37,627 nt of DNA from a bacterium (GCA_046331705.1 JAXLQJ010000068.1:1-37627), one strand, 5' to 3'; shown: positions 1 to 37,627, counted from the first letter of the stretch. The notes: generated from the letters alone by a model not told the origin. Made by a program: numbers and translations.

Positions 1-1419
1 GGCGCCGCTCGAGTACGCGTAGAGGATCTCGCTCAGGCCGTGCGGCCCGGCGTTGTTGAGCGACGACACGCCGTAGGGCGCCACCGCCGCCCACGCCGAG
101 TAGCCGAGGATGACGAGCGGGAAGATCAGCACGTAGAGCATCGCGAGCTTCATCTCGCGCGCTTCGATCTTCTTGCCCAGATACTCGGGCGTTCGCCCCA
201 CCATCAGCCCGGCGATGAAGACCGCGAGCAGCGCGTACACCAGCATTCCGTAGAGCCCCGCGCCGACGCCGCCGAACACCACCTCGCCGAGCTGGATGTT
301 GAAGAGCGGCACCAGCCCGCCGAGCGGATTGAAGCTGTCGTGCATGGAATTGACCGCTCCGCACGAGGCGTCCGTCGTGACGACCGCGTAGAGCGCCGAG
401 CTGGCGACGCCGTAGCGGCATTCCTTTCCTTCCAGGTTGCCGACGCTCTGGTCGACCGCCAGCCCTGCCAGCGCGGGATTGGGCTTGGATTCCGCCCAAT
501 ACGCCACGGTGACGCCCACGGCGAAGAGCAATGCCATCGCGCCGAAGAGCGCCCAGCCTTGGCGCTGGTCCTTCGCCATCCGCCCATACGTGTAGGTGAG
601 CCCACCCGGGATCGCGAAGATGAGGAACATCGAGACGAAGTTCGTGAAGGGTGTCGGGTTCTCGAACGGATGCGCGGCGTTGGCGTTGAAGAAGCCACCG
701 CCATTGGTTCCGAGCTGCTTGATCGCCTCTTGCGAAGCCACCGGCCCCATCGCGAGGATCTGCTTGGCGCCCTCGAGCGTGGTCACTTCCCGATACGGCG
801 CGAGGTTCTGGATCACGCCCTGCGACACGAGCACCAGCGCAAAGACGATGGAGAGCGGCAGCAGCACGTAGAGCGTCCCGCGGACGACGTCGACCCAGAA
901 GTTGCCGAGGGTCGTCGGCCCGGCCGGACCCGCGCGGCGCGTCAGCCCGCGCGCCAGCGCCAGCGCCACACCAATGCCCGCTGCTGCCGACATGAAGTTG
1001 TGCCAGGCGAGACCCGCCATCTGGGTCAGGTAGCTCAGCGTCGATTCGCCGGCATACGACTGCCAGTTGGTGTTGGTGGTGAAGCTCACCGCGGTGTTGA
1101 ACGCCAGCGCTTCCCCCACCGCCGGCAACTGCTGCGGATTCCACGGCAGCACGAGCTGCAGGCGCTGGATGCCGTACGTCACGAGCACACCCAGCGCGCT
1201 GAAAGCGAGCAGCGCGAGCGCGTATCCCTGCCAGGACTGCTCGTGGGCCGGGTCGACGCCGCAGAGCTTGTAGAGCGCGCGCTCGATCGGTCCGAGGATC
1301 CGCGGGAGCGGCTGCCGCTCTCCCTCGAACACCCGGAACATGTAGATCCCGAGCGGCTTCGTCACCACGAGGATGACGAGCGAGTAGACGACGATCTGTA
1401 ACCAGCCGTTGGCCGTCAT
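1..1419 (-). CDS. kdpA: Potassium-transporting ATPase subunit KdpA (3' part runs off the window)
   Basis: Manual translation from ATG 1419: [31 protein letters not shown]. Contains [50 protein letters not shown] and [15 protein letters not shown] motifs. Missing from the ORF track because it has no stop in the window. Confidence 0.97.
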
Positions 1420-1458
1420 GCGCGTTTCTCCGGACGACGTATTCTCTGGGCCGCTTGC

Positions 1459-1548
1459 TCAGAACCGCTCGGGGCGGATCAGGGCGTAGACGAGATAGGC
1501 GGTGAGCGCGATCGCGAGGATCCCGCCGAGCGCGTAGTCGAGTGTCAT
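1459..1548 (-). CDS. kdpF: K+-transporting ATPase subunit F (29 aa)
   Basis: MTLDYALGGILAIALTAYLVYALIRPERF has the typical KdpF ending YLxYALxxPERF and lies directly upstream of kdpA. Confidence 0.93.
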   Translation of the reverse strand: MTLDYALGGILAIALTAYLVYALIRPERF

Positions 1549-1582
1549 GGTCGCTGTCCCTTTCTCGTGGCGACGTTCGTGC

Positions 1583-1666
1583 TCACAGCCGATCGCAGAC
1601 ACGCACGTAGCCCCAAGACACGGCGAAGAACGCCACCGTCACGGTGACGAAGACGAGATCGAGCAT
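1583..1666 (-). CDS. 27-aa single-TM kdp-associated peptide
   Basis: MLDLVFVTVTVAFFAVSWGYVRVCDRL. GGAGG lies a few nt upstream of the ATG. Hydrophobic core, same orientation as kdpF. Confidence 0.75.
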   Translation of the reverse strand: MLDLVFVTVTVAFFAVSWGYVRVCDRL

Positions 1667-1694
1667 GTGAGCCTCCGGGCTCGGGTTGGACGAT

Positions 1695-2066
1695 CTAGGG
1701 CGAGGCCGATCCAGCCGGATCGTGAGGTGGCGATCCCACCGGGATGACCTTCGAGATGAGATGAGTGCACTCGGCGGTGCACTCGGGAAGCCAGCTCAGG
1801 ATGGTGGCGCGGTGGCGGCACTCGGCATCGAGGGCCGTCGCCGGGTCGCCCATGCACATGCTCTCGAACGACGCCAGCTCACGCTGGTAGAGCGCAGCGC
1901 GCTCCGCTGCAGGGAGCCGGCGGATGGCGCGCTCCTCGGCGCCGTTCCACCAGAACCAGGCACCCAACACCGCCAGCACGGCAACGACCCAGCCCAGGAC
2001 TCGGCGTGGGTTCAGCTCGAGTGGAGAGGCCGCCTGCTCGACGAGAACTTCGTTGCGCTCGTTCAT
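1695..2066 (-). CDS. Hypothetical single-TM protein with four Cys in the C-terminal domain
   Basis: From ATG 2066: MNERNEVL...VLGWVVAVLAVLGAWFWW...LPAAERAALYQREL...C...C...PECTAEC. The longer ORF-track start (2267) would overlap the promoter and enhancer. Confidence 0.7.
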   Translation of the reverse strand: MNERNEVLVEQAASPLELNPRRVLGWVVAVLAVLGAWFWWNGAEERAIRRLPAAERAALYQRELASFESMCMGDPATALDAECRHRATILSWLPECTAECTHLISKVIPVGSPPHDPAGSASP

Positions 2067-2082
2067 GGTGACCGGTGCAAGG

Positions 2083-2097
2083 GCAATCGCCGTGCCG
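2083..2097 (-). promoter_or_regulatory. Sigma-54 -24/-12 promoter candidate for the kdp arm
   Basis: Minus strand CGGCAC-GGCGA-TTGC versus consensus TGGCAC-N5-TTGC. Confidence 0.75.
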
Positions 2098-2142
2098 CGG
2101 ACGCGGTCGAAAAAGCGCAGTGCGCCCAGGGATTTCAGGCCT

Positions 2143-2195
2143 GCCATCGTGCAGGCTGCACGATGGCGGCCAGGACGTCCGTGCGAGTTGCACGA
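2143..2195. promoter_or_regulatory. Paired palindromic enhancer/operator sites CGTGC-N4-TGCACGA
   Basis: GCCATCGTGCAG-G-CTGCACGATGGC (2143-2167, near-perfect palindrome) and CGTGCGAGTTGCACGA (2180-2195). Cores are 32 bp apart. Confidence 0.7.
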
Positions 2196-2236
2196 GCTCG
2201 GCTCGGCCAGCTCCCCCACCCCCTGGGGATGATTGA

Positions 2237-2668
<432 letters not shown>

Positions 2669-2699
2669 TCGTCGGCGAGACGAGGAACGGAGGGCTCGG

Positions 2700-3650
2700 A
2701 TGCGAGGCAAGACGGGCACAGCGGATTTCGCGTGGATCGCCGCCGGCGCGGGGCTACTGATCGGCTTCGCGCTGACGGCGCTCTACTTTCACGGCGACCG
2801 CAGGCACGCCGCCGAAGCGGCGCAGCGGACGCGAGAGCTCGCGCTCGTCGACCAGCTTCGAATCGACCTGGCGACCTCTTCCGAGGCCGAGAAGAGCGCC
2901 GTGCTCGCGATCAGCGACGAGGACTCACAGCACTTCGCCGATCAGGCGCGAACGGCGCGCGCGGCCGTCGCGCGTGGCCGGGACGAGCTCGCCACGCTGC
3001 TCGGAGGCGCGCACTCCCGCCTGGATGTGCGCGAGCGGCTCACGCAGCTATCCGAGTCCTTCACGACCCTCGAGAAGATCGACGACGAGGTGCTCGGCCT
3101 CGCGGTCAAGAACACCAACCTCAAGGCTTCCCGACTCGCCGCGGGACCGGCCGCCGCCGCGCTCGAGGAGCTGGACGCCGCCCTCGCCCACCTGGAAACG
3201 GACGCAGCCGGCGCGCCCAGCGCACCCGACGCCCTGCAGCGGGTGCGCTGGGCCTCGGATGCCCGGATCCGCGCGCTCAAAGTGCAAGCTCTGCTGCCAC
3301 GCCACATCGCCGAGGAGAGCGACGCCGTGATGGACTCGCTGGAAGCGCGGATGGCCGAAGAGGACCGAGCGCTCGACGCCGACCTCGCGGGCCTCGCTCG
3401 CTTGCGAGCGACGAACGGCAGCCCCGACCTCGAGACCGCATCGAGCGCCTGGGCCCGCTTCGCCGAGATCCGCGGCTCGATCCTCGCGCTCTCGCGCGAG
3501 AACACCAACGTCCGCTCCCTCTCGCTCTCGCTCACCCGCAAGCGCAAGGCTTTGCTGGTGTGCCAGGAAGCGCTGGCCGCGCTTCGGCAGGCCATCGAGG
3601 CCGAGCCCGACGCCAACGCGCCTCGCCCGACGCCCACGCTGCCAAGGTGA
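2700..3650 (+). CDS. Membrane-anchored protein with MCP-type four-helix-bundle-like extracytoplasmic domain
   Basis: N-terminal TM (WIAAGAGLLIGFALTALYF) followed by a long helical region with an internal duplication (LAVKNTNLKA / LSRENTNVRS). No cytoplasmic signalling domain is visible. Confidence 0.75.
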   Translation: MRGKTGTADFAWIAAGAGLLIGFALTALYFHGDRRHAAEAAQRTRELALVDQLRIDLATSSEAEKSAVLAISDEDSQHFADQARTARAAVARGRDELATLLGGAHSRLDVRERLTQLSESFTTLEKIDDEVLGLAVKNTNLKASRLAAGPAAAALEELDAALAHLETDAAGAPSAPDALQRVRWASDARIRALKVQALLPRHIAEESDAVMDSLEARMAEEDRALDADLAGLARLRATNGSPDLETASSAWARFAEIRGSILALSRENTNVRSLSLSLTRKRKALLVCQEALAALRQAIEAEPDANAPRPTPTLPR

Positions 3651-3659
3651 TCCACTTAC

Positions 3660-3708
3660 CATGCAATCTGCCCGGCACTCGGATCACGAATCGTGCGAAC
3701 TGCACGAT
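3660..3708. promoter_or_regulatory. Second pair of CGTGC-N4-TGCACGA enhancer sites
   Basis: ATCGTGCGAACTGCACGAT (3690-3708) and a degenerate copy CATGCAATCTGCCCGG (3660-3675), again 32 bp apart. Confidence 0.65.
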
Positions 3709-3768
3709 GGGCGCTGGCCCCCCGGCGCCGGGTATCCAGAATCCTTCGTGAAATGCGTCGCCCATCCC

Positions 3769-3783
3769 AGGCACGAGATTTGC
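3769..3783 (+). promoter_or_regulatory. Sigma-54 -24/-12 promoter candidate for the APC permease
   Basis: AGGCAC-GAGAT-TTGC. Confidence 0.78.
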
Positions 3784-3839
3784 GCGTTTTCTGCGGCTTC
3801 GCCCGATCGATCCGCTAGCGACGCGTTCCTGGAGATGAG

Positions 3840-5867
3840 ATGCCTGGCCAAGCGGCACCGCCTTCGCACGACAGCTCCACCCCACCCACCGACGAGCCCG
3901 GCCCTCATCGCAACGGCGACTCGTCGTTCTCGCTCCGCCGCCTGGTCGTCGGTGCGCCGCGTGACCTCAGCGACACGTCGATCTTCCATCGGCTCTCGCT
4001 GATCCCGTTCTTGGCCTGGGTCGGCCTGGGCGCCGACGGGCTCTCGTCCTCGGCGTACGGTCCCGAGGAAGCGTTCCGGACCCTCGGCGAGCACACCTAC
4101 CTGGCGCTCGGTCTCGCCGCGCTGACGGCGACCACGGTGTTCATGATCTCGGCGGCCTACAGCCGGATCATCGAGCAGTTCCCCCACGGGGGCGGCGGCT
4201 ACGTCGTCGCCACGAAGCTCTTGGGCGAACGGGTGGGCGTGATCTCGGGCTCGGCGCTCTTGGTCGACTACGTCCTCACCATCACCGTTTCGATCGCCGC
4301 CGCCGGCGACGCGCTCTTCAGCTTCGTTCCCGCGTCCTGGCTGGCGTGGAAACCGGCGCTCGAGATCGGCACGGTCATCGCGCTCACCACGCTCAACATC
4401 CGGGGCGTGAAGGAATCGGTGCTGGTGCTGGCGCCGATCTTCGTCGCCTTCGTGATCACCCACGTGATCTTGATCGCGGTGGGCGTCGGTCGCCACATCC
4501 CCGAGATCCCCCACACCACCCACCAGCTCGCGAGCGACTTCCGCGCGGGATGGTCGACGCTCGGCGCAGGCGGGATGTTGCTGCTCTTCGCGCACGCGTA
4601 CTCGCTCGGCGGCGGCACCTACACCGGGATCGAGGCGGTCTCGAACGGCTTGCAGATCATGCGCGAGCCCAAGGTTCCGACCGCGCGTCGCACCATGCTC
4701 TACATGGCCACCTCGCTCGCCTTCACCGCCACCGGCCTGCTGGTCTGCTACCTGCTCTGGGACGTGCACCACGAGGCCGGCAAGACCATGAACGCGGTGC
4801 TGATCGAGAAGGTCACGGCCGGAACGCCGTTCGCGTCCACCATCACCGTCTTCACCCTCATCACCGAGGGCGCGCTGTTGGTGGTCGCGGCGCAGGCGGG
4901 CTTCCTCGACGGTCCACGGGTGCTCGCGAACATGGCCGTCGACTCGTGGGTGCCGCGACGCTTCGCCGCGGTGTCCGAGCGGCTCACCACCCAGGACGGC
5001 ATCGTGCTGATGGGCACCGCGGCGCTGGGGGCGCTGCTCTACACCCACGGCAGCGTGAGCCGGCTGGTGGTCATGTACTCCATCAACGTGTTCCTGACGT
5101 TCTCGCTGTCGATGTTCGGGATGCTGAAGCTGTGGTGGCAGCATCCCCCCCAGAAGGTCGGGCGCAAGCGCAGCCTGCTCCTCTTCGGCTCGAGCTTCCT
5201 CCTGTGCGCGACGATCCTCGTCATCACCGTGATGGAGAAGTTCCGCGAGGGCGGCTGGATCACGCTCTTCGTGACCACCCTGCTGGTGCTGCTGTGCTAT
5301 TGGATCCGCGGCCACTATCGGGATCTCTGGAAGGTCGTCGAGGATCTCTTCGCCTCGCTCCGCGACCTACCCGCCTCCGGCCGCGGCAAGCCGGCGGCTC
5401 CCGATCCCAACCGCCCCACCGCCGCCGTGCTGGTGGCGAGCTTCGGTGGTCTCGGCCTGCACACCGTGCTCAACCTGTTTCGCGCGTTCCCGGGGCACTT
5501 CGAGAACCTGGTGTTCATCTCGGTGGGCGTGGTCGACTCGGGCGCGTTCAAGGGCGAGGACACGGTGACCGCCCTCGAGGAGCGCACCCGCGGCAACCTT
5601 CAGCAATACGTCGACTTCGCCGAGCGCATCGGCATGCCGGCGACCTACCGGTTCGCCGTCGGCATCGATCCCGTGGAGGAGGCCGAGAAGCTCTGTCTGC
5701 GAGTGCTCGACGAGTTCCCCAAGACCGTGTTCTTCGCCGGAAAAGTGATCTTCCGCCGCGAGCGCTGGTACCAGCGCATCCTGCACAACGAGACCGCGCT
5801 CGCGCTGCAGAAGCGGCTGCAATGGGACGGTCACACGATGGTGATCATCCCCGCGCGAATCAGCTGA
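3840..5867 (+). CDS. APC-family permease, KimA/YdaO-like K+ transporter
   Basis: GADGLSSSAYGPEE, FPHGGGGYVVA, ALLVDYVLTITVS and YTGIEAVSNG motifs. Many TM segments plus a soluble C-terminal domain. GGAG upstream of the start. Confidence 0.88.
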   Translation: MPGQAAPPSHDSSTPPTDEPGPHRNGDSSFSLRRLVVGAPRDLSDTSIFHRLSLIPFLAWVGLGADGLSSSAYGPEEAFRTLGEHTYLALGLAALTATTVFMISAAYSRIIEQFPHGGGGYVVATKLLGERVGVISGSALLVDYVLTITVSIAAAGDALFSFVPASWLAWKPALEIGTVIALTTLNIRGVKESVLVLAPIFVAFVITHVILIAVGVGRHIPEIPHTTHQLASDFRAGWSTLGAGGMLLLFAHAYSLGGGTYTGIEAVSNGLQIMREPKVPTARRTMLYMATSLAFTATGLLVCYLLWDVHHEAGKTMNAVLIEKVTAGTPFASTITVFTLITEGALLVVAAQAGFLDGPRVLANMAVDSWVPRRFAAVSERLTTQDGIVLMGTAALGALLYTHGSVSRLVVMYSINVFLTFSLSMFGMLKLWWQHPPQKVGRKRSLLLFGSSFLLCATILVITVMEKFREGGWITLFVTTLLVLLCYWIRGHYRDLWKVVEDLFASLRDLPASGRGKPAAPDPNRPTAAVLVASFGGLGLHTVLNLFRAFPGHFENLVFISVGVVDSGAFKGEDTVTALEERTRGNLQQYVDFAERIGMPATYRFAVGIDPVEEAEKLCLRVLDEFPKTVFFAGKVIFRRERWYQRILHNETALALQKRLQWDGHTMVIIPARIS

Positions 5868-5883
5868 GAGCCGCCGAGCGGGC

Positions 5884-7575
5884 TCAATCGTAGTCCTCGT
5901 CGAGGGCCTCGAGGAACGCGACCAGCGGCGGGACATCGTCCGCGGTGAGCTCGATGGCGGCGAGCTCGGCCGCGCCGTTTCGCACCTCGCCCGCGCGGGC
6001 CAGCTCGGAGAAGCGACGGTAGTGCGCGATCACCTCTGCGCGGGTGTCCTTCGAGCCGTCGTGGAAGTACGGACCGGATTGTCCGAGGTCGCGCAGCACC
6101 GGAGTCTTGAAGAGCCCGACGGAGAGCGCGAGCAGCTCCGCGGGGTCCATCGCGAGCTCCGCCGCCCGGTGCGACGCGCGGCGAACGAGCGTCGCGAGCG
6201 CCGGCTGTGGTCGCGGCACGCTCGGATTCGCAACGACGTTCCAGGCGCCGAGATCCGCGCGCTCGGGATGGCCGAGATCGGGAATCGCCAGGAACGGGCC
6301 CGCCGCCCGCGGGTGCGCCGCCGAGGGTGGAAGCCAGCGATCGGGATCGGCGTCGCGCTCCGCGAGCGTCGGGACCGCGAGCCGCGCGAACACGCCCGCG
6401 CCGTGAACCGAGTCGTAGGCCTCCTGCGAGACGCCGACGTTGTGCATGCCGAAGTCCGAGAACTCCGGCGGAGCGTGGCATGCCAAGCAGTTCCCGGTGC
6501 CGCGGGAGCGGCTCGGCAGACGCGGCGACGGATTCGTCGCCGGCGCGTCCGCCTCCGACAAGAAGACCAGCAGCCCATCGAGCTCGCTGGGGCCGAAGAC
6601 GAAACCGTGCCCGTGGAGCTCGAGCTCGCCATCGGCGCCGTCGCGCACCCACACCGGCTCGCGCAGCTGGGCAAGCGCCGCGCGCAGTCGGCGCGCGTAG
6701 GCGATCGCCGACTCGCCTGCGTCGGGACGCGACGGCAGGCGATTCAACGTCACGAACTGGTCGAAGGGCGAGCCATCGAAGTCGCCGGTACGCAGATCGC
6801 GCGAGAAGCGCAGCCCGTCGAGGTACGACTCCACGAGACCGACGGCGGCCGACACCAGCTCGTCGTCGCTTGCGGTCGACACGTCGAGACGCCGGTCGGC
6901 GCCCAGGCGCAACTCGGGCGGAATCGCCGGATCCGTCCCGGCGAGCAAGGTCGCGTAGGAGAACCCGCCGAACTGGGCGGCGAGCGTGCCGTTGCCATCG
7001 TCGCCGCGAACCACCGCGGCGATCTGGCGGCGTGCGGCGGCGTGCTCCTCGGGCAACCAGCCCAGATTGCGGCCGGTCCAGGTGCCCTCGATCAAGTCCG
7101 CCGTGGTCGCGAACTCGCCGTCGAAGTGCAGCACGAACGGCACCTCGCGCTCGACCGTCGCGTCGACCAGCGACGGTGCGTTGCGGGGCGTGCGCGTTCG
7201 CCCGTCGTCGCGCGCGGGAATCGGGCTTTGCCGCGCGAAGTCGGCGTAGGTTCGCGTGCCGCGCCCATCCGGCTCGGGTGAGTCGTCGACCAGGTGGCAG
7301 TTCCGGCAATTCATCGTCGCGCCAGCGAAGGGGCCGGGTCGCGCCGCACCGGTGGTGTCGAGCGAAGCGAGCGCTGGGTCCGCGATCCCTGCGCGATTCA
7401 CGTCGCCCGCCGAGCCGCTGGCGAAGCGTTCCGCGAATCGCCCTTCCAGGAAGAGCCGTTCACCGATCTGGACCTCGGGAGGATCGGGCGGCTCCACCGG
7501 GATCACACGCAGCGGATCGGTCGAGCAGGCGGCGATGAAGACCAGGAATGGCACCAGGACACGAGCACGTTTCAT
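5884..7575 (-). CDS. Di-heme cytochrome c peroxidase/MauG-family lipoprotein
   Basis: Lipobox-like MKRARVLVPFLVFIAAC. Two CxxCH motifs (CRNCH, CLACH), plus GERLF, RNAPSL, LHFDGE and FKTPVLRDL...PYFHDGS. Confidence 0.9.
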   Translation of the reverse strand: MKRARVLVPFLVFIAACSTDPLRVIPVEPPDPPEVQIGERLFLEGRFAERFASGSAGDVNRAGIADPALASLDTTGAARPGPFAGATMNCRNCHLVDDSPEPDGRGTRTYADFARQSPIPARDDGRTRTPRNAPSLVDATVEREVPFVLHFDGEFATTADLIEGTWTGRNLGWLPEEHAAARRQIAAVVRGDDGNGTLAAQFGGFSYATLLAGTDPAIPPELRLGADRRLDVSTASDDELVSAAVGLVESYLDGLRFSRDLRTGDFDGSPFDQFVTLNRLPSRPDAGESAIAYARRLRAALAQLREPVWVRDGADGELELHGHGFVFGPSELDGLLVFLSEADAPATNPSPRLPSRSRGTGNCLACHAPPEFSDFGMHNVGVSQEAYDSVHGAGVFARLAVPTLAERDADPDRWLPPSAAHPRAAGPFLAIPDLGHPERADLGAWNVVANPSVPRPQPALATLVRRASHRAAELAMDPAELLALSVGLFKTPVLRDLGQSGPYFHDGSKDTRAEVIAHYRRFSELARAGEVRNGAAELAAIELTADDVPPLVAFLEALDEDYD

Positions 7576-7601
7576 CTCAGGAACCCTCACGAACATCAAT
7601 T

Positions 7602-7618
7602 TTGATTTTCATTATCAA
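7602..7618. promoter_or_regulatory. Fur-box-like operator
   Basis: Minus strand TTGATAATGAAAATCAA versus the 7-1-7 consensus TGATAATnATTATCA. An AT-rich patch in high-GC DNA, about 27 bp upstream of the peroxidase ATG. Confidence 0.8.
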
Positions 7619-7671
7619 TATCATCACATCGGCGACCCTTCAAGGGGTGCCTGACTGCGCGTGCGAAGCTC

Positions 7672-8952
7672 TCAGGGGGCGATGCGTCGAGCGAGCGCGT
7701 GCCACTCGCGCTCGAGCGTCTCGCGGGAGTCAGGATGCGCAATCTCGATGAGCGCCTTGGCGCGCTCGAACAACGACTTGCCGAAGAGATCGGCCACACC
7801 GTGCTCGGTCACCACGTAGTGCACGTGCTGGCGCGTGGTGACCACACCCGCACCCGGGCGGAGCGTGGCGACGATGCGGGAATCGCCCTTCTTGGCGCGG
7901 CTGGTGAGGGCGATGATCGGCTTGCCGCCCTCGGAGAGCGCGGCGCCGCGCATGAAGTCGAGCTGCCCGCCCACCCCCGAGATGATGCGGTGACCGATCG
8001 AGTCGGCGCACACCTGCCCGGTCAGGTCCACCTCCACCGCCGAGTTGATCGCCGTCACCTTGGGGTTGCGCGCGATCGTGGTGGGCCGATTCACGTACGC
8101 GATGTCGAGGAGCACCACCGCGGGATTGTCGTCGATGTAGTCGTAGAGCTTGCGCGAGCCCGTCGCGAAGCCCGCCACCAGCTTGTCGGGGTGGATCTCC
8201 TTGCGCGAGTTGTCGACGGCGCCGCACTCGATCAACGGCAGCACACCGTCCGAGACCATCTCGGTGTGGATGCCGAGGTGCTTGTGGTCCCCGAGCGCGG
8301 CCAGCACGGCGTCCGGCACCGCGCCGATCCCCATCTGCAGCGTGGCGCCGTCCTCGACCAGCCCGGCCACGTTCCTGCCGATGGCGCGCTCCTCTGGGCT
8401 GAGCTTGGTGGGCGGGCTCTCGGGCAACGGCCGATCCACTTCGATTGCGAAATCGATGCGGCTCACGTGGAGGAATCCATCCCCGTGGGTCCGTGGCATG
8501 CGCGTGTTGATCTCCGCCACCACCACGTCCGCGCACTCCGCCGCCGCGATGGCGACGTCCACGCTCGGGCCTAGCGTGACGTAACCGTGCGCATCGGGCG
8601 GCGAGACCTGCAACAGCGCCACGTTGACCGGCCGGCGCCCCTCGCGAAAGAGGCGCGGGATCTCGGAGAGAAACATCGGCACGTAGTCGTTGCGCTCGGT
8701 GCCGACGGTCCTGCGGACGTTGTGCCCCACGAACAGGTTCGCGATGCGAAAGCTCTCCGCGTACTCGGGCCGCGCGTACGCGGCTTCGCCGCTCGTGTGC
8801 AGGTGAGTCAGCTCGACGTCGCGCAGGCGCGGGGCCTGCTCGACCAGCGCCGCCACCAGATCGAGCGGGGTGGCGGCGCCACCGTGAACGAACACACGGT
8901 GGCCGGATTGAACGCACGCGATGGCTTCAGAGGCGGAAAAGAGGCGACGCAT
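7672..8952 (-). CDS. Acetyl-CoA hydrolase/transferase family (4-hydroxybutyrate CoA-transferase-like)
   Basis: DGATLQMGIGAVPDAV, HLGIHTEM, INSAVEVDLTGQVCADS, SGVGGQLDF and VVTEHGVADL motifs. Start could be 8952 or 8967. Confidence 0.93.
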   Translation of the reverse strand: MRRLFSASEAIACVQSGHRVFVHGGAATPLDLVAALVEQAPRLRDVELTHLHTSGEAAYARPEYAESFRIANLFVGHNVRRTVGTERNDYVPMFLSEIPRLFREGRRPVNVALLQVSPPDAHGYVTLGPSVDVAIAAAECADVVVAEINTRMPRTHGDGFLHVSRIDFAIEVDRPLPESPPTKLSPEERAIGRNVAGLVEDGATLQMGIGAVPDAVLAALGDHKHLGIHTEMVSDGVLPLIECGAVDNSRKEIHPDKLVAGFATGSRKLYDYIDDNPAVVLLDIAYVNRPTTIARNPKVTAINSAVEVDLTGQVCADSIGHRIISGVGGQLDFMRGAALSEGGKPIIALTSRAKKGDSRIVATLRPGAGVVTTRQHVHYVVTEHGVADLFGKSLFERAKALIEIAHPDSRETLEREWHALARRIAP

Positions 8953-9031
8953 GAGGATGTCTCGCACGAGCGAAGGTGGATGGCGCGGAAGAATGGCCAG
9001 CGACGCGCCTCGCCGGCCAGTGCCCGGATAT

Positions 9032-9071
9032 GCGAGCCACCGGTGCGCGAGTCACCGGTGCGCGAGCCACC
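9032..9071 (+). repeat. 15-bp tandem repeat (about 2.7 copies) in a divergent intergenic region
   Basis: GCGAGCCACCGGTGC GCGAGTCACCGGTGC GCGAGCCACC. Confidence 0.8.
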
Positions 9072-9124
9072 ACGCCGAACCGGTGGGCGCCTGATACTCT
9101 TGGCGCCGATTGGAGACTGGAACG

Positions 9125-9985
9125 GTGAGCGACGGGACGCGCCCGAGAAACGACGACCGCGCCGCGGTGGCGGAGCGGATGCTCCGGCTCTTCGACAAGC
9201 GCGCGGAGATCGAGGCGGTGTGGCTCTTTCCGCCGCGCTCGCGCGGCAGCGCGGGCGCCGCGGGCAGCACCGACCTGGGCGTGCTCTTTCGCGAGGACGC
9301 GACTCCCGCGGACGGCAACGCCTGGCAGGACCGCATGACCCAGGAGCTCGGCCGCGCAGGGGTCGAGCGGCCGCGCGTCGTGCTGCTCGAGCAAGCCGAG
9401 GCGACGCTGCGGCACCGTGCCATCGAGCGCGGCCAGGCGATCTTCTTTCGCGACGCGTTGAAGGTGAAGGAATTCCGCGCCCGCACCTGGATGGAATACG
9501 TCGACCGCGAGGCGCCGATGAGCCAGCGGATCGCGTCGATGCGCGGCGCCGGCGCCAAGCTGAGCGGCGACGCCGGCGGGCACGAGCGCGTCGAGGCCTT
9601 GCGCCAGCACACCGAGCGGATCGGGGCGACGCTGCGTGCGGGCGGGGATCGGTTCGCGACGGATCGCGGCATCCAGGACTCGATCCTCTTCAACCTGTTG
9701 CAGGCCTGCCAGGCGGCGGAGGACCTCTTCGCCGCGTTGCTCGCGCGCACCGGCGAGGGCAGCGAAGACGCCCTCGAGCAGCACGACCCGTTCGAGGCCG
9801 CCATCGAAGGGGGCCTGGTGCCCGTCGATCTGGCCCAGCGCCTCGCCGCCGTGCTCCGGCTGCGCAACGTGGTGCTCTACCGTTACGCCGAGCTCGACCT
9901 CGGGATCGTGCTCAAGCACCTGCCCAACGCCATCGACGCGCTCGACGAGCTTGCCCGGACGTGGGAATCGACCGTCTCGAAATAG
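9125..9985 (+). CDS. Fused MNT (MntA-like nucleotidyltransferase fold) - HEPN (HepT/DUF86-like) protein with degenerate catalytic motifs
   Basis: The N half (AVWLFPPRSRG...STDLGVLF...G.AIFFRD...EYVD) follows the MntA pattern. The C half (LLQACQAAEDL...DPFEAAIEGGLV...LAQRL...RLRNVVLYRYAELD) follows the DUF86 pattern. GTG 9125 follows GGAG; the ORF track starts at 9110. Confidence 0.75.
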   Translation: MSDGTRPRNDDRAAVAERMLRLFDKRAEIEAVWLFPPRSRGSAGAAGSTDLGVLFREDATPADGNAWQDRMTQELGRAGVERPRVVLLEQAEATLRHRAIERGQAIFFRDALKVKEFRARTWMEYVDREAPMSQRIASMRGAGAKLSGDAGGHERVEALRQHTERIGATLRAGGDRFATDRGIQDSILFNLLQACQAAEDLFAALLARTGEGSEDALEQHDPFEAAIEGGLVPVDLAQRLAAVLRLRNVVLYRYAELDLGIVLKHLPNAIDALDELARTWESTVSK

Positions 9986-9997
9986 GCTCGAAATAGG
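9976..9997 (+). repeat. Perfect 11-bp tandem duplication spanning the MNT-HEPN stop codon
   Basis: CTCGAAATAGG CTCGAAATAGG. Confidence 0.85.
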
Positions 9998-10014
9998 AGT
10001 GTCGCCGGAGGGAC

Positions 10015-11373
10015 ATGGATACCGCCTACGTCGTCGACACCAGCGTCCTGGTCCACGATCCACGCGCGCTCAACGCCTTCCGCAAGACCACCGTCGCCAT
10101 CCCCATCTTCGTGGTGATGGAGCTCGACGATCTCAAGAACAATCGCCGCTTCGAGGTCGCCGCCGCGGCGCGGGTGGCATCCCGCTTCATCTCGTCGCTG
10201 CGCGAGTTCGGGAATCTCTCGGGCGAGGCCGGCGTCCACCATCCCGACCTCGGCACCACCTTCCACATCATCTCCGACGGCAACGGCGGGCTCGACCACC
10301 TGAGCGAGCGCACCAACGATCGCAGCATGGATCTCCTGATCCTCGCGTCGGCGCTCGCGCTCAAGCAGCGCAACGTCTACAAGCGCGTGGTGCTGATCAG
10401 CAAGGACGTGAACCTCCGCATCCTCGCCGACTTCGAGGGACTGGAAGCCGAGGACTACGAGACCGACCGCGTCCAGCTCAGCGACCTCTACACCGGCTTC
10501 CGCATCCTCGACCGGCGGACCGTGCCCTCCGCGGACGAATGGGGCGACGAGAGCGTGCTCGAGCCGCGCGAGCTAGCCCTCACGGATCTGCACCCCAACG
10601 AGTTCGTGGCGGTTCGCAGCGGTCCCGCCGAGCGCGTGTGGCGCTACCAGGCGACCACCGCGCAGCTCGAGCCGGTGCCGAGCGAGTTCCGCGAGCTGGC
10701 CGACGTGCAGCCGCGCAACATCGAGCAGCGGATGGCGCTCGATCTGCTGCTCGATCCGCGCGTGAAGCTGGTGACGTTGATCGGCAAGGCCGGCACCGGC
10801 AAGACGTTCCTCGCCCTCGCGGCCGCGCTCGCGCAGGTGCAAAAAGGCAAGAAGCGACGCGCCTACGAGCGCATCCTGCTCTCGAAGCCGGTGGTCTCGA
10901 TGGGGCAGGACGTGGGCTACCTGCCCGGCGACTTCGACACCAAGATGCAGCCCTGGATGACGTCGTTCTTCGACAACTTCGACCAGCTCATCGACAGCGA
11001 CAACGGCGCCTCCGGCAAGGGCGCCACGCGCGACTCGAAACACTGGGAATACCTCTTCCACTCGCGTCAGCTCGAGGTCCAGGCCATCCACACCATTCGC
11101 GGACGCTCGATCTCCTCGGCGTTCATGGTCATCGACGAAGCCCAGAACTTGACCCCGCACGAGGTGAAGACCGTCATCACCCGCGCCGCCGACGGCACCA
11201 AGGTCGTGCTCGCCGGCGACCCGTATCAGGTCGACAACCACTTCCTCGACCAGCACTCGAACGGGCTGGTGTACGTGACCGAACGGCTCAAGGGCTCGCC
11301 GATCACCGGCACGGTCTTCTTCTCGCGCGGCGAGCGCAGCGAGCTCGCCGAGCTGGCCGCCACCCAGCTCTGA
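10015..11373 (+). CDS. PIN-PhoH protein (PhoH2/YlaK-like RNase-ATPase)
   Basis: PIN motifs YVVDTSVLVHDP, VVMELDDLK, MDLLIL and LISKDVNLRI. PhoH motifs PRNIEQ, GKAGTGKT, GYLPG, IRGRS, IDEAQN, GDPYQVD and RSELAE. Confidence 0.95.
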   Translation: MDTAYVVDTSVLVHDPRALNAFRKTTVAIPIFVVMELDDLKNNRRFEVAAAARVASRFISSLREFGNLSGEAGVHHPDLGTTFHIISDGNGGLDHLSERTNDRSMDLLILASALALKQRNVYKRVVLISKDVNLRILADFEGLEAEDYETDRVQLSDLYTGFRILDRRTVPSADEWGDESVLEPRELALTDLHPNEFVAVRSGPAERVWRYQATTAQLEPVPSEFRELADVQPRNIEQRMALDLLLDPRVKLVTLIGKAGTGKTFLALAAALAQVQKGKKRRAYERILLSKPVVSMGQDVGYLPGDFDTKMQPWMTSFFDNFDQLIDSDNGASGKGATRDSKHWEYLFHSRQLEVQAIHTIRGRSISSAFMVIDEAQNLTPHEVKTVITRAADGTKVVLAGDPYQVDNHFLDQHSNGLVYVTERLKGSPITGTVFFSRGERSELAELAATQL

Positions 11374-11513
11374 CCGCCACGGCCGCTCGGTCGCCCACCG
11401 TGGGTTCGGTCCCACGGAGACGCACCGGTCCCGCGGCGCGCCCGCGCCCGATCCGTGCGGCGCGAGGGATGGCGCCGCCTCCGCCCCCGGACGAACGGCG
11501 ATCGAACGATTGC

Positions 11514-11930
11514 TCAGCTCGTCGCCGGTTTCGCTTGGCGCTCCAGCAGACAGAAGCCGTGGCCGAAGGGATCCGCGCAGAAGGCGGCCGAGCCGTGCTC
11601 GGGGTTCTCGAAGACCTGCTCGATCCGGCCGCCCGCGTTTTGAACCCGCGCCATCACCGCGCGGAGATCGTGGACGTGGAAGTCCACGTGGACCGGCGTC
11701 CAGTGGCGCTCGTAGCGGCGCCTCTCCGTCGTGTTGGGTGATGGCTGCGAGCCCGCCGGCTTCTCGAGCAGGCACACGTCGAGCCCGCCGAGCCGAAGCA
11801 CGCGCACGCCTGGCACGGGATCGGCCACCCGCTCGAAGCCGAACACGTCGCCGTAGAAGCGCGTGCCGTCGTCGAGGCTCGGCACATCGAGGCTGATCGA
11901 GGCCGTGATCGCGAGCGGCTCGGTGGTCAT
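11514..11930 (-). CDS. VOC/glyoxalase family protein
   Basis: LDVPSLDDGTRFYGDVFG...PVHVDFHVHDL...ADPFGHGFCL. Confidence 0.9.
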   Translation of the reverse strand: MTTEPLAITASISLDVPSLDDGTRFYGDVFGFERVADPVPGVRVLRLGGLDVCLLEKPAGSQPSPNTTERRRYERHWTPVHVDFHVHDLRAVMARVQNAGGRIEQVFENPEHGSAAFCADPFGHGFCLLERQAKPATS

Positions 11931-11964
11931 GCGATCCTCGCAGCGCGACCGGCCGGCCGCGCGC

Positions 11965-12723
11965 TCATTCGTTGACCTGCTCCTCGATCGCCTTCCGCAT
12001 CGTCGCGAGCTGCTCGCCGAGCAGCTCGTCGAACGACTCGCCAGCCGGCGGCGCCTGCGCCAGCTGCTGCACGATCGCCCGCGCGCCGGTCATGTCGTCC
12101 TGATCGAAGGGGAGGTGGCCGAAGCGGCCTCGGCGATCGAAGTAGTAGTAGTCGTGGACGTTGTCGTCCTCGTACCGATAACCGAAGACGATGTACTCGG
12201 CGTTGATTTTCGCCGCCGCCTCGGCCGGCAGCCACGCGGCGAGCTCCGGCCGGCCGCCCCACGCGTGGTCGATGAACTGGAGCAACCCCACCGGGTGCTC
12301 TGCCATCTCGGCCGCCGTGTCCATGGTCAGCGTCTGCCAGGAATCGGCGAACCAGATGCTGTGCAGCGCGCCCTTGGTGGTCCACATCGTGCGCAGCTCG
12401 CGCGGCACCGCGAAGCCGAGCTTCTTCTCGAGTGCCGCGATCGCCTCGGGCGCATCCGGCTTCTTCCACTCGAAGCGGTAGGCGCGGGTGAGGTCCGGAT
12501 CGAACTTGTCGAGGAACGCGTGGAAATCGTCGATCGGCTTCATGTCGAACCCCGCGGACGGTGCTTCGTGGCCAGGCCCTGACCCGACGGGTGCGCTCGG
12601 GACTGCGGCGGGCTTCCGTGGAGTGCCCGGTGCATCGCCGGCACTCGCGAGTGGCGCCGCAAGCGCTGTCGCGAGCGCCAAGCCGAGCACCCTCGTGAGC
12701 ATCCGGAGCGGCTGGATCAGCAT
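11965..12723 (-). CDS. SMI1/KNR4 (SUKH) family protein with signal peptide
   Basis: APEAIAALEKKLGFAVPRELRTMWTTKG matches the SUKH N-terminal pattern, with a later IVFG...DYYYFD. Signal-like LGLALATALAAPLASA. Confidence 0.75.
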   Translation of the reverse strand: MLIQPLRMLTRVLGLALATALAAPLASAGDAPGTPRKPAAVPSAPVGSGPGHEAPSAGFDMKPIDDFHAFLDKFDPDLTRAYRFEWKKPDAPEAIAALEKKLGFAVPRELRTMWTTKGALHSIWFADSWQTLTMDTAAEMAEHPVGLLQFIDHAWGGRPELAAWLPAEAAAKINAEYIVFGYRYEDDNVHDYYYFDRRGRFGHLPFDQDDMTGARAIVQQLAQAPPAGESFDELLGEQLATMRKAIEEQVNE

Positions 12724-12819
12724 GCCTTCTTTCTACCACCCATCGCGGATCACGTCGGTGGCGTGGCGCGCGCGGATGAATGGCGAGCGACGAACCGGCG
12801 ATACCGAGGCACTCGTCCT

Positions 12820-14265
12820 TCAGAACGCAGGCGGAGCGCCTCCGAGGCCGGACGTATCGATCCCCTCGCAAAGCGCGTTGTCGACGCGCAGGTTGCCGGC
12901 GCCGTCGAGGCTCACGGTCCAGATGGTGTCGTAATCGGTCGACGGCCAGTCCACCGAAGGTGCAGGCGCGCTGCCGCCGTAGGACGCGACCAAGGCCTGA
13001 ATCAGCGGGGGAAAATGCGCGTGCTCCCACGCCAGCAGCACCTTCTTGCCGCTCAGCGCTCCACCCGCGAAGAACTGGTCGATGGTGGCCTGCGCCGCAT
13101 TCGCGTCGTCGGCGCTGCCGAGGGCGAAGCCCGCAGCGAGCTTGTAAGGCAAGCCCGTGGCGACCGTGTACGGCCACACCGTGAGCGCGGGGCGCACGTA
13201 CGAGAAGAGGTTGATGCCGCCAACCTCGAATGCTTGCGCAGGATCGATCGACCACACCTCGTCGGGTGCGATCTTGTCCCGCATGACGTCCGGCAGCGCC
13301 AGCGCGCGCCACTGACCCGTGCCGATGTAATTGCCGTCGTCCCAGTTCTCGCCGCCCGGGTGCGCCTCGGCATGACGCATCAAGTACACGGTCTCGTTGG
13401 TGTTCGCGTTCGCCGGCACCACCACGCCGTCCACGCCAGCCGTGCGCTCGATGACGAACGGCTGCTGCTGATCGCAAGCCGCGGGCGGCACCGGCGACGG
13501 AAGCACCGGATAGGTGACCGGCGGATCGATCGCCGCATCGAACCGCTCGAGCCGCGCGCGTCCCGCCGAGGAGACCGCGATCGCGAACACCGCGTTCGGT
13601 CCTGCGTACGACTCGGGCGCACGAAACTCGTAGCTCTCGAGCTCCACGAGCCCCGCGAGCAACGCACGCGTGGTCTCCCATGGCGCGGAGAACACGTAGA
13701 ACCCGGGCTCGCGAGCGTGGAGGATGCGAGCCGCGAGATCGAGGTTGTCGTCACCGTCTTGGCCGAACGCGAGGCCCTGCGTCAGCCCCTCGAACGAAGC
13801 AGGCTCCGCCACGCCTGGCGGTACCGAATGCGGCCCGTACGACACGGCGAGCGGGTAGCTGTAGGCCGTGGTGCCCTGCAACGTGGTCTGGTTCATCAGC
13901 GCGAACTGCTGGATGTAGCCAATCCCCGCCATGTCGGGATACGCGCCGCTGGTTTGCAGATGCGTCATCGGCTCGAGCGCGATGATCGACCGGACGTTCG
14001 CCCCGCCGAGCACGTCGCTCGCCAGGAACGACGCCATCTCGAGCGACCGCTGCAGGCCCTGGCTCGTGAGGTTGCCCGTTCGCGGATCCACGTCGCCCGC
14101 ACCCTGGAACGCCAGATCGGGGCTCACCACGAACACCAGGTTCGTGTCTGCAGCAGCGAGCGGACCGGGCGAACTGCCGCCCCCTCCACCGCACCCAGCG
14201 CAGGCGATCAGCCCGATGAGAACGAGCAAGACTGGTCGTTCTGGGCACAATCCTCGGGTTGTCAT
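12820..14265 (-). CDS. Lipoprotein with histidine-phosphatase-like domains
   Basis: LIGLIACAGC followed by a Gly run. The C-terminal domain has VYLMRHAE...GQWRA..LP...RPALT...LAWEH. The N-terminal domain looks like a degenerate copy (GNLTSQGLQRSL). Confidence 0.7.
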   Translation of the reverse strand: MTTRGLCPERPVLLVLIGLIACAGCGGGGGSSPGPLAAADTNLVFVVSPDLAFQGAGDVDPRTGNLTSQGLQRSLEMASFLASDVLGGANVRSIIALEPMTHLQTSGAYPDMAGIGYIQQFALMNQTTLQGTTAYSYPLAVSYGPHSVPPGVAEPASFEGLTQGLAFGQDGDDNLDLAARILHAREPGFYVFSAPWETTRALLAGLVELESYEFRAPESYAGPNAVFAIAVSSAGRARLERFDAAIDPPVTYPVLPSPVPPAACDQQQPFVIERTAGVDGVVVPANANTNETVYLMRHAEAHPGGENWDDGNYIGTGQWRALALPDVMRDKIAPDEVWSIDPAQAFEVGGINLFSYVRPALTVWPYTVATGLPYKLAAGFALGSADDANAAQATIDQFFAGGALSGKKVLLAWEHAHFPPLIQALVASYGGSAPAPSVDWPSTDYDTIWTVSLDGAGNLRVDNALCEGIDTSGLGGAPPAF

Positions 14266-14401
14266 GGCCGCCTCCGGGTCGAGTTGCGCTGTTTCGCCAC
14301 GAATCGAGAAGCGAGTTCACGATACGTGCCGACTCCCTCCGCAACAGTACGGTCGTCACGATGGACCGCCACCGCGGCGCAGCCCGCTCCACCGCGGGTC
14401 G

Positions 14402-14893
14402 TTATCTCGACCCGCCGCCGCGGCGCACGAGCCAGCGCGGCAACGCCGCGAGCGCGTCCTCCTCGGAGAGCGCGCGAGACGCGGCCCAGACCTCCGCGGG
14501 CACCCACTCCGGGAACGGCACCTCGTGGACGGCGTGCTTGCCCGTCGTCGTGTGCTCCTCGCTCACGCGGGCGAGAGCCGGCGCCGGGAAGCACGCCGCC
14601 ACGCGCACGAGCGGCGCCCACACGCGCCGATGCACCAGCGTGATCTTGCCGCCGACCAATCGGCACACGAGCACGTCCTCGTGCCCTTGCACGCGGGACA
14701 GCACGTTGTAGATCGCGTTGGCACGCGGATGCGACCACCAGTTGCCGGAGATCGCTTCCCCTGCGATGTGCTCGATCAGCCTCGGCGCGGATCCTTTCGC
14801 GGACGCCAGCACGATCCCGTGCTCCTCGACGAAGCGCATGGCACTCGCGAGCGTGGCAATCGCCGCCGTCGCATCACGGCGCCGCTCGCTCAC
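14402..14893 (-). CDS. Conserved hypothetical protein (possibly AlkZ/winged-helix related)
   Basis: FVEEHGIVL...IAGEAISGNWWSHP...CRLVGGKITLVHRRVW. GTG start overlaps the ASCH stop (GTGA). Confidence 0.75.
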   Translation of the reverse strand: MSERRRDATAAIATLASAMRFVEEHGIVLASAKGSAPRLIEHIAGEAISGNWWSHPRANAIYNVLSRVQGHEDVLVCRLVGGKITLVHRRVWAPLVRVAACFPAPALARVSEEHTTTGKHAVHEVPFPEWVPAEVWAASRALSEEDALAALPRWLVRRGGGSR

Positions 14894-15387
14894 GTTCCAT
14901 TCCCACCGCGCGACCCGCGAGCGGGAATGGTGGCGACCAGCTCGAACACACAGCACGCGACGGGCATATCGGGCGCGGGCTCGCGGCCGATGCGCGCACA
15001 CTCGCGCGAGAAGAAGGCCCAATGCCCTCGCCGCCAGTATCCGAGCGATCCGTCCCCCTCGCCTTCGATCGCCGCATACTCGGCGGTCACCGCGTCGAAC
15101 GGAACGATCTCCACACGAGTGGTCCGCGTGACCAGGACCGGCTCATTTTCGTGGTCGAGGACGATCTCCACATCCCCAGCCTGCGGCAGCGCCTCACCAT
15201 CGGCCTCGTACGCCCAGACTAGCCCCGTGCCGGCGCGCTTACGCCCGGCGACGATCAGCGCAATGAGCTCGGCGGACAGCTCGGCCGAGTCGCCGTAGCC
15301 ATCGAGGCGCAGATTCCCCTCGGGAATCTCGACTCCCGCCGCCACGAGCTTCGCGCGGACCACGTCGAGAGACGGCAGATCCGTCAC
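14890..15387 (-). CDS. ASCH domain protein
   Basis: GDSAELSAELIALIVAGRKRA...PQAGDVEIVLD...EGEGDGSLGYWRRGHWAFF. GTG start overlaps the upstream stop. Confidence 0.92.
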   Translation of the reverse strand: MTDLPSLDVVRAKLVAAGVEIPEGNLRLDGYGDSAELSAELIALIVAGRKRAGTGLVWAYEADGEALPQAGDVEIVLDHENEPVLVTRTTRVEIVPFDAVTAEYAAIEGEGDGSLGYWRRGHWAFFSRECARIGREPAPDMPVACCVFELVATIPARGSRGGNGT

Positions 15388-15542
15388 GGTGCCACACCCG
15401 TTGGCTGCCGCGTTCCCTGCGGCGCCAGTCGCGGTTGTCCGAGTACCTGCATCACCAAGATCGCCGCGAGAATCCCGATCACCGGCAAGCCGAAGAACCA
15501 CCACACCATCGCCTTCGCTTCGGTCTTGAAGTGGGGCTTCAT
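15384..15542 (-). CDS. Small (52 aa) single-TM protein
   Basis: MKPHFKTEAKAMVWWFFGLPVIGILAAILVMQVLGQPRLAPQGTRQPTGVAP. Its TGA overlaps the ASCH GTG. Confidence 0.55.
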   Translation of the reverse strand: MKPHFKTEAKAMVWWFFGLPVIGILAAILVMQVLGQPRLAPQGTRQPTGVAP

Positions 15543-15734
15543 CGCATCATCGAGCCGTTTCCGCCGGTCACAGGGTCGAGCTTCGCCACACGATTTCCGT
15601 CGGCGCTCGTGCCCATCGCCGCGCCGACATGTTCAGACAACACCGCCGAAACGGCATCCCTCGCCCGTGGCCGACGTCGAATTCGTACCTTTCCGAACGA
15701 GTGATTGAAGCGAGAAGTGCCACGCTACTCGCGC

Positions 15735-16277
15735 CTACGTGGCTGCGGCCCAACCTGCGCGCAGGTCTGCAACTAGCCTTTGGGTGGCCGGGTCGGACGG
15801 CCGGAGTCCGGCCAGCCCACCCTGCGACCCGAGGAGTCGAACCCTGCCCGCCTGCCCAAGACGATCCGTATCGAGGAAGAGCCCACGAACCCTGTACCCG
15901 CGACTGCTCACCGCCCAAACAGGATGCCGCGCCTGGCCGTTCGTGATCGCAACCAGCACGACGTCGCCGGCGGCAAAGAGCCGAGAACGAGCTCGAATGA
16001 CGCCGATTTCCCACGGATCGTCGAACGTCCAGGTGCAATCCTGAAAGAGCTCGAGATCGCGAAATCCCCCGAGCCGATCGAAGGGTGGTGCGTGCGGATC
16101 GCTCTCCCATCGCCTCGCCAGGTCGCGGAAATACCACAGCCAATCGCTGATGTGCGCATGGCCCTCCGTTGGGTTCGGCGGCGCATCCGCGAGCACCCGC
16201 TGAACCGTCCTCGCGTAATCCTCGGCAAACTCTGCGGTCCGCCGCCACTGCTCCTCGGCTGAGAGCCAGCGTTTCAT
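15735..16277 (-). CDS. Hypothetical protein (island)
   Basis: MKRWLSAEEQWRRTAEFAEDY..., Trp-rich with globular composition. Start uncertain (16277 or 16322). Confidence 0.5.
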   Translation of the reverse strand: MKRWLSAEEQWRRTAEFAEDYARTVQRVLADAPPNPTEGHAHISDWLWYFRDLARRWESDPHAPPFDRLGGFRDLELFQDCTWTFDDPWEIGVIRARSRLFAAGDVVLVAITNGQARHPVWAVSSRGYRVRGLFLDTDRLGQAGRVRLLGSQGGLAGLRPSDPATQRLVADLRAGWAAAT

Positions 16278-16457
16278 CGAGAGACTCCAGGGGCCTCGTC
16301 TCCAGAACGTCGCTCGTATCACGGGATGCCGCGCTGCGCAGCCCCCAAGGCTACCCGCGGCGCCGACGTGCGGCAGAGGCCGCCGGCAGCGGTGCGGACT
16401 TCGGCGCTTCCGACACCAACGATGACGACTTGGCGTTCGCCGACTCCCGTCGAACGA

Positions 16458-17018
16458 TTAGTCCTCCGCCAGGTCGAGGCGCGGCCGATGCTCCTCGAGT
16501 CCCCACATCGCCCGGATCTCGCTCGCGCGCGCCTCCCCGAGAAGAACTGAGAGATTCTCCCCGAGATGCTCTGTGTCGAGCCCGCACGCATAAACGAAGA
16601 ACTCCGCACTCCGAGGCACGTTCCGCCAATCAGCCTTGCTCAAGGCCTTGGCGAGCTCGAGCATCCAGCTCCGCACGATCTCGTCACGCGTCTCGTCCGT
16701 ACAGCACTCCGCCATCGTCCATGCCCCTTGCACGAGCGCTTCGTCCGCGTCGAGGTCCCAGATCTCCAGCGGAATCTCGCCACTCATCCAGACCCACCCT
16801 CGCGAGTGGGGCGGATCCTTGCGCGCAGCGCGCCCCAACCACGAAACCGATGCGAGCTTCACGATGGGCAACAGCGGATCTCCGCCACCAAGATCATAAA
16901 ACAGCGCAACCCGTTCGATCTGCTCCTGCAGCTCCATCGCGACGACGCGGTCGATGATTCCGATCACGAATCGCTCGACCCAGGCCCGTTGGACCTCATC
17001 GACTCCCTCGCCGCCCAC
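16458..17018 (-). CDS. Hypothetical acidic protein, immunity-like
   Basis: GGAGG precedes GTG 17018 (alternative start 17063). C-terminal ELAKALSKADW...FFVYA. Acidic and Trp-rich. Confidence 0.7.
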   Translation of the reverse strand: MGGEGVDEVQRAWVERFVIGIIDRVVAMELQEQIERVALFYDLGGGDPLLPIVKLASVSWLGRAARKDPPHSRGWVWMSGEIPLEIWDLDADEALVQGAWTMAECCTDETRDEIVRSWMLELAKALSKADWRNVPRSAEFFVYACGLDTEHLGENLSVLLGEARASEIRAMWGLEEHRPRLDLAED

Positions 17019-17182
17019 GCTCTCCTCCGCCCCGGGAGCGGAAGTGCACCAGGTCAGGCCCATCCGCGATTCCGCAACCGCTCGTCTCGACTGGCCGCCC
17101 GCACCGTACCGGAAACGAAGTCAGTGTCCGTCAAGCGCAAGGTATCGACCAAGAGAGGGATCAACGACGAGAAACACGTTGA

Positions 17183-17228
17183 ACAGGATGGGATCACACT
17201 TGACGGAAGGGGGCCCTATAGGTGTTGG
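17183..17228 (+). repeat. 46-bp direct repeat, copy 1
   Basis: ACAGGATGGGATCACACTTGACGGAAGGGGGCCCTATAGGTGTTGG, 40/46 identical to copy 2. Confidence 0.9.
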
Positions 17229-17786
17229 CGACTGGTGCTCGCAACCCAGTACTCCGTGATGGCGCTGTCGTGAAATTGAACTCCTAGACCAAAGCCAGGG
17301 CGGATGCGTACTTCATCCCACAGACCATCCGTAAACATTGCGCATAGCTCGGCACGCAAGAACGGCAGCAGTGCTGCGTTCACAGCTTCGTCGCCATCGC
17401 TACGCGTATCGACTAGCGCCGAGCTGCCGTCCTTCGCGATGACTTGGATCGGCTCGTCGCCCTCCCGATCCCAATACGCTGCCCGCCAATCCGGCAGGAA
17501 CAACGTCTGAACGAAGTCAAAGCGAAATTCCGCGCAATTGACGTAGCCCTCGCCATCCTGTTCTAACTCCGAGAGGATGCGCTCATCTACACATGTATCA
17601 ACGGTGCCTTCCACAGGATGGCCGAACAGCGCAAAGCAACCCACGATGATGTCGGGGTGCGCATGACCGAGGCTACCTAGCGTCGAGGCAACGAGGTCGC
17701 GAATGCGAGCGGCCTACCTGTCGCAGGTCAATGGCCGGGTGCTGCGGCAGGAATAAGTCGCTAACCCGAAGCTCACCTGCGGCCAT
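17216..17786 (-). pseudogene. Frameshifted acidic immunity-like gene
   Basis: ATG 17786 reads ...PAIDLRQV. Removing one G at about 17714 continues it as AARIRDLVASTLGSLGHAHPDIIVGCFALFGHP into ORF 17216..17644. Confidence 0.6.
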
Positions 17787-17803
17787 GGATTATTACCGGT
17801 CGC

Positions 17804-17849
17804 ACAGGAGAGGTTCACACTTGACGGACGGGGGCCTTATAGGAGTTGG
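17804..17849 (+). repeat. 46-bp direct repeat, copy 2
   Basis: ACAGGAGAGGTTCACACTTGACGGACGGGGGCCTTATAGGAGTTGG. Confidence 0.9.
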
Positions 17850-17894
17850 AGCGCTCTCCCGCAACCACGGGACGTTGGCTGCTGGGGCAGCGAG

Positions 17895-18569
17895 TCATGT
17901 TTCGTCAGACCCTATTGCATCCGCAACGTTCCGAAGCTCGCTCTGCACCGCGATTCTTGAGTTCCAAGCGCGAGCGGCGTCGGGGGTGTTGCCTTGGCTG
18001 CGTAGGAAGAGTCGGCGCGCTTCCGCCAGGCAGGCACGGGCGGGGACGAGTTCTTGCGCCTGCCCCCAGTAGGCGGCCTTCCGCTCCCAGGTGCCCCATT
18101 CAAGCCAGTCGGTTGCGGTCCAACCGGAACCCGCGTCTGCAGTGGCCGCCTCCCACCATCTGAAAGCACGCTCCCAGTCTCCCAATTCTTCGTAAAGATT
18201 ACCTATCACAGCTTTGTATTCGGGAGATGCTGGGTGAGTTGCAGCGATCGCCTCCATTCGCCCGACGGCCCCTTCGGCATTGCCGAGACGGGCGAGGAGG
18301 CTTCCAAGAAGGTAGACGTCGACAGGGCCAGATGCCCCCCGTGCGGTCAATTCTTCGATGGCTGCCAGTGCCAGTCTGCTTAGGTCAGCATTTTCCGTCA
18401 TGGTCGCAGAAGTGGCGACGTCCCAAGCGAACGTACGAAGATCCGCGACATCCAGCGCTGACACGGCGATCTGAGAAATCATCCGAACCGCCTCGTCGAG
18501 CAGGTGACGCCTGCGCCGAGACCGGGCTCGGCAGAGGAATTTCAGGGCCTCCGCTGTCTGGCTATCCAT
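17895..18569 (-). CDS. TPR-like helical repeat hypothetical protein
   Basis: VYLLGSLLARLGNAEGA...HPASPEYKAVIGNLYEELGDWERAFRWWEAA fits a TPR pattern. Lower-GC codon usage. Confidence 0.7.
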   Translation of the reverse strand: MDSQTAEALKFLCRARSRRRRHLLDEAVRMISQIAVSALDVADLRTFAWDVATSATMTENADLSRLALAAIEELTARGASGPVDVYLLGSLLARLGNAEGAVGRMEAIAATHPASPEYKAVIGNLYEELGDWERAFRWWEAATADAGSGWTATDWLEWGTWERKAAYWGQAQELVPARACLAEARRLFLRSQGNTPDAARAWNSRIAVQSELRNVADAIGSDET

Positions 18570-18997
18570 CGAGATTCAGCCTGCCGCTGGCCCTGGTCAG
18601 CGATCAGCCAGCTCCAACCCTGTTGTTCGACGGAACTCGATAGTCCGGGGTTACGCTGCGTGCTCGCGGGCTAACTGGGTGGTGGCACCATCGAGCTGGC
18701 CGAGGATTCGTTCGCCGACGCCACGTTACGCCGGAGCCGATCCGAGGACAACCCCGCTATCTGGGCGAGGATAGTTGAGGGTGTGCGAGTGGGGCGGGGC
18801 GCCACCGCGAGCGCACGACCACCTCGCCGGGCGCGCGGCTGGTGCTCGCACGCGGCACCCTCCACCGAACGGTGTGAGGGGGATCTCGCTCGGCTGGCGT
18901 CGGCCGAGTTGCGCGTCGTGGATGGTGGCTCGTACGCGCGAGCCGGCTTGCACGCGACGATTCGAGCCGATGCCTGGGCACCGGGCTTGCCGGGTGC

Positions 18998-20074
18998 TCA
19001 CGGCACGAAGGCTAGGAACAGGTAGGACGCGAAGAGCACCAGGTGTACGGCGCCTTGCATCACGTACGTGCGGCCGGTGGTGAGGGTGACGGCGCTCACC
19101 AGGAAGGTGATGGCGAGCAGGACCATGTCCTTGGGTGCGACGCCGAGCACCAACGGCAGGTTGAAGAGGATCGAAGCGGTCACGACGACGGGCACGGTGA
19201 GGCCCACGCACGCGAGGGCCGAGCCGATGGCGAGGTTCATGCTGGACTGCAGCCGGTTGGCGCGCGCGGCGCGCACCGCGGCCCAGGTTTCCGGCAGGAG
19301 CACGAGCGCGGCGATGATGATGCCGACCACGGCGCGAGGGGCGTCGGCGGCGGCTACCGCGCTCTCGATGGTGGGCGAGAGTTTCTTCGCGAGGCCGACT
19401 ACGGTCACCAGCGCGAGCAGCAGCAGTCCGAAGCTCGCCCAGGCCTGGGCGTTGGTGGGAGGCGCGGCGTGGTGCTCGTCGCCGTCCTCGCTTGCGGGAA
19501 TGAAGTAGTCGCGGTGGCGCACGGTCTGGCTGAACACGAAGATCGCCCACAGCGCCGCCGACGCCACCGCCACGAACGCGCGCTGCGAGACGCTGTACGT
19601 GGGCCCCGGCGAGGTGATCGTGAACGCCGGCAGCACCAAGGTGAGCGTGGCCATGACCATGAGCGCGGCGAGCCCGGCGCCGGCGCCTTCGACGCGGAAC
19701 GTCTGCTCGCGGTGCGCGAGCCCGCCCACCCACACGCAGAGCCCCACCACGCCGGTCGAGATCAGCATCACAGCGGCGTAGATCGCATCGCGCGGCAAGG
19801 TGGCCATGTCGTCGCCACCGGCGAGCATCATCGAGAGGATGAGTGCCGTCTCGATGGCGGTGACGGCGAGCGCCAGCACCAGCGTGCCGAACGGCTCGCC
19901 CACGCGGTGGGCGACCACCTCGGCGTGATGGACCGCGGCGAACACGGCGCCCGCGAGGGCTGCACCGCACACCACCGCCAGCCACGGCGCCATGCCGATC
20001 GCCGCGGCAGCGCCGAACGCGGCGAGGGCGAGCACGGGGAGGAGCCAAGTCCAGAGAGGCATCGTCGTTCCCAT
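18998..20074 (-). CDS. chaA: Ca2+/H+ (Na+/H+) antiporter, CaCA family, ChaA-like
   Basis: AVHHAEVVAHRVGEPFGTLVLALAVTAIE, VLLPE..AAVRAARANRLQSSMNLAIGSALACVGLTVP and QGAVHLVLF motifs. Confidence 0.92.
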   Translation of the reverse strand: MGTTMPLWTWLLPVLALAAFGAAAAIGMAPWLAVVCGAALAGAVFAAVHHAEVVAHRVGEPFGTLVLALAVTAIETALILSMMLAGGDDMATLPRDAIYAAVMLISTGVVGLCVWVGGLAHREQTFRVEGAGAGLAALMVMATLTLVLPAFTITSPGPTYSVSQRAFVAVASAALWAIFVFSQTVRHRDYFIPASEDGDEHHAAPPTNAQAWASFGLLLLALVTVVGLAKKLSPTIESAVAAADAPRAVVGIIIAALVLLPETWAAVRAARANRLQSSMNLAIGSALACVGLTVPVVVTASILFNLPLVLGVAPKDMVLLAITFLVSAVTLTTGRTYVMQGAVHLVLFASYLFLAFVP

Positions 20075-20150
20075 CCGGGCGGGAAAGGCCCCACGCGGGT
20101 CCACTCAGAGTGGCAGTGAATTGCGCCGAGCAGAACCGCCCGGCACCCGC

Positions 20151-20657
20151 TCAGCAGGCGCTGCAGCGGCCTTGAAGCAGAACCTGGGAGACGTCGGCGA
20201 TGGGCGGGCGCGGTGAGCCGGCGCGCGGCGAGATGCGCACGTCCACGTCCGGCAGGCACGTGAGCGCGCCGCAATCGGTGCACACGAAGTGGGGATGGCC
20301 GGGCTCGCGGGCGGCGACTCGCTCCGTCTCACCCGCGGCCGAGCCGGGCTCGAAGCGCCAGGTGTGATCGCCGACGTCGATGCGCCGAAGCAGCCCTGCC
20401 TCGGTGAGATCGATCAGGTTTCGGTAGAGCGTCGCGCGATCGAAGCCGCGCCCGCTCAGCGCGTCCACCAGCTCGCCGTGACTGAGCGGCGAGGTCGAGT
20501 GGCGCAGCGCGCTCAGCACGGCGAGCCGCGATGGTGTGCTGCGCAACCCCGCACGATGAAGCTCCGCGCGGATCCGCGCGACATCGACGTCGCTCGGATC
20601 GTGCTCGGCTCCAGCGGATCGCTCGCGGCGCGTGGCGGATCGGATCGACGATCGCAT
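20151..20657 (-). CDS. Fur-family transcriptional regulator (Fur/Zur-like)
   Basis: GLRSTPSRLAVL, DRATLYRNL, HPHFVCTDCG and a C-terminal GRCSAC (two CxxC). Start approximate. Confidence 0.92.
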   Translation of the reverse strand: MRSSIRSATRRERSAGAEHDPSDVDVARIRAELHRAGLRSTPSRLAVLSALRHSTSPLSHGELVDALSGRGFDRATLYRNLIDLTEAGLLRRIDVGDHTWRFEPGSAAGETERVAAREPGHPHFVCTDCGALTCLPDVDVRISPRAGSPRPPIADVSQVLLQGRCSAC

Positions 20658-20836
20658 CGGGTGGACACGCACGGCTCGGGGAGGGGAACGGGCCGATGGT
20701 AGCACGCGCATTTCACGCGCCGGAGCCGCGCGGCGCGCTGCGTGCGGTGGGGCGCGCGGCAACGTGAAGCTAGCCGGAGGCGCCGGCTCTAGGTTAGAGA
20801 TCTCGGGCCACGCGATCTCGGCTTGGCGCGGTGACC

Positions 20837-21208
20837 ATGCGCATTCCACCGATGCTCCGGCGCACCTTCTCGCTTCGTCGTGGCCTCGCGCTCTCGCTCG
20901 CGGCGGTGCTGGCGGCGTGGGCGAATCTCGACCTCCTCGCGTTTCACGGGCTTCGCGCCGCGGGCGGCGCGTCGATCGTCGCTCCACACGCGGCCGGCAT
21001 CTTGGCCACCGGCGACGCAGCCGCGCCGCGCGTCGGTCACGAAGCGAGCCACCAGTGCGCCTTCACGTCGGTTGCGCACACCACACAGACCGCACCGCTG
21101 GGTTCGCAGGTCGCGCCGCTCGTCACCACCGAGCGCACCGCGTTCGACCTCGTCCTTCCCCGTCTCGTCCCCGGGCGCACCGCCTCCGGGCTCGCTCCTC
21201 CGGTCTGA
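20837..21208 (+). CDS. DUF2946/CutF/CruR-like exported leader protein ending in xAPP
   Basis: Signal-like N-terminus (RRGLALSLAAVLAAWA), His/Cys patch HEASHQCAFT, and C-terminus ASGLAPPV followed by stop. First gene of the metal uptake operon. Start 20837 or 20852. Confidence 0.65.
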   Translation: MRIPPMLRRTFSLRRGLALSLAAVLAAWANLDLLAFHGLRAAGGASIVAPHAAGILATGDAAAPRVGHEASHQCAFTSVAHTTQTAPLGSQVAPLVTTERTAFDLVLPRLVPGRTASGLAPPV

Positions 21209-21319
21209 TCTCGGCGCTCGTGCGCCGCGTGCTCTCGCCAGCGCCATGTCGGCGCCGGTGACGCGCGGCTGAATTCCGAGATCCGCGCGGCTCGCGTCGC
21301 CACGGCGACGCGGGCGGCG

Positions 21320-21355
21320 CTCGTCGCGACGTGCCATCCAGCACGTCGCGGGAGG
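21320..21355 (+). promoter_or_regulatory. Stem-loop abutting or occluding the Shine-Dalgarno of the outer-membrane receptor gene
   Basis: CGCGACGTGC-CATCCA-GCACGTCGCG is a perfect 10-bp stem (21325-21350) immediately followed by GGAGG (21351-21355). Confidence 0.6.
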
Positions 21356-21363
21356 ACGCATCC

Positions 21364-22641
21364 ATGAAGGTCGCGCTTCGCAGCGCTTCGCCTGCGCTTC
21401 TCGCGCTCGCGTGCTTCGCAGTCTCGATCCAAGCCTCCGCCCAGGACGCCTCGACGTCCTCCGGTGGTGGTGGATCCACCTGGACCCAGCCCATCCGCGT
21501 GGCCGGCGCCGGTCCCGCATACCTGAACCTCTCCCTCGACGCGCTCTTCGCCGCCGGCACGTCGAGCGAGAAGGACGTCACGTCGCTCGAGATCGGCGGC
21601 CACGATCCAAGCCAACGCGGCTTCACCATCGAGAACGTCGAGGCGGTCTTCGATGGCGCGATCGATCCCTACTTCAAAGGGACCGCCAACATCGTCTTCC
21701 AGCTCACCCCCGAGGGTGAAACCAACGTCGAGCTGGAGGAGGCGTACCTCGTCACGCAGTCGCTGCCCGCCGACCTCCAGGTCAAGGCCGGCCAGTACTT
21801 CACCGAGTTCGGGCGGCTCAACAACCGCCACCCGCACCAGTGGGACTTCGTCGACATCCCGCTCGTCAACGGCCGGCTGCTCGGCGGCGACGGGCTGCGC
21901 GGGCCCGGCGCGCGGGCGTCGTGGCTCATGCCGCTGCCCTTCTATTCCGAGCTGATCGTGGGCGTGCAGAACAGCCAGGGCGAGACCGCGGCGAGCTTTC
22001 GCAACGAGAACGAGGGCGAACCGCTCTTCGGCCGCGTGCCCGAGGACCGCGGCGTCGACGACCTCGGCGACATGCTCTGGAGTGGCCGCTGGTCGAGCTC
22101 GTTCGACGTTGCCGACGATCAAACGCTCGTGCTCGGGCTTTCGGGTGTGACTGGCCCCAACGCCACCGGCGCCAACACCCACACCCAGATCTACGGCACC
22201 GACCTCTACTGGAAGTGGAAGTCGCCGCGCGCCGAGCAGGGCTTTCCGTTCGCGTCGTTCACCACCGAGCTGATGTACCGGCGCTACCAAGCAGGCGCGT
22301 TCGAGGGTGAGTCCGAGAACCCCGACGAGCCGCCGCTGCTGCTGCCTCACGAGACGCTCGAGGACTGGGGGCTCTACGCGCAGGCGCTCTACGGCTTCAC
22401 CCGCGGCTGGGTCGCGGGGCTGCGCGGTGACTTCGTGGACGGCGAGACGGGCGCATTCGATCCCGATCCGGATCGTTCCCAACGAGTGCGGCTCTCGCCG
22501 GTGCTCACCTGGTATCCGAGCGAGTTCTCGAAGCTCAGGCTCCAGTACAACCTCGATCGCGTCGAGGACCGGGCGTACGACCACTCGATCTGGCTGCAGG
22601 CCGAGTTCCTGATCGGCAGCCACGGCGCGCACAGCTTCTGA
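21364..22641 (+). CDS. Outer-membrane beta-barrel metal-uptake protein (zinc-regulated porin/receptor type)
   Basis: Signal peptide, GGHDP..RGF, AIDPYF, ELEEAY, EFGRLNNRHPHQWDFVD, WYPSEFSKLRLQY, and C-terminal GSHGAHSF. Confidence 0.85.
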   Translation: MKVALRSASPALLALACFAVSIQASAQDASTSSGGGGSTWTQPIRVAGAGPAYLNLSLDALFAAGTSSEKDVTSLEIGGHDPSQRGFTIENVEAVFDGAIDPYFKGTANIVFQLTPEGETNVELEEAYLVTQSLPADLQVKAGQYFTEFGRLNNRHPHQWDFVDIPLVNGRLLGGDGLRGPGARASWLMPLPFYSELIVGVQNSQGETAASFRNENEGEPLFGRVPEDRGVDDLGDMLWSGRWSSSFDVADDQTLVLGLSGVTGPNATGANTHTQIYGTDLYWKWKSPRAEQGFPFASFTTELMYRRYQAGAFEGESENPDEPPLLLPHETLEDWGLYAQALYGFTRGWVAGLRGDFVDGETGAFDPDPDRSQRVRLSPVLTWYPSEFSKLRLQYNLDRVEDRAYDHSIWLQAEFLIGSHGAHSF

Positions 22642-22695
22642 CTTCCGACTTCTCGGGCGGCGCCGCCTCGCGCGCGCGCCGCGGGAGACTTCTCC

Positions 22696-23664
22696 ATGAA
22701 ACGAACCGGAAACCTTTCACGATCACTCGAGGCGTTGCTCGCGCTGAGCGCCGCGCTCTTTCTTGCATCCGCGTCGCGCGCCGCCGAGCTGCGCGTGGTC
22801 GCCTCCACTCCCGATCTCGGGGCGATCGCCAAGGCCGTCGGTGGTGATCGCGTGGACGTGACCTCGATCGCGCGCGGCACCGAGGACCCGCACTTCGTCG
22901 ACCCCAAGCCGAGCCACGTGGTGAGCCTCAACCGCGCCGACGCGCTCGTCGAGGGCGGCGCCGAGCTCGAGGTGGGCTGGTTGCCCAAGCTCGTCGAGTC
23001 GTCGCGTAACTCGAAGCTCGCGAGCGGCGCGCCCGGGCGGATCGTGGCCAACGCGGGCGTCCAGCTCCTCGAGATCCCGACCGGGCCGATCGATCGCTCG
23101 ATGGGCGACGTCCATCCCGGCGGCAACCCGCACTACCTGCTCGATCCGCGGAACGCCCTGATCGTCGCGGGCACGCTCGCCGAGCGCTTCGCCACGCTCG
23201 ACGCCAGCGGCGCCGAGACCTACCGCGCCAACGCCGCCGCGTTCACGTCCGATCTCACGAGCCGGATCCAGGGCTGGGAGGCGCGGCTCGCGAGCCTGCG
23301 CGGCGCGAAGGTGGTCGAGTACCACAAGCTCTTCGAGTACCTGGCCCACTGGCTCGGTCTCGACATCGTGGGCCAGGTCGAGCCCAAGCCGGGAATCCCG
23401 CCCAATCCGCAGCACGTCGCCGCGCTCGAGGAAAAGATGCGCGCCGAGAAGGTACCCGTGCTCCTCGCCACGACGTACCACCCCGCCGAGGTCACGGCCG
23501 AGATCGCGCACCGCACGGGCGCGGCGGTTGCCACGATTCCCACCTCGGTGGGCGATGGCGAGGGCAACACCACCTACGCCGCGATGATGGAGCAGATCGT
23601 GGCGACACTCGCCAAGGCGGCGGCCGCGGGCGGCGCCTCCGCCACCGGCAACGAGGGTCACTGA
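22696..23664 (+). CDS. Metal (Zn/Mn) ABC transporter substrate-binding protein, cluster A-I
   Basis: VVAST.DL..IA..VGGD.V, EDPHF, GDVHPGGNPHYLLDP, YHKLFEYL and EPKPGIPP motifs. Confidence 0.93.
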   Translation: MKRTGNLSRSLEALLALSAALFLASASRAAELRVVASTPDLGAIAKAVGGDRVDVTSIARGTEDPHFVDPKPSHVVSLNRADALVEGGAELEVGWLPKLVESSRNSKLASGAPGRIVANAGVQLLEIPTGPIDRSMGDVHPGGNPHYLLDPRNALIVAGTLAERFATLDASGAETYRANAAAFTSDLTSRIQGWEARLASLRGAKVVEYHKLFEYLAHWLGLDIVGQVEPKPGIPPNPQHVAALEEKMRAEKVPVLLATTYHPAEVTAEIAHRTGAAVATIPTSVGDGEGNTTYAAMMEQIVATLAKAAAAGGASATGNEGH

Positions 23665-23665
23665 C

Positions 23666-24487
23666 ATGGAACTTCTCCACGTGATGACGCTGCCGTTCCT
23701 ATCGTGCCTGGTGCTGGTCGGCATCCATGGCTACCTGGGGCTTCACATCCTCGCGCGCGGCGTCATCTTCGTGGACCTGGCGCTCGCGCAGATCGCGGCG
23801 CTGGGAGCGGTGCTGGCGCTGGTGGTGGGTCTCGACCACGAGGGGCCGTGGGCGTACTGGTTCTCGGTCGCCTTCACGCTCGCGGGGGCCGCGATGTTCG
23901 CGTTCACCCGCACCCGCCGCCAGCGCATTCCGCAGGAGGCGCTGATCGGCATCACCTACGCGGTCGCCGCGGCGGCCGGCGTGATCGCCCTCGACAAGGC
24001 GCCGCACGGCGCCGAGGAGCTGAAGGAGATGCTCACCGGCGCGATCCTGTGGGTGAACGCCAAGACGGTGCTGCACTCGGCGGCGGTCTACGCGCTCATG
24101 GGGCTCGTCCACTGGGTGTTCCGCGACAAGTTCGTGGCGATCTCGTTCGAGCCCGAGCGCGCCATCGCCGACGGGATCTCGGTGCGGTTCTGGGACTTCG
24201 TCTTCTACGCGACCTTCGGGATCATCATCACGATCTCGGTGCCGGTGGCGGGCGTGCTGCTGGTGTTCACGTTCTTGATCGTCCCCGCGGTGGCGTCCGC
24301 GCTGCTGGTGAGCGGGCTGCGCGCGCGCATGGCGGTCGCGTACGGGATCGGGATGGTGGGGAGCGTGATCGGCTGCATCGCGAGCTACACGCTGGATCTA
24401 CCCACCGGCGCCGCGGTGGTGGTGGTGTTCGGGGCGCTCTTGGCGGCGATCGCGGTGCTGTCGCGGCTGCGGCCCGCGCGTGCATGA
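23666..24487 (+). CDS. Metal ABC transporter permease (ABC-3/ZnuB-like)
   Basis: YLGLHILARGVIFVDLALAQIAALG, QEALIGITY, GVLLVFTFLIVPA and DLPTGA motifs. 1-bp gap from the SBP gene. Confidence 0.93.
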   Translation: MELLHVMTLPFLSCLVLVGIHGYLGLHILARGVIFVDLALAQIAALGAVLALVVGLDHEGPWAYWFSVAFTLAGAAMFAFTRTRRQRIPQEALIGITYAVAAAAGVIALDKAPHGAEELKEMLTGAILWVNAKTVLHSAAVYALMGLVHWVFRDKFVAISFEPERAIADGISVRFWDFVFYATFGIIITISVPVAGVLLVFTFLIVPAVASALLVSGLRARMAVAYGIGMVGSVIGCIASYTLDLPTGAAVVVVFGALLAAIAVLSRLRPARA

Positions 24488-24603
24488 ATTTCCGTGGCGC
24501 CCAAGTCGTCGATGAGAAGGTGCGACGAGCGCTCGGCTCACCCACCGGGTCACGATTTGCGCCATCCTGTTCCGACCTCCGCACGCACTCCACGGGACCA
24601 TCC

Positions 24604-27390
24604 ATGCACCGACTCCGCACGCTCCTCTTCCGCGCGTCGCTCACGTGCCTCGTCGTCCTCGCCCTCGGCGTCGCGCGCGCCCCAGCCGACGAGCTCGCCG
24701 AGCGCTTTCCCGCCGACGTGCGCGCCGCGCTGGAGGCGCTTCCGGAGGCCGCGCGCCCGGTGGAGCTACGCGCCACACCGAATGGAGTGCTCTACGTGCA
24801 GCTCGCCAACGGCGCTGAGCTCATCGCCCTGGAGAAGCGCAACGCGCCGGTCGTGACGGTGCAAGCGTGGGTGCGCACCGGCGCGATCCACGAGCAGGAA
24901 TGGCTGGGCGCTGGGCTCAGCCACTTCTGCGAGCATCTGCTCTTCAAGGGCACCACCAAGCGCCCCACCGGGCAGCTCGATCAAGACATCCGCGGCGGCG
25001 GCGGGGACAACAACGCGTACACCAACAGCGAACGCACCGTGTACCACGTGACCACCGCCGCCTCGAGCTTCGGCACCGCGTTCGACGCGCTCTCGGACAT
25101 GGTCATGGCGTCGACGTTTCCGCCCGAGGAAGTGAAGAAGGAACACGGCGTGGTGCGCAAGGAGATCGAGCGCGCCAGCGACGATCCCGACCGGGCGCTC
25201 TGGGATGCGTTCGAGTCGAGCGTCTACCAGGTGCACCCCTACCGCGTGCCGGTGCTGGGCTACGCGGACCGCTTCGATCGCGTGACGCGCGACGAGGTCT
25301 ACGCTTACTACAAGCGCCGTTACAGCCCGTCCAACACCGTCTTCATCGCGGTCGGGGATTTCCGCGCCGCCGACGCGCTCACGCTCATGGCGACCACCGT
25401 CGCCGCCTGGAAGCGCACCAGCGTTCCGCCGGCGCTGGTGCCGAGCGAGCCGCCGCAGGTGGCGCCCCGCGAGGTCGCGGTCTCGCACCATCTCAGCAAG
25501 GTGCCGAAGCTCATGCTCGGCTTCCCCACGGTTTCCGCGCGCGATCCGGATCTCTACGCCCTCGACGTGCTCGCCGGCGTGCTGGGGAGCGGCCGCTCGA
25601 GCCGTCTCTACCAGAGCGTCAAGGACCAGCAGAAGCTCGTGCTCGAGGTCGCGGCGTTCAACTACACGCCCATGGACCCGGGCTATCTGGCGGTCAGCGC
25701 AGCCGTCGAGCCGGCGAACGTCGAGGCGGCCCGCGGGGCGATCCTCGCGGTCCTCGAATCGGCGAAGGTCGAGCCGCCGACGCCCGACGAGCTGGCGCGC
25801 GTGAAGCGCGAGATCGAGGCGAACCGCGTCTTCGGTCAGATGACCGCCGAGGGGATCGCCGAGCAGCTCGGCAACGACTGGCTCACCACCGGCGACCTGG
25901 ACTTCGCGCGGCTCTACTCCGATCGCATCCAGCAGGTCACCGCCGACGAGGTCGTGGCGGCGGCGCGGAAATACATCGACCCCACCAAGCTCAACTTCGT
26001 GGTCATGACGCCTGCCGCGAGCGGCTCGGCGTCCGCCGCGGCCGCGACCGCTCCGAGCGCCGCCGGCAGCGAGCCGGCGCCGGCGAGCGCCGCCGCCGCG
26101 ATCGACGCGCTGAAGGCGTTGCCCGAGGTCGCGGAAGCCACCGTTCGGCACGTCGCGGGCACCAACGTGTACGAGGTGAAGCTCGCGAGCGGCCTGCGGA
26201 TCGTGGTGCGCGAGGACGCCTCGATTCCCGCGGTCCACGGCGCGATCGTGGCGCTCGGCGGACAGCGCTCCGAGCCCGCGGAGAAAGCGGGTGCCGGCAA
26301 CCTGGTGGCGCACATGCTCGACCGCGGCAGCGCCGCCTTCACCAAGACCGAGCTCGCCGCGAAGGTCGAGGGGCTGGGCGCCGAGCTCACGCCGTTCGGC
26401 GGGCGCAACACGTTCGGCATCCAGTTCCGGTGCTTGAAGGACGACCTCCCCAAGATCCTGAGCCTCGCCGGTGAGAGCTTCCTGCGACCGGCGTTCCCGA
26501 GCGAGGAGCTGGAGGCGCTGCGCAAGGAAACGCTCGCGCAGATCGACGAGCAAGAGTCGAATCTGGCGAGCCTCGACCTCAAGATCCTGCGCGCCACGGT
26601 CTTCGGCGACCATCCCTACGGCCGCCCGGTGCTCGGCACCAAGGACACGGTCGCGAGCATCAGCGCCGCGGATCTCGCGGCGCTGCACCACTCCTGGACG
26701 CGCCCCGAGACGAGCGTGGTGTCGTTCTCGGGCGACGTGAGCGTGCTCGAAGCCGTGCATCGGGTCCTCGACTCGTTCCGCAGCTTCCCGCTCGCGGCGG
26801 ACGCGACGCTCGTGCCCCCACCGCTTCAGGCGATCGACTCGGCGCGCGCTGCGCAACGCGAGGTCGCCGGCGTCACCGGCGCAGCCGTGGCGCTCGGCTT
26901 CCAGACCGTGAAGATCGGCAATCCGGATCGCGAGGTCCTCGACGTGATGGACCGGCTGCTCTCCGGGCTCGGCGGCCGCCTCTACGAAGAGCTACGCGAG
27001 AAGCGCGGCATCGTGTACCAGGCGTTCGCGCGAAACGAGAGCCAGCTCGACGCCGGCTTCTTTCTCTTCTTCGCCCAGACCGATCCGCAGAACCTCGAGC
27101 GCACCAAGCAGGTGTTCTGGACGGAGATCGAGAAGCTCGCGCGCACTCCGGTGCCCGCCAAGGAGCTCGACGAGGTCAAGAAATACTTCGCGGGCACCGA
27201 AGCCATCGAGCTCCAGGACCAAGGCCAGGTCTCGCTGCACCTGGCGCTCGCGACGCTCTACGGCGAGGGCATCGAGAGCGTGTTCACGCGCCACGAGAAG
27301 ATCGAGCGCGTGACCGCCGCCGACATCCAGGCCGCGGCTCAGCGCTACTTCTCAACCGATCGCTCGGCGCTCGCCGTCGTGCGTCCCTGA
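24604..27390 (+). CDS. M16 family zinc peptidase (pitrilysin/PqqL-like), exported, two-module
   Basis: GLSHFCEHLLFKGT (HxxEH), NAYT, E..VVRKE, HPYRVPVLG, SSRLY. The second module lacks HxxEH. Signal peptide from ATG 24604. Confidence 0.93.
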   Translation: MHRLRTLLFRASLTCLVVLALGVARAPADELAERFPADVRAALEALPEAARPVELRATPNGVLYVQLANGAELIALEKRNAPVVTVQAWVRTGAIHEQEWLGAGLSHFCEHLLFKGTTKRPTGQLDQDIRGGGGDNNAYTNSERTVYHVTTAASSFGTAFDALSDMVMASTFPPEEVKKEHGVVRKEIERASDDPDRALWDAFESSVYQVHPYRVPVLGYADRFDRVTRDEVYAYYKRRYSPSNTVFIAVGDFRAADALTLMATTVAAWKRTSVPPALVPSEPPQVAPREVAVSHHLSKVPKLMLGFPTVSARDPDLYALDVLAGVLGSGRSSRLYQSVKDQQKLVLEVAAFNYTPMDPGYLAVSAAVEPANVEAARGAILAVLESAKVEPPTPDELARVKREIEANRVFGQMTAEGIAEQLGNDWLTTGDLDFARLYSDRIQQVTADEVVAAARKYIDPTKLNFVVMTPAASGSASAAAATAPSAAGSEPAPASAAAAIDALKALPEVAEATVRHVAGTNVYEVKLASGLRIVVREDASIPAVHGAIVALGGQRSEPAEKAGAGNLVAHMLDRGSAAFTKTELAAKVEGLGAELTPFGGRNTFGIQFRCLKDDLPKILSLAGESFLRPAFPSEELEALRKETLAQIDEQESNLASLDLKILRATVFGDHPYGRPVLGTKDTVASISAADLAALHHSWTRPETSVVSFSGDVSVLEAVHRVLDSFRSFPLAADATLVPPPLQAIDSARAAQREVAGVTGAAVALGFQTVKIGNPDREVLDVMDRLLSGLGGRLYEELREKRGIVYQAFARNESQLDAGFFLFFAQTDPQNLERTKQVFWTEIEKLARTPVPAKELDEVKKYFAGTEAIELQDQGQVSLHLALATLYGEGIESVFTRHEKIERVTAADIQAAAQRYFSTDRSALAVVRP

Positions 27391-28302
27391 CGTCTTGCGC
27401 GCGCGAACGCGCAGATACACGTCGTCTCCGCGGCGGAAGCGCTCGTACTTCTCGCTGTGCGCGACCGCCGCGAAATAGCCGAGCTGGTCGGCGACGAAGC
27501 GCGGCAGGCCGAGGCGCTGGATCCGGCTCTCCTTGGCGTCGCTGGTGAGCCTGAGCGCCTCGACCACGTTCGCGGTGACGTCCTCGACCACGACGTCGTC
27601 GAGCACACCGCAACCCTCGATCGCGCGGCGGAACGCCGACGCTCGACCGGCGGGCCGGAAGTCGGAGAGCAAGAGATGTCCGCCGGGCTTGAGCACCCGC
27701 ACGGCCTCGCCCAAGAAGGCGCCGAAGTTCGGGTAGGTGTGCGAGCTCTCCACGCTCAGCACCACGTCGAACTCGCGATCGGCGAATGCCAGCCGCTCGG
27801 CGTCGCCCTGCTCGAAGCGCAAGCCCGGCACCGCGGCGTGGCGCGCCCGCGACGCGCGCACCGCCGCGTCCGAGAGGTCCACCGCCACGAAGCGCCGCGG
27901 GCGCAGCTGCTGCGCCAACCAGGCCGCACCACCGCCGAGGCCGGCACCCACCTCGAGCACGTCGAGGCCGCCGAGCCCGAGCGTTCCTCCATCGGTGGCG
28001 GTACGCCGATAGAGGTCGAGCGCGGCGCGGCTCACCGCGTCGAGGCCGTCCCCCCGGGGCGGCGCATCGAGGCCGTCCAGCCGCGCGTAGCCGTAGTTGA
28101 GGAAGGGACCGCACGCGCCGGTCTCGCCGAGGAGCGACGTGACCCCGTCGTAGAAATGCCCGTAGAGCGCGCGCGACTCGAAGCGCAAACGCCTGCTCAG
28201 GTCGAGCAACGACCACCACCATGCGAAACGCAACGCCGCCCACAGCACCCGAGCGTGGGTGATCTGGGGCGGCAACGCGGCAAGGGCTGCGGGGGAGCTC
28301 AC
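27352..28302 (-). CDS. Class I SAM-dependent methyltransferase
   Basis: FLNYGY, VLEVGAGLGGG, GDAERLAF, FDVVLSVESSHTYP and RVLKPGG motifs. Convergent 39-bp overlap with the peptidase gene. Confidence 0.9.
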   Translation of the reverse strand: MSSPAALAALPPQITHARVLWAALRFAWWWSLLDLSRRLRFESRALYGHFYDGVTSLLGETGACGPFLNYGYARLDGLDAPPRGDGLDAVSRAALDLYRRTATDGGTLGLGGLDVLEVGAGLGGGAAWLAQQLRPRRFVAVDLSDAAVRASRARHAAVPGLRFEQGDAERLAFADREFDVVLSVESSHTYPNFGAFLGEAVRVLKPGGHLLLSDFRPAGRASAFRRAIEGCGVLDDVVVEDVTANVVEALRLTSDAKESRIQRLGLPRFVADQLGYFAAVAHSEKYERFRRGDDVYLRVRARKTSGTHDGERRAIG

Positions 28303-28344
28303 GGCGCGCCGATCCTCTCACGGCACGCCTGGTGAACGCCACGA

Positions 28345-30015
28345 TCACGGCGCCCGGCGCACCTCGAACACGAGCACCTCGCGGCCCGCGACCGAGGCAC
28401 GGTGCACCAGGTCCAGACCCGGCTCCACGTGCCCTTGGTCGAAGAGCGGCCGCAGCGCCGGCCGGATTCCCCACACGGCGTAGCGGTCGAGCACCAGATG
28501 CGTCACGTGGCGCTTGCGAGCGAAGTCGAGCAATCCCGGCGCATCGGCCGCGACCAGCGCGACCATCGGGCGGCGCGCGTAGAACGCGATCTCCGGCTTG
28601 CGACACATGAGCAGCGCGTTCTCCGGCACGTTGGCGCGTAACCAGTCGCCGACGACCCGGTACTCGATCGGCTCGCTGTGCGTCGCCACGGCCTTGGCGG
28701 TCTTCGCCGCGCCGAAGAGCGCCAGCGTCACGACCAGCGCCACGCCGAGGCGCGCCTCGCGAACGACCCCGATCCGGCGCTCCGCCCAGCGCGCCAGCGG
28801 CTCGATCCCCGCCGCCGCCAGCAGCAACGCCGCCGGCACCACGGGCACCAGAAAGCGCGGCAGGATCCCGTAGAGCGTGAAGGCCGCCACCGGCACCCCC
28901 GCGGCGCTCGCCCACAGCAACCCGCGCCGGCGCTGGGCGCCCGCGCGCCACGCGCTCACGGCGCCGACGACGCTCAGCAACGTCAGCGGCCACGGGTGGA
29001 CCTGCCGCGAGGGCAGCGTCCTCGCCAGATCCCACGCGTTGGCGAAGGCGAACCCGACGGCGAAGAGCGGCTCCCGCCGCGCCACGTCGAAGAACGTGTC
29101 GGCGCGCTCGCGACCGGCGACACCGTCCTCACCGAAGCCCAGCTTCGGTGCCTCGCCGCCGAGATCGTGGGCCGTGAAGCCGAGCGCCTCGTAGGCGAGC
29201 ACGTCGAGCTGATCCTTGCGATGGAGCGGATCCTTGCCGAGCATCGCAAACGCCATCTCCAACACCACCCCCGACTTGGCGCTCAGCGTCCAGCGACCGG
29301 TGTGGCGGTGGAGGTAGTGCACGTAGGGGAAGCTTGCGCCCGCGAAGCTCGCCGCGAGCAACGCCGCCGCGAGCAAGCGGCGTGGCGCGCGCGCGGCACC
29401 GAACGCACCGAGCGCCACCGCCCCGAGCACCGCGTACGCCACCCCTTCCGGGCGCGTGAGATAGGCGCCGCCGAACGCGAGCCCGGCCGTCACGGCCAAC
29501 GCGGCGACGCGGGGGCCGCCCTCGGCGAGCCGTTCGTTCGTCGCGAGCACCGCGAGCCAGCCGCCGTAGGCCAAGAACAGGAAGAGCGGCTCCGACATGG
29601 AGCCCCAGAACCAGCTCGACACGTAGCTCGTGAGCGTGGGCGAGACCGCGACCAGCCACGCCGCCCAGCGCGCCGCCGAGCCGCCCAGCGCGCGCCGCGC
29701 GAGCGCGTGAGCGATCGGCACCAATCCGGCCCCCGCGAGGATGAACACCACGCGGCTCGCCCACTCCGGCGAACCGACGAGCCGCTCGAGCCCTCCCAGG
29801 ATCCACGGGAAGAGCGGCGGGAAGATCAGGTGCGGCGCCCCCAGCAGCGTGAAGCCCTTGCCCGACCACAGGTTGTGGCCGAGCACCAGGTAGAGCGCCT
29901 CGTCGGTGCCGACCGGCCCCTTGGCGAGGGCGTAGCCGAGACGCACCAGCACCGCCGCGAGCGTCGCGAGCCACGGCGAGGACGACGCCGCGCGCCGCGA
30001 CGCGGGTTCGGTCAC
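28345..30015 (-). CDS. GT-C fold glycosyltransferase (GT39/ArnT/PMT-like)
   Basis: DEALYLVLGHNL, FPPLFP, MSEPLF, AYLTRPEG and PRFLVP motifs, multiple TMs. GTG start overlaps the upstream TGA. Confidence 0.88.
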   Translation of the reverse strand: MTEPASRRAASSSPWLATLAAVLVRLGYALAKGPVGTDEALYLVLGHNLWSGKGFTLLGAPHLIFPPLFPWILGGLERLVGSPEWASRVVFILAGAGLVPIAHALARRALGGSAARWAAWLVAVSPTLTSYVSSWFWGSMSEPLFLFLAYGGWLAVLATNERLAEGGPRVAALAVTAGLAFGGAYLTRPEGVAYAVLGAVALGAFGAARAPRRLLAAALLAASFAGASFPYVHYLHRHTGRWTLSAKSGVVLEMAFAMLGKDPLHRKDQLDVLAYEALGFTAHDLGGEAPKLGFGEDGVAGRERADTFFDVARREPLFAVGFAFANAWDLARTLPSRQVHPWPLTLLSVVGAVSAWRAGAQRRRGLLWASAAGVPVAAFTLYGILPRFLVPVVPAALLLAAAGIEPLARWAERRIGVVREARLGVALVVTLALFGAAKTAKAVATHSEPIEYRVVGDWLRANVPENALLMCRKPEIAFYARRPMVALVAADAPGLLDFARKRHVTHLVLDRYAVWGIRPALRPLFDQGHVEPGLDLVHRASVAGREVLVFEVRRAP

Positions 30016-30764
30016 GGCCGAACCGCGAGGCACACGATCGAATGCCCGAACGGCAGCCGCCTCAGCTCGGCGACCCGGCCCTCGAAGGCGAGCCAAGCGG
30101 CGAGCGCGCGGTGCAGGAACGCGGGAAACGGTACGTGCAGGTTGTCGCGTTGCTGGCCGGAGGGCCGCGGAACGAGCGCCTGCTTGATCTTCGCGATCGC
30201 CAGGAAGAGCGCGATGAACGGCAACAACGCCGCGTTGTAGTACGTGGTCCAGACCTCGGTGAAGCCGGCGCGCGCCACCTTCTCCGCGAGCTCGCGCGCC
30301 GTGTAGCGACGCAGGTGATGGGCAACGCGATCGTTGTCCGAGTAGAGCAGCTCGTAGGCCGGCACCGTCACCAGGATCGTCCCGCCGGGCACCAGCACGC
30401 GGTGCGCCTCGCGCAGCGCCGCTTCGTCGTTGGGCAGATGCTCGATCGCGTCGACCAGCGCCGCGAGCGTGGCCACGCCGTCGCGAAACGGCAGCCGCAT
30501 CGCGTCGCCGCCCACGGGTGCCGCGGCGCCGCGCTCGCGGCAGAAATCGAGGGCGACCTTGCTGGCGTCGAGCGCCACCACGTCGCCGAACGCGGCCAGC
30601 GGCTCGAGCATCTCGCCCGCACCGCAGCCGAGGTCGAGCACGCGGCCGCGCGGCGGCCGATAGCGGGTGCGCGAGAGCAGCCCCGTGAAGATCCGCCGGC
30701 GGCCGATGAACCACCAATGGGTCTTCTCGAGATCCCGGAATTGCCGATAAGCGACGAGCTCCAC
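30012..30764 (-). CDS. Class I SAM-dependent methyltransferase (type 11)
   Basis: EKTHWWFIGRR, VLDLGCGAG, DAIEHL, TVPA...DRVAHHLRRY and LPFGHSI motifs. Confidence 0.92.
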   Translation of the reverse strand: MELVAYRQFRDLEKTHWWFIGRRRIFTGLLSRTRYRPPRGRVLDLGCGAGEMLEPLAAFGDVVALDASKVALDFCRERGAAAPVGGDAMRLPFRDGVATLAALVDAIEHLPNDEAALREAHRVLVPGGTILVTVPAYELLYSDNDRVAHHLRRYTARELAEKVARAGFTEVWTTYYNAALLPFIALFLAIAKIKQALVPRPSGQQRDNLHVPFPAFLHRALAAWLAFEGRVAELRRLPFGHSIVCLAVRP

Positions 30765-30773
30765 GTGGACGTC

Positions 30774-31379
30774 TCAGCGGGATGGCGGTTTGGAAACGCA
30801 AGGATGGTCGCGGAGCAGGAATCGCAGCGGCCAGCTCGCCGCGTCGCCCGCGTAGTCGACGCCGACCCGCGGCGCGCGCGCCACGGCGTCGTCCGCGATG
30901 GGCTCGCCGGGCTCGATCCACACCGTCTCGCCGGTGGTGAGGTCGAGGCCCGAATGGCGGCGATCGACCGCCAGCGCCGCGCACACACAGGCCGGCCCGC
31001 GCGCCAGCTCGTGGACCCGACGCCCGGGCCCGCGCCTGCGCCGCATGGCGGCGATGCCCTCGAGGGGCTCACCACCGCGGATCAGCACCGCCTCGGGCAC
31101 GCCGCCCGCCCGCGTCACCGCGTTCATGCAGTGGTGCATGCCGTAGGTGAAGTAGACGTACGCGTGGCCGCCGGCGCCCCACATGGGCTCGTTGCGTGGC
31201 GTGCGTCGGCCGCCGTAGGTGTGGGCCGCGGGATCGTCGATCCCCAGATACGCCTCCACCTCGACGATCCGGATCGACACCCGCCGCCCCCGCGCCTGCC
31301 GCACGATCACCTTGCCGAGCAGGTCGCGCGCCACCTCCTCGGTGGGGCGCAGGTAGAAGTCGCGTCCCAGCGGCTTCAT
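30774..31379 (-). CDS. mpg: DNA-3-methyladenine glycosylase (MPG/AAG family)
   Basis: VARDLLGK, IVEVEAY, DPAAH, AYVYFTYGMHHCMN, AVLIR, GPA and PRVGV motifs. ATG overlaps the upstream TGA. Confidence 0.95.
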   Translation of the reverse strand: MKPLGRDFYLRPTEEVARDLLGKVIVRQARGRRVSIRIVEVEAYLGIDDPAAHTYGGRRTPRNEPMWGAGGHAYVYFTYGMHHCMNAVTRAGGVPEAVLIRGGEPLEGIAAMRRRRGPGRRVHELARGPACVCAALAVDRRHSGLDLTTGETVWIEPGEPIADDAVARAPRVGVDYAGDAASWPLRFLLRDHPCVSKPPSR

Positions 31380-32272
31380 GCGCGAGCGATGCGCCGCGCG
31401 GTGACGATCATCTCGTCGTGGGGGTTCACGTAGAACGTGCGGTTCTCCAGGCCCTTGAGCCGTGCCAGCAGCGGCGTGAGCGCGGGCAGGATGCGCTGGC
31501 TGCGCTCGACCAGGAAGCTGTACGGGATCACCTTCCCGGCTCCCTCGCGAGTCCAGCTCACGAGCTGGAATCCCGCGCGTTCGAGCAGCCGTTCGAGGGT
31601 GCGCGGCGAGAAGTGGAAGAGGTGCTCGCCGTGCTTGAAATGGTGCCAGCGCCTGCCCAGCAGCCGCGCGGTGAGCGACTCCACGTCCTGGGTCTCGATC
31701 ACGAGCCGCCCGTCGGGGGCGAGCCACTCGCGAACCCGCTCGAGGAGCGCGATGGGATCGCCGACGTGCTCGAGCACGTCCCAGAGCGCGATCAGGTCGT
31801 AGGGCGCGTCGCGACCGTCCCAGTCCTCGACGCGACCGTGCGCCACGTCCGCGAGCCCGAGGCTCTCGCGCGCGTGCGCCACCATGTCGCGGTTGAGCTC
31901 GACGCCGTAGGTCCGCCAGCCGGCGTCGCGCATCACCCGCAGGAAGAACCCCGCCGCGAAGCCGGCCTCGAAGACGGTGCCCGTCTCCCGCCACGCCAGC
32001 AGCGGACGGGCGCGACGCCGGAACGTCTCCAGGTAGCAGTCGCGATCGCCGACGTAGTCCGTGTAGCCGCGCTCGCGCGCGATCGGGCTCCGGAAATAAT
32101 CGCCCGTGTAGATCGCCTCACGCGCGCCGGGCGCGAGCCGCGGGCTCAGGTAGACCAGCGTGCAACCCTCGCACTCGAGCACGCGGAACGGATGGGCCTC
32201 GATGCGCGTGCGCGCCGGTCCCGGGCCGCACAGGATGCAGCTCGTGTGCTCGATCTCGTTGGTCGACGACAT
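31376..32272 (-). CDS. Class I SAM-dependent methyltransferase with N-terminal Cys (Zn) motif
   Basis: CILCG...CEGCTLVYLSPR, FEAGFAAGFFL, YDLIALWDVLEH and EHLFHFSP motifs. Confidence 0.9.
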   Translation of the reverse strand: MSSTNEIEHTSCILCGPGPARTRIEAHPFRVLECEGCTLVYLSPRLAPGAREAIYTGDYFRSPIARERGYTDYVGDRDCYLETFRRRARPLLAWRETGTVFEAGFAAGFFLRVMRDAGWRTYGVELNRDMVAHARESLGLADVAHGRVEDWDGRDAPYDLIALWDVLEHVGDPIALLERVREWLAPDGRLVIETQDVESLTARLLGRRWHHFKHGEHLFHFSPRTLERLLERAGFQLVSWTREGAGKVIPYSFLVERSQRILPALTPLLARLKGLENRTFYVNPHDEMIVTARRIARA

Positions 32273-32376
32273 GGAACGTGAGCGCGCGACATGCGCGCGC
32301 GTCCCGCAAGATGGGCACCGGTTCGCGCGCTGGCAACCGCGTGATAGCGTCTCGTGCGAGGTGACGAGGTGACGCG

Positions 32377-33036
32377 ATGGTGATGTGGTTGCGCCGCGGC
32401 AAGCGCTTTCCCGATCCCGAGCTGGAGGCGGACGAGCACGGGCTGGTGGCGATCGGCGGCGAGATCGTCCCCGACCTGCTGGTGGAGGCCTATCGTCGCG
32501 GCATCTTCCCGTGGTCCTCGGATCCGGTGCCGACGTGGTGGTGCCCACACCCGCGCGCCATCTTTCCGCTCGACGCCTGGCGTCCCCATCGCAGCATCCT
32601 GCGCTCGATCCGCCGCGAGGGCTGGACGTTCACCACGGACCGCGCGTTCGTGGAGGTGATGCTGGGTTGCGCCGAGGCCACGACGCGCCGCCCGGAGACG
32701 TGGATCACCGAGGACTTCGTCAATGCGTACGCCGAGCTCCATCGGCACGGAATCGCCCACAGCCTCGAGGTCTGGGAGGGCGACGCGCTGGTGGGCGGGA
32801 TCTACGGCGTGACGCTGGGCGGATACTTCGGTGGGGAATCGATGTTCCACCGCCGCACCGACGCGTCCAAGGCCGCGGTGACCAAGCTCGCCGAGCATCT
32901 GCGCGAGCGGCGCTTCACGCTCTTCGACGCGCAGGTGATGAACCCGCACCTGGCGCGGCTGGGAGCGGTGTCGATCGGGCGCACGGACTTCCTGCGGCGC
33001 CTCAAGCACGCCATCTCCGTCGACGCGTCGTTCTGA
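32377..33036 (+). CDS. aat: Leucyl/phenylalanyl-tRNA--protein transferase
   Basis: GLVAIGG, AYRRGIFPW, WWCPHPRA, TWIT, AHSLEVW, GGIYGV, GESMF, DASK and DAQVMNPHL motifs. Confidence 0.96.
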   Translation: MVMWLRRGKRFPDPELEADEHGLVAIGGEIVPDLLVEAYRRGIFPWSSDPVPTWWCPHPRAIFPLDAWRPHRSILRSIRREGWTFTTDRAFVEVMLGCAEATTRRPETWITEDFVNAYAELHRHGIAHSLEVWEGDALVGGIYGVTLGGYFGGESMFHRRTDASKAAVTKLAEHLRERRFTLFDAQVMNPHLARLGAVSIGRTDFLRRLKHAISVDASF

Positions 33037-33072
33037 TCGAGCGCAGCCGTTCCGGGCGCGGCGTCGAATCGC

Positions 33073-34644
33073 TCAGTAGACCCAGCCGGAGTCGGCGTGG
33101 GGGCGACGGCGAAGGGGCAAGCGGCGCGCCTGCTTCCAGGTCGGGATCGGGTGCAGCTCGACCCGCAGCCGGCGATGATGGATGTGCAGGAAGTAGATCG
33201 CGAGCGCGATCGCGAGCGCGCCCAGGTCGAAGTCGCTGGTGTTGCGCGCGATCCGACCGCAACCGCCTGGCGTGCATTCGTCGCCGAAGCCGTCGCCGTC
33301 GGCATCGCTCTGCGCGGGGTTCACGAGGGTGGGACAGTTGTCGCAGGCGTCCGGCACACCGTCGCCGTCGCCGTCCGCACCCGTGCAGGACGCCGCGAGC
33401 TCGAGCGCGCCGCGGTCGCAGCGCGCCACGTGATCGCCGTCGCCATCGAGGGGCCGCGGATGACCCGCTTGATCGAAGGCGTCGCAACCGGCGGGATCTC
33501 CACTGTCGATCGCCGGGCTCGCGGCCCCGAGCACGACGGCCGAGGTGCTCCCGTCGGCGCTCTCGACGCGCGTGAGCTTCGCGTCCACGCTCGCCAGGTC
33601 CGACGCGCTGGCGAGGCCGCAGCCGCCGCTGGCGTCGAGGTTGAAGCCGCCGCTCGTCAGCGCGCCGTAGCAGGTGCCGGTCACGATCGAGTTGTGGATG
33701 CGGATCACCGCGTTGCCATCCGCTTCCAGGTCCAGGTTGGCGTCGAACGCGAACGTGGAGCTCTCGACCTCGACCTCGCTGCCGGGTGCCGCCAGCAGCG
33801 AGCCGCCGTAGGGCGCGCACAGCCCCTCCAGGCACGCGTACCAGTGGTTGGCGGCGAACACGGTGTCGCGCACCGAGACCTCGCCCTTCGCGTAGATCGC
33901 CCAGTTGCCGTTCTCGCTCAGCAGCGAGCGCTCGATCGTGGCGCTGCCCGCCGGCGCGACGTAGATCCCGCCACCGCCGCCCGGAAGCTCCCAGCCGCTC
34001 ATCCAGCCGTATGCGTTGTTGTAGTGGATCGAGGAATCCTCGACGGCCAGGGTGCCGCTGCCCACGTAGATCGCACCGCCGTACGTGATGCCGGGATCGA
34101 CGCTGCCGAAGTTGTAGGCGAGCAAGACCTTCGAGACCACGACGTGGCCGCTCTCGTCGAGGATCCCACCGCCCCACGGCTTCGCCGCGTCGCGCGCCGT
34201 TCCGCCCTCGATCGCCAGCGACTCGAAGACCACGTTGCGATCGCCGACCACGTGGAACACCCGATCGAGGCCGCCCGCGTCGACGAGGGTGGCCGCCGAC
34301 CCCGCGCCGCGGATCGTCAGGTCGCTCGCGATGTCCAGGTCGCCGGTGGCCGCCGCGTCCTCGCCGCGTCCCGCGATCGCCAGCCGATACGTTCCCGCGG
34401 GCAGCTCGATCACGTCCGCGCCCGAGCCGGCTGCGCAGCCGTCCACGGCTCGATCGCCGTTGGCGGCGATCACCGCTTCGCGCAACGAGCACGTGCCGAT
34501 CGCGCCTTGCGCCGCGTCATCCGCCGTCGTCGTGACGACGATGGTGCCGGCGCGTGCGCGCGACGCGATCGCCAGGACGAGCGCGCAGAGGATCACGGCG
34601 CTGCGCGCACGATCGTCACGAATGTTCGCGAGAGGAGACTGCAT
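33073..34644 (-). CDS. CSLREA-domain surface protein with choice-of-anchor Q-like region, TSP3 repeats and MYXO-CTERM-like tail
   Basis: Signal peptide, VTTTADD...CSLREAV, ASPAIDSG...DQAG.PR...CDRGALE, DGDGDGVPDACDNCP...NPAQSDADGDGFGDEC, then GGCG, a TM helix and a basic tail. Confidence 0.88.
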   Translation of the reverse strand: MQSPLANIRDDRARSAVILCALVLAIASRARAGTIVVTTTADDAAQGAIGTCSLREAVIAANGDRAVDGCAAGSGADVIELPAGTYRLAIAGRGEDAAATGDLDIASDLTIRGAGSAATLVDAGGLDRVFHVVGDRNVVFESLAIEGGTARDAAKPWGGGILDESGHVVVSKVLLAYNFGSVDPGITYGGAIYVGSGTLAVEDSSIHYNNAYGWMSGWELPGGGGGIYVAPAGSATIERSLLSENGNWAIYAKGEVSVRDTVFAANHWYACLEGLCAPYGGSLLAAPGSEVEVESSTFAFDANLDLEADGNAVIRIHNSIVTGTCYGALTSGGFNLDASGGCGLASASDLASVDAKLTRVESADGSTSAVVLGAASPAIDSGDPAGCDAFDQAGHPRPLDGDGDHVARCDRGALELAASCTGADGDGDGVPDACDNCPTLVNPAQSDADGDGFGDECTPGGCGRIARNTSDFDLGALAIALAIYFLHIHHRRLRVELHPIPTWKQARRLPLRRRPHADSGWVY

Positions 34645-34659
34645 GGCCCTGCCGGTGGT

Positions 34660-34675
34660 TGCATTTCCGATGCCC
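34660..34675 (-). promoter_or_regulatory. Sigma-54 promoter candidate for the CSLREA gene
   Basis: Minus strand GGGCAT-CGGAA-ATGCA. Inverted repeat GCGAAAT-N8-ATTTCGC upstream at 34738-34759. Confidence 0.5.
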
Positions 34676-34936
34676 TTCGCGGGCCGCCGCCTTCGCTCGC
34701 GCGAAGGGAGCGAATCGCCCCGTCCGTTCGACTTCCCGCGAAATTCACGGACATTTCGCCCGGTATCGCGAAGCGCCCTTGCACGCGAGGGCGCGCCTGC
34801 GTCACGCGCCTGACGCCCGCCGCCCACGGCGCCCGCTCGCCGAGCGCTGGCCAGCGTGACGATCGCCGACGAGTCACGCGCATGGGAGGTGCGAGCGAGA
34901 CCCAGTAGAATCGCCGCGGGGGACAAGGCGGACTCG

Positions 34937-36991
34937 GTGAAGAAAACACACGGCGATTTCCCGGGCGACGAGCCCGGTGACGTCTCGCGCACCGGGCATT
35001 ACTGCCCCGCGTGTCACGCCCCCATCGATCCGGCGCAACGGGATTGCCCGGAATGCGGCCAGCGCATCCCGGTACGCGATCCGCTCATCGGCTACGTCTT
35101 CGACGGGCGCTACCGCGTCATCGACGTCCTCGGCCGCGGCGGCATGGCGGTCGTGTACTGGGCCGACGACGCGAGCGTTCCCGGCGGACGCGAGGTCGCG
35201 CTCAAGCTCTTGAAGCCCGACCTCCTCCAGGACGCGCGCGCCGTGGAGCGCTTCCGTCGCGAGTCCGAGCGCGCGAGCCAGATCCATCACCCCAACGCGG
35301 TGCAGGTGTTCGATCACGGCGAGTTCTCGGATGGGATGCTGTTCCTGGCGATGGAGCGGCTGCGCGGGACGCCGCTCAGCGAGCTGATCCGGCAGGGGCG
35401 CGGCCTGCCCGAGGCACGCGCCGTGAAGCTCCTGGTCCAGATCGCCAGCGCGGTCGGCGAGGCGCACCGCATCGGTCTCGTGCACCGCGACCTGAAGCCG
35501 GACAACGTGATGATCGAGCCCGGATCGACGGGCCAGGGCGAGCGCGCCGTGGTGCTCGACTTCGGGATCGCCAAGTCGATGCGCGATCCGCACGAGGAAC
35601 GCCGCGGGCGCCTCGCTCGCTGGCTCGCGCGCGACACCACGCCGGCGCGCGACGCCGCCGGCGTACCGCTCACGCGCAGCGGCTACGTGATGGGCACGCC
35701 GGATTACATGTCGCCCGAACAAGCGGCGGGAAACCCGATCGACGCGCGCAGCGACGTGTTCTCGCTCGGCCTGATCCTCTTCGAGATGCTCACCGGCGAG
35801 CTGCCTTGGGAGCCCATCAACGACCCCACCACCGCGGCGGCGGAGCCGATCGAGACGCCACGCCACCTGCGCTCGATCGCCGCGGTCCGCCCCGAGCTGA
35901 CCGTGAGCGCGGACCTGGATCGCATCCTGGGAATGGCGCTCGCGCTCGACGTCGGTTGGCGCTACCCGGATGCGCAGGCGCTCGCGCAGGATCTCGACCG
36001 GCTGCGACGCTCGAGCCTCTACGAGGACTTCAAGGACCGCACCAGCCGCGTGGTGAAGGAGCGCGCCACCGGCTCTCCCACCCGCGGCTTGACGTCGCGG
36101 ACCACCGGCGTCGCGGGCAAGCGGCGCGCGCGCGCCCAGCCCAGCGCGGTGCTCGGGATGGTCCCGCGACTGGTCGGCGCAGTGGTGGTGCTCGCGGCGA
36201 TCGGCGGCGCGGGCTGGATCGCCGCGAGCGAGACCGCGCGCAGCGACGCGCTCGCGTTGCTGGCGAGGCTCGGCTGGATCGCGGAGGCACCTTCGGCGGC
36301 GCCCAGCGCCCCCGAGAGCGAGCAGCGGAGCACCAAGGGCGGCGCACAGGTGAAGCGCACGCCGAGCCAGCTCCTGGCCGATGGCGAGCGCGCGCTGGAC
36401 GAGCATCGCTGGGAGGACGCGCGCGCTCGTTTCGAGGAAGCGATGGATCGGGATCGACCGTCGGCACGCGCGTGGTTGGGGCTCGCGCGAGCGCAGATCG
36501 GGTTGGGACGCTCCGACGATTCCCAATACTCCTTCACGCGCGCCCTCGATCTGCTCGCCAGCTCGACCGAGAAGGGCGCCAAGGCGCGCGTCGCCGAGGT
36601 GAAGCAGCTCGCGCTCAAGAACGCGCGCCTCGACGAGCTGCCGGAAAGCGCGCGTCGTTACGTGGCGCTCGGCGACACCGAGGGCGCGGTCGGCGCGTAC
36701 ACGGAGTACCTGGAAGCCCGCCCTTGGGACGGCGGGATCGAGCTGCGCCTGGGCATGCTGCTGGCGCGCGCCAATCGCCTCACCGAGGCCATCCCCCACC
36801 TCGAGACCGCGGTGAAGCTTTCGCCAGACGTCGTCGAGGCACACCTCGAGCTGGGGATGGCGTACTCGCGCGTGAAGCAGGCGAGCGACGCCCAACGCGA
36901 GCTCGCGCGGGCCCTCGAGCTCGACCCGAGCAACGCCGAGGCGCGCCGCCAGCTCGAGATCGCGCGCCGCCACGCGCCGAGCTCGCCGTGA
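34937..36991 (+). CDS. Hanks-type Ser/Thr protein kinase with N-terminal zinc ribbon, TM and C-terminal TPRs
   Basis: CPAC...CPECG, LGRGGMAVVY, VALK, HRDLKPDN, DFGIAK, GTPDYMSPEQ and SDVFSLG motifs, then a TM and TPRs. Start 34937 or 34856. Confidence 0.95.
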   Translation: MKKTHGDFPGDEPGDVSRTGHYCPACHAPIDPAQRDCPECGQRIPVRDPLIGYVFDGRYRVIDVLGRGGMAVVYWADDASVPGGREVALKLLKPDLLQDARAVERFRRESERASQIHHPNAVQVFDHGEFSDGMLFLAMERLRGTPLSELIRQGRGLPEARAVKLLVQIASAVGEAHRIGLVHRDLKPDNVMIEPGSTGQGERAVVLDFGIAKSMRDPHEERRGRLARWLARDTTPARDAAGVPLTRSGYVMGTPDYMSPEQAAGNPIDARSDVFSLGLILFEMLTGELPWEPINDPTTAAAEPIETPRHLRSIAAVRPELTVSADLDRILGMALALDVGWRYPDAQALAQDLDRLRRSSLYEDFKDRTSRVVKERATGSPTRGLTSRTTGVAGKRRARAQPSAVLGMVPRLVGAVVVLAAIGGAGWIAASETARSDALALLARLGWIAEAPSAAPSAPESEQRSTKGGAQVKRTPSQLLADGERALDEHRWEDARARFEEAMDRDRPSARAWLGLARAQIGLGRSDDSQYSFTRALDLLASSTEKGAKARVAEVKQLALKNARLDELPESARRYVALGDTEGAVGAYTEYLEARPWDGGIELRLGMLLARANRLTEAIPHLETAVKLSPDVVEAHLELGMAYSRVKQASDAQRELARALELDPSNAEARRQLEIARRHAPSSP

Positions 36992-37001
36992 GGTGAGCAC
37001 G

Positions 37002-37027
37002 AGCCGCTCACCCCGGGGCGAGCGGCT
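37002..37027. terminator. GC-rich hairpin between convergent genes
   Basis: AGCCGCTCACCCCGGGGCGAGCGGCT near-palindrome 10 bp after the kinase stop. No strong U tract. Confidence 0.4.
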
Positions 37028-37134
37028 GTTGCCTCGGGGGCTCACCCGACTCGCCTCGCTGCGCTCGCGGTGCGAAGCACGACGCGCAGCAGGCTCCTCG
37101 CCGCGGCGGGTCGAGCCCGAGCGCGAAGCGTCGT

Positions 37135-37626
37135 TCAGCGAGCGCGCGCTGACGCGCGGAGCCGCTCGAGCACGGCGTCCACGTGGCGGTCCGTGCGCTT
37201 GCTGGTGAAGCGCGACCACGCCTTGGCGAAACGCGCGCGGGCCTCGGCGGCGCGCGCCATCTCCGTGGCCAGCGCTTCGGCGATCGCCCCGGCGCGAGCG
37301 CTCGCGGCCAAGGGCGGCGCCGCTTCGATGAATCGGCGCAGCACTTGGCCGCCCACGACCGCGTCCTGGTGGGCACCGAGCACGTCCTGAAGATCGGCGA
37401 GGTCGTCGAGCAGCCGCCGCCCCTCGCGCCCCGCGAGCTCGTCCACCACCTCGAGCACGTAGCGCAGGCGCTTGGCGCGAATGCGCAGCTCGTGCAGATC
37501 CTCGGCACGCGGGTCGCGCCCGACCCGCTTGCCCTGCTTGAGCGTGCGGCGATGCGCACGCTCGATGACGTCCGCGCCGAGCGCCCCCACGCTCGTCCGT
37601 GCGGCGGCGCGCAGCAACGGCTCGCG
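37135..37626 (-). CDS. CHAD domain protein (5' part outside the window)
   Basis: DLHELRIRAKRLRYVLE...LQDVLGAHQDAVV. Confidence 0.9.
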   Translation of the reverse strand, partial: REPLLRAAARTSVGALGADVIERAHRRTLKQGKRVGRDPRAEDLHELRIRAKRLRYVLEVVDELAGREGRRLLDDLADLQDVLGAHQDAVVGGQVLRRFIEAAPPLAASARAGAIAEALATEMARAAEARARFAKAWSRFTSKRTDRHVDAVLERLRASARAR

Positions 37627-37627
37627 G

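Follow-up and report, generated by a model that had tools for sequence, protein, structure and literature searches.

A putative sigma-54 regulon for K+ uptake under an AlgB-like two-component activator

Introduction

Two different K+ importers, the Kdp pump and a KimA-like transporter, are encoded close to each other on a bacterial contig of 37,627 nucleotides (the window, i.e. the whole stretch of DNA analysed), which raises the question whether, and by which regulator, their genes are controlled together. A first-pass annotation proposed that one enhancer-binding protein co-activates both importers, and site uniqueness, conservation and a candidate activator support this proposal at the sequence level. 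With a probability of about 0.75 we read the locus as part of a sigma-54 K+ uptake regulon run by one AlgB-like two-component activator. This reading draws on the motifs, which are unique and conserved, on the way the genes are linked and on the domains of their proteins.

Genes and sigma-54-type promoters

The genes of the region (Table 1) are proposed to form three operons, the first comprising the 123-aa ORF, the 27-aa ORF, kdpFABC, a kinase-less KdpD and a histidine kinase, the second PII and the 316-aa four-helix-bundle protein, and the third the KimA-like importer. Window positions 1-88 are identical to C6:22377-22464, a contig of the same genome (G000) on which the KdpA C-terminus lies at C6:22101-22466. 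Past this 88-bp overlap, which constitutes the link between window and C6, the latter runs into unrelated sequence.

Table 1 Features of the three putative operons and the candidate activator gene.
Feature	Position	Strand	Remarks
kdpA, cut by contig end (472 of ~560 codons)	1..1419	minus	Pfam KdpA, E 8e-203
kdpF, 29 aa	1459..1548	minus	Pfam Potass_KdpF, E 2.5e-11
27-aa hydrophobic ORF, upstream of kdpF	1583..1666	minus	without family match
123-aa one-helix Cys-rich ORF, first in kdp arm	1695..2066	minus	without family match
P_kdp, -24/-12 promoter CGGCAC-N5-TTGC	2083..2097	minus	predicted start near 2071
Putative enhancer site A, perfect 8-1-8 palindrome	2147..2163		59 bp from P_kdp, 103 bp from P_PII
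Putative enhancer site B	2179..2195		71 bp from P_PII, 91 bp from P_kdp; 32 bp from site A
P_PII, -24/-12 promoter AGGCAT-N5-TTGC	2257..2271	plus	predicted start near 2283
PII (GlnB/GlnK family), 112 aa	2330..2668	plus	Pfam P-II, E 5.7e-31
316-aa protein, one N-terminal helix and 4HB_MCP-like bundle	2700..3650	plus	Pfam 4HB_MCP_1, E 1.3e-8
Putative enhancer site C', weak, distal	3659..3675		103 bp from P_kimA; 8.4 bits
Putative enhancer site C, strong, proximal	3691..3707		71 bp from P_kimA
P_kimA, -24/-12 promoter AGGCAC-N5-TTGC	3769..3783	plus	predicted start near 3795
KimA-like APC-superfamily K+ importer (putative), 675 aa	3840..5867	plus	Pfam AA_permease_2; PDB 6S3K
Candidate activator, AlgB-like REC-AAA+(GAFTGA)-HTH_8	G000 C6:13188-14549		convergent to kdp operon end

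In each of the six further genomes searched with tblastn the 27-aa ORF precedes kdpF (44–81% identity), the count being seven loci, two of which (L016 and L017) overlap and both belong to G005. The 123-aa ORF shares 65–67% identity with its counterparts in G002 and G005; a 33% identical homologue in locus L022 is located apart from kdp, with a -24/-12 motif of its own. The PII protein carries the P-II domain and the T-loop Tyr51 (translation of 2330-2665), with NCBIfam P-II models scoring 143.7 and 137.2 bits, under their cut-offs of 202 and 181. A homologue of the 316-aa protein (37% identical) was found in L019 between the activator gene and kdpA; on comparison, the 316-aa protein is no close paralogue of the kinase sensor domain. 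The sole PDB match of the KimA-like protein is KimA 6S3K (E 1e-53, residues 31-496 and a weak stretch at 626-668), the similarity extending over both the membrane and the C-terminal domains, and by this likeness it is a putative K+ transporter.

Sigma-54 promoters follow a TGGCAC-N5-TTGC-like consensus in which GG and GC are ten bases apart. Three sites of this build were found, all with the ten-base GG/GC distance, one or two mismatches to the consensus and a gene start 17–59 bp past the GC on the side which they face. Two of them, at 2097-2083 (minus) and 3769-3783 (plus), had been proposed before and were recovered, whereas the third, P_PII with its PII/4HB operon, had been missed. The genome encodes rpoN (one Sigma54_DBD match, on contig C7) as well as a GAFTGA activator. 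In the window GGCAC-N5-TTGC occurs three times (0.48 expected; a count of three was reached in 3 of 100 shuffles), the third match, at 18977, having no palindrome nearby, and the relaxed GGCA[CT]-N5-TTGC has 124 matches in the genome (8.17 Mb, both strands). A consensus scan of the region for sigma-70-like promoters returned none, which argues against a reading in which the motifs are chance matches or a repeat element without regulatory role and sigma-70 promoters drive the genes.

Only ~5 nt separate the predicted P_kdp start from the ATG with which the first ORF opens. Two RNA-library contigs, X2 (3689-3870) and X1 (3736-3958), span the predicted P_kimA start near 3795; they are assembled and cannot show transcript starts, and if they derive from RNA, at least some KimA-like transcripts would be read-through from upstream.

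Paired palindromes upstream of the promoters

Each of the three -24/-12 promoters has a CGTGCA-N3-TGCACG palindrome at a distance of 59–71 bp, and this palindrome is paired with another at 32 bp. From the proximal palindrome centre to the first G of the -24 GG the distance is 59 bp for kdp and 71 bp for the KimA-like gene; the earlier value of 71 bp was reproduced, while that of 60 bp was recomputed as 59. As P_PII faces PII, the 2148/2180 pair sits between two divergent promoters. The 32-bp spacing, which had been claimed for both importers, was recovered in both pairs, but the copy at 3660 (site C') does not fit the motif described earlier, with two mismatches in ten core positions and 8.4 bits versus ~24. 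It is counted only on account of its spacing of exactly 32 bp to 3692 and of the strong site that G002 and G005 have at this position. One-mismatch matches of the palindrome in the window are at chance level (10 versus 9.16 expected).

In a genome with 70% G+C, GC-rich palindromes are common (58 sites of CGTGC-N5-GCACG genome-wide), which would favour a chance origin. Against it, exact copies occur in the window at 2148, 2180 and 3692 alone, where 0.40 are expected and none of 100 shuffles reaches three, and the extended form TCGTGC-N5-GCACGA is found twice in 8.17 Mb, both times at the present locus. A weight matrix trained solely on eight sites of G002 and G005 and then run over the whole genome ranked the window sites first, second and third (24.6, 22.3 and 21.0 bits, site B being the best), the third barely above an apparently intragenic chance match of 20.8 bits. 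Strong pairs 30–34 bp apart exist only twice in the genome, both here; the sole further pair in this range, on contig C15, is weak and has 30-bp spacing (8.1 + 6.5 bits). The scan suggested in the first-pass annotation hence placed the three window sites at the top of 8.17 Mb, and the layout recurs in three genomes of the same genus as well as in relatives further off.

At the orthologous loci of the same-genus genomes G002, G005 and G004 the pairs, the 32-bp spacing and the promoter distances are kept, as the earlier proposal had demanded, with 59/91 or 70/102 bp for kdp and 69-71/101-103 bp for the other promoters. P_kdp is retained in G002 and G005, P_PII has a counterpart in G002 (AGGCAC-N5-TTGC, same 71/103 distances), and P_kimA is retained in G002 and G004, its -12 element reading TCGC in G005. 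Site C' is identical in G004. Position, 32-bp spacing and -24/-12 distance are kept although the flanking sequence diverges, and we consider chance or a repeat element a highly improbable source of the motifs.

Outside the genus, locus L019, whose activator is 65–66% identical, shows 62/94 distances at the kdpD and kdpA promoters alike, and TGCA-N3-TGCA-like pairs 31-32 bp apart were read by eye in L021 and L022. For the L021 KimA-like gene, at which palindromes are present, no convincing -24/-12 motif was found. In G001, which belongs to another genus, the 82%-identical KimA-like gene has neither palindrome nor -24/-12 motif upstream, and the KimA link is therefore young in the present lineage.

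The candidate activator and its kinase

A search for an activator and a sensor beyond kdpA, as advised earlier, yielded a candidate for each, but on C6, the contig overlapping the first 88 bases of the window, and not in the window itself. The activator gene is convergent to a stretch that encodes KdpBC, a KdpD lacking the kinase part and a PAS histidine kinase. The single KdpD-domain protein has 398 aa and matches the KdpD_non_kinase model with E 8.6e-118, under the model's cut-off. The kinase is a membrane protein of 4HB-HAMP-PAS-HisKA-HATPase architecture, retains the H-box histidine in the alignment and is the last gene of the kdp operon. The order kdp to kinase, followed by the convergent activator, was found in four of the four genomes whose contigs show it (G000, G001, G002 and G005). 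A variable insert separates the activator gene, which lies outside the window, from the kinase gene.

The candidate combines REC-AAA+-HTH_8 (Pfam) with an AlgB-type recognition helix, as expected of the AlgB-like subfamily. The helix signature TL[YWF]RKRK is common to the activator and AlgB, and when the genome is translated in six frames it appears a single time, namely in the candidate. The stretch ...STLYRKRK... is found in the activator, at the Pseudomonas AlgB locus L026 and in relatives, but not in homologues further removed. A quick tree of 81 rows places the activator in an eight-row clade (99% support) of which seven rows are K+-linked, and the sister clade includes Pseudomonas AlgB, whose neighbour gene carries KinB_sensor. 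Among 80 loci with the nearest activator homologues, seven have Kdp or KimA-like neighbours (L019, L021, L022, L023, L024, L048 and L085), and such linkage holds for five of the six loci at 53% identity or more. An eighth locus, L077, has merely a 28% KimA-like match 8 kb away.

With 49 PF00158 matches the genome holds ~45 sigma-54 activator genes, and the palindromes might be bound by another of these, for example the true NtrC, or by a repressor. The activator gene does not lie next to the promoters, and the PII gene in the regulon points to NtrC as an example. The palindrome also holds a TGCAC core, which NtrC-type sites use as well; its half-site orientation, however, appears to be the reverse of the NtrC consensus. 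Furthermore, only one protein of the genome has an AlgB-type recognition helix, activator orthologues are linked to kdp in four of four genomes, and site type, spacing and promoter distance match those at the AlgB-clade loci L027 and L029 and the AlgB sites described in the available part of a published report (PMC12780092). We regard a different binder as quite improbable, and the AlgB-like protein on C6 is likely the activator of these promoters, as judged from sequence comparison.

Comparison with known systems

In the textbook enhancer case, glnAp2, NtrC dimers bind at two sites along the same face of the DNA, upstream of the -24/-12 promoter, oligomerise and act by looping. The present locus resembles this arrangement in its paired putative dimer sites on one DNA face; the sites are closer to the promoter here, the recognition helix differs, and so, apparently, does the half-site orientation.

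The motif, unrecognised in the first-pass annotation, fits the AlgB site type. According to the available part of the report, which does not name sigma-54 at dimA, P. aeruginosa AlgB bound a dimA promoter fragment with two TGCANNNTGCA inverted repeats 20 bp apart (21 here), and scrambling abolished binding (PMC12780092); an AlgB motif was derived from DAP-seq (PMC8599809). Among characterised proteins this AlgB is closest to the activator, the identity being ~52% to the AlgB of Pseudomonas sp. C11. Sites A, B and C together with the weak C' form paired TGCA-N3-TGCA sites, i.e. putative binding sites, and matching sites with like spacing and promoter distance stand beside the genes at L027 and L029. 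The likeness to KinB/AlgB includes the recognition helix, the sister-clade position and the HAMP-PAS-HisKA-HATPase kinase body. In contrast, the Pseudomonas system acts on alginate, biofilm, virulence and photo-sensing genes and the present one would act on K+ uptake, and the kinase sensor is KinB_sensor in Pseudomonas and 4HB_MCP_1 here, the kinase thus differing from a KinB-type partner.

In E. coli, kdpFABC is likewise under two-component control and the KdpD N-terminal/Usp module is present here too, but the promoter is of the sigma-70 type there and of the sigma-54 type here. No full-length KdpD kinase was found in the genome and no OmpR-type regulator near kdp (seven Trans_reg_C matches in the genome, none on C68 or C6). 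The KimA-like importer shares the transporter family of B. subtilis KimA (YdaO) via 6S3K; its counterpart is governed by a c-di-AMP riboswitch, whereas here a sigma-54 promoter and enhancer are predicted, and a search of positions 1-6000 gave no riboswitch or Rfam match at E up to 1.

By setting the locus against model bacteria, the first-pass annotation overstated the novelty, since sigma-54 control of kdpFABC with a split KdpD has been known from D. vulgaris since 2011 (PMC3333781; PMC4641369). There, the kdp operon has a sigma-54 promoter at -44 and, further upstream at -149, a site bound by DVU3334, a response regulator of the sigma-54 type with GAFTGA (PMC3333781; PMC4641369). The Hildenborough locus (DVU3339.1-DVU3334) and the present one share kdpFABC behind a sigma-54 promoter, an NtrC-family GAFTGA regulator, a KdpD divided between a KdpD-N/Usp protein and a PAS histidine kinase of its own, and, upstream of the promoter, a palindrome of 17 bp built in the same way (CGTTACA-N3-TGTAACG there, CGTGCA-N3-TGCACG here). 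They differ in the core (TACA versus TGCA); in gene placement, with the regulator inside the operon there and convergent and detached here; in the sites, one listed ~105 bp from the promoter versus pairs 32 bp apart at 59-71 bp; and in scope, as the regulon here would also span the KimA-like importer and the PII/4HB operon.

Proposed regulon

In the proposed mechanism the membrane kinase presumably phosphorylates the activator, whose dimers would bind the two CGTGCA-N3-TGCACG palindromes of a pair. A spacing of 32 bp corresponds to three helical turns, so that both palindromes are on the same DNA face. The bound activator would oligomerise, loop over ~60-70 bp and use ATP to open the sigma-54 closed complex. 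The pair at 2147-2195 would serve both P_kdp and P_PII, and that at 3659-3707 P_kimA. We infer activator binding, phosphotransfer and the transcript starts; if the Desulfovibrio system is a guide, low K+ would be the signal.

The same wiring could instead answer general envelope, osmotic, nitrogen or energy stress, K+ uptake being one output. A canonical PII gene with its own promoter in the regulon and a kinase sensor that is a generic 4HB-HAMP-PAS module instead of the KdpD sensor are consistent with this, as is the D. vulgaris kdp operon, which two other regulators also target, among them the general-stress regulator DVU3305 with a TGCA-N3-TGCA-type motif (PMC3333781). However, two of the three operons encode a K+ importer, the kinase-less KdpD is apparently co-transcribed with the kinase, and across phyla Kdp or KimA-like genes accompany the gene for the activator's nearest homologues. 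A signal other than K+ limitation is therefore unlikely in our view, if worth keeping in mind.

The K+ uptake regulon as proposed would extend the Desulfovibrio Kdp wiring to further operons. In the literature we found no description of an enhancer shared by Kdp, a KimA-like importer and a PII/four-helix-bundle operon, nor of one such pair serving two divergent promoters as here. Input to the kinase may come from the kinase-less KdpD, which may instead act on the pump like the N-terminal half of E. coli KdpD, which the available part of one report describes as a serine kinase braking the pump (PMC11018627).

Results

Paired palindromes and -24/-12 promoters

The first-pass annotation had proposed that a single enhancer-binding protein co-activates the kdp arm and a KimA-like gene through paired palindromes upstream of sigma-54 promoters. 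Both -24/-12 motifs were found exactly where that annotation had placed them. A third promoter of this type (AGGCAT-N5-TTGC), which had been overlooked, faces the PII gene, so that the palindrome pair at 2148/2180 lies between two divergent promoters. Four palindrome copies had been claimed, of which those at 2148, 2180 and 3692 are exact (CGTGC-N5-GCACG), whereas the copy at 3660 is weak, with two core mismatches and a score of 8.4 bits vs about 24. The exact palindrome occurs three times in the window against 0.40 expected, a count reached in none of 100 shuffles, and at 58 sites genome-wide; one-mismatch matches in the window are at chance level. The extended form TCGTGC-N5-GCACGA has two copies in 8.17 Mb, both of them in the window. 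Judged from the spacing, the paired palindromes face the same side of the DNA helix, and the 12-bp gap between the proximal distances (59 vs 71 bp) corresponds to about one turn, as had been remarked.

Features of the K+ transport region of the window
Feature	Coordinates	Strand
kdpA, truncated by the contig end	1-1419	minus
kdpF	1459-1548	minus
Hydrophobic 27-aa ORF immediately preceding kdpF	1583-1666	minus
123-aa ORF without family, first of the kdp arm	1695-2066	minus
P_kdp, predicted -24/-12 promoter	2083-2097	minus
Palindrome pair A/B	2147-2195	
P_PII, predicted -24/-12 promoter	2257-2271	plus
PII gene	2330-2668	plus
316-aa protein, 4HB_MCP-like bundle	2700-3650	plus
Palindrome pair C'/C	3659-3707	
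P_kimA, predicted -24/-12 promoter	3769-3783	plus
675-aa APC-superfamily protein, KimA-like	3840-5867	plus

The name KimA-like is justified for the 675-aa protein because PDB contains a single match to it, 6S3K (E 1e-53), which is the structure of the K+ importer KimA. No sigma-70-like promoter was detected by a consensus scan of the region. Rfam families gave no match at E up to 1 in positions 1-6000 of the window, and a c-di-AMP riboswitch is therefore absent from this stretch. The third exact GGCAC-N5-TTGC of the window (18977-18990, plus strand) lies antisense, just beyond the 3' end of a minus-strand Na/Ca-exchanger gene; a palindrome is absent nearby, and this motif is probably due to chance.

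A genome-wide search for the palindrome, as suggested by the first-pass annotation, was carried out with a weight matrix trained solely on eight sites from the same-genus genomes G002 and G005 and then run over the whole draft genome G000 (8.17 Mb, 70% G+C, 118 contigs), of which the window is the entire contig C68 (37,627 bases). The three exact window sites occupy ranks 1 to 3, the third (21.0 bits) barely above an apparently intragenic match at 20.8 bits. Strong pairs spaced 30-34 bp apart occur twice in G000, both times in the window, besides one weak 30-bp pair on contig C15; the scan thus gave no additional strong pair that would indicate further regulon members. By eye, the next single matches (C10:187517 and C2:47612) look like coding sequence.

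Furthermore, the same-genus genomes G002, G005 and G004 retain the palindromes, again 32 bp apart, together with the promoters and their distance from the palindromes, while the intervening sequence has diverged. G002 and G005 both have a strong distal KimA site, which marks the 3660 copy as a genuine position that has decayed. G000 and G004 carry intact PII and 316-aa genes; in G002 only short remnants of the two are left (L015 5290-5600, promoter intact), and G005 lacks both, so that the presence of one gene parallels that of the other across these four genomes. The KimA-like gene of G002 (L015 5805-7641) matches in three pieces with a frame shift near 6942, and the state of these genes in G002 reflects either decay or an assembly error. 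For comparison, the KimA-like gene of G001, a genome of another genus, is 82% identical but located elsewhere, and its upstream region carries neither palindrome nor -24/-12 motif; the kdp promoter is invisible in G001 because its kdp contig begins inside kdpA.

Distance from palindrome centre to the -24 GG (proximal/distal, bp) in G000 and same-genus genomes
Genome	kdp	PII	KimA-like
G000	59/91	71/103	71/103
G002	59/91	71/103 (PII remnant)	70/102
G005	70/102	none	69/101
G004 (contig stops short of kdp and PII)			71/103

Candidate activator and its relatives

The first 88 bases of the window are identical to C6:22377-22464, and the last 122 positions of the KdpA profile are encoded on this second contig. 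Past the overlap C6 enters unrelated sequence, a FAD-binding fragment and an activator-like gene in two frames (C6:24170-24641); this part of kdpA therefore marks a break or a chimeric join in the assembly. An NtrC-like regulator, which was to be sought beyond kdpA, and a sensor kinase are present on C6, where the downstream order is kdpB, kdpC, a 398-aa KdpD-N/Usp protein that matches a non-kinase KdpD model and a 620-aa kinase. Next to the kinase gene lies one for a DUF4143 ATPase, and beyond it, in convergent orientation, the activator gene. The kinase has the architecture 4HB-HAMP-PAS-HisKA-HATPase with the H-box histidine present; a paralogous relationship between its sensor domain and the 316-aa protein of the window was considered and dropped, the similarity not being significant. 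The activator is a REC-AAA+-HTH_8 protein in which the receiver Asp, Walker A and GAFTGA are present. Neither a full-length KdpD nor an OmpR-type regulator was found near kdp in G000, and rpoN is present in the genome. No palindrome site was found upstream of the activator gene. The arrangement of kdp through the kinase, followed by the convergent activator gene, recurs in G001, G002 and G005. The interval between kinase and activator is an insertion spot: in G000 it holds the DUF4143/AAA_14 ATPase (C6:14800-16263), in G005 (L017:2081-11783) a complete set of type I restriction-modification genes alongside an HNH/DUF222 gene and an AAA_21 ATPase.

Eighty loci with the nearest activator homologues were examined in a species-representative genome collection. 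Seven of them (L019, L021, L022, L023, L024, L048 and L085) have Kdp or KimA-like genes next to the homologue; these seven include five of the six loci at least 53% identical to the activator and span Myxococcota-labelled MAGs, one planctomycete and one Chlorobiaceae MAG. At L021 and L048 the KimA-like gene lies directly 3' of the activator gene; L077 shows only a weak KimA-like match (28%, 8 kb off). At L019 two sites 32 bp apart are placed 62 and 94 bp from TGGCAC-N5-TCGC, once ahead of a kdpD-kinase-activator operon and once ahead of kdpA. A quick maximum-likelihood tree (81 rows, the short loci L042 and L085 omitted) placed the G000 activator in an eight-row clade with 99% support, seven rows of which are K+-linked, the eighth (L020) having a flank of only about 600 bases. 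The sister clade holds AlgB of a Pseudomonas, where the next gene carries a KinB sensor domain. Widening the homologue search from the family of G000 to its order, class and phylum covered the same six genomes each time and yielded nothing further; since these ranks hold the same six reference-set genomes, the lineage is very small and deep. The nearest homologues of G000 are labelled Myxococcota/Polyangia.

The palindrome had been described as unrecognised, but it fits the published AlgB site type, and the recognition helix of the candidate activator agrees with this. The helix ...STL(Y/W)RKRK... is common to the group around AlgB and missing from more distant homologues. With 49 PF00158 matches, G000 has roughly 45 sigma-54 activator genes, and TL[YWF]RKRK occurs once in its six-frame translation, within the C6 activator. 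The sites of the window read CG-TGCA-N3-TGCA-CG, twice, 21 bp apart, and the published Pseudomonas AlgB sites are two repeats 20 bp apart; the AlgB motif of PMC12780092 derives from the DAP-seq study PMC8599809. By eye, two TGCA-N3-TGCA-like sites 32 bp apart with a -24/-12 motif about 62 bp further on were also seen at L029:634-750 and L027:11348-11465 (one MAG of Arenimonas, the other labelled Deltaproteobacteria), adjoining AlgB-clade activator or kinase genes. The paired-site enhancer thus seems to characterise the family and not K+ genes in particular.

Proposed mode of regulation

Evidently, the paired motifs are real features of this locus, and their conservation together with the candidate activator supports, at the level of sequence, co-activation of the Kdp system and the KimA-like importer by one sigma-54 activator. 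The kinase would phosphorylate the activator, dimers of which would occupy both palindromes of a pair; the resulting oligomer would loop to the sigma-54 closed complex and open it. By analogy with D. vulgaris, the signal would be low K+. The kinase-less KdpD may modulate the kinase or brake the Kdp pump directly; PMC11018627 reports the N-terminal half of E. coli KdpD as a serine kinase.

The kdp part is not new, as sigma-54 control of kdp is already known from D. vulgaris (2011). PMC3333781 lists a kdp regulator site CGTTACATTTTGTAACG at -149 (Table S7) and a kdp sigma-54 promoter at -44 (Table S10), and Table 1 of PMC4641369 assigns potassium uptake to DVU3334, a regulator with GAFTGA. A literature search confined to kdp, sigma-54 activators and potassium yielded no report of an enhancer extended to a KimA-like importer or a PII/4HB operon, nor of one shared between divergent promoters in such a K+ regulon.

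Textbook K+ homeostasis is built on KdpD/KdpE and c-di-AMP riboswitches. The locus would add a third K+ control logic that spans a whole small regulon, in which a pump driven by ATP, a symporter driven by protons and a signalling protein of the PII type may all depend on a single AlgB-type sigma-54 activator with a common enhancer layout, one enhancer pair putatively acting on two divergent promoters. It furthermore offers a concrete DNA target for the K+-linked AlgB branch, CGTGCA-N3-TGCACG twice, 32 bp apart and 60-70 bp from the -24 element, which connects the Pseudomonas AlgB site type with the Desulfovibrio Kdp system.

The K+-responsive switch might also make the canonical PII and the membrane-anchored four-helix-bundle protein as a module tying K+ uptake to the nitrogen/energy state, with PII controlling one of the two uptake systems, Kdp or the KimA-like protein, post-translationally, much as GlnK gates AmtB; we consider this improbable. 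If true, it would constitute a hitherto undescribed class of PII target. A complex prediction for PII and the KimA-like protein gave a score of 0.00, which speaks neither for nor against binding.

Transcripts and small open reading frames

RNA data were assembled contigs from four metatranscriptome runs of three studies, which carry no start, strand or level information. Fourteen contigs match the window at an identity of 95% or better (13 at 99% or more, one at 95-99%) and cover pieces within 1704-5440, namely the 123-aa ORF (1704-2052), PII (2309-2693), the 316-aa gene and the beginning of the KimA-like gene. Positions 2053-2308 are covered by none of the 14, a gap to which no weight is attached with data of this kind. 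Two contigs span the predicted P_kimA start and could stem from upstream read-through or DNA carry-over. Sludge and wastewater samples, the source of the matching libraries, therefore harbour this organism or one closely related to it.

The P_kdp start is predicted near 2071, and the ATG of the 123-aa ORF at 2066 follows the -12 GC by 17 nt (2066-2083, minus strand); the predicted leader is therefore about 5 nt long, without a ribosome-binding site. This tight spacing is kept in G002 (L015, about 5025-5045), G005 (L016, about 7864-7882) and at L022 (about 9803-9824), where the 123-aa homologue is located away from kdp, preceded by a separate -24/-12 motif with a pair of palindromes. The spacing points to a nearly leaderless first kdp gene, or to a mis-set start.

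The 27-aa ORF is kept in all six other genomes examined, from several phyla, with 44-81% identity (L015, L016/L017, L019, L022, L023 and L024, counted as seven loci, L016 and L017 overlapping in G005). Neither Pfam nor NCBIfam has a model that matches it, and it may therefore represent a small peptide associated with Kdp that annotation has missed.

Polbeta nucleotidyltransferases and HepT-like RNases usually form a two-gene toxin-antitoxin pair. Further along the window, one 291-aa ORF (9110-9985, plus strand) fuses both domains and is followed by a PIN-PhoH fusion gene (10015-11373, plus strand).
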